Assembly (NCBI GenBank): GCA_047974625.1
Contig: JBKECK010000016.1
Coordinates: forward strand, 2,262-66,261
DNA length: 64,000 nucleotides
DNA from: Acidimicrobiales bacterium
GTDB lineage: Bacteria; Actinomycetota; Acidimicrobiia; Acidimicrobiales; SZUA-35
Reading direction: 5' to 3'
Shown here: in pieces, positions 1 through 64,000 of the stretch
How positions within the stretch are numbered: position 1 is the first letter of the stretch
How the letters are laid out: each line of letters begins with the position of its first letter
Position numbers and translations under genes: made by a program
Notes under the pieces: model-generated
Databases searched by the model: none
Told to the model about the DNA's origin: nothing
What the model saw: the letters and a program-made list of their open reading frames with translations, nothing else

Positions 1-41
1 CGTGCCACTAGAACGGGGCCGGGACCACCAGAGGAGCAACC

Positions 42-887
42 GTGACCATCTATTCGGTGAAGACACCGCCCCAGCACGGCGCCTGGACCGACTTCCTCGA
101 CGTCTGGAGGGCCGCCGATGACATCGAGACCTTCGCCACAGCTTGGAACTTCGACCACTTCTACCCGCTCGTGGGCGACACCGACGGCCCATGCCTGGAG
201 GGCTGGACCATGCTGGCCGCCCTGGCCCAGGCCACGAGCCGGATCCGGATCGGCACCATGGTGAACGGTATGCACTACCGGCACCCGGCGGTCACGGCCA
301 ACATGGCCGCCACGGTGGATCATGTCTCGGGCGGGCGCCTCAACCTCGGACTCGGCGCCGGTTGGAACGAGCAGGAGTCGACCGCCTACGGGATCGAACT
401 GGGCAGCGTGAAGGACCGTCTCGACCGGTTCGAGGAGGGTGTGGCCTGCATCATCGGCCTCCTGAGTAACGAACACACCAACTACCAGGGCCGCTTCTTC
501 ACCCTGACCGACGCCCGTTGCGAACCCAAGCCGGTTCAGCGACCCAACCCACCGATCGTGATCGGGGGTTCCGGCCCGAAGCGCACCCTGGCCATCGTCG
601 CCCGCCACGCCGACCAGTGGGACGGGGGTTTCGCCGCCGACCCCACGGCCTGGCTCAGCCTTAGTGAGATCCTCGACGGCCACTGTGCCGACATCGGCCG
701 CGACCCGGGCGAGATCAGCCGCTCGATCCACCTCGCCTGGGCCCCGGACGATGACCCCTCGAAGCTGGCCGCCCGCGCCGCCGAACTGGCCGACGCCGGG
801 GTCGACGAGATCATCTTCTCCATGCGTGGCCCCTACCGGGCCGACCTGCTCGAACCGCTGGCCAACGCCATCACCACCGGGGCCTGA
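42..887 (+). CDS. LLM class (likely F420-dependent) oxidoreductase
   Basis: AGGAG RBS then GTG; luciferase-like motifs WNFDHFYP, EGWTMLAALA, GRLNLGLGAGW, PPIVIGGSG. Confidence 0.9.
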   Translation: MTIYSVKTPPQHGAWTDFLDVWRAADDIETFATAWNFDHFYPLVGDTDGPCLEGWTMLAALAQATSRIRIGTMVNGMHYRHPAVTANMAATVDHVSGGRLNLGLGAGWNEQESTAYGIELGSVKDRLDRFEEGVACIIGLLSNEHTNYQGRFFTLTDARCEPKPVQRPNPPIVIGGSGPKRTLAIVARHADQWDGGFAADPTAWLSLSEILDGHCADIGRDPGEISRSIHLAWAPDDDPSKLAARAAELADAGVDEIIFSMRGPYRADLLEPLANAITTGA

Positions 888-953
888 CGATCGACCACGA
901 CCGTCTACCACGACCGCGGACGGACGCCTACCGCTGCGGGTAGGGTCGGACCC

Positions 954-3623
954 ATGGACCTCGAACGCCTAGCGCTCCTGTTCGGTGACGAGGTGTTGGA
1001 TGCCCTCGACGAGTTCGACCTCGACCACGAGGCGGGCCGGCTGGAACTGGTCGAACGGTTCGCCGGCCTGCCGGCCGGTCCAACCGAACCCGGCGGCCGG
1101 GCCGGCCTGCGCGCCGTCATCGTCAACCAGGTCCTGGACGACGATCCACCCCACACCTGGTCGACCGTCCAACGGCTCCACGACCTGGGCCTCGACGGCC
1201 GACAGATCCTGTCGCAGCTGGCCATCGTGGTGGGTGAACAGCTGTCCGCCGCCCTGGCCGACGACCAGCCGTTCGCCGTCGACGACTATGTGCAGGCCCT
1301 CGACGACCTGCCCCTCCCCGAACGCTCCGACGTCGCTGATCGGATCGTCACCGCCGTCCGCAGCGGGTCGGGCCCCGATGCCTCCGAGTGCCTCAACGCG
1401 GTGATCTCCTCGTACCAGCCGCTCGCCGGCGCCGTGATCGAGCGGCAGGTCGATCAGGTCTTCGACCGGATGCTCGGCGGACCGCTCCACCTCCTCCCCG
1501 ACGACCGCGTCGTCCTGCTCCCCGATCTGGTGGACGGCACCACGTTCACCCACCGGCTCACCGACATCGAGTGCGACCTCGGCGCCCTCACCGTCTCGTT
1601 CGATCTGGCCGCCTTCGATCGGCTCGACCTGGTGCGGCTGGCCGACGGGACCGAACTGGAGCCGTTCTCGGTCGAGGACGGCCACCTCGGGTGGGGTGGA
1701 CCGGAGGGATGGCTGGCCCGATTCGAACCGGGTGCGCTGATCAGCTGCACCGTGGCGGTCGATCCCTCGGGCGAACCAGGTGTCGACCCCGTGGCGGCCA
1801 CCATCACGGTCGAGGCCGCCGACCACGAACCGGCCGTGACCGACGCGGCCGCCGGCCTCGTCCGGGCCGGGTACGACCGCCTCACCGCCGAGCTGGCCCT
1901 ACCGGTGGCGGCCGACGATCTCGTGTGGTGGCTGCTGTTCCACCACCGTGACCTGTTCGCCGAGCTCCAACCACCGCTCGCCGACCTGTGCGACGCGGCC
2001 AGCCTAGAGCGTCGGGGCAGCGAGCTGGGTCATGACGAGGATGTGTGGCGCACCCAGTTGTTCGTCCAGCGGTTCCGCCAGGCCGCCGCCCTGGTGCCCG
2101 AGCCCCGGTGGCGGCAGGTCCTGAGCAACGCCCTCCAGGTGCTCGACGATCCGGACGCTCCGATCGACGATGTCCGGTCCGCCCTCGCCGAGACCGCCGC
2201 ACCCGAGGTGCTCGACGCCCTGGCCGACGCCCTCTTTCCCCACCACCTCTCGTTGGAGGACCAGTTCGAGCTGGGCTGGGCCGACGCACCCGGACGCCTG
2301 TTCGAGCTGGTCGGGCGAGCCACCGCGGTGGCCCGCCGTCCCGCCGAGGTGGCCACAGCCGAGTACCTCTCCGCCGTGCTCCACGAGCGGTGCGGGGCCC
2401 CCGAGACGGCTGAGGACCACCTCAAACGGGCGGCCGAGGCCCAACCCCGGCTGGGCCCGGTGGTGGAACGGCTCGGCTGGTACCGGTTCGACCGGGGCGA
2501 CGCCTCCAGTGCGATGCAGTGGTGGCGCACCCTGTCCACCCTCCCAGAGGCGGCCCGCACCATCGAGCCGTTCCTCTCCCCCACCGGCGGGGCGTCCCGG
2601 ATCGGCCGCAACGACCTCTGCTGGTGCGGGTCGGGCCGCAAGTTCAAACGGTGCCACCAGGGTTCCGCCGCGCTCCCCGCCCTGCCCGACCGGGTCGGCT
2701 GGCTGTGCCGTAAGGCGTCGCTGTGGATCGACCACAGCACCGGCGACGTCCGCCGCTCGATCGTCGAGCTGGCCTGGGCCTGGGCCTCCGGCGACCCAGA
2801 CGGCGACCCGGTCGACCTGGCCTCCATCGACGACGAGGCCGACTTCCAGCGGATCGGCGAGGCCTTCTCCGATCCCATCCTGTTCGACGCCGCCCTCCAC
2901 GAGGGGGGTCTCTACAGGCTGTTCCTGTACGAGCGCGGCGTCCTGCTACCCGAGGACGAGCAGCTCCTGGTCACCTCGTGGACGGCCGTCGACCGCAGTG
3001 TGCACGAGGTGGTGGCCGTCGACCCCGGGGTGGGCGTGACCCTGCGCGACCTCGCCACCGGCGAGGTGCTCGAGGTCCAGGAACGGACGGCCAGTACAAC
3101 GATGGGGGTCGGTGAACGCTATTGCGCCCGGGTGGTTCCCGACGGCGTCGGCCACCAGATCATCGGTGGGGTGTTCCCGGTGCGCACCGGGAACGAGGTC
3201 ACCGTGCTCGATCTGTGCGCCGCCCACGACCCCATGGCCCTGTGCGCCTGGGCGGGGGCGCGGCTACGTCCGCCCCAACTGGTCCACCGGCCCGGCCTCA
3301 TCGACGAGATGTTCGACCGGGACGCCATCGAGACCCTGCTCCAGAACGCCGACGACGACCCCGACACAGCCATGGCCACCGTCCGGACCGAGCTGGCCCG
3401 CCAGGCCCAGGCGCGATGGCTCGACGACCACATCCCCGCCCTCGGTGGCCTGACACCACGGGAGGCCGCCGCCGACCCCACCCGGCGGGAACAGCTCGAA
3501 CGGCTGCTGGCCGAGTTCGAGACGGACGGTCGCCGGGGCCCGAGCGGGCCGGACCTGCCCGACGGTTTCACCCCGTTCCGTTACGACGTCGACGCCATGC
3601 GTCGGGAGCTGGGCCTGGGCTGA
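954..3623 (+). CDS. SEC-C motif protein with TPR-like segment
   Basis: 889 aa; IGRNDLCWCGSGRKFKRCH SEC-C motif; C-terminal WLDDHIPALGGLTPREA motif. Confidence 0.8.
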   Translation: MDLERLALLFGDEVLDALDEFDLDHEAGRLELVERFAGLPAGPTEPGGRAGLRAVIVNQVLDDDPPHTWSTVQRLHDLGLDGRQILSQLAIVVGEQLSAALADDQPFAVDDYVQALDDLPLPERSDVADRIVTAVRSGSGPDASECLNAVISSYQPLAGAVIERQVDQVFDRMLGGPLHLLPDDRVVLLPDLVDGTTFTHRLTDIECDLGALTVSFDLAAFDRLDLVRLADGTELEPFSVEDGHLGWGGPEGWLARFEPGALISCTVAVDPSGEPGVDPVAATITVEAADHEPAVTDAAAGLVRAGYDRLTAELALPVAADDLVWWLLFHHRDLFAELQPPLADLCDAASLERRGSELGHDEDVWRTQLFVQRFRQAAALVPEPRWRQVLSNALQVLDDPDAPIDDVRSALAETAAPEVLDALADALFPHHLSLEDQFELGWADAPGRLFELVGRATAVARRPAEVATAEYLSAVLHERCGAPETAEDHLKRAAEAQPRLGPVVERLGWYRFDRGDASSAMQWWRTLSTLPEAARTIEPFLSPTGGASRIGRNDLCWCGSGRKFKRCHQGSAALPALPDRVGWLCRKASLWIDHSTGDVRRSIVELAWAWASGDPDGDPVDLASIDDEADFQRIGEAFSDPILFDAALHEGGLYRLFLYERGVLLPEDEQLLVTSWTAVDRSVHEVVAVDPGVGVTLRDLATGEVLEVQERTASTTMGVGERYCARVVPDGVGHQIIGGVFPVRTGNEVTVLDLCAAHDPMALCAWAGARLRPPQLVHRPGLIDEMFDRDAIETLLQNADDDPDTAMATVRTELARQAQARWLDDHIPALGGLTPREAAADPTRREQLERLLAEFETDGRRGPSGPDLPDGFTPFRYDVDAMRRELGLG

Positions 3624-3662
3624 GCCCCGGGTGAGACCGGCCGGCCATTCTCACCGGCCGGG

Positions 3663-4736
3663 TTACCCGCCCGCCCGCAGGCCGTCGACGTAGTCGATCA
3701 GGAACGCTACGTCGTCCTCCAGGGGGCGGAAGAGGGAACGGTCGGTGTGGTTGCGCGACACCGGGACCACGAGGTCACGGTCCCGGTCGTCGAAAGAGGC
3801 CACGATCAGGCCGTCGCCGCTGTACGACTCGGCCACGGTGTGAGCGGCGATCACATGACCGCCGTTGCCCTCGATGAACTCGAGGCAGCGGCGGTGGGTG
3901 AGCGGCGAGTCGGAGAACAAGTAGTGGTGGGTGGAGACCACCACGAACCGGACGGCACCGGCGGCGATGGCGTCCCGGGCCCCGAGGAGGGCGTCGTACT
4001 CCACCCCCTGCACGTCGAGGTGGAGGATGTCGCAACGATCCACCTGCCCCGCCGACCGCAGACCGTCCAGCGACACGATCGTGGTGGTGGTCGACTCGGA
4101 CGGGTCGGAGTCGAGGGGCAGGGTGACCGGGGCGCCGTGGTCAGATCCGGCCGCTCCGTCCAGGAAGGTGATCCGGTCGGTCATGGTGTTGAGCCGGGCG
4201 TTGCGTTCGCCCAGGGCCCGGTTGTGGTGATCGGGCTCGACGGCGATCGCCCGGCCGTCGGGCCAGCGGTGGCCGACCCACAGCGAGTAGTAGGCCCAGT
4301 ACGACCCGAACTCGACGATGGTGGGGGCCGGGTCGAGCCGTTCCACGATGGCGACGAACGCCCGCTCCTCCTGGGGCTCGTGGAAACCGCCGAGGCCCTC
4401 GATGATCTCGGTCATCCACGGTCCGCAGTAGCCGTCGGCCTCCACTACCAACCCGTTGTGGAGGACCTGGACCCGCTGGCCGTCGCGGTCCACCACCGCC
4501 CCGGCCCCGGGCACCCGGTCCAGATCGGCCGTGTCCCGGCAGGAGGTGGTCATGGCCACCCGCTGGGCGTCGCTAAGGCGGCCGATGCGGGGGGCGCTCA
4601 ACAGAACCTCCAGACCCGACGGTGGCGTCGGCTGGTCGGGCGGCACCGAGGCGTCGTCCCCGGGCGGCGCCGCCCCGAACCAACCGGCGAGAACTCGTGA
4701 CGACGGGCGCAGGCGCCGACCGAACCCAGAGAGCAT
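3663..4736 (-). CDS. FkbM-family SAM methyltransferase
   Basis: IVEFGSYWAYYS, AVEP, DILHLDVQGVE motifs; start placed at ATG 4736 because the longer ORF overlaps the divergent MFS gene. Confidence 0.75.
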   Translation of the reverse strand: MLSGFGRRLRPSSRVLAGWFGAAPPGDDASVPPDQPTPPSGLEVLLSAPRIGRLSDAQRVAMTTSCRDTADLDRVPGAGAVVDRDGQRVQVLHNGLVVEADGYCGPWMTEIIEGLGGFHEPQEERAFVAIVERLDPAPTIVEFGSYWAYYSLWVGHRWPDGRAIAVEPDHHNRALGERNARLNTMTDRITFLDGAAGSDHGAPVTLPLDSDPSESTTTTIVSLDGLRSAGQVDRCDILHLDVQGVEYDALLGARDAIAAGAVRFVVVSTHHYLFSDSPLTHRRCLEFIEGNGGHVIAAHTVAESYSGDGLIVASFDDRDRDLVVPVSRNHTDRSLFRPLEDDVAFLIDYVDGLRAGG

Positions 4737-4880
4737 GGGGTGATGGTAGGCGGACGACGTCACCCGCCACTGACGCCCAGGGGACCAATCTCGGGAAACC
4801 CGGCGCCCGGCCCGGTCATCTGGCTCCCCTCTCCCCTGGGTCAGGGCATCACCTGGTCGGGGTGGGTATGGTGCCGACGG

Positions 4881-6065
4881 ATGCAACAGGTCCGCCCCCC
4901 AATCTGGTTCATCTACGGCATCACCGTGTGTGGCATCCTGGCCAACACCCTGCTCACGCCGAATGTGCCCGACATCCTCGCCGACCTCGGCCAACCGGAA
5001 GGGCGCGCCGGGATCCTGGTGGCCAGCGCCGCCCTACCGGGTGTGTTCATCGCCCCCATCATCGGGGTGTTCGCCGACCGTTGGGGCCGGAGACCCGTTC
5101 TGCTGCCGTGCATGGTCATATTCGGTGTCGCCGCCCTGTTGTCGTCAGTGGCCCCCACCTTCCCCCTGCTCATCGGGGCCCGCCTCATCCAGGGGATCGG
5201 ATCGGCCGGGCTGATCAACCTGGCGGTCGTCCTGATCGGCGACCACTGGTCCGGTTACCAGCGCACCCGGCTGATCGGCCACAACTCGGCCGTGCTCACG
5301 GTGTGTCTGGCCCTCGTGCCGTCCCTGGGCGGCCTGATCGCCGAATGGTCGAGCTGGCGCTGGGCTCTGGCCTGTGGAGGAATCGCCCTGCCGATGGCCT
5401 TGGCCGGGGTCTGGATCCTGCCCGCCCGCCGCCCGGATCACATCCGCTCCCTGCGCGACCAGCTCGACGGGGCCCGGCGGGCGATCTCCGACCGGGTGGC
5501 CCTGGCCATCGTCGGCACCGGGTTTCTGCTCTTTGTGGTCGTATTCGGGGTGTTCCTCACCGCTCTCCCGGTGCACCTGGAACAGGAGTTCGGGCTGGGC
5601 CCGGGCGCCCGGGGCCTCGTCCTGTCGGCCCCGGCCATCGGCTCCACCTTCAGCGCCATCAACCTGGCCCGGTTCCGGGCCCGGTTCGGGCTGCGGCCCA
5701 TGCTCGTGGGCGCGAGCGCCCTCGTATCGGTGGCCGCCCTTGGGGTGGGGATCGCCCCCACCGTGACCGCCGTGGTCGTGGCCAGTGTCGTCTACGGCCT
5801 GGGCGACGGCTCGCTGATCCCCAACCTCCAGGACGCGGCCAACACCGCCAGCCCGCCCAGCCAGCGGGCCGCGGTGATGGCGGCCTGGGTGTCGGCGGTC
5901 CGACTCGGCCAGACGGTCGGGCCGATCACGGCCGCCGCTCTGTTCGCCGCCACCTCGACCGAGTTCACCATGCTGGTGGGAGCGGCCCTGTTCGCGGTGG
6001 TCGCCGTGTTCCTCGCCGTCGGGCCCATCAGCGAGGAGGAGATCGAGCGGGCCGGGGCAGCCTGA
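4881..6065 (+). CDS. MFS transporter
   Basis: About 12 hydrophobic segments; motif A GVFADRWGRRPVL; ARLIQGIG. Confidence 0.9.
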   Translation: MQQVRPPIWFIYGITVCGILANTLLTPNVPDILADLGQPEGRAGILVASAALPGVFIAPIIGVFADRWGRRPVLLPCMVIFGVAALLSSVAPTFPLLIGARLIQGIGSAGLINLAVVLIGDHWSGYQRTRLIGHNSAVLTVCLALVPSLGGLIAEWSSWRWALACGGIALPMALAGVWILPARRPDHIRSLRDQLDGARRAISDRVALAIVGTGFLLFVVVFGVFLTALPVHLEQEFGLGPGARGLVLSAPAIGSTFSAINLARFRARFGLRPMLVGASALVSVAALGVGIAPTVTAVVVASVVYGLGDGSLIPNLQDAANTASPPSQRAAVMAAWVSAVRLGQTVGPITAAALFAATSTEFTMLVGAALFAVVAVFLAVGPISEEEIERAGAA

Positions 6066-6113
6066 TGGGGTGGGCCACCGGACGCGGCCATCAGCCCGCC
6101 ATCTACCGGTGGA

Positions 6114-7201
6114 TCACCTGATCACGGCACAGTCGGCGGTGTTGAGGTCGAGGTCGGCGTCGATGTAGCAGGTACCGCCGCCGACGCTGTGGTCGGCCTC
6201 CCCGTCCTCGGCCCAGGCCTCGACGGAGCCGTACACGGTGTCCCGCCCGGAGCCGCCGCCGGCGAAGTTGGCTTCGACATGGTCATCGCCGGCCCCGGCG
6301 TAGGCCCGGACGCCTTCGGTGTCTCCCACCTCGATGAGGATGAGATCCTCGCCGTCGCCGCCGTAGACGGTGCTGCCGTTCCCGGCCCCGACGAGGGTGT
6401 CGGTACCCGAACCGAGGGCGACGTAGTCGGCCCCGGTGTCGCCGCCCAGCAGGGTCACCGAGTCGTTACCTCCACCGGTGACGATCCAATCCGAACCGCC
6501 GGTGCTGCCCTCGCCTTCCTCGATCTCGTCATTGCCCGAGGAGCCGTAGACCACGTCATCGCCGGATCCGAGCTTGGCGTCGATCTCGCCCCCGTTGGAG
6601 TAGAAGCGGTCGTTGCCCTCGCCCCCGTAGAGGACCTTGGGCTCGAGCATCAGCTCGTCGAGCGGACCGGCCGTGGTGTCGTACCCGGTCAACCGGTCAT
6701 CGCCGGCCAGTCCGTACATCGTGTCCCGGACGCCGGGACCGGTGTAGAGCACATCGTTGCCGGCGCTGCCGGTGATCACGTCGTTGCCCTCGCCACCGCC
6801 CACGGTGTTGGCCGACGTGTCGCTGGATCCGCCGGCGTCGATGACGTCGTCGCCCTCCTTACCCCAGATCTCGTCGGAGCCGCCCCCACCGTTGAGCACA
6901 TCGTCGCCGGGGCCGCCGTAGATGACGTCGTTGCCGGCGTCGCCGTAGACGACGTCATCGCCGTCGAGCCCGTAGACCACATCGTCGCCGCCCAGGGCAC
7001 AGCTCACGTCCGGCCCCGCGGTGCCGACCAACCGGTCCGCCCCTCGGTACCAGTGATGGTGCAACCCCGCTCATCCTGAGCACTGGCCGGCCCCGCGAAC
7101 AGCAGGCCACTTGCGGTGGTCGCCACGATGATGGCGCCCAGTCGTCGCCCGTTCATGCCGGGTCGTCCCCCATTCACGCTGTGTGTCTGCCTTTTGTTCA
7201 T
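6114..7201 (-). pseudogene. Secreted RTX/hemolysin-type calcium-binding repeat protein, frameshifted near 7040
   Basis: Signal peptide plus CTITGTEG in one frame (ATG 7201) continues as ADRLVGTAGPD and many GGxGxD repeats in another frame; one G missing from a G-run. Confidence 0.7.
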
Positions 7202-7234
7202 GTCATATCCGCCTTCGGATCGGCATCGGAAAAC

Positions 7235-7345
7235 CGAGTAGTCGACCCCCAGGCGGGTGGGGGGTGTCGACGATCTCCCAGGAGAAGAACCCGGAATCGG
7301 CCCGGAGGGTGAGCGGGCCGGTGGCGCCACAGGCCCGGACCTTCA
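7235..7345 (-). mobile_element. IS1380-family transposase fragment
   Basis: GATGPLTLRADSGFFSWEIVD followed, after a frameshift, by RLGVDYSV; resembles the IS1380 DDE segment; no IRs seen. Confidence 0.55.
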
Positions 7346-7424
7346 CACCCACATGGTTAGACAGCATGGCCCCACTTCGGGCGACCACGGGGATACACGA
7401 ACGGAATGTGCTACCATGTAGAAC

Positions 7425-7688
7425 ATGTCCGAAGTTGGGATCCGAGCGCTGAAGCAGAACGCGTCCGCTGTTGTCGCCGAAGCGGCGTCGGGGGAGACGG
7501 TCACGATTACCGATCGGGGGAGGCCAGTTGCTCAGATAACTGCGATTCCGAAGTCGCGTCTTGCTGCATTGGTCGACGCGGGCTGTGCCCGACCTCCTCG
7601 GTGTAGGCTGGTCGACCTTCCGGCTCCGGAGCCTGGCCCCGATCTCTCGGAAGTACTTGCTGAGATGCGCGGCGACGAGCGGTACTGA
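7425..7688 (+). CDS. Phd/YefM-family antitoxin
   Basis: MSEVGIRALKQNASAVV...GETVTITDRGRPVAQI; 87 aa, directly upstream of a PIN toxin. Confidence 0.9.
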   Translation: MSEVGIRALKQNASAVVAEAASGETVTITDRGRPVAQITAIPKSRLAALVDAGCARPPRCRLVDLPAPEPGPDLSEVLAEMRGDERY

Positions 7689-7689
7689 G

Positions 7690-8082
7690 GTGGCGTTCTA
7701 CGTTGATACGTCGGCTTTGGTGAAGTTGGTCGTCGCGGAGTCTGAGACCTCCGCACTTCGGACCTGGATGGCTGGTGTCGGGAGCGACCTCGTGGCGGGC
7801 GATCTCGTTCGGACCGAGTTGATGCGGGCTGTCCGGCGGGTCCTCCCGGCCAGAGTTTTGCTTGCTCAGCGGGTGCTGGACTCCCTGACCCTCATCGACG
7901 TCACGACCTCGCTGTTCGCTGAGGCGGGTCGGCTCGACCCTCCAGAGTTGAGATCTCTCGACGCCATTCATTTGACGGTGGCGCTCGATCTGGGCGATGA
8001 CCTGGACGGATTGGTGACCTACGACGACCGCTTGTCCCAAGCTGCCATTGCCAACGGCGTGCCAGTCGTTGCTCCGCAGTGA
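7690..8082 (+). CDS. vapC: VapC PIN-domain toxin
   Basis: GTG 7690; YVDTSALVKL, E, LRSLDAIHL, LVTYDDRL PIN acidic motifs. Confidence 0.9.
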   Translation: MAFYVDTSALVKLVVAESETSALRTWMAGVGSDLVAGDLVRTELMRAVRRVLPARVLLAQRVLDSLTLIDVTTSLFAEAGRLDPPELRSLDAIHLTVALDLGDDLDGLVTYDDRLSQAAIANGVPVVAPQ

Positions 8083-8249
8083 TGAGTCCGACCCGAGTTT
8101 GGCGGGGCAGGCCGCTCTCGGGGGTGAGTGCGGGTGGTTGACCTGGGGAAACAGGCTTTGGGGAGGGGTTTGAGTCCGAAAGTGCAGGGGCGACACTTTC
8201 TCAACTGGGCCCCTCCAGCCGTCTCACCCCACCCCTCGGCCCCATCCCA

Positions 8250-8309
8250 AAATCCACGAAACCCCGCCCGAGCCTTGGCGGCCTGGAGCGGGGTTCGGGT
8301 GCCTCGGGC
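8250..8309. repeat. 60-bp direct repeat copy 1 with hairpin
   Basis: AAATCCACGAAACCCCGCCCGAG...GCCTCGGGC identical to 11453-11512; about 40 bp upstream also similar; internal IR AACCCCGC/GCGGGGTT. Confidence 0.9.
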
Positions 8310-8329
8310 AGTCATTGGGATGACAGTGG

Positions 8330-8600
8330 ACGCTGGCGGACTCAAACCGAACACCTGGCACAGGTTCGAGCGGCTCGGTCCCGTGTGGGAGCAGGCGAAA
8401 CTCGGTGTCGGTAACGAGCCGCAAGGTGTCCTCGAGGCCGAGCCGGGGGTCGTCACGACCCCAAGGAGACGGACTAGAACACCGTTGACGGATAGCCAAG
8501 TGGACTCTATCCGAACTGCTCGGGCGAACGGCGAGAGCGTGGTGTCCATCTCCCGGCGATTCGGCGTGCATCGGATGACGGTGTGGACGGCCAGTTCCAT
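8330..8600 (+). pseudogene. Small resolvase-type HTH protein fragment
   Basis: PLTDSQVDSIRTARANGESVVSISRRFGVHRMTVW helix-turn-helix. Confidence 0.55.
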
Positions 8601-8614
8601 CGGTCGGTGCACGG

Positions 8615-9096
8615 TCCCGGTCACTGGCCGCGCCGGTCAGCCCCTTCTGCAGGCCTGGCAGCGTGGGCCGCGGACGCTGCGCGTATTCTTCACGCACGGG
8701 TTTCCGAACCTGTTCCAGCTCGGCGCGATCCAGAACGCCAACTCGGTCAACTTCGCCCACATCCTGCAGGAACAGGCCCGGCACGTCACCGCAATCATCG
8801 CCCGTGCCCAGGCGGAGGTGGCGCTGGCCGTCGAGCCGACCGTCGAGGCCGAGCAGGCATGGCTGCAGACCATCGCGGACACCGCGCGTGATGTCTCGGC
8901 GTTCCCGTCCGAGTGCACCCCCGGCTATTACAACGCCGAAGGGACACAAGCCATCACCGGGCTGACCTACTCTCCCAGCCCGGTCGCTTTCCACCGTCTC
9001 CTCGAACGGTGGCGGGAAGGGGACATGAGCGACGTCTTGGTCCGGGCCGAGGGCGACACCCGTGCCCGGGTCTTCGCCGCGCACGGGGCGTCCTGA
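8615..9096 (+). pseudogene. C-terminal fragment of a Baeyer-Villiger/flavin monooxygenase
   Basis: HGFPNLF, VEPTVEAEQAW, ECTPGYYNAEG; the N-terminal FAD/NADPH domains are absent. Confidence 0.75.
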
Positions 9097-9139
9097 GATT
9101 CACGGCGACCTGGCCTGCTACACGAGCCGACCCACCTCC

Positions 9140-9395
9140 CGACCTCACTGGAACGTTCAAGCTCACCCGTGCCGTACTGCCAACCGATGCTGGCCGCCGG
9201 GCACGGCACCATTGTCAAACGCCGCCAGTGAGGGCGGCCCTGCGTGGGAACGCGTCGGGCAACGCCTATACCGCCTCGAGCACGCCATCGTCGGCCTGAC
9301 GAAGTCCGCTGCCTTCACCGTCCATGCTGTCCAGCGATGCGAGCAACATCAACGGTGCCATCCTCGCGTCCGATGGCGGCTCGTCAGTGCAATGG
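9140..9395 (+). pseudogene. Degraded SDR oxidoreductase
   Basis: Fragments in different frames: DLTGTFKLTRAVLP, MLAAGHGTIV, AYTAS/HAIVGLTKS, LSSDASNINGAILASDGG. Confidence 0.65.
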
Positions 9396-9538
9396 TCCGA
9401 GACACCCATCGCCGCTTTCAGCCGCGTCGCCACCCTGCGTACGCTCTGGGCGCGGAAACTGCTAGCCGACGATCAGTCCCGCCGTGACGTTGATGATCGC
9501 GTGAACAGCGGTACCCACCGTTATTCAGACGGTGCCTG

Positions 9539-10206
9539 TCAGGACAGCCTGAACGGTTTGGAGTGCAGGACTGCGACACCATCGCGTAGGTAGGTAGGGT
9601 TCATATCGGCTGCCAAGCTCGCCTGCCACGCGCACAGGATCTCGCGGCCGTTGTTGATGATCGACACAGGGAGGGCATCGGCCGGGGTCCAGCGCAGCAT
9701 CGCCACGTCAATGGCGACGTATTGCTCCCAGATGTAGTCCTCCCGGATTGGTGAGATGTAGGCGAAGACGGCGCCGCGTCCGATCAGGGCCCGTAAGAAC
9801 CTTAGGACGATCCACTCGCTGATCGCGATATCGGCGGGGGTGTTGACCCGCAACAGGTCGATGCCGCTCATGGAGAACTCGAGGCGGCGCTCATCGATCC
9901 CTTCGAACCACAAGCCCGAGTCATCCGGCAGGTCGACCACGGGCATCTCGGAGGTATCACCGCGGCGGAAATAGGCTGAGGCCGGCTCAAGTGCTGCCCT
10001 GGCGTCTGATGTGGTGGGGCTTCCCGGGTACCAATATCCGCGCGCGGGATAGGGACTTGCCACGCGAGGTCCTCTCGGTGATGGGTGAAAGTTCCATGCT
10101 AACTCGCTGGTGGCGGCGCCCTTCGAGATGCTGCTCGATCCGCAGGTCGACGCCAACGCTCTGACCTGGGCCGCAGACACCAACAAGGCCCGAACCTCGA
10201 CCAGCG
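9539..10206 (-). CDS. Hypothetical protein, 5' end apparently cut by an IS21 end
   Basis: Protein-like ORF; the IS21-like terminus abuts at 10207. Confidence 0.45.
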
Positions 10207-10700
10207 TGTCAAGGGCCATCGGGATCTGCCCAGTGGCGGACGTGAGATGTGCCCGCTGACGGTCACGAGAACCACCGGTCCGGGGGTACTCAGGCCAAGG
10301 GGCTCACCCCCTGGCCAGCGAGTGCCTGGGTGAGTCGCACGGAGTCGCCACTGGTTTGGCAGAGGTAGGCGTGGTGCAGCAGCCGGTCGACGGTGGCGGT
10401 CCAACCCCTCGGCAGCGTCGGCACCGACCGGCAAACAGGCCAATGCCGTCCGCCACGACCAAATCGGCACGCAGCACACGGGCGATAGCTTGGTGACGGT
10501 GTCGTCGGCACGATGCTGTCGCAGCAGTACCCCGACGTCTTCCAGGGTGAACCAGGCGACCTTCAACCCCTGCTCGACTGCCTGCTGGCCGAGGGCCTGG
10601 GGTAGGAACGTATTCCCGGTCCCGGACGGACCGCACACCACCAGGTTCTCCCGGCGATGCACCCACTCCAGGTTCCGTGGTGCCTGCTGGGTCTCATCAC
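10207..10700 (-). mobile_element. istB: IS21-family remnant (istB pseudogene plus terminal repeat)
   Basis: WVHRRENLVVCGPSGTGNT (degenerate Walker A), TVDRLLHHAYLCQTSGDSVRL in shifted frames; end begins TGTCAAGGGCC with internal TGCCC..TG.CGG repeats. Confidence 0.75.
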
Positions 10701-11452
10701 CTCGAAGGACACGAACCTTACGAAGTCGCACGTGCTGAAGGGCCCTGGGTTTGTTGGGCCTCGCGCGCCTTTCGTGGGTCGGTCGCACGAGTGGCCGTTC
10801 GTGCCGCTGTAGCCAAGGGCTGGAGTCGCTCTGAGGCCAACCCCGCAGCGAAGCGGAGGGGGCGGCAGGACAACGAGCGAAGCGAGGCGTCAGCCCTGGT
10901 CAAGGCGGCGGCGTGACCCATCAGCAGCGCCACTGGCCGCGTGAGCGGTCGCGTCAAGCCCGCAACGCTGGCGGTGTCGTTGGGGTCGGCTCGGCCCCGC
11001 TGGGCCTGCCGTCGAGGTGCGCTCCTCGCTCGGTCGGCCGCAGCAGCCATCAAAGAGCAGAAACCCCAGGTACCACGCGGCCTCAACACCTCAGCGGCGT
11101 ATCGACTCACCCACGACAGGCGCGCGGGCGCCCGATTCCGAGATCGACCAGCAGTACCGGAAGCTCTTGGCAGAGTTCTCACACCCAGATGTACACGAGC
11201 CCATCAGCGACCGGTGGCTTCCGGCAGTCACCGGCCGACCTGAGCCGAACTCCAGTTGAGCGCAAGATCGATCGGAGGAAGCCGTCCGCTTGGAGCGCCG
11301 AAACTGCTTTCGGGCATCGACATTGCAGGCGATCAAGGAGGACAGCCAGCAGACAGCCAGATGGTTCCCGATAGACCGCGGCACTCAGATGTTCGACCGA
11401 TGTTCGACGCCGCCCCTCCGGCCCCCTCGCCCCACCCACCGGCCCCGCCCCC

Positions 11453-11512
11453 AAATCCACGAAACCCCGCCCGAGCCTTGGCGGCCTGGAGCGGGGTTCG
11501 GGTGCCTCGGGC
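11453..11512. repeat. 60-bp direct repeat copy 2, just downstream of tRNA-Ala
   Basis: Identical to 8250-8309. Confidence 0.9.
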
Positions 11513-11517
11513 GGTTG

Positions 11518-11590
11518 TGGAGCTAAGGAGAATTGAACTCCTGACCTCTTCCATGCCATGGAAGCGCTCTACCAACTGAGCTATAGCCCC
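11518..11590 (-). tRNA. tRNA-Ala(GGC)
   Basis: GGGGCTATAGCTCAGTTGGTAGAGCGCTTCCATGGCATGGAAGAGGTCAGGAGTTCAATTCTCCTTAGCTCCA; CCA not encoded. Confidence 0.97.
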
Positions 11591-11723
11591 GAGCGGAAGA
11601 TGATCCTACCGCGCCCCGAGCCGTTCCCAACCCGATTTGCAGGCGTCGAGGATCGGGGCGTCGGACACGCCGACGCCGTCGCCTCGCCCCGGACGGAACC
11701 GGGCGGCCGGTACCCTCCAAACG

Positions 11724-12386
11724 ATGACGAGTTCCCTTGCCGCCGCCATCGTCCTGGCCGCCGGCCTGGGCACCCGGTTCGGCCGGGCCAAGCAGTTCGA
11801 GATGGTGGCCGGCAGCCGCCTGGTCGACCGGTCGGTCCGGTTCGCCACCGAGGCCACGGGCCGCCCACCGGTGGTCGCCCTACCGGCCGGGGTGACCTGG
11901 GACGGCCCGGAGGTGGCCGCCGCGGTGACCGGCGGCGACGCCCGCCCGGAGTCGGTCCGTGCCGCCTTGGCCGCTGTCGACCCCGACGCCCAGATCGTCG
12001 TGGTGCACGACATCGCCTTCCCGCTCGCTTCGGTGGCCACGGTCCGGGCCGGGATCGCGGCCATCGAGGCCGGCGCCGACTGTGCCGTGCCCACCTGGTC
12101 GCTGCCCGACACCATCAAGCGGGTGCGGCCCGACGGCACCCTCGGGCACATCGGCCGGGAGGGCTATCTGATCGCCCAGGGGCCGATGTCGTTCCGGGCC
12201 TCGATGCTCCGGGCTCTGTACGCCGAGCCGGGCAACGCGCCGCTGGAGGACTCGATCGGGATCGAACAGCTCGGCGGCCGAGTGGTGCCCGTCGAGGGCG
12301 ACCGCTGGTCACCCCACATCGTGCAGCCTCGCGATCTCGACCTGGTCGGCCGGATCCTCGACACCGGCGGTCTCCCCCCACTCTGA
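11724..12386 (+). CDS. IspD/TarI-family cytidylyltransferase
   Basis: IVLAAGLGTRFGRAKQF, GGDARPESV, VVVHD, DTIKRV; may be a divergent paralogue. Confidence 0.75.
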   Translation: MTSSLAAAIVLAAGLGTRFGRAKQFEMVAGSRLVDRSVRFATEATGRPPVVALPAGVTWDGPEVAAAVTGGDARPESVRAALAAVDPDAQIVVVHDIAFPLASVATVRAGIAAIEAGADCAVPTWSLPDTIKRVRPDGTLGHIGREGYLIAQGPMSFRASMLRALYAEPGNAPLEDSIGIEQLGGRVVPVEGDRWSPHIVQPRDLDLVGRILDTGGLPPL

Positions 12387-12505
12387 GCCCCAGGGAACCG
12401 CGCCCGTGCTCCACCCGAAACCCGAACACCGACGGACGGACGATCGGCCACCCCAACCCTGAGCGCCGGACGGGGCCGCCGACGGCGCGGTCCGGGCCGG
12501 GCCGA

Positions 12506-13801
12506 CTACACCGAGAACGTCCGGGTCTGCTCGGCCCGGAGCTCGTCGATCAGGCGGCCGGCGGGCACTTCGACGTCGGCGTAGGTGATGCAGTGGTCCT
12601 GGGGCACGTCGCGCACCAGCACGCAGCCCTCGGCCACCCCCTGGGGCAGGAGGTCCTCCGCGGCGGTGAGGGCGGCCGTCTCACACTCCCCGTAGGTGTG
12701 GTAGCCGCCCAGCTGGTCGAGCACGGTGCCGGCCGGCAGGTCGGTCTTGGCCCGGGTGATGACCTCCACCCGGGGCCCGTCGAGGGGCTGCATGACGGGA
12801 TCACCGGCCAGGACGGCCCGGGCCACCGATGTGGGCACCTCGAAGTGGCAGAGGTGGTACGGGGTGTAGAACGAGTAGAGCGGACCCTCCCCCAGCTTGT
12901 AGAGGTTGAGGTAGTGCCGCTGTTTCGGGTCGTCGTGGGTGCCGAACACGTACACGCCGGGTCCGGGTTTGGCCCCCACCACGTAGTCGACGACACCGCC
13001 CAACTTCTGGAGTTCCTCGATGTCGTAGAGCGAGGTGGCGCCGTCGATCTGCTCGGTCCAGTCGCAGCCCTCCATGCCCCGACTGGACACGGTCATGCCG
13101 GTGGCGTTGGCCACGATGGCCTGTTCGAAGCTGATCTTGGTCCCGTCGGCGAAACTGGTCACCATGTGGACGTTCTGGCCCCACTGACGGGCGAACCCCT
13201 CCTGGGTGGTGGGGTTTCGGTAGCGGTCCTGCAGGCCCTTGATGTTGCCGCACACCAGTGGGGTCACCCCGATCCCGGTGACGAACCGGTACAGGTTCAT
13301 CTGCACCCCGGGCTGGTCGCCGTCACACGCGGTCAGGATCACGCCGTTGGCGTCGGCCCGCCGCTTCAGTATCGGTCCGACCGTGCCGTCGAGTTCGGCG
13401 TTCATGAGGACGACGTGTTGGCCGTGGTCGATGGCCTCGACGGTGGCGTGGGCCCCGTACTCGACGGCGCCGGTCACCTCCACCATCGCCTCGATCGACG
13501 GGGCCTGACACACCACGGACGGATCGTCGGTCACCGCCACCTTGCCGGCGGCCACCACGGCGTCGAGTTCGGCCGGGGTCGACACCGAGACGATGTCCGC
13601 CGGGTCGATCCCGGCCTCGACGTAGGCGTCCACGGCCTGTTGGGGGCGCCGGGCGGCCACCGCGGCAACCTCCATCCCCGGGGTCGAGTTCACGACCTGG
13701 TTGACCAGGCCGCGGCCCATGAAGCCGCAGCCCACCATGGCGAACCGGACGGGGTTGCCCTCAGCGGAGCGTTCGGCCAGTGCTCGATCGACGATGATCA
13801 T
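12506..13801 (-). CDS. NAD(P)-dependent oxidoreductase (homoserine dehydrogenase-like) with C-terminal SAF domain
   Basis: VGCGFMGRG, DGDQPG, SFADGTKISFE, PYHLCHFE, SAF-type AKTDLPAGTVLD. Confidence 0.85.
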   Translation of the reverse strand: MIIVDRALAERSAEGNPVRFAMVGCGFMGRGLVNQVVNSTPGMEVAAVAARRPQQAVDAYVEAGIDPADIVSVSTPAELDAVVAAGKVAVTDDPSVVCQAPSIEAMVEVTGAVEYGAHATVEAIDHGQHVVLMNAELDGTVGPILKRRADANGVILTACDGDQPGVQMNLYRFVTGIGVTPLVCGNIKGLQDRYRNPTTQEGFARQWGQNVHMVTSFADGTKISFEQAIVANATGMTVSSRGMEGCDWTEQIDGATSLYDIEELQKLGGVVDYVVGAKPGPGVYVFGTHDDPKQRHYLNLYKLGEGPLYSFYTPYHLCHFEVPTSVARAVLAGDPVMQPLDGPRVEVITRAKTDLPAGTVLDQLGGYHTYGECETAALTAAEDLLPQGVAEGCVLVRDVPQDHCITYADVEVPAGRLIDELRAEQTRTFSV

Positions 13802-13917
13802 CGTGAATCCTCATTCCAGGGCTGCGTTCCGAAACCAGCGTTGTCGAGGCCCCTGTCTTCGGAGCAGTGGTCACGTCGCCGCGTGTTCGACGGGCCGCCC
13901 TGGGCCTGTGGGGCCGG

Positions 13918-14463
13918 TCACCAGAGGGGTCGCTCCGGATCGAAGTCCGGCCATTTGGCGTCCTTGTCGGAGATGACGTTGACCGGAACCGGCCACTCCA
14001 ATCCAAGGGCCGGGTCGTTGAATCTGATACCTCGCTCGTATCCCGGGGTGTAGAACTCGGTCACCTGATAGGTGACCTCAGCGTCGTCGGTGAGGGTCTG
14101 GTAGCCGTGGGCGAATAGTTCAGGAACGTACAAGGCCCGCCGGTTGTCCGCGGTCAATTCGACCGACACGTGCTGGAGGTACGTGGGCGATCCGGGTCGT
14201 AGATCAACGATGATGTCGACGATGCCGCCCCGGGTGCAGCGCACCAATTTCGCCTCCGCCGCGGGCGGGAGCTGGTAGTGCATTCCCCGCAACGTCCCCG
14301 CCTTGTGGTTGAACGACAGGTTGCATTGGGCGGTCACGTCGTCGAGGCCGTGGGCTCGGAACTCGTCGCGGCAGAAGGTCCGGGCGAAGAAGCCACGGTC
14401 GTCGCCACGCTCCTCAAGGTCGAGGATCCACGCGCCGGCGCAGGCCGTCTCGGTGAAAATCAT
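13918..14463 (-). CDS. rfbC: dTDP-4-dehydrorhamnose 3,5-epimerase
   Basis: DDRGFF, GTLRGMHYQ, AKLVRCTRG, FAHGYQTL, ISDKD. Confidence 0.93.
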   Translation of the reverse strand: MIFTETACAGAWILDLEERGDDRGFFARTFCRDEFRAHGLDDVTAQCNLSFNHKAGTLRGMHYQLPPAAEAKLVRCTRGGIVDIIVDLRPGSPTYLQHVSVELTADNRRALYVPELFAHGYQTLTDDAEVTYQVTEFYTPGYERGIRFNDPALGLEWPVPVNVISDKDAKWPDFDPERPLW

Positions 14464-14551
14464 CTGCTATCCGATGCTCCGGAAGTCGAGGGGTGGGACG
14501 CCTGAACGCTAGCGGAACCGACGGCTGTGCTGGCGTTTGGGCCCGATCCCC

Positions 14552-15586
14552 TCAAGCCGTGAGTGGCGGTACCGCCCAGTAGAAATCGGGATCAAGTTGC
14601 TTCGTGGCCAGCAGTTCCTCCAGGCGGCGGAGGCGGGTGAACGGCGGCGCCTCAAACGCCGACGAACTCATATCGATGGCCTCGAACACACCTCGCAACT
14701 GGCGAGCGCCACGCTCGACGTCCCACTCGCAACCGAACCCGGGGAGCTGGCTGTTGATCTTGTCGAAGTTCACCTTGTAACTACGATTGTCGGCCCCCTC
14801 ACCGAAGCTGAGCTCGCAGCCGGGGAACACATCGGCCACGATCTCGGCCACCTCACGCACCCGGTAGTTGTGGTCGGTGTCGCCCACGTTGAACACCTGA
14901 TTGTGGACCGCCTCCCTGGGCGCCTCGAGAGCGCACTGGATGGCCTTGCCGATGTCGAGCGCGTGCACCAGGGGCCGCCAGGGTGAACCGTCGGAGGTCA
15001 TGGCGATCCGGTTCGTGGTCCAGGCCAGCCCGGACAGGTTGTTGACCACCAGGTCGAACCGCATCCGGGGCGACGCCCCGTAGGCGGTGGCGTTGCGCAT
15101 GAAGGTGGGCGAGAACGAGTCGTCGGCCATCGGCGTGAGGTCGCGCTCCACCAGGGTCTTGCAGTCGGCGTAGGCGGTCTGGGGGTTGACGGGCGAGGTC
15201 TCGTCGACCACCCCTTCGGCCACCCCGTACACCGAGCACGACGACATGTAGACGAACCGTTCGATCCCGACCTGTTTGGCCAGCTCAGCCAGGCGCACCG
15301 TTCCCACATGGTTGATCTCGTGGGTGATGCCGGGGCGCAGTTCGCCGGTGGGGTCGTTGGAGAGCTCCGCCATGTGGACGATGGCGTCCAGGCCCTCGAG
15401 GTCCTCGGCGGTGATCCGGCGCAGGTCCTTGATCAGGGTGCGCGGGGTCAGTTCAAGGGCCGGGTAGAGCCAGCCGGTCATGTAGTAGCCGGTGTCCAGC
15501 CCCACCACCTCGTGACCGGCCGCCATGAGGCGCGGTGCCAACAACGAACCCAGGTACCCCTCGGTCCCGGTGACCAGGATCTTCAT
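14552..15586 (-). CDS. NAD-dependent epimerase/dehydratase (extended SDR)
   Basis: MKILVTGTEGYLGS, SSCSVYG, YADCK. Confidence 0.9.
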   Translation of the reverse strand: MKILVTGTEGYLGSLLAPRLMAAGHEVVGLDTGYYMTGWLYPALELTPRTLIKDLRRITAEDLEGLDAIVHMAELSNDPTGELRPGITHEINHVGTVRLAELAKQVGIERFVYMSSCSVYGVAEGVVDETSPVNPQTAYADCKTLVERDLTPMADDSFSPTFMRNATAYGASPRMRFDLVVNNLSGLAWTTNRIAMTSDGSPWRPLVHALDIGKAIQCALEAPREAVHNQVFNVGDTDHNYRVREVAEIVADVFPGCELSFGEGADNRSYKVNFDKINSQLPGFGCEWDVERGARQLRGVFEAIDMSSSAFEAPPFTRLRRLEELLATKQLDPDFYWAVPPLTA

Positions 15587-15707
15587 TCGGACGTCCTTTC
15601 CTTCTTCGGAACCCGCGGTGGTCGTCCGGTGGCCATGCCCCTGTCCACCTCGACGGCCGCCGGCCCTCCCTCCCGACGGGAGCGGCCATGGGTATCGCGG
15701 GCCGGAT

Positions 15708-16928
15708 TCAACCGATCCCCGCTGAATCGAGGGCCGGCGTCGCCGTGTCGACGATCGTACGGGCGATTTCCAGCGATGCCGTTGCCGCCGGGGATGGGGC
15801 ATTACACACATGTAATGCCCGGGGCCGTTCGACCAGCAGGAAGTCGTCCACCAGACCCCCGTCGGGGCGGAGGGCTTGGGCCCGGATGCCGGCCGGTGAC
15901 GGCACGAGATCCTCGGACCGCACGGCGGGGATGAGCTCCTGGAGGCTGGCGGTGAATCGGGCCCGGCTGAACGAGCGGGCCATCTCGGCGATCCCGGTCT
16001 GCCAGTGCTTGGCGGCCAGGCGCCAGAAGCCCGGGTATTCGAACACCTCGCGGAGCTCCCCCAGGTCGATGTCGCGCTTGGTGTAGCCCTCGCGGGCCAG
16101 GGCGAGCACCGCGTTGGGTCCGGCGTGGACCCCACCGTTGATCATCTTGGTGAAGTGGACGCCGAGGAACGGGAACGCCGGGTCCGGCACGGGGTAGATG
16201 AGGGTGTTGACCAGGTACTCCTTGTCCGGGACGAGCTCGAAGTACTCCCCCCGGAACGGCACGATAGTGGCGCCCGGTTCGCCACCCTCGGCTCGGGCCA
16301 GCTGGTCGGAGTGGAGGCCCCCGCAGTTCACCAGATAACGGGCGTCGAACTCCCCGTGGTCGGTGATGATCCGATGCCCGTCCCGGTCGGGCTCGATCCC
16401 GGTCACCTCCTCCCCCAGGCGGATGTCGACCCCCCTCTGTTCACACAATCCGGCCAGGGCCCGGCACACCCCGACATAGTCGATGATGCCGGTGGTCGGC
16501 ACCCGCACCGCGGCCACGGTGTTGACGTGGGGTTCGGTCTCGCGCGCCTCGGCCGGGGTGACCATGGTGACGTCGAGGCCGTTCTCGCGGCCCCGCTGGT
16601 GGAGGGCGGTGAGGCGGTCGCGCTGGTCGTCACGGGTGGCCACGATCAGCTTGCCGCACAGGTCGTGGGCGATGCCGTGCTCCCGAGCGAAGGCCACCAT
16701 CGACTCGCGACCGGCCCGGCACAGTTCGGCCTTGAGGCTGCCGGGTGTGTAGTAGATCCCAGAGTGGATGACCCCCGAGTTCCGGCCGGTCTGGTGGCGG
16801 GCGAGGTCAGCCTCCTTCTCCACCAGGGTCACCGACAAACCGGGGTTGCGGTGGGTCAGCTCGTTGGCCACGGCCAACCCGATGATCCCCCCTCCGATCA
16901 CGACACAGTCCTGTTTCGTTGCTGGCAT
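15708..16928 (-). CDS. lhgO: L-2-hydroxyglutarate oxidase-like FAD oxidoreductase
   Basis: IGGGIIGLA, HQTGRNSGVIHSGIYY, PFLGVH, NAPSPAATASL. Confidence 0.88.
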   Translation of the reverse strand: MPATKQDCVVIGGGIIGLAVANELTHRNPGLSVTLVEKEADLARHQTGRNSGVIHSGIYYTPGSLKAELCRAGRESMVAFAREHGIAHDLCGKLIVATRDDQRDRLTALHQRGRENGLDVTMVTPAEARETEPHVNTVAAVRVPTTGIIDYVGVCRALAGLCEQRGVDIRLGEEVTGIEPDRDGHRIITDHGEFDARYLVNCGGLHSDQLARAEGGEPGATIVPFRGEYFELVPDKEYLVNTLIYPVPDPAFPFLGVHFTKMINGGVHAGPNAVLALAREGYTKRDIDLGELREVFEYPGFWRLAAKHWQTGIAEMARSFSRARFTASLQELIPAVRSEDLVPSPAGIRAQALRPDGGLVDDFLLVERPRALHVCNAPSPAATASLEIARTIVDTATPALDSAGIG

Positions 16929-17111
16929 CGCATCAAGTATGGCGGCCTCACCGATGTATGGGCGTGGGGCGCCGGAACCAGATCAACCACCGCCGACCGC
17001 CGCCGCCTGACCACAAATAGTGGTCACGCGGACGGTGCGTGAGAAGCGCTACCGTGATCGTCGCCACCCTCCCGCCAAATCCCGCCGCACCCGGGTGGTC
17101 CGACAATCGAG

Positions 17112-18473
17112 GTGGAGATGCCCGCCGAGCGACCTGGTCGCAACCGTCTCTTCCAGTCCGAACCCGCCGATCCGGAGTACTACGCGACCCTCTGGGGAAG
17201 TCGGCGTGTCACCCGGCCCCGCCTTCCCTCCGACGTGGCGGCGCCGACGGGACCTCGACCCAGCCCGTGGTCCTGGTCGGAGCTGCGGCGACGCTCCGGC
17301 TATCTGATCGCCCTGGCCGCGTTGCTGCTGGTCAGCCAGGTGGTCCTGGGCTCGCTGGTCCACTCCGAGAAGACCGAACCGGCCGGGGAACCACCCGCGG
17401 CCCCGGCCGCCCCTACCACCACGCCGTCGCTGCCGGAGCTCACTGTTCCCGCCGGTCTCAGCCGGGTGGTGGAACCCCCTGACCCGTCCAGCTTTGCGGC
17501 CACCCCCACCAGCACCGATCCGGTTCCCGTCCTTCTCGACGCCGACCTGACCGGCGACGTCGACGGCACCCTGGCCCTGGCGTTGCTGAACGGCTACCGC
17601 AATACCGGGACCGTCGACCTGCTCGGGGTGACCCTGGCCCCTGCCCCGGCGGGGGCGGCCGCCTACGCGGATGCCGTCACCACCTTCTATGGGGCCGGCG
17701 ACACCCCGATCGGGGTGCCCAACACCGCCGACGCCCCGGGCCGGACCGGGGTGTTCGTCGCCCCGGTGGTCGGCGATCCCGGCCGGTTCCCCCGCGACGT
17801 CGGCCCCGACGCCGTGGCCGGCACCCCGGGGGTGGAGGACGCGGTCGGGCTGTTGCGGCGCCTTCTGGCCGCGGCGGCCGACAACAGTGTGGTCGTCGTG
17901 GCTACCGGGTCGTCCACCAATCTTGCCCGGCTGCTGGCCTCCCCCGCCGACGCCACCGTCCCCGCCGACGGCCGCACCCTGGTGGCCAGCAAGGTCCGGC
18001 TCCTGTCGGTGGTGTCGGGCGATCCCGGCGGCCGGGCCGCGGATCCGGCCGTAACCGCCGATCTCGGGGCCGCCCGTGAGGTGTTCTCGGCGTGGCCGAC
18101 CCCGGTGGTGGTGACCCCACGAGGCCTGGGTTCCGACCTACCCCTGGCCACCGATGCGCTGGTGGTGATGCCCCGGGCCGACAACAGCCCGCTCCTGGAG
18201 GCGACCCGGCAGCAGGCCGCCAACGGCCTCAAGGTGACCTTCCCCTACCAGCAGCCCTCGGCCGGGCTGCTGGCCGTACTGGCCGCCGTCGAGGGAAACT
18301 CCGGGTTCATCACCGTGGGCGGCCCGGGGCAGGTGTTGGTGGCCGACACCGGTGAGGTCACCTTCGAGGCTCGTGACGACGGTCGGAGCCGCCTGGTCCA
18401 GGAGCCCTCGGAGGTGACGGTGGTGCACGCCATCCACGGCCGCTACCACCAGCTCCTGGGCGCCTCGGGGTGA
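17112..18473 (+). CDS. Membrane-anchored nucleoside hydrolase-like protein
   Basis: One N-terminal TM helix, Pro-rich linker, then VLLDADLTGDVDG, VVVVATGSSTNLARLL. Confidence 0.65.
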   Translation: MEMPAERPGRNRLFQSEPADPEYYATLWGSRRVTRPRLPSDVAAPTGPRPSPWSWSELRRRSGYLIALAALLLVSQVVLGSLVHSEKTEPAGEPPAAPAAPTTTPSLPELTVPAGLSRVVEPPDPSSFAATPTSTDPVPVLLDADLTGDVDGTLALALLNGYRNTGTVDLLGVTLAPAPAGAAAYADAVTTFYGAGDTPIGVPNTADAPGRTGVFVAPVVGDPGRFPRDVGPDAVAGTPGVEDAVGLLRRLLAAAADNSVVVVATGSSTNLARLLASPADATVPADGRTLVASKVRLLSVVSGDPGGRAADPAVTADLGAAREVFSAWPTPVVVTPRGLGSDLPLATDALVVMPRADNSPLLEATRQQAANGLKVTFPYQQPSAGLLAVLAAVEGNSGFITVGGPGQVLVADTGEVTFEARDDGRSRLVQEPSEVTVVHAIHGRYHQLLGASG

Positions 18474-18557
18474 CCGGCCCCGGCCGATCAGGCGATGAGC
18501 TCCCGGGCCGATCAGGCCCCGACCCTCAGGCCCCGACCCTCAGACAATGAGCCGGGC

Positions 18558-18977
18558 TCAGGCCACGTCGCTGAGGCGGGGTACGTCCTTCCACAACCGT
18601 TCGAGCGAGTAGTACTCACGGGTCTCGGCGGAGAAGACGTGGACGATGAAGCTGCCGTAGTCCATGAGGACCCAGTCGAGAGACTCCCGGCCCTCGATTC
18701 GGACCGGTTTGGGGCCACCAGTCCTGGTGAGCTGCTCCTCGATCTCGTCCACGATGGCCCGGACCTGGCGGGGGCTGCCGCCGGAGGTGATCACGAACCA
18801 GTCGGTGATGCTGAGTACCTCGCCGACGAAGAACGCCTCAGTGTCCCGGCCGAGCTTGTCGTTGGCCGCATCGACGGCGGTCCGGACCCAGCCGACGATC
18901 TCGTCGCCCGCTCCTGGGGTGGGACCGGGGCTCGTCGGGTCTTGGCCGGGTGGTTCGGGTCGGTGGTGTGTGGACAG
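18558..18977 (-). CDS. rsfS: Ribosome silencing factor RsfS, probable CTG start
   Basis: Frame stays open upstream of 18794: AANDKLGRD...ITDWFVITSG, WVLMDYG, HVF, REYYSLERLW; GGAG lies just before CTG at 18977. Confidence 0.9.
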   Translation of the reverse strand: MSTHHRPEPPGQDPTSPGPTPGAGDEIVGWVRTAVDAANDKLGRDTEAFFVGEVLSITDWFVITSGGSPRQVRAIVDEIEEQLTRTGGPKPVRIEGRESLDWVLMDYGSFIVHVFSAETREYYSLERLWKDVPRLSDVA

Positions 18978-19021
18978 GGTGGGGTTCTCCTGGCGGGCGG
19001 TTGATCCGCGGCCGCCGAAGG

Positions 19022-20131
19022 TCAGTCGATCGGGCTGTCGGCGCCAAGAACGACGGTGATGACCCCATCGCCTTCGACATCGTTGCTCCGCACAGTACTA
19101 GCCCCCAGCAACGACGCAAGCTCGTTGACCGCCGGGTCGTCGACCCCCTGGGGGACCACGATCTCCCCCGGACCGTCGTCGAAAAGGCCGGCGTTGCCGA
19201 TCTCCACCACCTCGACCCCGGTGGCGGCCAGGCGGGCGGCCACCGCCACCAGGTCGGCCTCGCCGGTGCGGTCGATCAGCCTGACCCGCAGGCGGTCCCC
19301 GGGGACAGCCCCGGCCGGGGCGGGCACGACCTCGCGGATCAGGGCCTCGACGGCCTCGTCGTCGGCCACCGGCGTTGGTTCGAGGCTGGCCAGGGGCAGG
19401 TCGACCACCCGTGACGCCGGGCCGGCCACCGAGGCCACCGCGGCGGCGGCCGGGTCGTCAGCGGAGGGTGGGGCGGCCAGCATGGCCGACCACAGCAGCC
19501 GGCGCCGGTACATGACCGTGATCGGCTCGGCCCCGTCGTTCACCTGGCCGAGAAAGGCGGCCGCGTTGCCGCCGTCCACGCCGACGTCGCCCTTGGCGAA
19601 GACCAGCGACTGATCGTGGACGACGTCGTCGGGGTTGCGCACCGTGTGGACGCCTCCGCCCAGCACGACCGGCCAGCGGGCCTCGTCGATCACCTCGATG
19701 GTGGGGATGCCGAGCCGGATCGAGCGGCTGAGAGCGCCGACGGCGTCGCGGGGTGGCCGGTCAGCCAGGCGTTCACCGTCGACCACCAGGTCGCCGGGTA
19801 CCAGGATGACGGCCCCGCCGGTCGAGGAGGACGGGTGGGCGGCCAGGATCGAGATCCCGGTGATCCGGTCGTCGGCCATCTCGACCACGGCGGTCACGGG
19901 GCTGGGTGAGACCGCTGCCCGCCACCCCGGTTCGTCGGCGGCCACCTCCTGAACGAAGGTTCCGGCGCGGGACTGGAGCAAGGCGTGGTAGCCGCCAACG
20001 GCCAGGAACGGCACCGCCATGGTGAGGATGAGTTCAGCGCCGGTGAACAGGACCATGGGGCGGTGCTGTTGCGACCAGCGGCGGCGGAGCCGTTCCCTGA
20101 AGCCCGGCGGCGTCCGGGCGGGAGACGTCAC
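19022..20131 (-). CDS. Membrane protein with LytR C-terminal-like domain
   Basis: GTGA overlap with the nadD stop; N-terminal TM; C-terminal RVRLIDRTG...VVEIGNA...ITVVLGAD. Confidence 0.7.
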   Translation of the reverse strand: MTSPARTPPGFRERLRRRWSQQHRPMVLFTGAELILTMAVPFLAVGGYHALLQSRAGTFVQEVAADEPGWRAAVSPSPVTAVVEMADDRITGISILAAHPSSSTGGAVILVPGDLVVDGERLADRPPRDAVGALSRSIRLGIPTIEVIDEARWPVVLGGGVHTVRNPDDVVHDQSLVFAKGDVGVDGGNAAAFLGQVNDGAEPITVMYRRRLLWSAMLAAPPSADDPAAAAVASVAGPASRVVDLPLASLEPTPVADDEAVEALIREVVPAPAGAVPGDRLRVRLIDRTGEADLVAVAARLAATGVEVVEIGNAGLFDDGPGEIVVPQGVDDPAVNELASLLGASTVRSNDVEGDGVITVVLGADSPID

Positions 20132-20751
20132 GTCCGCTGACGATAGAGCCCGGCGCGGTCCAGGCGTTGGATCACCCCGTCCGGGGTGAGGTAGCGGATC
20201 GACCGGCCGGCGGCGACCAGTTGGCGCAGCTCGGTGCTCGACACGTCCAGGGCGGGGATGGCGAGACGATCGACCGTCCAGCCCTCGGGGAGGGGCTGGT
20301 CGTCGGCGCCGGGACGGTTGGCCACCACGATCCGGCATCGGTCACGTAGCTCTTCGGCCCGGTGCCAGGTGTCGAGGCCGGCGGCGGCGTCGATCCCCAT
20401 CACGAGGGAGAACTCGTCGTCCGGGTGGTCCCGGTGCAGGGCGTCCAAGGTGTCGAAGGTGTAGCTGGGGCCGCCGAGCTCGATCTCCACCGCGCTGGCC
20501 GTCAGGCCTGGCCGTCCCGCCACGGCCGCCTCCACCAGCTCCAGGCGCACCGGGGCCGGTGTGATCTCGCGACTCCCCACCTTCTGCCACGGCTGGTTGC
20601 TGACCACCAGCCATACCTCGTCCACGCCGAGCTGGTCGAGGGTCTGGTCGGCGAGGACCAAGTGGCCGATGTGGGGAGGGTCGAAGGTCCCGCCCAACAG
20701 GGCGACCCGTCGGGGCTCGGGCGACCGGGTACCGGAAAAAAAGGCCTGCAC
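20128..20751 (-). CDS. nadD: Nicotinate-nucleotide adenylyltransferase
   Basis: GGTFDPPHIGH, SYTFDTL, VSSTELR. Confidence 0.95.
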   Translation of the reverse strand: MQAFFSGTRSPEPRRVALLGGTFDPPHIGHLVLADQTLDQLGVDEVWLVVSNQPWQKVGSREITPAPVRLELVEAAVAGRPGLTASAVEIELGGPSYTFDTLDALHRDHPDDEFSLVMGIDAAAGLDTWHRAEELRDRCRIVVANRPGADDQPLPEGWTVDRLAIPALDVSSTELRQLVAAGRSIRYLTPDGVIQRLDRAGLYRQRT

Positions 20752-21212
20752 CCCGTCGAGTATCGGTCACCGAACCGGGAACCGACGCGCTTGATCGGGT
20801 ATGGCGATCGAACCCATCCACCACTTGACCCCATCGGCCGTGACATCGTTGGCCTTAACTATCAGGGCCCAGCAACGACATCCGGTTCGTTGTGACGCGA
20901 CGGCACGACAGGCGGCTGCGAGTGGCGACTCCTACTCTCCTCGGGTCCCGTACCGCAAAATCTGAGCGAAAACGGCAAAAAGTGACCTATGTCACTTCCC
21001 TGTGGGAATCAGCCATACTAAAACAGGTGTTTGGTCCTGTAGCGCTCCTCAATCCCGCCCGGACGCTCGCTCACCCACAGATCCAGCTGATTTCGGATCC
21101 CGAATGATCAACACGTCTGGCTCCAGCTGAGTGTAGCAAGACCAACGCTATAGGGAAAACTTCCCTTTTGGCCCCATGCCCCGCAAGCACGCAACGCAGA
21201 GAAGCACGCCCC

Positions 21213-22052
21213 ATGAGTGATTCCGTAGGACAGTACCTGAACGAGATCGGCCTGGTCCCCCTCCTCACCGCCGATGAGGAGCGCGAGCTGAGCCAGATCA
21301 TTGAGAAGGGCCGCGAGGCCCAAGAGTTCATCGACGCTGGTGAGAACACTGCTGCCAACAAGCGAGCCGTACGCAACGCGGCCCGCGCCAAGGACCGGTT
21401 CATCCGAGCCAACCTTCGACTGGTGGTCAGCGTTGCTCGCCGTTACCCGCTTCCGCCCTCGATGGAGTTGCTCGATCTGATCCAGGAAGGAAATCTGGGT
21501 CTCGAGCACGCAGTCGACAAGTTCGACTGGCGCAAGGGCTTCAAATTCTCCACCTACGCCACGTTCTGGATCCGTCAGGCCATCGGCCGGGCCCTAGACC
21601 AGAAGGCCAGCCTGGTTCGGCTGCCCGGCGATCGGTCGGCCAGCCTCCGGGCGGCCCTCCGGCAGGTGTCCGGCGACGGCGACGAGCTCGACGACGAGCA
21701 CGCCCGGCTCCACCGCCTCACCACCCCGACCGCCCTCGATCGGACCATCGGAGACGATGACTCCAACGAGCTGGTCGACCTCCTCCCCGACTCCACCCCG
21801 GGCCCCGAGTTCGAGGTGATGGCCAAGGCCGAGGAGTCCATGGTCACCGGCCTGCTCGACGTGCTCGACCCCCGGGCCAAGTACGCGGTCGAGCAGCGGT
21901 TCGGCCTCAACGACGGCCGTAAGCGGTCCTATCGTGAGGTTGGCGAGGAGCTCGGTGTAACCGCCGAGGCCGCCCGCCGTCTGGTCAAGCGGGCCGTGAG
22001 CGCGGTTCGGGACCAGGCCGGTGACGTGATGAGCGACTTCGACGCCGCCTGA
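21213..22052 (+). CDS. Sigma-70 family (RpoD/SigB-like) sigma factor
   Basis: YLNEIG..PLL, ANLRLVVSVARRY, DLIQEGNLGL, KGFKFSTYATFWIRQAI, region 4 RFGL...YREVG. Confidence 0.92.
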   Translation: MSDSVGQYLNEIGLVPLLTADEERELSQIIEKGREAQEFIDAGENTAANKRAVRNAARAKDRFIRANLRLVVSVARRYPLPPSMELLDLIQEGNLGLEHAVDKFDWRKGFKFSTYATFWIRQAIGRALDQKASLVRLPGDRSASLRAALRQVSGDGDELDDEHARLHRLTTPTALDRTIGDDDSNELVDLLPDSTPGPEFEVMAKAEESMVTGLLDVLDPRAKYAVEQRFGLNDGRKRSYREVGEELGVTAEAARRLVKRAVSAVRDQAGDVMSDFDAA

Positions 22053-22114
22053 TTGCGCCGCCGCCCCCGTTGCCGGGGAGCGGCCCGAACCGACGAGTTC
22101 GTGTGTGAATGAAT

Positions 22115-22158
22115 GCTTGTGGGGAGCTGGCACCAACCGGCTCCCCACAAGCCGTTTT
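22115..22158 (+). terminator. Intrinsic terminator-like hairpin
   Basis: GCTTGTGGGGAGC...GCTCCCCACAAGC 13-bp IR followed by CGTTTT, after the sigma gene. Confidence 0.7.
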
Positions 22159-22206
22159 CCGCCTGGTGGCGAAACTGCGTTGCCACCGGTCACGCGACGC
22201 CACACA

Positions 22207-23589
22207 ATGAACGCCGTGACCGAGAGCCAAGCGCCCCCCACCCCCTCCCCCACCGATTGGAACCCCGGGACGTGGCGTTCGTACACCGCGGCCCAGCAGC
22301 CCACTTGGCCCGACCAAGACGACCTCCAGCGGGTCGAGAAGGAACTGACCACCCTCCCCCCGCTGGTGTTCGCCGGCGAAGCCCGGGACCTCCGTGAACG
22401 GTTGGCGGCAGTGGCGAGGGGCGAGGCCTTCCTGCTCCAGGCCGGCGATTGTGCCGAGTCGTTCGACGGCTTCGGGGCCGACGCCATCCGGGACCGGCTG
22501 CGGGTCATCCTGCAGATGGCCGTCATCCTCACCTACTCATCGGGGGTCCCCGCCGTCAAGGTCGGACGGATCGCCGGCCAGTTCGCCAAGCCCCGTTCCA
22601 AACCCACCGAGACCGTGGACGGCACGGAACTGCCGTCCTTCCTCGGCCACATGGTCAACGACCTGCCGTTCTCCTCAGGAGACCGAACCCCGCAGCCCGA
22701 CCGGTTGCTGCGGGCCTACCACCAGTCGGCGTCCACCCTAAACCTGCTGCGGGCCTTCACCAAGGGCGGTTTCGCCGACCTAAACCGGGTCCAGGCCTGG
22801 AATCAGGAGTTCGTCGCCTCCTCCGCCGAGGGTCAGCGCTACGCCACCCTGGCCCGCGAGATCGACCAGGCCCTGCGGTTCATGGAGGCGGCCGGGGTGT
22901 CGGCCAACGACCCCGCCATCCATGAGGCCGACTTCTACACCAGCCACGAGGCCCTCATCCTCCAGTACGAGGAGGCCCTCACCCGGCGGGACAGCCTCAC
23001 CAACGACTGGTACGACTGCTCGGCCCACATGCTCTGGATCGGTGAACGGACCCGCCAGCTCGACGGGGCCCACGTCGAGTTCCTCCGCGGCGTCGGCAAC
23101 CCGCTCGGCTGCAAGATCGGCCCCACCGCCACCGCGGCGGAGGTGGTGGAGCTGTGCGGCCAGCTGGACCCGAACCGTGAGGGGGGCCGCTTGACCCTGA
23201 TCTCCCGGATGGGGGCCGAGAAGGTGACCGACGTCCTGCCCGGACTGGTCGAGGCCGTGCGCGACGCCGGCCACCCCGTGGTCTGGGCCTGCGACCCGAT
23301 GCACGGCAACACCTTCACCTCCGAGACGGGCCACAAGACCCGCCACCTGGAGGACGTCCTCGCCGAGGTGGCCGCCTTCTTCGCCGTCCACCGACGGACC
23401 GGGTCGTGGCCGGGCGGGATCCACATCGAGCTCACCGGTGATGATGTCACCGAGTGCCTCGGCGGGGGTGACGCCATCGTGGCTGAGGATCTGGCCAAAC
23501 GGTACGAGACGATGTGCGACCCCCGCCTGAACGGCCGTCAGAGCCTCGACCTGGCCTTCCGGGTGGCCGAACTCCTCCAGGCCGACTGA
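22207..23589 (+). CDS. Class II DAHP synthase
   Basis: LLQAGDCAESF, GRIAGQFAKPRS, WIGERTRQ, CDPMHGNT, CDPRLN. Confidence 0.95.
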   Translation: MNAVTESQAPPTPSPTDWNPGTWRSYTAAQQPTWPDQDDLQRVEKELTTLPPLVFAGEARDLRERLAAVARGEAFLLQAGDCAESFDGFGADAIRDRLRVILQMAVILTYSSGVPAVKVGRIAGQFAKPRSKPTETVDGTELPSFLGHMVNDLPFSSGDRTPQPDRLLRAYHQSASTLNLLRAFTKGGFADLNRVQAWNQEFVASSAEGQRYATLAREIDQALRFMEAAGVSANDPAIHEADFYTSHEALILQYEEALTRRDSLTNDWYDCSAHMLWIGERTRQLDGAHVEFLRGVGNPLGCKIGPTATAAEVVELCGQLDPNREGGRLTLISRMGAEKVTDVLPGLVEAVRDAGHPVVWACDPMHGNTFTSETGHKTRHLEDVLAEVAAFFAVHRRTGSWPGGIHIELTGDDVTECLGGGDAIVAEDLAKRYETMCDPRLNGRQSLDLAFRVAELLQAD

Positions 23590-23614
23590 TTCCCGGCCCA
23601 GGGCCGGGAATCAG

Positions 23615-24052
23615 TCAGTCCAGTCGGCCCCGGGCGATCACCTGGCCCGGGGAGGCGGGGTCGTCCCCGTCGTTCCCCACGGTGATCTCCACCAGGTTGA
23701 ACCGGTCGGCATCGATCCGGCCGACCGGGAGGCCGGCCCGCCCGTCGACGGGCCCGAGCCGGCGGTGTTCAGACCCGTCCCGCGAACTCAACCAGACGTC
23801 GTAGACCGCCCCCACCGCGGCGGGGGGCAGGTCGACCACCACGTCGAGGGCCCCGTCGATCAGGGTGGCGTGCCCGATCGGGTCGGCCCCCGGGTCATCG
23901 GTCGGGGTGAGCACGGCGGCCCGCACCGGCGACACCTCCTCAGGCAGCATCCGCCCGGCCAAGAGCAGGGGCAGGCCAACCAGGCCGACGGAGGCGATGA
24001 CGGCCACCGCCACCGCGGCCCGCCTCCCGCGTGAGGTGGAAGCCGACCCCAC
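23615..24052 (-). CDS. Membrane-anchored anti-sigma (RskA-like) or hypothetical protein
   Basis: N-terminal TM; GAVYDVWL...LGP...VEITV...G.VIARGRL. Confidence 0.5.
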   Translation of the reverse strand: MGSASTSRGRRAAVAVAVIASVGLVGLPLLLAGRMLPEEVSPVRAAVLTPTDDPGADPIGHATLIDGALDVVVDLPPAAVGAVYDVWLSSRDGSEHRRLGPVDGRAGLPVGRIDADRFNLVEITVGNDGDDPASPGQVIARGRLD

Positions 24053-24059
24053 CGGTCCC

Positions 24060-25550
24060 TCAGACGAGGTTGTCCACGAACCGTTCGAGCTGGCGGAGGT
24101 TGCGGACCTCGAAGGTGCCGTCGCAGTGGGCGCCGTACTCACCGACGATCGAATCGCCGGTGTCCCAGTAGGCGGCCGGTTCGGGGTTGAGCCAGAACAG
24201 TTTGCGGGCCCGCTTCGAGATCTCCTTGGTGATCCAGGCCTGCGAGGCGTGGTAGTTGTTGCGGGCGTCACCCAGGATCAGGACCGTCGTCTTCGGGCCG
24301 ACGTCGTTGCCGTACTGCTCCCAGAATACCTCTAGGGCGTGGCCGTAGTCGGAGTGCCCGTCCACCCACACCACATCGGCCTCGGTGTTGACCCGGTGGA
24401 TGGCTTCGGTGATGTCGTCCACCCCCTCGAAGTACTCGGTCACCTCGTCGAGACCATCGATGAACACGAACGCCCGGACCCGGCTGAACTGGCTGGAGAT
24501 GGCGTACACCAGGTGGAGGGTGAACCGGGCGAACGCCGCCACCGAACCGGAGATGTCGGCGATCACGAAGATCTCCGGCTTGGCCGGTTTCGGGTACTTG
24601 AAGCGGGGCTCGGCCGGTACCCCGCCGTAGCTGAGGGAGTGCCGGACGGTGGAACGGAAATCGAGCGGGCCTCGGCGCTTGTGCTTGCGTTTCCGGGCCA
24701 GGCGGACCGCCAATTTCCGGGTCAGGGGGTAGATGGCCCGCCGGAGGTTCGTCATCTCCTCCCGGCTGGCGTGCATGAAGTCGACGTCCTCGGGGAGGGG
24801 TTTTCGGAGCGTCTTGGCCATGGCCTCGGCCCCCCGGTCGGCCACCAGACGGCGCCGGATCTCGGCTTCGATCTCCTTGCGGAGCTTGTCGATCCGGGAC
24901 TCGTACTCGTCACGCTCCAGACGCTCCTGGAACGGGGTCAGGTCCTCGTCGGCCTGGCGGGCCTGCTCCATGAGGCGTTCCAGCACCCCGTCGAGGTCCA
25001 GGTTCCGCAGGGTCCGGTAGAGGTAGTAGGTGCCGCCGACGGGCCGGCCCGGTTCCATGCCGGCGAACCGCTTTACGGCCTGGCGGGCGATGGCCCGCAT
25101 CAGGGTGTCGTCACCCCGCAACAGGGCCTGGTAGAGCAGTTCGGCCAGGTCCTCGGGGGTGAGGCCGTCACCACCTCCCTGGCCGCCGTCACCCTGGTTG
25201 CCTTCCTGGTTCTCACTGGCCTCCGGGTCGAAATCCAGATCGCCGTTCTCGCCGTCGGCGTCGTTGCCGATGGCGTACTCGGTACCCCGTAGTGAGAAGT
25301 AGACCTCGAACAGGGTCTCGAACGTCTTCCAATGGTTGTTGTTCTTGACCAGGGTGGCCGCCAGGGCGTACTTGAACGCGTTGCGGTCCTCCAAGGGGAT
25401 GTGGCGCACCGCCTCGGCCGCGTCGATGTTCTCCGACAGCGACACCGGCAGGCCAGCGGTGCGCAACTCCTGGACGAACCCCTCTATCAGGTCGAACAGG
25501 GGCCGCTCGGCGGCGGGGGCGGCGCCGTCCGCGGTGGCGCTGGTGCTCAC
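24060..25550 (-). CDS. VWA/CoxE-like protein
   Basis: ADISGSV MIDAS motif, GHSDYG, LILGDARNN, FWLNPEP. Confidence 0.9.
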   Translation of the reverse strand: MSTSATADGAAPAAERPLFDLIEGFVQELRTAGLPVSLSENIDAAEAVRHIPLEDRNAFKYALAATLVKNNNHWKTFETLFEVYFSLRGTEYAIGNDADGENGDLDFDPEASENQEGNQGDGGQGGGDGLTPEDLAELLYQALLRGDDTLMRAIARQAVKRFAGMEPGRPVGGTYYLYRTLRNLDLDGVLERLMEQARQADEDLTPFQERLERDEYESRIDKLRKEIEAEIRRRLVADRGAEAMAKTLRKPLPEDVDFMHASREEMTNLRRAIYPLTRKLAVRLARKRKHKRRGPLDFRSTVRHSLSYGGVPAEPRFKYPKPAKPEIFVIADISGSVAAFARFTLHLVYAISSQFSRVRAFVFIDGLDEVTEYFEGVDDITEAIHRVNTEADVVWVDGHSDYGHALEVFWEQYGNDVGPKTTVLILGDARNNYHASQAWITKEISKRARKLFWLNPEPAAYWDTGDSIVGEYGAHCDGTFEVRNLRQLERFVDNLV

Positions 25551-26443
25551 GACGGCGTGGCCGCCTCGAAGTGGGCTGCGGAGTTGGCCGAGAACTCCTT
25601 GATGGCCTTGTCGATGTCGGACCGATACTTGAGCAGGATGTTGACCGTGTCGACAGCCTGCCGCTCGTCGATCTGGTCGATCCCCAGCAGCACCAGGGTG
25701 CGGGCCCAATCAAGGGTCTCCGACACCGACGGAGCCTTCTTGAGCTCGAGCTGGCGAACCGACCGGACGATCCGGGCCACCTGGTCGGCCAGGTTGTCGC
25801 TGATGTCGGGCACCTTGGTGAGCACGATCTCCTTCTCGCGGTCCATCTCCGGGTAGTCGAGGTGGAGGAACAGGCAGCGCCGCTTCAGGGCCTCGGACAG
25901 CTCACGGGTGTTGTTGGAGGTGAGGAAGACCAGGGGAATCTGCTTCGCCTCGATCGTGCCCAGCTCGGGGATCGATACCTGGTAGTCCGACAGGATCTCC
26001 AGCAGCAGGGCCTCGGTTTCCAGCTCGACCCGGTCCACCTCGTCGATCAGGAGGACCACCGGGTCGTCAGCGGTGATGGCCTCGAGCAGGGGCCGGGTGA
26101 GCAGGAACTCGTCGGAGAAGATGTCGTCCTGGATCTCGGTCCAGCTGGCGTCGTCGCTCTCGGCCTGGATCCGCAACAGCTGCTTCTTGTAGTTCCACTC
26201 GTAGAGGGCCTTGGACTCGTCGAGGCCCTCGTAGCACTGGAGGCGGATCAGCCGGGAACCCGTCATCTCGGCCACCGACTTGGCCAGCTGGGTCTTACCG
26301 GTTCCGGCCGGTCCCTCGATGAGGACGGGCTTACCCAGCCGGTCGGCAAGGTAGGCGACCCCGGCGATCGAATCGTCAGCCAGGTAGTCGACCTGTGCGA
26401 GGCCCTGACGGACGGCATCGACGGACTCAAAGCGGTGGCTCAT
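25547..26443 (-). CDS. MoxR/CoxD-family AAA+ ATPase
   Basis: EGPAGTGKT, RLQCYEGLD, LLIDEVDR, LSEALKRRC. Confidence 0.92.
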   Translation of the reverse strand: MSHRFESVDAVRQGLAQVDYLADDSIAGVAYLADRLGKPVLIEGPAGTGKTQLAKSVAEMTGSRLIRLQCYEGLDESKALYEWNYKKQLLRIQAESDDASWTEIQDDIFSDEFLLTRPLLEAITADDPVVLLIDEVDRVELETEALLLEILSDYQVSIPELGTIEAKQIPLVFLTSNNTRELSEALKRRCLFLHLDYPEMDREKEIVLTKVPDISDNLADQVARIVRSVRQLELKKAPSVSETLDWARTLVLLGIDQIDERQAVDTVNILLKYRSDIDKAIKEFSANSAAHFEAATPS

Positions 26444-26513
26444 GGTCGACACCGTACAAGACGGTGCATCCCGACGGTCAATACGAATAGGCACGGCACT
26501 AGCCTCGGCGCTG

Positions 26514-27971
26514 ATGGATCGCGGGTTGACCACTGCCGTGGACGCCTTCGTCGACGCGGTCGGCGGTGCCCTCGTGGAGGCCGCGGCCGGTACGTCGGTG
26601 GATCAGGACCAGCTCCGGCGGGACGCCCTGCTGGAGGCGTTCTCCCTGTGCTGCGCCCTGATCGACGCCGACGGTCGCCACACCGACGACGAGCTGTGGG
26701 CCCTGGTGGCCGCCTTCACCCACCTCGGCCACATTCCCGGGGCCACCACGCCGGCCACGATCCGGGAGAACGGGCTCGTGGCCGGGAAGCGGACCTGGCT
26801 CAACACCCCGTCGGAGCTGCTACTCACCCTGGTGGAGGTGGACGCCCGGCGGCACACCACCCTGGCCCGCCGCTACTACGACGCGGCCATGGCCCTGGCC
26901 CACACGGTGGCCTCGCTCGACGCCTATCCGGCGGAATCGGAGTTGGAGGCCATCGACGCCTACCGCCGCCTGGTGATGGCCTCGCTGCCCACCGGGCGGC
27001 CCGGGGCACCGGGAACCCAGGCTCCGGCCGGCCGAGCCGACCCCGCCCCGGCCGACGCGGCCGATGGGGCGGCGGCCGACCCCGAGCCCGACCCGCCGGC
27101 CGAGCCGATCGACGACCTCCTGGCCGAGCTGGACCGTCTCATCGGGCTGGATCCGGTGAAGCGGGAGGTGCGCCTGCTCACCGCCCTCCTCCGGGTCCAG
27201 CAGCTGCGCCAGGAGCGGGGCCTGCCGGTGGTTGACAAGACAAACCACCTGATCTTCAGCGGCAACCCGGGCACCGGGAAGACCACCGTGGCCCGGCTCC
27301 TGGCCCGCATCTACCGGAGCCTGGGGGTGGTGAGCCGGGGTCACCTGACCGAGGTGGACCGCAGTGGCCTGGTGGTCGGCTTCGTCGGCCAGACCGCCAC
27401 CCGGGTGGCTGAGGTGTTCGAGGCCGCCGACGGTGGGGTCCTGCTGATCGACGAGGCCTACTCCCTGACCCGGGGTGGGGAACGGGACTTCGGTCGGGAA
27501 GCCATCGACGCGGTGGTGAAGCAGGTGGAGGACCGCCGCCGGACGATGGTGGTGATCCTGGCCGGTTATCCGGCCGAGATGGCCGATCTGGTGGCCACCA
27601 ATCCGGGCTTCCAGAGCCGGTTCCCGAAGACCATCCTCTTCCCCGACTACAGCGACACCGAGCTGGTCCTGATCCTGGACCGGATCGCCGAGGGCTCCGC
27701 CTACCGTCTGACCGACGAGGCCGACGAGGCGGCCGCCGCCTGGTTCGGCTGTCACCCCCGGGGCCCGGGGTTCGGCAACGGGCGCCTGGCCCGGAACCTG
27801 TTCGAGGCCGCCGTGGCCAACCACGCCACCCGGCTGGTGGATATCGAGAACCCCACCGACGTCCAGCTCACCACCCTGGAAGCCGTCGACATCGCCCCCG
27901 TTCCCACCGGCGCCGGCGACACGCCCCCGAACGCCGGCGCCCTGGCCGAGGAACCGACGCCGCCGCGATGA
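26514..27971 (+). CDS. CbbX/SpoVK-type AAA+ ATPase with N-terminal TerB-like domain
   Basis: LIGLDPVK, GNPGTGKTTVAR, VLLIDEAY, VILAGY, NPGFQSRF, FGNGR. Confidence 0.85.
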   Translation: MDRGLTTAVDAFVDAVGGALVEAAAGTSVDQDQLRRDALLEAFSLCCALIDADGRHTDDELWALVAAFTHLGHIPGATTPATIRENGLVAGKRTWLNTPSELLLTLVEVDARRHTTLARRYYDAAMALAHTVASLDAYPAESELEAIDAYRRLVMASLPTGRPGAPGTQAPAGRADPAPADAADGAAADPEPDPPAEPIDDLLAELDRLIGLDPVKREVRLLTALLRVQQLRQERGLPVVDKTNHLIFSGNPGTGKTTVARLLARIYRSLGVVSRGHLTEVDRSGLVVGFVGQTATRVAEVFEAADGGVLLIDEAYSLTRGGERDFGREAIDAVVKQVEDRRRTMVVILAGYPAEMADLVATNPGFQSRFPKTILFPDYSDTELVLILDRIAEGSAYRLTDEADEAAAAWFGCHPRGPGFGNGRLARNLFEAAVANHATRLVDIENPTDVQLTTLEAVDIAPVPTGAGDTPPNAGALAEEPTPPR

Positions 27972-28024
27972 GGCCCCGGGCCTAAACGCACCATGACACC
28001 GCGAAGCCGACACCGCCCCGCGAT

Positions 28025-28082
28025 GAGGCCTCGTACGAAGAGCCAACAACACAGAGGCCTCGGACGAAGAGCCAACAACACA
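28025..28082. repeat. 29-bp tandem repeat x2
   Basis: GAGGCCTCG(T/G)ACGAAGAGCCAACAACACA twice, one mismatch. Confidence 0.85.
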
Positions 28083-28177
28083 GCAGGTTTCGGCCGTGCG
28101 TCGGGCTGATTCCCGCCCCTGGGGACTAGTTCCGGGTGTACGGGGTCGTGACCTCGTCCGGGGGTAGCATTCGACCC

Positions 28178-28990
28178 ATGTTCAAGTTGCTGAGGCGTTG
28201 GTGGAACTACCTGGTGGCTCGGGGCGAGTCCAGCTTCAACGAGCGCGCCGACCCGAAGATCCAGCTTGAACAGGCGATCAACGAGGCCAACCAGCAGCAC
28301 CGCCAGCTGAAGGAGCAGGCGGCCAACGTCATCGCCCACCAGAAGCAGACCGAGATCCGCCTCAACCGGGCCATGGAGGAGTACGAGAAGGTCTCCGGGA
28401 ACGCCCGCCAAGCGGTGATGATGGCCGACGACGCCCAGAAGAAGGGCGACCAGGAGAAGATGGCCCAGTACACGACGGCGGCGGAGTCCTTCGCCAACCG
28501 GATGGTGGCCCTGGAGCAAGAGGTCGAGGACCTGAAGGCCCTGCACCTGCAGGCTTCGCAGGCGGCCGAGCAGGCGAAGCAGGCCGTCAACCAGAACTCG
28601 GCGGCGCTGCAGAAGAAGCTGTCGGAGCGCCAGAAGCTCCTGTCCCAGCTCGACCAGGCCAAGATGCAGGAGCAGCTCAACTCGGCCATGTCGTCGCTGT
28701 CGGAGCGGGTCGGCGAGGAGGTCCCCACCTTCGAGGAGGTGCGGGAGAAGGTGGAGAGCCGTTACGCCAAGGCCAAGGGCGCCTCGGAACTGGCCCAGAA
28801 CTCGGTGGAGGGCCGGATGTTGGAGGTCGAGCAGGCCTCCATGAACGTCGAGGCCCAGGCCCGCCTGAGCGATATCAGGTCGCAGCTCGGCCTGGAGGCC
28901 CCGGCGTCCGAGCCGATGGCGGCGCCCGCGGTCGATCAGCAGGCCTCGGAGCCGGCCGCCCCCCAGACCGACACCAGCACCACCTCCTGA
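28178..28990 (+). CDS. pspA: PspA/IM30 family protein
   Basis: ADPKIQLEQAI, coiled coil, PTFEEVREKVESRYA. Confidence 0.88.
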   Translation: MFKLLRRWWNYLVARGESSFNERADPKIQLEQAINEANQQHRQLKEQAANVIAHQKQTEIRLNRAMEEYEKVSGNARQAVMMADDAQKKGDQEKMAQYTTAAESFANRMVALEQEVEDLKALHLQASQAAEQAKQAVNQNSAALQKKLSERQKLLSQLDQAKMQEQLNSAMSSLSERVGEEVPTFEEVREKVESRYAKAKGASELAQNSVEGRMLEVEQASMNVEAQARLSDIRSQLGLEAPASEPMAAPAVDQQASEPAAPQTDTSTTS

Positions 28991-29013
28991 ACCGCGGTGT
29001 TGCCACCGCCGGA

Positions 29014-30120
29014 TCAGGCGGAGGCGGCCGGCAGCATGACGAGGTCGTCCCGGTGGATGACCTCGTCGGTCAGGTCGTCGGGTACCTCGGAGGTGCGACG
29101 TCCGGCGTGGAGCCCAAGCTGTTCGCTCGACCATCGCACCAGGCCCTTGGCGAACACCTCCCCATCCTGATCGGCCACCTCGACGGCGTCATCGGCGGGG
29201 AACGTCCCCTCGATCTTGCGGATCCCGGCCGGCAGCAGCGAGCTGCTGCGCTCGGTGAGCGCCCGGCGGGCCCCGTCGTCGACGACGATCCGGCCCGTCG
29301 ACCGCAGGGCGAAGGCGATCCACAGTTTCCGGGCCGACAGGCGGGCCGCCCGGGGCCGGAACGTGGTGCCGATCCCGTCCGCCCCGGCCATGGCGTCGTT
29401 GATCACCCGGGGCCGGTCGGCCTGGGCGATGACCGTGGCCACCCCCGACCAGGTGGCGATCTTGGCCGCGGCCAGTTTGGAGGCCATCCCGCCCCGCCCG
29501 GCCGACGAGCCGGGGCCGCCGGCCATCTCCTCGAGCCGCTGGTCGAACTCGATGATCTCCTCGATCAGGGAGGCGTCGGTGTCGGCCCGCGGGTCGGCGG
29601 TGAACAGGCCGGCGGTGTCGGTGAGCAGCACCAACCGGTCGGCGTCGATCAGGTGGGCGACCAGGGCGGCCAGCCGGTCGTTGTCGCCGAAACGAATGTC
29701 GTCGTCGGCCACGGCGTCGTTCTCGTTGATGACCGGGACGGCGCGGTGGGCCAGGAGGGCGGAGATCGTGTCCCGGCTCTTGAGGTACCGGTTCCGGAAC
29801 CAGAAGTCGGTCGGGGCCAGCAGCACCTGGCCGGACACCAGGCCCTCGGCGGCCAGGGCCGCCTGGTAGGTGGCCATGAGGTGGATCTGGCCTACGGCCG
29901 AGGCGGCCCGCAGGATGGCCTCGTCGCGGGGCCGGTCGTGGGGGTCGAACCCGAAGGGTCGCAGCCCGGTGGCGATGGCGGCGCTGGTGACCACCACGAC
30001 CTGGTGGCCGTCGGTGATCGCCCGGGCCACCTCGGCGGCCAGTTTGGACACCGCGGCTCCCCGGAGGGCCCCGTCCTCGGTCACCAGTGACGATGACCCG
30101 ATCTTGACCACTACTCGCAC
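29014..30120 (-). CDS. proB: Glutamate 5-kinase
   Basis: VVKIGSSSL, INENDAV, FGDNDRLAA, GGMASK, PUA domain. Confidence 0.96.
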   Translation of the reverse strand: MRVVVKIGSSSLVTEDGALRGAAVSKLAAEVARAITDGHQVVVVTSAAIATGLRPFGFDPHDRPRDEAILRAASAVGQIHLMATYQAALAAEGLVSGQVLLAPTDFWFRNRYLKSRDTISALLAHRAVPVINENDAVADDDIRFGDNDRLAALVAHLIDADRLVLLTDTAGLFTADPRADTDASLIEEIIEFDQRLEEMAGGPGSSAGRGGMASKLAAAKIATWSGVATVIAQADRPRVINDAMAGADGIGTTFRPRAARLSARKLWIAFALRSTGRIVVDDGARRALTERSSSLLPAGIRKIEGTFPADDAVEVADQDGEVFAKGLVRWSSEQLGLHAGRRTSEVPDDLTDEVIHRDDLVMLPAASA

Positions 30121-30184
30121 CGTTGGTCACCCTCATTCGATCGAAGCCGGGCCGGGGACGGCCGCCCGGGGGTCGCGACCCGGC

Positions 30185-33175
<2,991 letters not shown>

Positions 33176-33179
<4 letters not shown>

Positions 33180-33775
33180 GTGTTGTCCGGCTCGATCCGC
33201 ATCACCGTGGCGTCGGTCATCGTGTGGGTACCGCCGCCGAGAACCTTGGTCAGGTAGGTGCGCCGCACCGTGACCTCGACTCCCACCCAGGCGGTGGCGT
33301 CCGACAACGCCGTGCTGCGGGTCACGGGACACCAGTTCTTGTCGTAGATCCCGCACGTCGTGCCGTTGCTGAAGGCGAGCGGGTCGTTGAGGTGGGTCAG
33401 CGCGGTGCCGTCGTACACATTGCACCGGGCCGTAACGACGGCCCCGGCCACCGCGTTCTCGCACGCCGGCGGCATGGCCCCGTCGATGTCGGCTTGGTAG
33501 ATAACGACCCGTTCGATGACGGCGTCCGACCCGCCCATGGCGGCCTGGACGGCCAGCAACGCCTCCCGGTCGGCGACCGGCTCGTTGCCGAGCTGGGTCA
33601 CCACCCGGGCTCCCTTCTGGCTGGCCTGGGTGAGGACCTGGCGGGAACCCCATCCCGCCCCCACCTCAACCACTCCGAGCACGAGCAAGAGCAGGAGCGA
33701 GGCCACGATGGCGAACTCCACCAGTACCGCCCCCCGCTCGTCGGGCCGGGCCGGGCCCCGGCGCCGGGCCGTCAC
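33176..33775 (-). CDS. TadE-like pseudopilin
   Basis: DERGAVLVEFAIV...LGVVEVG. Confidence 0.85.
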
Positions 33776-34407
33776 TGAACCGGCTCCAGCCGGGTGATGG
33801 CCGTCCGGGCCAGGTCCTTGCCGCCGGGCAGGATCCCGGTGATGAACTCGTGCCTGGTCTTGACGGCGATACCGACGTACTCGGTTCCCCCGGCCAGGGC
33901 GTCGTCACGACTGGTCGGGCACCAGTACCGGTCCACCGAGGTGGGGCCGCACCGGAAGTTGCCAGTGTCGAGGCCGGTGACGGGGTCGTCAAGGTCCTTG
34001 AAGAAGTCGGCCCGCAGGTAGCGATTGCAGGCCGGGGCCGTGGAGTCACCGGGCGGGGCGGCGATGGACCCATTGGCGCAAGCGGCTGGCATGGTGGCCT
34101 CGGGGCCGTCGGCCCGGAACACCACCACGTACTCGACCTGGTCGAGACCGATAGCGCCGAGGCCGTGCTGGACCGACCGGAGGATGAAGAAGTCGGCCTC
34201 CGGTCGGGCCCCGCCGACCGCGGCAGCCCGGGCCGCTTCGGCGGCCCCGTTGTTGGTGGCCAGCAGGGAACGGAACAGGAGGCCGAACTCCAGGATCCCG
34301 AACAGGAGGGCGAAGAACGCGGGGGTGACGATGGCGGCCTCGATCATGGCCGCGCCCCGTTCACGGTGGCGCCTTCGGCGGGCGCCTTCGGTCCCAGTGA
34401 TGTTCAT
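33772..34407 (-). CDS. TadE-like pseudopilin
   Basis: RERGAAMIEAAIV...FGILEFG...AAEAAR. Confidence 0.85.
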   Translation of the reverse strand: MNITGTEGARRRRHRERGAAMIEAAIVTPAFFALLFGILEFGLLFRSLLATNNGAAEAARAAAVGGARPEADFFILRSVQHGLGAIGLDQVEYVVVFRADGPEATMPAACANGSIAAPPGDSTAPACNRYLRADFFKDLDDPVTGLDTGNFRCGPTSVDRYWCPTSRDDALAGGTEYVGIAVKTRHEFITGILPGGKDLARTAITRLEPVQ

Positions 34408-34603
34408 CGACCGACATATCGACGGCCGTCCGAAGCTGATTTAGATGATCGGTCCGGGTGGCCCAGGTCCAAATGACCTAGCCCGGGGCGCGACAACGCC
34501 GGACCAGCCCCTCAGGGGTCGATGGTCCGGCGAGCCGACGTCCAGGTAAACACGGGGGTGGCGGGGGCCCGGGATCCGGACGGCGCCGATCCTCCCGGGG
34601 CGG

Positions 34604-34855
34604 TCAGTCGGCCAAGACGTCGACGAGCCGACGGCCCTTGCGGAAGCCGAACTTGACCCGACCGGCCGCGGTGGCGAACAGGGTGTCGTCCCCGCCCCGG
34701 CCGACGTTGACGCCGGGGTGGAACTTGGTGCCCCGCTGGCGCACGATGATGGCGCCGGGGGTGAGCAGCTCGCCGTCGAAGGCCTTCACGCCGAGCCGTT
34801 TGCTTTCGGAGTCACGGCCGTTCCGGGTGGAACCGCCGCCCTTGGTCTTCGACAT
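34604..34855 (-). CDS. rpmA: 50S ribosomal protein L27
   Basis: [27 protein letters not shown]. Confidence 0.98.
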
Positions 34856-34859
34856 GTCG

Positions 34860-35168
34860 TCAGCCCCTGCTGATTCCGGTGATCTCGATGGTGGCGTACG
34901 TCTGACGGTGGCCGAACCGCCGGCGGTTGTTCGATTTCGACTTGTAGACGAAACCGTCGATCTTCGGGCCCTTGCTCTCCCCGAGCACCCGGGCCGACAC
35001 CGTCACCCCGGTCAGCTGGTCGGGGGTGGCGAGCACCTGATCATCGTCCACCAGGAGGACGGGCTGGAGCTCGATATCGGCTCCCTCCTCGCCCACGCGT
35101 TCGACCTGGAGGGTCTGGCCCTGTTCGACCCGGTACTGCTTGCCACCGGTGGCTACCACTGCGTACAT
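34860..35168 (-). CDS. rplU: 50S ribosomal protein L21
   Basis: [19 protein letters not shown]. Confidence 0.97.
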
Positions 35169-35240
35169 AGACGTGACAATCTACCGCCCGGTCGGGGCCG
35201 AACCACCCGGCCCGGCCCGGCGAATCGGGATGCGGCCGGT

Positions 35241-36959
<1,719 letters not shown>

Positions 36960-36974
36960 CGATCTGTTCCCTTC

Positions 36975-37751
36975 TCATGAGGCACGCGCCATGGCGTGCC
37001 CGGTCGAGGGGCCGGGCCGGCTCAACGGCTCGCACCGGGCCCCGTCGACGATCATCCATTGGTGAGTGCGACACACCCGTCCCTCGGCCGGCGAGGCCGG
37101 TCCGGTTGACGGGGCCGCTGTCTCGGCGGTGGCGCCCGGGAGCAGTTGCGCAAGCAGCTGGACCAGCTCGGAGGGGCGCACGGTGATCTGACCGGTGGCC
37201 AGACGGGCCGAAACCTCCACACCGTTGCTCGTCGGCCCCGTGATCTCGATGTCGAGAATGGCGGGGCGGACATCGGCGACGGCAGGTTTCCCCTTCCGGA
37301 CCCGCTCGAGCGGGAGCTCCCCGGCCGTCAAGGCGTGATCGACCGCGGTTCGGAGCGCCGCGACGGAAACGCCGAGCACCTCGATCCGCCAATCGCACGA
37401 TTCGACGGCCTGTTGCAGGGAAGGGGTGCCCGACGGCACTGCCACCACGGCCTCGACGGTCATCCCGTCGGGTAGGGCCGTGGTGAGGGCCCCGGGCAGG
37501 GACTCGAGGTCGACCTCCTGGTCGAGGTCGACGTCGAGGTACTCGGCTTCCGACTCGTGGGCCACCGTGAGGGCCAACCCGAAACTCAGCCTCGGCCGCG
37601 GGGAGAACCCGGCGGTGTAGGCCACGGGGAGTCGGAGCTTTCGCAGGGCCCGCTCGAAGATGCGGGCCACATCGCGATGGGACACGAACCGGATCCGACC
37701 GTGTTTGGTCCAGCGGATCCGGACGGTCTGGGCCGGGCCGGGGGCGTTCAC
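36975..37751 (-). CDS. Radical SAM-associated protein (DUF2344/TIGR03936-type)
   Basis: RFVSHRD, YTAGFSPRPRLSF, ESEAEY; GTGA overlap. Confidence 0.88.
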   Translation of the reverse strand: MNAPGPAQTVRIRWTKHGRIRFVSHRDVARIFERALRKLRLPVAYTAGFSPRPRLSFGLALTVAHESEAEYLDVDLDQEVDLESLPGALTTALPDGMTVEAVVAVPSGTPSLQQAVESCDWRIEVLGVSVAALRTAVDHALTAGELPLERVRKGKPAVADVRPAILDIEITGPTSNGVEVSARLATGQITVRPSELVQLLAQLLPGATAETAAPSTGPASPAEGRVCRTHQWMIVDGARCEPLSRPGPSTGHAMARAS

Positions 37752-39691
37752 GCCACCGGCTCCTTCGATCTGATTTGGACCGGCACCCAACCACCGGTGC
37801 CGAGGTCCTGGCCGGTGCCCTGGCTCCCGCCCGCCGGTGGGGTGGCCGAGGCCACCACGTGCTCGATGCCGTAGCCGGTGCAGGCTCCGCAGTCGTAGCA
37901 CGGCGTCCAGCGGCAGTCCTCGAGACCCACCTCGTCGAGGGCGTCCCGCCAGTCCTGCCACAGGAAGTCCTTGTGCAGCCCGGCCGACAGGTGGTCCCAG
38001 GGCAGGGTCTCCTCCTCGGTGCGGTGCCGGTGGGCCACGTCGTCGGGGTCGAGACCGTGGTCGGCCAGGGCCTGGAGCCACAGGTCAAGGTTGAAGTGCT
38101 CGGACCACTCCTGGAAGGTGCCGCCATTGCGCCACACCTGCTCGATGACGGGACCCATCCGACGGTCACCCCGGCTGGCCAGGCCTTCGACGAGGGTGGC
38201 CTTCGGGTCGTGCCATTTCAGCTGGACGCCCTTCATCTTCCGGGTGGCGTCCCGCAGCAGGCCGACCTTGCGCTGGAGCTCGGCGGTGGTGTTCTGGCCG
38301 AACCACTGGAACGGGGTAAACGGCTTCGGCACGAATCCGCCCACCGAGGCGGTGACACTGGCCCGCTTGTTGTGACGGCGGCCGATCTCGACACAGTTGG
38401 CGGCGAGCCGGGCGATACCGAGGGTGTCCTCGTCGGTCTCGGACGGCAACCCGATAAGGAAGTACAGCTTCACCCGCTGCCAGCCGTTGGCGTAGGCCGC
38501 CTCGACGGCGTCGTAGAGGTCCTCTTCCCGGATCAGCTTGTTGATGATCTGCCGCATCCGCCAGGTGCCGGCCTCAGGGGCAAAGGTGAGGCCGGAGCGA
38601 CGGGCCCGCTGCAGCTGGGCGGCGATACCCACCCCGAACGCATCGACCCGGAGACTGGGCAGCGACACCGACACCGTGGCGCCGCTGGCCTCGCTGTCGT
38701 CCATGATGTGGTTGACCACCGAGGTCACGTCGCTCAGGTCGGCGGTGGAAAGGGAGGTCAGGGTGACCTCGTCGTAGCCGGTCCGTTCCAGGCCCTCGGC
38801 CACCATGGTGCGGATCTGCTCCGCCGGGCGCTCCCGCACCGGGCGGGTGATCATCCCGGCCTGGCAGAACCGGCAGCCCCGGGTGCAGCCCCGGAACACC
38901 TCCACGTTGAGGCGGTCATGGACCACCTCGGTGAGCGGGGCGAGCTGCTGGCGGGGGTACGGCCAGTCGGCCAGGTCGGCGACGGTGCGTTTCTCCACCA
39001 CCGGTGGGGCGGCCACGCCCACCGGCCGGATCCCGGCCACGGCCGGACCGTCGTAGGTGACCTCGTAACGCGACGGCACGTAGACCGAGTCAATCCCGGC
39101 CAGGGCGTCCAGCACCGCGGCCCGGCCGCCTCCCGCCGCCCGGACGGCCGTGATGACGTCGGTGATCTCGCCGACCATCTCCTCGCCGTCTCCGAGGGCG
39201 ACCGCGTCGAGGAAGTCGGCCAGGGGTTCGGGGTTGTAGGTGCAATGGCCCCCGGCGATGACGAGGGGATGGCCCTCGCCCCGGTCGGCGGCCCGCACCG
39301 GGACGCCGGCCAGATCCACACAGTTGAGCAGGTTGGTGTAGGTCAGCTCGGCGGAGAGGTTGAACGCCAGCACGTCGAACGTGCCGGCGTCGGTGTGGTG
39401 CTCGACCGAGAACAGGGGGATGCCCTCGGCCCTCATCAGGGCTTCGAGGTCGGTCCAGGGGGCGTAGGCCCGGTCGGCGGTGGCGTCGGGCCGCTCGTTG
39501 ATGATCTCGTACAGGATCTGGAGACCCTGGTTGGGTAGGCCGATCTCGTAGGTGTCCGGATATACGAAACACCAGTTGACCAGGTCGGCCTGCGGGGGTT
39601 TAGCCTTGGCCCCGTCTTCACACCCGATGTAGCGGGCGGGCTTCTGAACCCGGGGCAACAATGGCTCGAGTCTCGACCATACCGACGTCAT
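37748..39691 (-). CDS. B12-binding radical SAM protein (TIGR03960-type)
   Basis: VQKPARYIG, YPDTYEIG, RGCTRGCRFC, PKPFTPFQW. Confidence 0.92.
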   Translation of the reverse strand: MTSVWSRLEPLLPRVQKPARYIGCEDGAKAKPPQADLVNWCFVYPDTYEIGLPNQGLQILYEIINERPDATADRAYAPWTDLEALMRAEGIPLFSVEHHTDAGTFDVLAFNLSAELTYTNLLNCVDLAGVPVRAADRGEGHPLVIAGGHCTYNPEPLADFLDAVALGDGEEMVGEITDVITAVRAAGGGRAAVLDALAGIDSVYVPSRYEVTYDGPAVAGIRPVGVAAPPVVEKRTVADLADWPYPRQQLAPLTEVVHDRLNVEVFRGCTRGCRFCQAGMITRPVRERPAEQIRTMVAEGLERTGYDEVTLTSLSTADLSDVTSVVNHIMDDSEASGATVSVSLPSLRVDAFGVGIAAQLQRARRSGLTFAPEAGTWRMRQIINKLIREEDLYDAVEAAYANGWQRVKLYFLIGLPSETDEDTLGIARLAANCVEIGRRHNKRASVTASVGGFVPKPFTPFQWFGQNTTAELQRKVGLLRDATRKMKGVQLKWHDPKATLVEGLASRGDRRMGPVIEQVWRNGGTFQEWSEHFNLDLWLQALADHGLDPDDVAHRHRTEEETLPWDHLSAGLHKDFLWQDWRDALDEVGLEDCRWTPCYDCGACTGYGIEHVVASATPPAGGSQGTGQDLGTGGWVPVQIRSKEPVA

Positions 39692-39785
39692 GTTGGGCGC
39701 CAGTCTATCGGAAGCGTCCAGGTCAACGGGCCAGTCGTCACGCGGCCGCCCCACAAGGGCCCAGGTCCGCCGCCGCCCGGGGCGT

Positions 39786-40196
39786 TCAGCCCAGGGCGGG
39801 GAAGAAGATGCCGATCTCGCGGGCGGCCGACTCCGGCGAGTCGGAGCCGTGGATCAGGTTCTCGGTCATCTCGGTGCCGAGATCGCCCCGGATGGTGCCC
39901 GGAGGGGCCTCGGCCGGGTTGGTCGGCCCCATCATCGTGCGGACCAGGGCCGGGGTACCTTCGGGTCCTTCGACGACGGCCAGGACCACTGGGCCCCGGG
40001 TCATGAACGCGATCAGGGAGGCGTAGAACGACTTCCCGACGTGCTCCTCGTAGTGCCGGGCCAGGGTGGCCTCATCCAGCGTGCGGAGCTCGGCGGCGAC
40101 CAGGGTGAGACCCTTGCGCTCGAACCGGCCGAGGATCTCGCCGACGTAGCCCCGTTCCACGGCGTCGGGCTTGCAGATGACGAAGGTGCGATTCAC
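39786..40196 (-). CDS. ndk: Nucleoside diphosphate kinase
   Basis: KPDAVERG, PGTIRGD, NLIHGSDS. Confidence 0.97.
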   Translation of the reverse strand: MNRTFVICKPDAVERGYVGEILGRFERKGLTLVAAELRTLDEATLARHYEEHVGKSFYASLIAFMTRGPVVLAVVEGPEGTPALVRTMMGPTNPAEAPPGTIRGDLGTEMTENLIHGSDSPESAAREIGIFFPALG

Positions 40197-40352
40197 CGGT
40201 CGGAGAATAGCGTCCCACCGACGCACCACGGCCCCGGACCACGGGGGTCGAGCCCGCGGTCGGGGTCACCCCGCGGCCCGGGCCGCCCGGAGGGGGACGG
40301 TGGTGGGCCGGCGACCGGGTCCCGGGCAGGCGTACCCCCGGCCGACGGGAGC

Positions 40353-40874
40353 TCAGTCGTAGCCGCGGGTGGTCGTCGTCTGGACCGTGGTGGCCGTGGT
40401 GGAGGAGGTCGCGGCCGCCGTGGTGGAGGTGGTGGCTGGGGCGGAGGTAGCGGGAGCCGAGGTGGTGGAGGTGGTGCTCTCGGTGGTCGACGGGTCGGTG
40501 GTGGGCGCCCCGACCGAGGTGGTGGCCGGCGCGGACGTGGTTGGTGGCTCCGTGGTGGAGCTGGTCGAAACCGTCGTCGGCGCGGCCGTGGTCGAGGTGG
40601 GCGCGGGAGTGGACGTCGTGGTCGTGAGCAGGGGGTCCTTGGTCAGGTCCGGGTCGAGGTCGTAGGTGAACTCGCGGGGTTCGCCGACCCGGCTCCCGGT
40701 GTCGTTCAGGTACTCACCCGAACGGTTGCTGAGGAAGGTGATGCCGCTCAGGACCGCGCCGAGGAGCAGACTGCCCAGGAGGGCGTACTCCGGTAGGGCC
40801 GCTCCCCGACTGGTGTTGCGGCCCCCGAAACCGACCGTCGACCGGTGAGCCCGTGGCTCTGCTTGTCCCGTCAT
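40353..40874 (-). CDS. Flp-type prepilin with Thr-rich tail
   Basis: SRG|AALPEYALL prepilin motif, TM segment, long T/S/A-rich C-terminus. Confidence 0.7.
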   Translation of the reverse strand: MTGQAEPRAHRSTVGFGGRNTSRGAALPEYALLGSLLLGAVLSGITFLSNRSGEYLNDTGSRVGEPREFTYDLDPDLTKDPLLTTTTSTPAPTSTTAAPTTVSTSSTTEPPTTSAPATTSVGAPTTDPSTTESTTSTTSAPATSAPATTSTTAAATSSTTATTVQTTTTRGYD

Positions 40875-40983
40875 CTCCAGGCAATCGACGCCGGATTCTG
40901 ACCAGTTGAGCAGGTTGATCCGTCCGGATCGGATTCCCGGTCGATCGGCCCAACCGACCGCGGCAACCTTGCCCTTCGGCCGG

Positions 40984-41535
40984 TCACCCGGCCTTCCCCT
41001 TGCCCTTACCGGAGTTGCCCTTACCGGAGTTGCCCTTACCGGAGTTGCCGTTGGTGACGGCCGGCACCGGGACCGAGGGGGTAGGGGCCGTCGACGCCGT
41101 CGACGTGGCACAGGCGGCGGCCTGGGAATTGGCGTTGGCGTTCGCCCCGGCGTTGGCGTTGGCGCTGCCGGCGTTACTCCGGCATTCCCCGGTGGTCGTG
41201 GTGGTCGCCGGGGCCAGGAAGTCGTCGGTGGTGTACGGGCCCACCGTGGTCTCACCGCCCTCGGTAGTGCTGGTGGTCGTGGGGATGGTCGAGGCGAGGG
41301 CGGCAGTGGTGGGCACGGTCAGGGAGCGGGGCTGCCCGATGGTGTCGGCGTCGGCGGCCAGGAACTCACCGGCGCCCGCCTGGAGGGAGTCGACGGTGGC
41401 GAACACCGAGGCGAGGGCCAGGGCTAGGATCAGGCCGTATTCGATGAGGGTGGTCCCCCGCTCGTGGGATCGGGGGTGGTCGGGATCATCGGGGGACGAC
41501 GATCCGCGCCAACGGGATGGGCATGACGGGCGCAT
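40984..41535 (-). CDS. Flp-type prepilin with low-complexity tail
   Basis: ERG|TTLIEYGLILAL; T-rich, (NA)n and (NSGKG)n repeats (15-bp DNA tandem near 41001-41050); start uncertain. Confidence 0.7.
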   Translation of the reverse strand: MRPSCPSRWRGSSSPDDPDHPRSHERGTTLIEYGLILALALASVFATVDSLQAGAGEFLAADADTIGQPRSLTVPTTAALASTIPTTTSTTEGGETTVGPYTTDDFLAPATTTTTGECRSNAGSANANAGANANANSQAAACATSTASTAPTPSVPVPAVTNGNSGKGNSGKGNSGKGKGKAG

Positions 41536-41687
41536 ACTATGACCAATCGGGCTACCACCGGACGACCTTGACCCGGTTGGCCCGCCCGGCCCGGGTACGG
41601 TGCCGGCGGCCGCAGATGCCGATCGGCCCATCCACCACCACCCGCCGGCGGGACCGGCAGTGATGCTCGACCTCGGCCGGCCCCGGT

Positions 41688-43028
41688 TCAGTCCGGCGGC
41701 GGGCCGAGGAGGGCCCGGGCGGCGGGCCGGGCGTCCCCCACCACGTACAGGCTGCCGCTGACCAGGATGAGGTCGTCGTCGGCGGTGACGGCCAGAGCCC
41801 GGCGGAGGGCCTCGGCCGGATCAGGCACGACCTCGGCGGAGAGCCCCATGGACCGGGCCGCGGCGGCCACCTCGGCGGCCGGTTGGGCCCGCGACCAGTT
41901 GGGCTGGCAGCAGATGATGGCGTCGAAGTCGGCGGCGTCGAAGGCCTCGAGCATCTCCCGGGGGTCCTTGCCGGTGAGCATCCCCACCACCAGGACCCAC
42001 GAGCCCAGGCGGGCGAAGGTCTCGTCCAGGGTGCCCTTGGCGGCCTGGGCCCCGGGCGGGTTGTGGGCCCCGTCGAGGATAACGATCGGGCTCTGGTTGA
42101 CGACCTCGAACCGGGCCGGGAGGTCGACGGTGGTGAGGGCGAACTCCGCCTGTTCCTGGGGGGAGGGTCGCCCGAAGAAGGCCTCCACGGCGACCAGGGC
42201 GGTGGCCAGGTTGTCGCCCTGGTGGGCGCCGTGGAAGGGCAGGAACAGCTCGTCGTAGACGGCGTCGGGCGTGCGGATGTCGAGCAGTCGACCGCCCACG
42301 GCGAGCTCGTTGCGCACGACCTCGAAGTCACGGTCGGCCATCCAGACCTCTCGCGGCTGTTCCGCGGTGAAGATCGGCAGCAGGTCCCCCATGGGGCTGC
42401 CGAGCACGAGCCGGGAGTCCGGGTGGATGATGCCGGCCTTCTCGCGGGCCACCGTCTCGGCCCACCCCTCGGCCCCGTCGGTGTGGTCCTTGCCAATATT
42501 GGTGACCACGGCGACCTCGGCGTCGATGACGTTGGTGGCGTCGTACCGGCCGAGCATGCCGACCTCGACGACGGCGACGTCGACGGCGAGCTCGGCGAAC
42601 CAGACCAGAGCCGCGGTGGTGAGGATCTCGAACCGGCTGGGACGATGCTCGACCAGCGGCTCGATCCCGGCGATGAGGCTCATGACCCGGGCGAAGTCGG
42701 CGTCACTGATCGGCTCACCAGCCCAGCTCAGGCGCTCGTTGATGCGTTCGATGTCCGGGCTGGTGTAGGTGCCCACCGACAGGTCGGTCGCGGCCACGAG
42801 GGCGGTGACGAAGCGGGCCGTGGAGCCCTTGCCGTTGGTGCCGGTGATGTGGAACTTACGGTAGGCGTCCTGGGGGTTGCCGAGGGCGGCGAGCAGCTCC
42901 CGCATCGGCTCGAGGGACAGGCCGTCGGTGGCCCCAGCCACGGGAAGGCCCGGCCCGGGACGTCCCCGCCGGGTACCGTCCCGGCTGGTGTGGTCGTCGA
43001 GATAGGCCAAGGCCTGCTTCATGTCCAT
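41688..43028 (-). CDS. folC: Folylpolyglutamate/dihydrofolate synthase
   Basis: HITGTNGKGS, YTSP, EVGMLGRYDATNV, LDGAHNP, SGSLYVVG. Confidence 0.95.
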   Translation of the reverse strand: MDMKQALAYLDDHTSRDGTRRGRPGPGLPVAGATDGLSLEPMRELLAALGNPQDAYRKFHITGTNGKGSTARFVTALVAATDLSVGTYTSPDIERINERLSWAGEPISDADFARVMSLIAGIEPLVEHRPSRFEILTTAALVWFAELAVDVAVVEVGMLGRYDATNVIDAEVAVVTNIGKDHTDGAEGWAETVAREKAGIIHPDSRLVLGSPMGDLLPIFTAEQPREVWMADRDFEVVRNELAVGGRLLDIRTPDAVYDELFLPFHGAHQGDNLATALVAVEAFFGRPSPQEQAEFALTTVDLPARFEVVNQSPIVILDGAHNPPGAQAAKGTLDETFARLGSWVLVVGMLTGKDPREMLEAFDAADFDAIICCQPNWSRAQPAAEVAAAARSMGLSAEVVPDPAEALRRALAVTADDDLILVSGSLYVVGDARPAARALLGPPPD

Positions 43029-43087
43029 GGCGACCTCACCTGGGGGACGGGTGACGGGTGCGGCGGATGCGACCGGGGCGACGGGAC

Positions 43088-44356
43088 CTACGAGGCGGCC
43101 CGACGGGACCGGTCGCCGGTCTCGTCCCGGGGAATAAGGGTGGGGTTGACCCGATCGTTGACCACGTCGGCGTCGATCACGCAGCGGCCGACGTCCTCCC
43201 GGCTGGGAAGGTCGTACATGACGTCGAGTAGGACCTCTTCGAGGATGGCCCGCAGGCCTCGGGCGCCGGTGCCCCGGAGCAGGGCCTGGTCGGCGACGGC
43301 TTCGAGGGCATCGTCGGTGAACTCGAGTTCGACGTCCTCCATGTCGAAGAACTTGCGGTACTGCTTGGTGAGCGCGTTCTTGGGCTCCACCAGGATCCGC
43401 ACCAGAGCGTCCTTGGTGAGGTTGGTGACGGTGCCCAGCACCGGCAGCCGCCCGACGAACTCGGGGATCAGGCCGAACTTGAGAAGGTCCTCGGGCCGGA
43501 CCTGGGCGTAGAGGTCGTCGGCCGCCCGTTCGTTGCTCGTGGGCACGTCGGCCCGGAACCCGACGGAACGGGCCCCGATCCGGCGCTCGATGATTGTCTC
43601 GATCCCGGCGAAGGCACCGCCACAGATGAACAGGATGTTCGAGGTGTCGATCTGGATGAAGTCCTGGTGGGGGTGCTTACGGCCGCCCTGGGGGGGCACG
43701 GAGGCCACGGTGCCCTCGAGGATCTTCAGGAGGGCCTGCTGGACCCCTTCGCCGGACACGTCCCGGGTGATCGACGGGTTCTCGCTCTTGCGGGCGATCT
43801 TGTCGATCTCGTCGAGGTAGATGATGCCGGTCTCGGCCCGCTTGACGTCGAAATCGGCGGCCTGGATCAGCTTCAGCAGGATGTTCTCGACGTCTTCGCC
43901 CACGTAGCCGGCCTCGGTGAGGGCGGTTGCGTCGGCGATGGCGAACGGGACGTTCAACATCCGGGCCAGGGTCTGGGCCAGGAGGGTCTTGCCGCAGCCC
44001 GTGGGACCCATGAGCAGGATGTTGGACTTGGCCAGCTCGATGTCGGTACCGGTGTGGGCCCCGTACTGGATCCGCTTGTAGTGGTTGTAGACCGCCACCG
44101 CCAGGATCTTCTTGGCCGCTTCCTGACCGACGATGTAGTCGTCGAGGAACTCGCAGATCTCGCGGGGCTTGAGCAGCTCCTCGAACGAGACGTCGGTGCC
44201 GTCGGCCAGCTCCTCCTCGATGATCTCGTTACAAAGCTCGATGCACTCGTCGCAGATGTACACCCCTGGACCCGCGATGAGCTTCTTGACCTGCTTCTGT
44301 GACTTCCCGCAGAACGAGCATTTGAGCAGTTCCCCGCCTTCACCGAATTTGGCCAT
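43088..44356 (-). CDS. clpX: ATP-dependent Clp protease ATPase subunit
   Basis: CSFCGK...[26 protein letters not shown]. Confidence 0.98.
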
Positions 44357-44373
44357 GGCGTCTCCTCTACCCC

Positions 44374-45021
44374 CTACGATCCCACGGCCCGGATCGGCCC
44401 GCTCGAGTCCGCGCTGTTGCGCTGGTACAGAATCTCGTCGACGATCCCGTATTCTCTCGCCTCCTCGGCCGTCATGACGAAGTCACGGTCGGTGTCGGTG
44501 GCGATCTTCTCGATCGGCTGATTGGTGTGGTTGGCCAGGATCTGTTCCAGGGCCAGCTTCAGACGATCGATCTCCTTGGCCGCGATCTCCAGATCGGACA
44601 CCTGCCCCTGGGCCCCGGTGTAGGGCTGGTGGAGCAGGATCCGGGAGTTAGGCAGGGCTAGGCGCTTGCCCGCCGTGCCCGCGGCCAGCAGGATCGCCGC
44701 CGCCGAGGCGGCCTGGCCATAGCAGATCGTGGCCACGTCGGGCCGGATGAACTGCATCGTGTCGTAGATGGCGAACATGGCGTTGATGTCGCCACCCGGG
44801 GAGTTGATGTAGAGCGAGATGTCCCGGTCGGGGTTCTCGGACTCGAGGTGGATCATCTGGGCGCACACGACATTGGCCACGCCATCGTCGATCGGGGTGC
44901 CCATGAAGATGATGTTGTCCCGCAACAGCCGGGAGTAGATGTCGGAACCCCGTTCACCCCGGCTGGTGGTCTCGATGACGTTGGGGATCACGTAGTTCGC
45001 CACGGCGGCGTCGTGTGTCAC
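44374..45021 (-). CDS. clpP: Clp protease proteolytic subunit
   Basis: [29 protein letters not shown]. Confidence 0.96.
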
Positions 45022-46367
45022 TCGTCGTCCTTCCCGGTTTCGTCCTCGGATGGCAGTTCTAGCGCATCGGCGGGCACCGGTTGGCCATCCTCGTCCACAA
45101 GATTCACTCGTTCTGTGACCCATTCAAGGGCCTTCGCCTTCAGTAGATCAGCCCGGAGCGCCGGGAGCCGACCCGCCTGACGGAAATCACCCATCAGCTC
45201 ATCCACCGACCGGCCGACCTGGCCGGAGATCTCCTCGAACTCGTTGGCCACGTCCTCGTCGACGATCTGCATGCCCTCGGCCTCGGCGATGGCCCGCAGG
45301 GCCAGATCGACCCGGGCCGACACCTCGGCCCCGGCCCGCAGCTCACCGGCGAACTGCTCCTGGGTCTGACCGGTGATCTGGAGGAACGTGTTGAGATCGA
45401 GGCCCTGGCTCTGAAGCCGGAGGGCCATGTCCTCGGCCCGGGTCTCGACCTCGCTGTCGACCATGGCCGGCGGTACGTCGTCGTCGTCGACCAGGGCGGC
45501 CAGGGCCTCGGCGATCCGGTTCTGACGGGCCTGGCGGGCCTGATCCCGGCGGCTGCCCTCCAGCCGCTCCCGGGTACTGGCCCGGAGCTCGGCCACGGTG
45601 TCGAACTCGGTGTCCTCGGCCACCCAGGCGTCGGTGAGGTCCGGCAGGACCTGGGCCTGCACCGAGGTGACGGTGATCGAGAACTGAAGCGGTTCATCGA
45701 CCTCATCGTCGGGATAATCGGCCTCGAAACTGAGCTCGTCGCCGGCAGACACCCCGGCGAGCTGTTCGTCGAGTTCGGGAACCACGGCCCCGGAGCCGAC
45801 CTCGTAGCTGTAACCGTCGGCGGTGAGGCCGGCGACCTCGTCACCGTCGTGGATGGTCTCGATGTCGATAACCACGGTGTCGCCCTCGGCAGAGGGCCGA
45901 TCGACGGTCTCCAGGGTGCTGGAGTTGCGACGGAGACGGTCCACCGCGGCGTCGACGTCGGCCTCGGCCACCGCCGGATCCGGCACCTCGATCTCCAGGC
46001 CGTCGTACCCCTCCACCGTGATGGCGGGACGGATTTCCACCACCGCGTCGAAGCTGACCGGACCGGACTCCTCACCGTTGGTGATGTCGATCTCGGGGGG
46101 AGCGATGACGTCGACCTCGTGCTCCCGGACGGCGTCGGAGTAGTAGCCGGGCAGGGCTTCGCGGAAGGCCTCCGTGCGAGCGTAGGACTGGCCGATCCGG
46201 GCCTCGAGCACCTTGCGGGGAGCCTTGCCGGGGCGGAACCCGGGGAGCTTGACCTCGCGGGCCAATCGTCGGAAGGCGGCATCGAGATCCTTCTCGAACT
46301 CCGCCTCCTCGATGTCGACGACGACCTTGACCTTGTTGCCCTCGAGGGCCTCCACAGTGGACTTCAC
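45018..46367 (-). CDS. tig: Trigger factor
   Basis: [10 protein letters not shown] signature; upstream of clpP. Confidence 0.95.
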
Positions 46368-46446
46368 CTCATGGAGTGTACAGAGGAGGTATGACACCCT
46401 GCGGGGCCGCAGGCGTCCGTCGTGGCGGAGGCGTAAGTTGTCGGGC

Positions 46447-47301
46447 ATGAACGCCCGACTCCTGCTGGTGGCCGACAGCCACCTCGCTCCCGGCAACACC
46501 CTGGCCTCCGACAACTGGGCGGCGATCACGGCCCACGTGGCCGCCAGCCGGCCCGACACCGTGGTCCACCTCGGGGATCTGACCGTGGACGGGGCCGGCG
46601 ACCCGTCACAGCTCACCGCTGCCCTTCCCCACCTCGAGACGTTGGCGGCCCCGTGGCGGATCGTGCCCGGCAATCACGACATCGGCGACAATCCGGTGGG
46701 CGGGGCCGACCACAGCGTGGTCTCCCCCGAACGTCTCGCCGCCTGGAGTGACACGTTCGGCTCCGACCGGTGGCGGCTCGACTACGACGGCTGGACCATC
46801 CTGGCCCTCAACGCCCAGCTGCTGGACTCGGGTCTCGACGCCGAAGCCGATCAGTGGGCCTGGTTGGACGACGAACTGGCCGGGCTGGACCGGGGCCAGG
46901 GGCTCATGCTGGCCCTTCACAAACCCCTGCTCGCCCCCGCCGAGGAGCGGGAGAACGCTCCCGTCTACCGGTTCGTCCCGGCCGGCACCGCCGATCGGCT
47001 GCTGGGCATCCTGCGGGAGTTCGCCCTGGCCGCGGTGATCAGCGGGCACGTCCACCAGGCCCGGACCCTGGACATGGACGGGATCCGCCACATCTGGTGC
47101 CCCACCAGCTGGGCCACCCTCGGGGCCGGCCAACCCAGCTTCGGGTTCAAGCTCACCGGGGCCGTGTCGGTCGACCTCGAACCCGGCCGGCCACCCACGG
47201 CCGATCTGGTGGTGCCCGACGGCGTCGGCCAGGCCACCATCGGCGAGACCACCCCCAACCCCTACCAGGGGCATCCCGCATTCGCCCGGCCCGCCGACTG
47301 A
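46447..47301 (+). CDS. Calcineurin-like metallophosphoesterase
   Basis: DSH, GD, PGNHD, H, GHVH motifs. Confidence 0.88.
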   Translation: MNARLLLVADSHLAPGNTLASDNWAAITAHVAASRPDTVVHLGDLTVDGAGDPSQLTAALPHLETLAAPWRIVPGNHDIGDNPVGGADHSVVSPERLAAWSDTFGSDRWRLDYDGWTILALNAQLLDSGLDAEADQWAWLDDELAGLDRGQGLMLALHKPLLAPAEERENAPVYRFVPAGTADRLLGILREFALAAVISGHVHQARTLDMDGIRHIWCPTSWATLGAGQPSFGFKLTGAVSVDLEPGRPPTADLVVPDGVGQATIGETTPNPYQGHPAFARPAD

Positions 47302-47365
47302 GCCGACGGGCAAGGGCGAATCCGCCACCACCGCCGATCAGCGAGCGGTAGAGTGACGGCCAGAC

Positions 47366-47443
47366 CGGGATGTGGCGCAGTTTGGCTAGCGCACCTGCTT
47401 TGGGAGCAGGGGGTCGGGAGTTCAAATCTCCCCATCCCGACCA
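47366..47443 (+). tRNA. tRNA-Pro(TGG)
   Basis: CGGGATGTGGCGCAGTTTGGCTAGCGCACCTGCTTTGGGAGCAGGGGGTCGGGAGTTCAAATCTCCCCATCCCGACCA. Confidence 0.97.
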
Positions 47444-47452
47444 CTACTGGAG
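47399..47452 (+). repeat. attL: 54-bp core overlapping the tRNA-Pro 3' half
   Basis: Identical to 58594-58647. Confidence 0.95.
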
Positions 47453-47490
47453 CGGAATCCGGGGGGATCCGCTTGGGGGACACGGGGTGC

Positions 47491-47511
47491 TGGTAGCCAT
47501 TTTGGTAGCCA
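47491..47511 (+). promoter_or_regulatory. Putative integrase arm-type sites (TGGTAGCCA x2)
   Basis: Two 9-mers 12 bp apart; matching pair near attR. Confidence 0.55.
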
Positions 47512-47884
47512 AGACCGCCCACCACGAAGGCCAGTCGGTCGTGCCAACTTCGGCTCTCGACGCTCCCGATCTCAAGCGGGGAAGGCGAGAAGCGGGCGTC
47601 TGGCGCGCCGGAGAACGGGCTGGATCGAGCTTGTCTGATGCGCCGGCCTTTTGCAGTCGAGCGCAACCTTCTCGATAGTCCAACAATGACTCGCGGACGA
47701 TCAGAGGAAATATGCCTACATGTCAGAACTAGTGTGTAACCAGTCAGCCTGATTCGCGCTGTTCGCGCGAGGTCCACCACTGTGGGTGTGGCTCATGGAG
47801 GAGATGTATCGTCAGATCGCTTCCGGCACCGCCCCGACATCCGCTCTGGTCGCGGCGCAGCGACAGCTCCAACGGGCCGAGCCA

Positions 47885-48427
47885 TCAGTTGCCCTCTACC
47901 AGAGTTTCGGCGCCGGCGGGTGATCGACGAGACCAGGCGAGCAGTACCAGCCCGAGCGCCAAGGCCACGTCGCCCACGCTCACGATGGCCACCGACCCCA
48001 CCACGATCGAGTCGGAGAGCACTCCGACAACGCCTGCGCTGGAGTCCAACTGATGCTTGCTGGCCATCCAGACCGGTTCGTCCGACCCCGTCGCGGCCAG
48101 CGACACCATCGCTGCCGGGCTGACTGGCATTGCCCCCCGCATTCCGATTGGCACCAAGTTCAGGACCGCTCCGCCGACAATCAACGCTCGGGCCCAGGGC
48201 GAGGACGTCGATCGGCGAACGACGCCGATCGCCGCCACGACCCCGGCCGCAAAACTGGCGGGGACAACGACCCGACCCGGCACCGCGGGATGAACCGCTG
48301 AAACTTGCAGCGCCACCGCAACCGCGAGGACACCGGCATCTCGCCGACCCACATCGAACAACGGACGAGCGCCCACGATCACCTGCAGGACGACCAGCGG
48401 CACGACCAACATCAGCAGACTGAACAA
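47885..48427 (-). CDS. DUF5317-like membrane protein
   Basis: AGGAGG then TTG; several TM segments; NLVPIGMRGAMPVS...H...LSD...SVGD. Confidence 0.65.
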   Translation of the reverse strand: MFSLLMLVVPLVVLQVIVGARPLFDVGRRDAGVLAVAVALQVSAVHPAVPGRVVVPASFAAGVVAAIGVVRRSTSSPWARALIVGGAVLNLVPIGMRGAMPVSPAAMVSLAATGSDEPVWMASKHQLDSSAGVVGVLSDSIVVGSVAIVSVGDVALALGLVLLAWSRRSPAGAETLVEGN

Positions 48428-48563
48428 CCGAACCCTCCTCTCGGGGCCCGGACAACAGCCCCCGAGGAAGAGCGCGAACGGAGGCTGCATGATCCACGAA
48501 CGGCGAACAAACAGCTTCGCCCCGCGGGCGATCTCCACCGTTGATGCACACCAGTGTCGCAAC

Positions 48564-49122
48564 GTGCATCAGGACCGGAGTTTGGCGGAGCTCGTCCAGG
48601 GGGCCCAAACAGGTGATCGAGCAGCGTGGTGCGAGCTCGCCGACAGCTACAACAACACATGGTGTGGTCAGTCGTCCGTAGCTTCCGCCTGCCCGACGAT
48701 GACGCTGCGGACGCGGCCCAGATGGCGTGGCTCCGCGCCCTTGAACATCTCGGTACGGTGCGCGACCTAGAGCGGATCGGGCTGTGGTTGGCCACGATTA
48801 CCCGACGCGAGTGCCTCCGGCTCATCGAGCGTCGCACTCGGCACGACGGTGGACCTCGGCGATGACGCCCCACGTCGTCCCCGACCTCAGCGTCGACGTC
48901 GAAGCGGAGACCGTCAGCATCCACGAAGCGCAGCGAGTCGTGCTGGCCCTTCGACACCTAGCCGCCGACTGGCAAGCCTTGCTGCGGATGGTCTTGACCG
49001 AACCCGCACCCAGCTACCGCGAGATCGCAGCGGCGCTCGACATCGCGGTCGGCACGATCGGTCCGCGCCGAGCGCGATGCCTGAGCAGTCTCCGCGCCGC
49101 GTACAACAACCTGCCGGGCTGA
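48564..49122 (+). pseudogene. ECF sigma factor split across three frames
   Basis: LVQGAQTGDRAAWCEL / VWSVVRSFRL..DAADAAQMAWLR..WLATITRRECLR / SYREIAAALDIAVGTIGPRRARCL. Confidence 0.8.
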
Positions 49123-49260
49123 GGGTCACGACGGCACGACAATGCGCCGCAACGACGATCCGGGCGAGCCAACCTGAATCACCAGGGCCGTATCACCGCT
49201 CTCCTTGGTCGCTATGACGATTGACCACACCACCCTCGCCCAGACCACCGGCTCAGGGCC

Positions 49261-49821
49261 GTGACCCTGGTGGCCACCGCCGCTCCGAGCCCACGACGAG
49301 GTGAACGACCCCTGGCACCTGGTCTCGTCCACGTCCAACACGACCCGGCGGCTGCCGTCGAGGTGCAACTGACGGACCGGATCGATGTCGAAGGTCCATC
49401 CGTGGTCCGCATCGTCCGTGCCGACGGCCTTCCCGCCCAGTTGGCAATCGCCGCCGTGGCCGCCAACGACATCTCTGCTGCCCTCACCCTCGACGAGGTC
49501 GAGCAAGTGGCGGCGGTCGCGAGCTCCGTGGCCCAAGGCATCTCGTGCCTGACCGCAGGCGTCATCCACCACGCTCGATCCATGGCGATCCTGAACGATC
49601 GGCAGCTCGAGGTGGTCAAGCTCCTCGCCCTCGGGCTGAGCAACGAGTGCATCGCCGAGCGGGCACACATTTCCGTCTCGACCTTGAAGCGAGAACTGCG
49701 GGCGCTCCGGAGTCTGACCGACTGCGACGACCGAGCAAGCGTGCTCGAACGACTGGCTATCTCGCCGACCGCAACCTGGCCAGATAGCCGGCCGCGGCGC
49801 AGAGACTCAGCGGATCTTTGA
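49261..49821 (+). CDS. LuxR C-terminal HTH regulator
   Basis: LNDRQLEVVKLLALGLSNECIAERAHISVSTLK. Confidence 0.8.
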   Translation: MTLVATAAPSPRRGERPLAPGLVHVQHDPAAAVEVQLTDRIDVEGPSVVRIVRADGLPAQLAIAAVAANDISAALTLDEVEQVAAVASSVAQGISCLTAGVIHHARSMAILNDRQLEVVKLLALGLSNECIAERAHISVSTLKRELRALRSLTDCDDRASVLERLAISPTATWPDSRPRRRDSADL

Positions 49822-50012
49822 ATCAGGCCGCGAACAGCAGGGTCTCTTTCCCCACCACACAGCGGCGATGCCGGCACCTGTCGGCGAGGGGGAACTATGC
49901 CAAACGGGAAAGCCAGACGAATCACGGCCACGGTGGCCTCACTGCTGATGGGAGCAGCGCTGCTCTTCGTCACGACGGCACCGATCTCCATTCACCACGT
50001 CCTCCACGCTCC

Positions 50013-51170
50013 GTGACCGTTCACGAATCAGGCCCCACCACGGGCGTCCAGCATGCAGACGCTGTCCCGGCATTTCGGGACAGCGTCTTGCTGCTCGAGC
50101 ACAACGACGGCGCGATCGATGCGCTGATCACGACGACCCGGGAGGTGAAGACCTTCCGACCGACGTCGACCTGTACGGCGCTGCTGCCCGCTATCGACGG
50201 ACTGCGGTCGACCAGCGACCTCGTCGAGGCGCTCACGTCGGACGGCCACGAACGCCAAGACGTGCTCGACGTACTCACGGTGCTCGAGCGGGAGCGGCTA
50301 GTGGTTGACCGTTCGACCACGAGTTTGGTTGCGGCCCATCCCCTCCGGGATCGCCGCGACCGGTTCTTGGCCGAAGGTGCGCTCAACCCTGCGGCCGGGT
50401 GGCCAGCGTCGTCGGCCGACATGCGTGGTCGTCTCGAAACGACATCCGTCGCCGTCCTCGGCACCGGGGGCCTCGGGACTTGGATCGCCCGATCTCTGGC
50501 CGGGCTGGGCGTCGGGGAACTGATCCTCATCGACGCCGACGTGGTCGAGGAGCAGAACCTCGCCCATCAAGTCGTGTTCACCCGTGACGACATCGGCCGC
50601 GCCAAGGTGGAGTCGCTCCGCGACCGCCTGGAATCGCTGTTTCCCGACGTGTCGGTCCGAGCCGAACGGCGGTTCGTCGAAACGGCGGACCAGCTGACCA
50701 CGGTCGTCGACGGCGCCGCCTTCGTGACCACTGCGGCCAACACGCCGACAGCGAACGCCGTCGCCCGACTCGTTTCGACCGCTTGCCTCCCACTCGGGAT
50801 CCCCCACAATGTTGGCGCTGGCTACAGCCACGACCTCGGCACGGTGGGGCTCACAGTGCTTCCCGGTGTCACTGCGTGCTGGGAGTGCCTCCAAAGCTCC
50901 CTGTCGGATCCGGTGTTCGACGCCACTCGGGTGCTCCGACCCGCCCGGTCCCCCGTTGGCATGGTGCCGATGGTGGCCGGGATCCTGGCCAACCTCGTGG
51001 CGTGGGACGTCTTCCGGGTCGTCACCGGGGCCACACCCGTACTGGCTGGCGCAATCACCGAGATCTCACTCTCCCGGCTCGAGTTCTCGGCCCGGCCCGT
51101 CATCCCCAACCCAAGCTGTCCGTGCGGGGCAGCGACCCTCAAGGAGAGCACCGATGGCACAAGGTCCTGA
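50013..51170 (+). CDS. RRE-fused ThiF/MccB/PaaA-type adenylyltransferase
   Basis: N-terminal winged-helix-like LLPAIDGLRSTSDLVEAL...VLDVLTVLERERLV; VLGTGGLG, DADVVEEQNLAHQ, DIGRAK, CWEC...CPC; start uncertain. Confidence 0.88.
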   Translation: MTVHESGPTTGVQHADAVPAFRDSVLLLEHNDGAIDALITTTREVKTFRPTSTCTALLPAIDGLRSTSDLVEALTSDGHERQDVLDVLTVLERERLVVDRSTTSLVAAHPLRDRRDRFLAEGALNPAAGWPASSADMRGRLETTSVAVLGTGGLGTWIARSLAGLGVGELILIDADVVEEQNLAHQVVFTRDDIGRAKVESLRDRLESLFPDVSVRAERRFVETADQLTTVVDGAAFVTTAANTPTANAVARLVSTACLPLGIPHNVGAGYSHDLGTVGLTVLPGVTACWECLQSSLSDPVFDATRVLRPARSPVGMVPMVAGILANLVAWDVFRVVTGATPVLAGAITEISLSRLEFSARPVIPNPSCPCGAATLKESTDGTRS

Positions 51171-52122
51171 GTCCCTGGTCGACCCGTGGCGGGCGTACCA
51201 GCACCCCCTCTTCTATCAACGCGTGGGCTTGCTGAACCCCGCCGACCGGTGGGACGTACTCACGACGCTGCGGTCCGCTGAGATCGCCTCACCCGAGTCC
51301 CGGCCGGTGTGGGAGCGACTGCTCCCCCACTTTCGGGAACGCCTGGCTCTGTCGCCGATGCACGCAGTCGACGAACTCGACGAACTCGCAGTACGCGCTG
51401 TCGGCCACGCGCTGAACCGCAATCTGCACACCACGGCGATCATCGCCGCGCTCGCCGCCGGCACCCCGATCGACGCCGTGGTGGACGTGTCGACGAGTGC
51501 GACCCTTCGCAGCGCCGTGGCGGCGCGAGGCTCAGCCATCGTGCTGCCCGTGCATGCCCGTGCCATCGAGGCCGGGGTCTTCGCCCTGTCTCGAGTCATG
51601 CCGACCACCTTGGTAGTGTCGCAAACGGCGGGCATACCCGACGACACGACGCCGTTCGAGGATCTCGTCGGACCCACCGACCTCCAGGTGCTTCGGGCAC
51701 CCGACAACCGCGTCCTCGTCCGTTGCGTCAAGGCAGCCCGGTCCGGACGAGTCCTGGTCCTGCCACCAGAGTTCACCAGCAACGACCATGACATGGTGAT
51801 CCCGTACGAACTGGCAGGACGCCAGATCGGCGTGCCCTCGGCCTACGTCGAACTGGCTCGGCGGCTCGACCTCCCCCTCGTCCCCATGCTGTTCGAGCAA
51901 CGGGCCGACTCGGGCTACCAGTGGATCCTCGACGGCCCGTTCGAACCCGATGACCTCACCGGTGGCGTACCGACCGTCATCGGCCGGGTCTTCGCCATGG
52001 TCGAGGCCGTCCTCTCCGAGGATCCCACCGAATGGGAGGGCTGGTACATGTTCGACCGCATGATCGCGGACGGCGAACGCCTGGCGATGACCCCGGCCGC
52101 GCCACCGCTCGTTACTGCCTGA
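51154..52122 (+). CDS. LpxL/HtrB-like (LPLAT) acyltransferase
   Basis: AGGAG RBS; HARAIE (H-x4-E), GRVLVLPPE, LARRLDLPLVP, DPTEWEGW. Confidence 0.78.
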   Translation: MAQGPESLVDPWRAYQHPLFYQRVGLLNPADRWDVLTTLRSAEIASPESRPVWERLLPHFRERLALSPMHAVDELDELAVRAVGHALNRNLHTTAIIAALAAGTPIDAVVDVSTSATLRSAVAARGSAIVLPVHARAIEAGVFALSRVMPTTLVVSQTAGIPDDTTPFEDLVGPTDLQVLRAPDNRVLVRCVKAARSGRVLVLPPEFTSNDHDMVIPYELAGRQIGVPSAYVELARRLDLPLVPMLFEQRADSGYQWILDGPFEPDDLTGGVPTVIGRVFAMVEAVLSEDPTEWEGWYMFDRMIADGERLAMTPAAPPLVTA

Positions 52123-52191
52123 GCGTCGAGTCTCTGCGCTCGCAGTGGGCCGACCTCAGCAGTCGACGCACCTTGGAAAGGGGGTGACGAC

Positions 52192-52251
52192 ATGACCATC
52201 GAGACTCGTGAACTCGAAGTCGGAGCGCTGAGCTTCTGCGGCGAGAACTGA
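52192..52251 (+). CDS. Putative RiPP precursor A1: MTIETRELEVGALSFCGEN
   Basis: AAAGGGGGTG RBS, ATG...TGA; paralogue of 52317-52376. Confidence 0.88.
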   Translation: MTIETRELEVGALSFCGEN

Positions 52252-52316
52252 TCCGATTCGACCAATGAATCCGACCCATAACGGGTCGACTCCGACGTCA
52301 CACGAGGAGGTGAACC

Positions 52317-52376
52317 ATGACCATCGAAACCCGCACCCTGGAGCAAGGGGCCTTGAGCTTCTGCACCGAGAACTGA
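52317..52376 (+). CDS. Putative RiPP precursor A2: MTIETRTLEQGALSFCTEN
   Basis: GAGGAGGTG RBS; 16/19 aa identical to A1, with synonymous DNA differences. Confidence 0.88.
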   Translation: MTIETRTLEQGALSFCTEN

Positions 52377-52380
52377 TCAA

Positions 52381-52416
52381 GAGCTGCTGGTGGGGGCGAG
52401 CGCCCCCCCAGCGCTC
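52381..52416 (+). terminator. GC-rich stem-loop after the precursor genes
   Basis: GAGC-TGCTGG-TGGGGGC...GCCCCC-CCAGC-GCTC; no U-tract. Confidence 0.55.
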
Positions 52417-52457
52417 CCATTCATGCCCCCGCTCCCAAACGTTCACTCGGATTCCGT

Positions 52458-53546
52458 ATGCGCCATCTCATCTCGACTCTCAACAGCCCCACGGACTGGG
52501 TCGCCGTCGCGTCCTACGACGGCGCCGAGACCACGATCCATGGGTCCTCGGGCGCTACCGGGGCATCCCTACCGTTGGGGTCGTTCTCCAAGGCCGTGCT
52601 GGCACTGGCGATGCGCCACGACCGTGACTTCATCCGGTCTCGAATCACCGTGCGCGGGGAGGCCTGGCCCGTTTCGATCAACGATTTGCTTTCGCATCAC
52701 CGCCGAGTCGGACCACCGGGGGTCCCCGTCTACGCCTACGACGACGAACGCTTCCGTCTCGCCGTGGAGCACTACCTGACCCGGCACCAGTGCAGCGTCC
52801 TCGACCTTCCCGCTGTGGTAGCCGACGCCATCGGGATGCGGGTGACGCTGATCGACCCGGTCCGACCGGAGCGAGGACTGGCCACCTCCCCGCCCGAGCT
52901 GCGTCACATGCTGGCGATGGCTCGCGGCCTCGTGGCCCTCGATCCGCCGACGGACGACCCCAGCGGTCACCTACTCCTCGGAGCGGCGGTGAGCACCCCC
53001 CAGTTCCGAACCGGATCCCCGTTCTTCTGGTCGGACGACCCCACCCTCGTACTCCAGCACGGTGGCATCGTCGACCGACACGCGGTGCTCATGGTACTCG
53101 CGCCTGCGCTCGACCGTGGCTTCGTGCTCGCCCTGCACGCCTCCGACGGCGCCGAGAGCGGTGTCCACGCGCAGCGGGAGGTGAGCGCCCGTGTCTGCTG
53201 CGAGCTCGCCATTCCGACCGACCCCGTGACCGACCGATCCCGGTTGCACGGTCACCCCGACCTCGAGGTCGACGGGCTCTACTCGGACGGACGCGATCGG
53301 CTCCGCATCTGCGGGGATTCCACGTATGTGATGGTCGAGCCGTCCGATGGACCAGCCCGTGCCACCAGGCGGATCGGCCGGCACGCCTTCGTCGACGTGG
53401 CGCATCCGGCGCCGTGGCGCTACGCCCACACCTTCTTCACCCCGTCCCCCCGGCCGGACGATGACCGGCACGAACCGGTCATCGGTGTGGTACTCGACCA
53501 ACGCAGCTACCTCCGCCAGCCCGAGTCGGAATCGGTGACGCGGTGA
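52458..53546 (+). CDS. Beta-lactamase/PBP-fold serine hydrolase (divergent)
   Basis: GSFSK (SxxK), INDLLSH, YAYDD, QHGG. Confidence 0.7.
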   Translation: MRHLISTLNSPTDWVAVASYDGAETTIHGSSGATGASLPLGSFSKAVLALAMRHDRDFIRSRITVRGEAWPVSINDLLSHHRRVGPPGVPVYAYDDERFRLAVEHYLTRHQCSVLDLPAVVADAIGMRVTLIDPVRPERGLATSPPELRHMLAMARGLVALDPPTDDPSGHLLLGAAVSTPQFRTGSPFFWSDDPTLVLQHGGIVDRHAVLMVLAPALDRGFVLALHASDGAESGVHAQREVSARVCCELAIPTDPVTDRSRLHGHPDLEVDGLYSDGRDRLRICGDSTYVMVEPSDGPARATRRIGRHAFVDVAHPAPWRYAHTFFTPSPRPDDDRHEPVIGVVLDQRSYLRQPESESVTR

Positions 53547-54796
53547 CGGCCCCGACCCGGTCGACACCGGGCCCATCCTCCGGCTCGAGCGCTGCCACCA
53601 GAGGCTGGGTGGACCGGTGCGGCTGTCCCCGATGTCTGGGCCGGCAACTGGACGGGAGCTGGTTGACCCAACCGCCGACAACCCGACTCCGCCGGCAGGT
53701 CGTCGACCCCGACGCGCTGTTGAGCCAGCGGAGCCTCGAACGCCTGGCCACCGACCCCCGCACCACGACCAACAGCCGACGCAACGGAGACCGCCAGCGG
53801 CACGACGGGCACCACGCGCTCCTGAGTCGACTCGCCGAGGGAGCCACGGTTCAGATCCAGAACTGCGAACGGAGCGACGCCGGCCTGGCGCTCGTGTGTG
53901 CCGAACTCCAGCGCCTGGCGCTCGGCACGACCGTCGGCTGCAACGCCTACCTCTCCCCCGACGCTGGGGTGCCTGGGCTCACCCCACACCGCGATGCCAC
54001 CCACACCACCATCGTGCAGATCCACGGGACCAAGGAATGGACCGTATGGGCAACCACCCCACCCCCGAACGCGGAGACCCTGGCCGAAGGCCCATGGTCT
54101 CCGAGCCGGGACCCCCGAGCCGAAGTGGTCATCCAGGCCGATCTGCGTCCGGGCGACGTGCTCCAGATTGCGCTCGGCGACCCCCATGTGGCGTTGTGCC
54201 GATCGGGTCCCTCCGTCCACCTCACGTTCGCCCACCGACCAGTCCGATCCAGCGATGTGCTGGCGTGGGTGGCTGATCGGCTCGCGCAGCGAGACGCAGC
54301 CGACCAACAGTGGTGTGCGACCACCGTCCCCGAAGGCTTCGACGACTGGCTGCGAGGCCAACTGGCGGCGCTGACCACTCGGGTCAGCCTGTTGTCGAAC
54401 GAGAAGGGCAGCGCAGCGGCGGCCGCAGCGGTGCTCCACGGACGCCGGCTCGACGACGACGGCTCACTCCGACCACCCCATCGAGACGACGGTCATGTTG
54501 TCGGGCTCCGACTGGCCGCCGCAGCAGGCGAACTGGACCCCGAGACCCGCATCGGGGCATCGCCCCAGCTCCTTGCCGGTCCCTCCGCCGACCGGCAAGG
54601 AGCGGAAGCAAGCGATTCCGCTGGCGTACGGTCCCGGCTCCTCGACCAACTCCTGAATGAACCGCACAGCACCACGACCATCAGCGACCTCCGAGCCCGA
54701 CTGGCTCCCGCCATCGCGACCTCGGCCGACTTCGGAGCCCTGCACGCCGCCGACCTCGTGTGGCTGTGGCCGCCGGAAGGATCCCGATGCTGGTGA
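53543..54796 (+). CDS. JmjC/cupin 2OG-Fe(II) oxygenase (YcfD/ROX-like)
   Basis: GCNAYLSP, PHRD, QIHGTKEW, LRPGDVL...PH facial triad. Confidence 0.85.
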   Translation: MTAPTRSTPGPSSGSSAATRGWVDRCGCPRCLGRQLDGSWLTQPPTTRLRRQVVDPDALLSQRSLERLATDPRTTTNSRRNGDRQRHDGHHALLSRLAEGATVQIQNCERSDAGLALVCAELQRLALGTTVGCNAYLSPDAGVPGLTPHRDATHTTIVQIHGTKEWTVWATTPPPNAETLAEGPWSPSRDPRAEVVIQADLRPGDVLQIALGDPHVALCRSGPSVHLTFAHRPVRSSDVLAWVADRLAQRDAADQQWCATTVPEGFDDWLRGQLAALTTRVSLLSNEKGSAAAAAAVLHGRRLDDDGSLRPPHRDDGHVVGLRLAAAAGELDPETRIGASPQLLAGPSADRQGAEASDSAGVRSRLLDQLLNEPHSTTTISDLRARLAPAIATSADFGALHAADLVWLWPPEGSRCW

Positions 54797-55686
54797 TCGA
54801 GGGGGTGCACAAGCGCTACGGCGACGCCGTTGTGCTGCGCGGCGTCGACATGCAGGTGGAACCCGGCCAGGTCGTCGGCCTGCTCGGACGGAACGGGGCC
54901 GGCAAAACCACGCTGCTGTCGATCGTGGCCGGCCTGCTCCGGGCCGACACCGGCACCGTGTCCCTCGACGGGCACGATGCAGTGGCCGACCGCCAGTACC
55001 TCATGGCCCGGCTGGGGTTCGTTCCCCAGAACCTCAGCGTCTACCCGACCCTCACGGTCGAAGCCAACCTCCGCTTCTTCGCTGACCTCCGGATGGTGCC
55101 GCGTGCCGATCGCAACCGGGCCATCACCCGGGTGGCCGATCATCTTCTCCTCGACCAACTCCTCGACCGGAAGGTGGGCCAGCTGTCAGGCGGCGAACAA
55201 CGCCGACTCCATGCCGCCATCGGACTCCTGGGCCGACCGCGAGTGGTGCTTCTCGACGAGCCCACCGCAGGAGCCGACGCCGCGACTCGATCCCATCTCC
55301 TCAACGCCGTTCGGGCGTTGGCCGTCGAGGACGGTACGGCCTGTGTCTACACCAGCCACTACACCCCCGAGATCGAGACGATCGCCGATCGGGTTGCCGT
55401 CCTGCACCACGGCAAGGTCCGAACCTGGGGCAGTGTCGAGTCCGTCATCGAGGCCCACGGCCGGACCACGCTCGATCTCAGTTTCTGCCGACCGGTCTCA
55501 GCGGGCGCCTGGGGACACCACGCACTCGACCACGTCCGTATCGATACCGAACACCCCAGTGAAACCCTGGCCAAGGTCCTGGCCGAACTGGAGGCCGACG
55601 CGTCGGCCCTTTCGTCGGTGGACATCAGCCGACCCAGCCTGGAGTCGGCCTACCTGGCCCTGACCGAGGAGCCCGAAGTTCGATGA
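54787..55686 (+). CDS. ABC exporter ATP-binding protein 1
   Basis: GRNGAGKTT, LSGGE, LLDEPT, TSH. Confidence 0.95.
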   Translation: MLVIEGVHKRYGDAVVLRGVDMQVEPGQVVGLLGRNGAGKTTLLSIVAGLLRADTGTVSLDGHDAVADRQYLMARLGFVPQNLSVYPTLTVEANLRFFADLRMVPRADRNRAITRVADHLLLDQLLDRKVGQLSGGEQRRLHAAIGLLGRPRVVLLDEPTAGADAATRSHLLNAVRALAVEDGTACVYTSHYTPEIETIADRVAVLHHGKVRTWGSVESVIEAHGRTTLDLSFCRPVSAGAWGHHALDHVRIDTEHPSETLAKVLAELEADASALSSVDISRPSLESAYLALTEEPEVR

Positions 55687-56468
55687 CCCGTCACCGTGGC
55701 CGAGCCGTCCACCGCATGACCACGCTCGCCCGCCAGGACCTCCGACTCTTGCTCGCCGACCCCATACCCACCCTGATGCTGCCCGTGATGGCCGTCGGGT
55801 TGATGACTTTCATCGAGCCCGCGTTCGACGCTGTGATCGCCGATCACTACGGGCCAGGATTTGGTGGAGCCGAGCAGGCCGTGCCGGGCATGGCCGTCAT
55901 GTTCGGCTTCTTCCTCGTGGCCAACGGAGCGTTCGCCTTGTTCCGGGAGCACGAATGGAACACGTGGGTGCGGTTGCGGGTCAGCGAGATTCGCGCCGTC
56001 GATGTCCTCGTCGGCAAGGCCCTGCTACCGGTCACGATCGCGCTGCTCTACTTCGTGGTGGTGTTCGGGTTCGGGTTCACCGTGCTCGGGCTTCACCGGC
56101 CGAGCAGCTTCGCTGCCCTCGCCCTGGTCGTTCTGGCCTTCTCAGTGACCCTGGCCAGCCTGTCATTGGCGCTGGTGGCCATGGCGCGGTCGGTGATGGA
56201 GGTCAACGCACTCGGGAGCCTGTGTTCGCTGCTCTTCGCCGGCCTGGGCGGCGCACTCACGCCGTATGAGGTGCTTCCCGCCTGGGCCCGCGCCATCTCA
56301 TGGATCTCACCCGGCTACTGGGCGATGGAGGGTTTCCGGGCCGGAATCCTGGTGTCGGAGCCGACCCGGGCGGCAATGTGTGCCATGGTCCTGCTGGGGT
56401 TCGCCGCGGGGTTCTCGACGCTCGCCGGACTTCGATTCCGGATGGACGAGACGAAGGCCACGGCCTGA
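55683..56468 (+). CDS. ABC-2 permease 1
   Basis: Six TM segments; FREHEWNTWVRL; GGALTP..LPAW..SPGYW. Confidence 0.9.
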   Translation: MTRHRGRAVHRMTTLARQDLRLLLADPIPTLMLPVMAVGLMTFIEPAFDAVIADHYGPGFGGAEQAVPGMAVMFGFFLVANGAFALFREHEWNTWVRLRVSEIRAVDVLVGKALLPVTIALLYFVVVFGFGFTVLGLHRPSSFAALALVVLAFSVTLASLSLALVAMARSVMEVNALGSLCSLLFAGLGGALTPYEVLPAWARAISWISPGYWAMEGFRAGILVSEPTRAAMCAMVLLGFAAGFSTLAGLRFRMDETKATA

Positions 56469-56480
56469 GGGAGGTTCGCC

Positions 56481-57401
56481 ATGTCGGTGATCACAGTTCG
56501 CAACGTCGTCAAGTCCTACGGCAAGCAGCCCGTCCTGCGCGGAGTCGATCTCCACGTCGAGCGAGGTGAGGTTCTGGGTCTGCTCGGGCGGAACGGGGCC
56601 GGCAAGTCCACGCTGGTCGAATGCATGCAGGGTTTGCGAACCATCGACGGGGGCGTGATCGACGTTCTCGGCATCCACCCGTCCCGCGACCAACGGGCAC
56701 TCCATCGAGTCATCGGGAGCCAACTCCAGTCGTCAGGCCTCCCCGACCGACTTCGGGTCCGTGAGGCCATTCGCGTCTTCGCCCGAAACCCCCGCGCCGA
56801 CGTGGACGAGATCCTGGACCAGAACGACCTCACGGCGATCAGCTCCAAGTACGTCGGGCGCCTCTCCGGGGGTCAACGGCAACGCTTGTTCGTGGCGCTC
56901 GCGTGGCTCGACAACCCCCAGGTCGTGTTCCTCGACGAGATGACGCAGGGTCTCGACGCCGAGGCCCGGGAGGCGGTCTGGAGTGACGTCAAACGTCGGC
57001 AGGGTGCCGATACCACCATCGTCGTCGTCTCCCACTTCGCCGACGAACTCGAGGCCCTGTGCGACCGAGTCGCCGTGCTGGCCGACGGTCGGATCACCGC
57101 CACGGGCAGTCCGGCCGAGCTGCTCGACACCTTTGGTCTTCCGGCGGCGCTGGAGCTAGACCAGGAGCCGCTCCTGGAGTGGTTCCGTCACGTACCAGGA
57201 GTCCGGTTGGAGCAGACCAGATCGGGTTGGCGGGTGTGGTTTCCGCCCAAGTCGCTGCCGGCGGTCGGCGCAGCGCTCGACGCCGCTGGGTACGACGGTG
57301 CCGTAGCCATGCGACCAGCCAACCTGGGCGATGTGCTCCGCCACACAAGCGATCCGGTCGTCACGTCAGGTCCCACCACGAAGGAGGTCACGCAGGTATG
57401 A
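56481..57401 (+). CDS. ABC exporter ATP-binding protein 2
   Basis: GRNGAGKST, LSGGQ, VFLDE, VSH. Confidence 0.95.
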   Translation: MSVITVRNVVKSYGKQPVLRGVDLHVERGEVLGLLGRNGAGKSTLVECMQGLRTIDGGVIDVLGIHPSRDQRALHRVIGSQLQSSGLPDRLRVREAIRVFARNPRADVDEILDQNDLTAISSKYVGRLSGGQRQRLFVALAWLDNPQVVFLDEMTQGLDAEAREAVWSDVKRRQGADTTIVVVSHFADELEALCDRVAVLADGRITATGSPAELLDTFGLPAALELDQEPLLEWFRHVPGVRLEQTRSGWRVWFPPKSLPAVGAALDAAGYDGAVAMRPANLGDVLRHTSDPVVTSGPTTKEVTQV

Positions 57402-58129
57402 GTCGGTTGATCACAATGGAACTGCGGCTCCTCACCCGAGACCCAGCCGCGCTGATCTACGTACTGGCGTTCCCGGTGCTGACCGCCACCCTCCTCGGTC
57501 AGGTGTTCGGCCCTGGCGGGCCGGAGTTCGAAGGCATCGCACCACCCACCTACTACGCCTACGCCTATGTCGGCGTGGTAGCCGCAGCGATGGCCCTCGT
57601 GACTCTGCCTGGCCATCTGGCCACCTACCGCGTCACGGGCGTACTCCTCCGATTCCGCGCCTCTAGGTTCGGGGCAGGCGGCCTCGGGGCTGCGGTCGTT
57701 GTGGTGTCGGCCGCCACGATCGTCGTCGCTTCCACCGCGCTGCTGGCCACGACGGCGACCTTGTTCGGGCTCCCGCCGATTCGCTCGATCTTCGGACTGG
57801 TCGCCAACTTCGCCGCCGGAACGGCGGCCATCGTCGGGCTCGGGGTGCTCCTCGGTCAGATCACTGGTTCCCCTCGTTCGGCGCAAGGCCTGGGTCTTGC
57901 CTTGTTCTTTCCCTCCTTCCTCTTGGGGGGCGCCGGGCCTCCAATGGCCTCCATGGGAGCGCCACTGCAGCGAGTCAGCGAGTTCCTGCCGCTCTCCCAC
58001 ATGATTCGGGGGATGCAGGAGGCGGCGTTGGAGCTCCCCGCTGACGGGTGGAACCACGCGCTCGTCTCGTGCGGATTCGCCACCGTCTTCTGGAGCATCG
58101 TCGTCGCGACCGAGCGTCGCGCGACCTAG
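57398..58129 (+). CDS. ABC-2 permease 2
   Basis: ATGA overlap; ELRLLTRDP, YRVTGVLLRF, FLPLSH. Confidence 0.9.
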   Translation: MSRLITMELRLLTRDPAALIYVLAFPVLTATLLGQVFGPGGPEFEGIAPPTYYAYAYVGVVAAAMALVTLPGHLATYRVTGVLLRFRASRFGAGGLGAAVVVVSAATIVVASTALLATTATLFGLPPIRSIFGLVANFAAGTAAIVGLGVLLGQITGSPRSAQGLGLALFFPSFLLGGAGPPMASMGAPLQRVSEFLPLSHMIRGMQEAALELPADGWNHALVSCGFATVFWSIVVATERRAT

Positions 58130-58476
58130 TACTACAGCCGTAGATCAGGGCGGGGTGAGTGCTTGTCGTCGCCGGTAATGGGCTTGTTGGGCTCGGTGTT
58201 GGTGGCGTCGCCGCCATCTGGACCAGGCGAGGATGTGGGCCAGGGTCGGGATCCGGGCTCGGAGTCGGGCGGAGCAGAGAACGACCCGACGATCAGGTTG
58301 TCCGAATTCAGAATTCTGAAACCTGGGGAGGTTGATCCAGGGCCCCGGTAATGGTGACCCGCCACGCACTGTCGCCACCATTGCTGACGGGACCGCCACG
58401 ATCACGGTAGACGACGAACCTGTCCGCAACTGATTCGGTCACTCTGAGTCGGAGATCACCTTTGCTAGTACCGCAG

Positions 58477-58497
58477 CGGTAGCCCAACTGGTAGCCA
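58477..58497 (+). promoter_or_regulatory. Putative integrase arm-type sites (CGGTAGCCC, TGGTAGCCA)
   Basis: Same motif and 12-bp spacing as 47491-47511. Confidence 0.55.
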
Positions 58498-58593
58498 TTC
58501 GCCTCCGCGCCACCCAGCACCCACCGGCACCGATCGCGGCTGAAGCCCTAGCCACAGGCCACGCGAGGCTCCGCCCAGCACGCTAGCCCACGG

Positions 58594-58647
58594 TTTGGGA
58601 GCAGGGGGTCGGGAGTTCAAATCTCCCCATCCCGACCACTACTGGAG
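58594..58647 (+). repeat. attR: duplicated tRNA-Pro 3' fragment
   Basis: TTTGGGAGCAGGGGGTCGGGAGTTCAAATCTCCCCATCCCGACCACTACTGGAG. Confidence 0.95.
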
Positions 58648-59109
58648 AGGGTTGTCGGGGGCCGCTCGGGCCGCCGGAGGGTTAGTAGCGGCGGCGCCAA
58701 CCGGCACTGAACGGCGCCCGACCGACACATGACCGTGCTCATCAGCGCGGCCGCCCGCAGCGCCGGGCCGGCGGCGCCGCGGGCCCACGTTGGAGCGACA
58801 GACCTGACGGCCGGATCCGGCGTCCTGACAGCTGACCGTTCCCCTGTCCCCTGGGATGCGCTCGGCTCGCCTGACCCCGGCGATCCGCTCGGCCGAGCTG
58901 CCTATGACCGGCTCCGACTCCGGCAACCCCCACGTTGTCGCTTCAACGTGGGCAGCCACGCCAGGGTGGGCGCCTCGATAACCCGTCGCTCCGTCAGGGG
59001 GGATCGGAGCTCCGGCGCGTCGGGGATCCTGGGCGTGCCGCGGCCGGTGAGGCGGCAGGAGGCACACTCCCCCGAGCAGTGCGCCCATCGCGCTACGGTC
59101 CCCGGAGGT

Positions 59110-60375
59110 ATGGACGCCCCCAACCGCCCTGAAGACGTCCTCGATCACATCGGCCCCGGCACCCAGCTGGTCGTGCCCCTGGCCAACGGCGAACCGACCT
59201 CGGTACTCGACGCCATCGAGCGGCACGCCGAGTCCCTGGACGAGGTCCGGGTGCACCAGATGCACGCCCTCCATGACCGCCCCTACCTGTCGGGCACGTA
59301 CGGCACGCGCCTGAAGCACCTCTCCTACTTCCTGTCGCACGTCACCCGGCCCCACTTCGCGTCCGGCGCCGTCGGGCTGATCCCCGCCCACTTCTCCGAG
59401 GTGTTTGACATCATGCGGGCCCGAGCCGACGATCCCCTGGTGCTCGCCGCTGCCACCCCGCCGGACGCCCACGGCTACTTCTCACTCGGTGTGTCCGCCG
59501 ACTACACCTCCAGCTTCATCGGCCGGGCCCGGTTCTTCCTCGAGGCGACCGACCACATGCCCCGCACGCTCGGCCGGAACCAGCTCCACGTAAGCCAGGT
59601 GGCGGGCTGGTGTCGGAGCGACCGGCCCCTGATCGAGGTCCCGCCGCCGGTTCCCGGTGAGGCCGACCATCGTATCGCCGGCTACGTGGCCGACCGCATC
59701 CCCCACGGGGCCACCATCCAGACCGGTATCGGCGCCATCCCCAACGCCATCATGGAGGCCCTCACCAACCATCGTGACCTGGGCGTCCACACCGAGCTAC
59801 TGTCCGACGGGGTGGTCGACCTGATGGAGGCGGGTGTGGTCAACGGGGTCGGCAAGGACCTGAACCGGACCAAGACGGTGGGCACGTTCGCACTCGGCAC
59901 CGACCGACTGCACCGCTTCCTCCACAACAACCCGGCGGTGGAGCTGTGGCCGGTACGCTACGTGAACAGCCCCGCCATCATCGGCCGGGAACGTGGCTTC
60001 GTCTCTGTCAACGCCACCCTCTCGGTCGACTTCCTGGGCCAGTGCGCCTCCGAGACGATCAACGGCTCCTACTTCTCCTCGTCGGGAGGTCAGAACGACT
60101 TCGCCCGTGGAGCCATGAACTCCGAGGGTGGGCAGGGATTCGTCGTCCTCCACAGCACCACCAGCCACGGCGGCTCCCGGATCGTGCCCCGGCTGGCCTC
60201 CGGTGACGTCGTCACCACCCCCAAGAACACGGTCGACAAGGTGGTCACCGAATACGGCGTGGCCGAGCTCCGGGGACGGTCCATCCGCGAACGCACCCGG
60301 GCCCTGATCGCCGTGGCCCACCCCGACCACCGGGCCTCCCTCACCGAGCAGGCCGAACGGATGCACTATGTATAA
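59110..60375 (+). CDS. Acetyl-CoA hydrolase/transferase (4-hydroxybutyrate CoA-transferase-like)
   Basis: GGAGG RBS; PPDAHGYFSLG, IQTGIGAIP, HTELLSD, GGQNDF, VVTEYGVAEL. Confidence 0.92.
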   Translation: MDAPNRPEDVLDHIGPGTQLVVPLANGEPTSVLDAIERHAESLDEVRVHQMHALHDRPYLSGTYGTRLKHLSYFLSHVTRPHFASGAVGLIPAHFSEVFDIMRARADDPLVLAAATPPDAHGYFSLGVSADYTSSFIGRARFFLEATDHMPRTLGRNQLHVSQVAGWCRSDRPLIEVPPPVPGEADHRIAGYVADRIPHGATIQTGIGAIPNAIMEALTNHRDLGVHTELLSDGVVDLMEAGVVNGVGKDLNRTKTVGTFALGTDRLHRFLHNNPAVELWPVRYVNSPAIIGRERGFVSVNATLSVDFLGQCASETINGSYFSSSGGQNDFARGAMNSEGGQGFVVLHSTTSHGGSRIVPRLASGDVVTTPKNTVDKVVTEYGVAELRGRSIRERTRALIAVAHPDHRASLTEQAERMHYV

Positions 60376-60448
60376 GCACCCGCGCATTCCCCGGGCCGGG
60401 TACTACGGTCGGTGACGGGGGCAGGCACACGGGCCGGGAGGGACCACG

Positions 60449-61099
60449 ATGGCACGAGTCATGATCGTCGGCGGACACGGGAAGGTGGCCCTGCTGGCCA
60501 CGCCCCTGCTGGTGGGAGACGGGCAGGAGGTGACGTCGATCATCCGCTCGGAGGATCAGGCCGCCGACATCCGGGAACTGGGCGCCACCCCGCTGGTCGC
60601 CGACATGGAGTCGATGAACACCGCCGCCATGGCCGAACGCTTCCGCGGTTCCGACGTCGTCGTGTGGTCGGCCGGGGCGGGCGGCGGTGACCCGACCCGC
60701 ACCTACGCGGTCGACCGGGACGCCGCCATCCGCTCCATGGAGGCCGCCGTCGAGGCCCGGGTACCCCGCTACGTGATGGTCAGCTACTTCGGCGCGGGCC
60801 CCGACCACGGTGTCCCCGAGGACAACAGCTTCCACCCCTACGCTGCGGCGAAGGCGGCCGCCGACGCCGCCTTGCGGGCCAGTTCACTGTCGTGGACGAT
60901 CCTCATGCCCAGCCGTCTCACCGACGATCCGGGCACCGGCCGGATCGACGACGGCGGCGGCCCGTCGGGCACCGTGGCCCGGGCCGACGTGGCCGAGGTG
61001 ATCCGCCGGGTCGTATCGGCCGAACCGGCCGCGGTGGCCGGTCAGGACATCCCGTTCAACAACGGGGAGCTGGCCATCGTGGACGTCATCGGCGGCTGA
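60449..61099 (+). CDS. NAD(P)H-binding atypical SDR
   Basis: IVGGHGKVA, VWSAGAGG, YAAAK, VARADVA. Confidence 0.9.
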   Translation: MARVMIVGGHGKVALLATPLLVGDGQEVTSIIRSEDQAADIRELGATPLVADMESMNTAAMAERFRGSDVVVWSAGAGGGDPTRTYAVDRDAAIRSMEAAVEARVPRYVMVSYFGAGPDHGVPEDNSFHPYAAAKAAADAALRASSLSWTILMPSRLTDDPGTGRIDDGGGPSGTVARADVAEVIRRVVSAEPAAVAGQDIPFNNGELAIVDVIGG

Positions 61100-62469
61100 C
61101 CGGCCGTCCCCGTCCGGCGACGGGCCCGTCCGGCTACTGGGCCGATCACGAGCACCGAGGGACTGGGCCGCGGGCAGCCGTCGCGGACCAGGTCGGCCAG
61201 GGTGGTGGAGACGGTCCGCTGGTCGGGATAGCCGGCCCGGTGGACCACGGCCACCGGTTCGTCGCCGGGACGACCCGCCGACCGCAGCCGCTGGGCGATC
61301 GTCGCCGCCGTCGACGCCCCCATCAGGACCACCAGGGTGGACGCCGAGGCGGCCAGGGCCTCCCACTGGTGGTCGAGATCGGCGATGCGGTGACCGGACA
61401 ACACGGTGAACGAGGCTGCCGTGCCCCGATGGGTCAACGGGATCCCGGCCAGAGCCGGGCCGGCCACCGCGGAGGTGAGCCCGGGCACCACGTCCACCGC
61501 GATTCCGGCCCCGGTCACCGCGTCGACCTCCTCGCTCCCCCGGCCGAACACGAACGGGTCTCCACCCTTCAGGCGCACGACCCGGAAGCCGGCCCGGGCC
61601 CGCTCGATCAGGAGCCGGTGGATCTCGTCCTGGCCCACCCCGCCTCCCTTGGTCTTACCCACCGGGACCCGTTCGGCCGCCACCGGCGCCAGCTCCAGCA
61701 GGCCGGGGTCGGCCAACCGGTCGTAGACCACCACGTCGGCGGCCGCTAGGGCCCGGGCACCCCGGATGGTGATCAGATCGAGCCCGCCGGGACCGGCACC
61801 GACCAGGGTGACCGAGCCGGTGGCCACCGCGGTGGGACCGTCGAACCCGGCCAGAAACCGGCGGCGGATCTCGCCCAGGGCACCGGACCCACCGGCCCGG
61901 ACCGCGGCCAGGCCCGGTTTGAGGAGGCGCTGCCGCCAGGCCGGATAGTCGTACCGGTACCGGCCCTCGGCCCGCAGCTCCCGCCGGGCCGAGGCCGCCT
62001 CGTCGATCAGGTCGGTGACCCCGTACGGGAGGGCCCGCTCGATCTCCTCCCGCAGGAACCGGGCCGACGCCGGGCTCGCCCCCGTGGTCGACACCGCCAC
62101 CGTGGCCGCCCCCCGGCGCACCACGGCCGGGAACGTGACGTCGCACAGGGCGGGGTCGTCCACCACGTTGACGACGGCCCCGACCCGGTGGGACCAGCGC
62201 CGGACCCGGACGTTCACCCGGCGGTCACCGGTGGCCGCCACCACCAGCCGGGCCCCGATCACGTCCGTCCGCCGCACCCGGCGCTCCACCAGCCGCACGG
62301 CCCCGCCGGCGGCCAGGTCAGCGATCCGGGGGGTCGGCTCGGGGCCGACCACCACCAGGTCGGCCCCGGTGCCCCGCAGGACCTCGACCTTGCCTTCGGC
62401 CACCGGGCCGGCCCCGACCACCAGGACCTTCCGGTCCCGCAGCCGCCACGCCAGCATCAACGAGCTCAT
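61042..62469 (-). CDS. cysG: Siroheme synthase-like (precorrin-2 dehydrogenase + uroporphyrinogen-III C-methyltransferase)
   Basis: VVGAGPVA, VNVVDDP; VGAGPGGLDLIT, RLKGGDPFVFGRG. Confidence 0.85.
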   Translation of the reverse strand: MSSLMLAWRLRDRKVLVVGAGPVAEGKVEVLRGTGADLVVVGPEPTPRIADLAAGGAVRLVERRVRRTDVIGARLVVAATGDRRVNVRVRRWSHRVGAVVNVVDDPALCDVTFPAVVRRGAATVAVSTTGASPASARFLREEIERALPYGVTDLIDEAASARRELRAEGRYRYDYPAWRQRLLKPGLAAVRAGGSGALGEIRRRFLAGFDGPTAVATGSVTLVGAGPGGLDLITIRGARALAAADVVVYDRLADPGLLELAPVAAERVPVGKTKGGGVGQDEIHRLLIERARAGFRVVRLKGGDPFVFGRGSEEVDAVTGAGIAVDVVPGLTSAVAGPALAGIPLTHRGTAASFTVLSGHRIADLDHQWEALAASASTLVVLMGASTAATIAQRLRSAGRPGDEPVAVVHRAGYPDQRTVSTTLADLVRDGCPRPSPSVLVIGPVAGRARRRTGTAGQPPMTSTMASSPLLNGMS

Positions 62470-64000
62470 ACCCCGGCCTCCTGCCGGGTGCCGGGCCGGT
62501 GCCCCGCGTCCTCGGCGTCCACCGCCGAGCGGTCCGGCGGCGCCGCGGCCCGGATCGGGGTGACCCGGACCGGGGTGTACTTGAACCCCGGGATCTTGCT
62601 CACGGGATCGAGGTCGGCGGCGACCAGCACATTGCAGACCGGCCAGTGATACGGCATGAACACGGTGTCGCTCCTCAGGTTCGGGTTGGGCTTCCACGGG
62701 ACCACCGACCGACCCTGCCGGGTCACCAACTCCACCTCGTCCCCCTCCACCAGGGCCAGGTCGACGGCGGTGGCCGGGGCCAGGTCCACGTACGGTCCGG
62801 GGGCGGCGTCGTTCTGGGCCTTGATCCGCTTCGTCTGGTTCCTCGACAGGTACTGGGCCAGGTGCCGGCCCGTGGTCAGCACCAGGGGGTAGTCACCGTC
62901 CACCATCACCGGCGGTGGGCGGTGGTCGACCGGCCGGAACCGGGCCCGGCCGTCGGGGTGGGCGAACCGGTCGAGGTGGAGCCGGGGGGTGCCGGGGTGG
63001 GCCTCGTCCGGGCAGGGCCAGAACACCCCGTCCCGGGCGCGGTCCCAGGTGATGCCGGCGTAGTCGTTGGGCGCTCCGGACGACACCCGTCGCATCTCCT
63101 CCCAGACCTCCCGACCCCGGACGAAGTCGAACTGGGGTCGGACACCCAGCCGTCGGGCCAGGTTCCTGATGATGTCGATGTCGGAGTAGGCGGCCGCCGG
63201 GGGTACGGCCTGGTCGCAGCGGACCACCCGGCCCTCGATGGTGGTGATGGTGCCCTCCTCCTCGGCGAAGGTGGTCCCGGGTAGGACGATGTCGGCGTGC
63301 CGGGCGGCCGCCTCGGACAGGAACGGGTCGATCACCACCACATGATCGAGGGCGTCCATCTGGGCCTCCACCGCGGCCAGGTCGGGGGCCGACACGCTCA
63401 TGTTGTTGGAGATCGACAGCAGACCCTTCACGGGTCCCCGGCCCGCCATCTGCAGGATCTCGACATAGGTCGCCCCCGAGGATGGCAGGTCGGCCTCGGC
63501 CACCCCCCACAACCGGGCCATCTCGGCCCGGTGCCCGAGGTCGTCGATGTTCCGCCCGGCCGGCAGCTGGTTGCAGCGCTGCCCCCACTCCCGGCCCCCC
63601 TGCCCGTTGCGTTGACCAGTCAGCATGCTGATCCCGGAGCCGGGCCGGCCGACGTGCCCGCAGGCCAGGGCCAGGTTGATCATGGCCGACACATTGTCGG
63701 TGCCCATCGTCTGCTGCTCGGGGCCGCGGGCGTGGACGATGACGCAGCGGTCGGCCGTGGCGATGGCCCGGGCCACCTCGGCGATGGTCCCGGCCGGGAT
63801 GTCGGTGACCGCCTCGGTGGTGGCCCGGGTCCACGGCCGGGCCGCCTCCAGGGCCTCGTGGATCCCGTTGGTCCGCTCGGTCACAAACTCCCAGTCGATG
63901 AGGCGTTCCCGTTCCACCTCGGCCAGCAGGCCGAGGAAGAGGGCCCCGTCGGTGGCGGGCCGGATGGCCAACCGGGTGTCGGTGTCCTTGACCCAGCGGC
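62466..64000 (-). CDS. Molybdopterin oxidoreductase (assimilatory nitrate reductase-like), 5' end outside the window
   Basis: IRPATDGAL, TGQRNGQGGRE, ADIVLPG..EEEGT, LTTGR, DPVSKIPGFK; adjacent to cysG. Confidence 0.82.
   Translation of the reverse strand, partial: RWVKDTDTRLAIRPATDGALFLGLLAEVERERLIDWEFVTERTNGIHEALEAARPWTRATTEAVTDIPAGTIAEVARAIATADRCVIVHARGPEQQTMGTDNVSAMINLALACGHVGRPGSGISMLTGQRNGQGGREWGQRCNQLPAGRNIDDLGHRAEMARLWGVAEADLPSSGATYVEILQMAGRGPVKGLLSISNNMSVSAPDLAAVEAQMDALDHVVVIDPFLSEAAARHADIVLPGTTFAEEEGTITTIEGRVVRCDQAVPPAAAYSDIDIIRNLARRLGVRPQFDFVRGREVWEEMRRVSSGAPNDYAGITWDRARDGVFWPCPDEAHPGTPRLHLDRFAHPDGRARFRPVDHRPPPVMVDGDYPLVLTTGRHLAQYLSRNQTKRIKAQNDAAPGPYVDLAPATAVDLALVEGDEVELVTRQGRSVVPWKPNPNLRSDTVFMPYHWPVCNVLVAADLDPVSKIPGFKYTPVRVTPIRAAAPPDRSAVDAEDAGHRPGTRQEAGV

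Follow-up and report, generated by a model that had tools for sequence, protein, structure and literature searches.

What does a lipid-type acyltransferase do among the genes of a peptide-modification pathway? The question is raised by a gene of the window, the 64,000-nucleotide stretch of DNA analysed here, for which a first-pass annotation had described a lipid A/LPLAT-type acyltransferase inside a peptide-modification operon. Actinomycetota, to our knowledge, have no lipid A. The genes and elements considered in this study are as follows.

49261..49821, + strand: LuxR-type HTH regulator, upstream of the operon
50013..51170, + strand: RRE-ThiF protein, MccB-like, 385 aa; MccB is the best PDB match by sequence and by fold
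51154..52122, + strand: acyltransferase of the LpxM/PatA fold (PF03279), 322 aa; likely catalytic pair H134/E206
52192..52251, + strand: precursor peptide 1, 19 aa, ending F-C-G-E-N; purine-rich ribosome-binding site upstream
52317..52376, + strand: precursor peptide 2, 19 aa, ending F-C-T-E-N; with a ribosome-binding site
52381..52417, + strand: GC-rich hairpin, 3' of the precursor genes; 81-nt stretch at -31.5 kcal/mol, z -2.4
52458..53546, + strand: beta-lactamase-fold serine hydrolase with S-x-x-K, Y-x-D and H-G-G
53543..54796, + strand: JmjC (PF08007) 2-oxoglutarate/Fe oxygenase; H-R-D at 149, distal His near 215
54787..56468, + strand: ABC-2 exporter 1; ATPase 54787-55686, permease 55683-56468
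56481..58129, + strand: ABC-2 exporter 2; ATPase 56481-57401, permease 57398-58129

The acyltransferase reading frame runs from an ATG at 51154 to a TGA at 52122, and the close homologues share this Met start. A 437-aa ORF beginning at 50809 was dropped as a shadow of the ThiF frame on the basis of GC content by codon position, which is 0.56/0.83/0.67 in the stretch upstream of 51154 and 0.73/0.48/0.82 within the acyltransferase gene. The first-pass annotation had correctly placed the start over the end of the ThiF gene and the gene itself directly upstream of the precursors: the ThiF stop lies at 51170, giving an overlap of 17 nt, and 69 nt separate the acyltransferase stop from the first precursor. 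A tRNA-Pro is located 3.7 kb upstream of the acyltransferase gene.

The two precursor genes differ by eight synonymous and three non-synonymous codons and are under purifying selection; they are the sole matches to their motif in the genome, and their DNA pattern had no match in viral contigs. The hairpin behind them is likely an mRNA stabiliser or attenuator. The serine hydrolase is a candidate leader peptidase; it has no Pfam match of its own, and its orthologue in a related cluster described below (L003) matches PF00144 with an E value of 2e-8. The JmjC protein is a candidate hydroxylase. The first exporter is 52-60% identical to its L003 counterpart, and no second exporter was found in L003. 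Membership of the LuxR-type regulator in the operon is uncertain because it has no match in L003. Family scans of the operon returned ThiF, PF03279, JmjC and ABC only, none of the genes of the window cluster could be recognised as encoding an acyl carrier or acyl ligase, and a promoter/terminator scan found a number of sites not above that in shuffled sequences.

Fold, active site and relation to PatA

The identification as a lipid A/LPLAT-type acyltransferase is borne out by the fold and by the relatives. The AF2 model (pLDDT 92.6, pTM 0.90) matched LpxM (5knk; Z 17.5, rmsd 4.0, 254 aligned) and PatA (7ojt; Z 16.6, rmsd 3.8, 238 aligned), the third-best match reaching a Z of 6.5 only, and the Atlas structure comparison agrees (PF03279, TM 0.71). 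The PF03279 (Lip_A_acyltrans) profile search that had been suggested gave a weak match for the query and clearer ones for most of its relatives: the acyltransferase sequence alone gave 12.3 bits (E 0.098), below the curated cut-off of 22.3, but 41 of 46 relatives match at E ≤ 0.05 and 31 exceed the cut-off (4 short sequences of the 50 relatives were omitted from the scan). A PDB sequence search with the close acyltransferase alignment gave no significant match. Neither an RRE nor a TM helix was seen in the model, and the absence of an N-terminal TM anchor, as noted earlier, agrees with the hydropathy of the first 70 aa, where the best 19-residue stretch scores 0.14. Solubility is not implied by this value, since the PatA stretches tested are also low (0.63-1.12) and, like the window acyltransferase, have no strong hydrophobic segment at the N-terminus.

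H134 is kept in 44 of 46 family rows, and an acid occupies position 206 in 45 of 46, where E206 sits in a PPEF block and aligns with the block-3 Asp of all 31 PatA rows. In PatA of M. smegmatis, the H126A and E200A (block 3) variants are inactive, and D131A of the HX4D motif retains 37% activity (PMC4792965, in part). Conservation and these mutants together make H134/E206 the likely catalytic pair, resembling H126/E200 of PatA, and the motif named in the first-pass annotation is corrected accordingly. The H-x4-E sequence is present as H134-x4-E139, but just 16 of the 46 rows retain E139, and H-x4-E was rejected as the catalytic motif. The LpxL-like C-terminal motifs noted at the same time do exist, in the form of a W-x-x-W block with W294 and W297 in 46 of 46 rows.

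Closest homologues of the housekeeping PatA type had been named as a finding that would speak against a role in the peptide pathway, and the comparison came out otherwise. The host genome has one PF03279 gene above the cut-off, on contig C57, between ORFs that we named pgsA-like and pimA-like by eye from their translations. The window acyltransferase is 19% identical to this PatA over 283 columns, and a quick ML tree groups all 31 PatA rows in a single clade (SH-aLRT 99) to the exclusion of the query and its close relatives. A housekeeping PatA identity was rejected on these three grounds: a separate pgsA-patA-pimA operon, 19% identity and a PatA clade of its own.

Related clusters and distribution of the acyltransferase

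A ThiF-type ribosomal-peptide cluster with this acyltransferase as a conserved member occurs in two genomes of Actinomycetota and on plasmids of L. plantarum, and so in two phyla. Five loci of the subfamily were read, with three distinct ThiF clusters, and gene context was covered for a minority of the 50 relatives; ThiF and Cys-containing peptides are present in three of the five, one locus (L036) is uninformative and one (L037) counts against the association. The placement of the gene in a peptide-modification operon and the expected co-occurrence with ThiF homologues are thus reproduced in L003 and in L. plantarum. The other finding named as a possible refutation, a gene missing from homologous clusters, did not come about in these two.

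L003 is a cluster in an Acidimicrobiaceae MAG with the gene order of the window: ThiF (39% identity), acyltransferase (48%), precursor, hydrolase (27%), JmjC (36%), ABC (56%) and permease. Its ThiF gene also overlaps the acyltransferase start, and its single precursor has 20 aa and ends in L-C-G-A-N. The unit on the L. plantarum plasmid CP028335 consists of the acyltransferase, two tandem 19-aa precursors ending in N-G-S-C, ThiF and an MFS pump, with the acyltransferase transcribed divergently from the precursors. Because this minimal unit contains neither a JmjC protein nor a peptidase, ThiF and the acyltransferase form the core of the cluster, and tailoring by the JmjC protein and trimming by the hydrolase would be specific to one branch. 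The His block, P-E-F and W-x-x-W are all present in the plasmid acyltransferase, which reaches 179 bits against a subfamily profile from which it had been left out; rows of the PatA type and ordinary LPLATs reach 77-100 bits. At 99.7%, the two plasmids from L. plantarum hardly differ, and their ThiFs rank third and fourth in the plasmid search with the window ThiF, as the second-best matching family.

The best match in the plasmid collection is a ThiF from Nonomuraea, with an Asn-ending precursor that has no Cys and with no acyltransferase within 8 kb. This fits Cys as the acceptor and is a single negative case for the correlation between Cys and acyltransferase. Five ThiF loci without acyltransferase served as controls; left out were L043 (2.6 kb) and L035. 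The latter is another copy of the unit seen in L. plantarum, and its resemblance to L083 breaks off just upstream of ThiF, at an IS3.

Of the two remaining subfamily loci, L036 starts at the acyltransferase gene; behind it comes an ABC ATPase that shares 53% identity with that of the window. In L037, neither ThiF nor a precursor was matched within 3 kb, and its acyltransferase relative lies between methyltransferase-like and ketosynthase-like ORFs (labels by eye). This ketosynthase-like neighbour bears on an alternative in which the peptide is never a substrate and the acyltransferase acylates a lipid of the host membrane instead, in the service of immunity, export or membrane remodelling. The characterised members of the fold act on lipids, and the window enzyme has no RRE of its own, which would also suit such a role. 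Against it stand the overlap of its start with the ThiF stop, the position of the gene between ThiF and precursor in two genomes, its continued company with ThiF and precursors across phyla and the absence of the PatA D-R-D and Q-W-H blocks; we regard a purely lipid-directed function as improbable.

The window acyltransferase is a rare, patchy accessory gene. No match was found in 59 relatives (11 of the same genus), and 400 genomes of the class gave PatA-level scores only, at most 88 bits against a query self-score of 411. A GTDB-wide pattern scan recovered one relative, L003, among 37 candidate stretches, and 0 of 96 other genomes of the L003 family had a match. A metagenome scan with the close alignment yielded none among 113 candidates, and a further scan yielded two among 173, L036 and L037. 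Phylum samples of 400 genomes gave one and nine matches: the single one adjoins a PimA-like gene, and the nine have the Q-W-H block and no ThiF within 1.5 kb. Longer or ThiF-fused forms of the acyltransferase were absent from 7994 candidates, though this test is a weak one. Of 72,556 plasmid records, the distant subfamily queries P0042, P0014 and P0024 match only two, both from L. plantarum; plasmid searches with P0001, P0032 and P0048 gave no match, and that with P0036 matched an ordinary LPLAT in a lipid operon.

The ThiF protein and the acceptor of the acyl group

The window ThiF has an N-terminal beta3-alpha3 RRE (residues 25-93) and retains GxGGxG, N182/Q186, K198, Y271 (Y239 of MccB) and the Zn cysteines. 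At two positions it departs from the usual residues: H185 stands where the ATP-binding Arg is expected, and the Mg-binding Asp (D214 of MccB) is N243. These substitutions mark its clade (support 99), in which the Arg of N-L-x-R-Q is His or Asn and the Asp is Asn in 4 of 4 members; both residues are kept in 11 of 11 next-nearest ThiFs and in 28 of 29 MoeB-type controls, the exception being a misaligned, stop-containing row. The Asp register relative to MoeB may shift by one, and the loop of the window clade has no Asp in either register. In ThiF, Arg70 and Asp127 bind ATP and Mg (PMC12596934, in part). The window-clade ThiF may therefore be only an adaptor. Leader binding would be a natural reason to keep it, since the acyltransferase has no RRE, and a similar division exists in LAP pathways. 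Altered chemistry is as possible as lost activity, because the P-loop, the Lys, the Arg finger, the Tyr and the Zn cysteines remain and a new Arg follows the Arg finger. The adaptor idea is in any case confined to one branch, since the L. plantarum ThiF keeps both the ATP-binding Arg and the Mg-binding Asp; for the same reason, we dropped the notion that every acyltransferase-linked ThiF is a pseudo-enzyme.

The two window precursors and that of L003 share I-x-x-R-x-L-E-x-G-A-L-x-x-C-x-x-N. Cys and Asn are fixed in these three actinobacterial peptides and the core Ser/Thr are not. A Cys lies within the last four residues of every precursor of the three clusters, with an Asn three residues away; its placement differs, being C-x-x-N in the actinobacterial and N-x-x-C in the L. 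plantarum peptides. Of the Ser, Cys and Thr acceptors proposed at first, Cys therefore stands, but Ser and Thr, both missing from the L003 core, are disfavoured.

Because the minimal unit and a Cys near the C-terminus are common to all of these clusters, we propose that the acyltransferase fatty-acylates the cluster peptide, likely at this Cys, with the RRE of ThiF presenting the peptide; we give this reading a little better than an even chance. The RRE would bind the leader (L-E-x-G-A-L in the window), and ThiF would adenylate the C-terminus, as expected of the intact L. plantarum enzyme, or act mainly as an adaptor in the window clade. H134, tuned by E206, would deprotonate the acceptor, which would attack the thioester of an acyl-CoA or acyl-ACP, as in PatA. 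Hydroxylation of the peptide or of its acyl chain may fall to the JmjC protein and leader removal to the serine hydrolase, and the ABC systems would export a short lipopeptide, possibly a signal or an antimicrobial. Several points count against this reading. The characterised LPLAT-fold members known to us acylate hydroxyls of lipids and glycolipids, not thiols; the position of the Cys is shifted between branches; and the L. plantarum acyltransferase gene is divergent. The L037 locus, the small number of distinct clusters, the single negative case for Cys, the lack of a recognisable acyl-carrier or acyl-ligase gene and the missing ThiF fusion weigh on the same side.

The C-terminal Asn of all three actinobacterial precursors, the one strict requirement for McC (PMC8323819, in part), raises the alternative of a microcin-C-like peptidyl-nucleotide, in which the acyltransferase would O-acylate the ribose or a hydroxyl made by the JmjC protein, for example that of beta-hydroxy-Asn. 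MccB as the best match of the window ThiF, the retained Y239 equivalent, the JmjC gene in both actinobacterial clusters and sugar O-acylation as the normal chemistry of PatA would all agree with this. The window clade, however, lacks the Arg and has Asn for D214, residues that the other ThiFs keep; EnfB D225A is inactive (PMC11256085, in part); and the L. plantarum precursors end in Cys instead of Asn, in a unit with no JmjC protein. We consider this alternative unlikely, and the nucleotide, put forward earlier as an acceptor, is doubtful on the same two points of adenylation residues and Cys ends.

Self-resistance by acylation of the free amino group on a processed toxic aminoacyl-nucleotide, analogous to MccE, had also been suggested. 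Asn-ending precursors with an MccB-like neighbour suit it, and immunity enzymes are frequent in mcc clusters, but MccE2 is a GNAT acetyltransferase of another fold (PMC8323819, in part). With the peptidyl-nucleotide itself doubtful in the window cluster, and with the gene lying within the biosynthetic core and also accompanying Cys-ending precursors, this suggestion is poorly supported and very improbable.

The peptide could instead be the acyl donor: its C-terminus, activated by ThiF as a thioester or a Cys thiolactone, would be moved onto the hydroxyl of a membrane lipid to give an E1-type, ATG8-like conjugate of peptide and lipid. The glycyl-transferase AlmG is a precedent for such a transfer. 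The fold uses thioester donors, as in PatA, ThiF/MccB-type enzymes yield activated C-termini and Cys thiolactones (GrcB; PMC12596934, in part), and ThiF with the acyltransferase makes up the minimal core. The absence from the whole window clade of the Arg that binds ATP and the Asp that binds Mg, dedicated ABC-2 and MFS exporters that better suit a small released product, and the difficulty of forming a thiolactone between a C-terminal Cys and its own carboxylate make a peptide donor a low-probability option.

Taken more broadly, and only tentatively, the clusters may represent an undescribed RiPP class built on ThiF and an LpxM/PatA-fold acyltransferase, which either S-acylates Cys or puts an E1-activated peptide onto a membrane lipid in ATG8-like fashion, and in which the MccB-like E1 of Acidimicrobiia would have decayed into a leader-binding adaptor.

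Comparison with known systems

The window acyltransferase would work like PatA and LpxM and is the orthologue of neither. The fold and a catalytic His with a block-3 acid are common to all. PatA has D-R-D and Q-W-H where the window enzyme has P-E-[FY] and W-x-x-W, and LpxL/LpxM orthologues have an N-terminal TM anchor and a lipid A substrate, in contrast to the window enzyme, which has no hydrophobic N-terminal segment. The gene of the window enzyme is also linked to ThiF and peptide genes and does not adjoin pgsA or pimA.

Microcin C-like clusters (MccA/MccB; for the long-precursor group, 19 aa in B. amyloliquefaciens) share with the window an RRE-ThiF protein, the Y239 equivalent, Asn-ending precursors of 19-20 aa and an exporter. 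They differ in having an intact adenylation site, whereas the window ThiF has the Arg and the Asp (D214) replaced, and the window precursors have a conserved Cys four residues from the end. In place of MccD/E/F/H, the window has LPLAT, JmjC and serine hydrolase genes, and the related L. plantarum unit has Cys-ending instead of Asn-ending precursors. In GRC-type RiPPs (the Glu-Cys thiolactone of GrcB), too, a ThiF works together with a Cys close to the C-terminus, and LAP pathways use a ThiF homologue for peptide binding only, like the adaptor proposed here; unlike these, the window cluster has no radical SAM or YcaO gene, and its ThiF still has most of the ATP-site residues.

A full-text literature search, with supplements and subscription journals outside its scope, found no report of an LpxL/PatA-type enzyme in a RiPP pathway. 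The word 'acyltransferase' is absent from the main texts of PMC12250964, PMC7470986, PMC12710340, PMC6495379, PMC11256085 and bioRxiv 2020.03.04.977132, and OxzA is the only acyltransferase mentioned in PMC12596934. The cluster tables of PMC8323819 (Table S1, Fig. 6) could show such clusters.

Lipo-RiPPs (selidamides, lipolanthines, goadvionins, lipoavitides and aphotorhaptins) likely share with the window cluster a dedicated acyltransferase that acylates a ribosomal peptide. PMC13647313 (2026, in part) lists them as modified by GNATs at Lys/Orn or at the N-terminus, with no mention of lipid A/LPLAT enzymes. The window cluster differs from them in the LpxM/PatA fold, the ThiF partner and cores without a conserved Lys, and a GNAT-type acyltransferase with a lanthionine or related core, as in the known classes, does not show in the family scans of the operon. 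The cluster is a real, conserved and apparently undescribed variant of lipo-RiPP biosynthesis. If the proposed acylation is true, the LpxM/PatA fold would supply, beside the GNATs, a new route from ribosomal peptides to lipopeptides, possibly including enzymatic Cys acylation in bacteria, and ThiF/MccB proteins would have a new job, possibly as pseudo-enzyme adaptors. The L. plantarum plasmid unit, with two enzymes, a precursor and a pump in a culturable organism of food fermentation, is compact and makes this directly testable.

Sequences to the left of the window cluster

window 47366–47443, +: tRNA-Pro, directly left of the cluster region, behind clpX/clpP/tig
window 48489–49122, +: ECF sigma-factor-like sequence broken up across several frames, upstream of the LuxR-type regulator

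The tRNA-Pro gene is a possible integration site. The genes flanking the cluster region, tig and that for acetyl-CoA hydrolase, are present in all five congeners (5/5), where they lie apart from each other. The ECF sigma-factor-like sequence is likely a frameshifted pseudogene, and its region-4 piece (window 48784–49122) weakly matched Sigma70_r4.

The Acidimicrobiaceae locus with the same gene order (L003)

L003 2404–4599, −: two neighboring BrxC/BrxD-like ATPase genes, upstream of the cluster
L003 10333–12561, +: JmjC and ABC ATPase in a single open frame of 742 aa

The BrxC/BrxD-like ATPase pair suggests a defense island beside this cluster. The 742-aa frame reflects a gene fusion or, alternatively, the loss of a stop codon; unlike in L003, JmjC and the ABC ATPase are encoded by two separate genes in the window.

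Related ThiF and acyltransferase genes in other settings

L083 4276–6879 (Lactiplantibacillus plantarum plasmid NZ_CP028335): compact, unannotated RiPP unit
L047 7910–8758: more distant RRE-ThiF with a methyltransferase-like gene (by eye) next to it
L050 9381–10208: more distant RRE-ThiF with a methyltransferase-like gene (by eye) next to it
L037 1–3064 (metagenome): distant acyltransferase amid opposite-strand ORFs
L034 7819–9086 (Nonomuraea gerenzanensis, unannotated record): MccB-like ThiF preceded by a short ORF

The plasmid unit comprises two tandem 19-aa precursors ending in N-G-S-C, ThiF, MFS, and a divergently oriented acyltransferase annotated as "hypothetical". NZ_CP025416 bears the same genes, while in NZ_CP076826 (L035) an IS3 element occupies the place of the upstream part of the unit. 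A methyltransferase-like partner replaces the acyltransferase in L047, L050, and P0069, the last being a more distant RRE-ThiF fused to a methyltransferase-like part (Pfam).

The ORFs on either side of the L037 acyltransferase resemble, by eye, a methyltransferase and a FabF-type ketosynthase, and fatty-acid clusters may be a further setting of the acyltransferase subfamily. The Nonomuraea locus is a candidate microcin-C-like cluster: its ThiF has an intact active site, and the short ORF 5′ of it ends in S-H-G-N.
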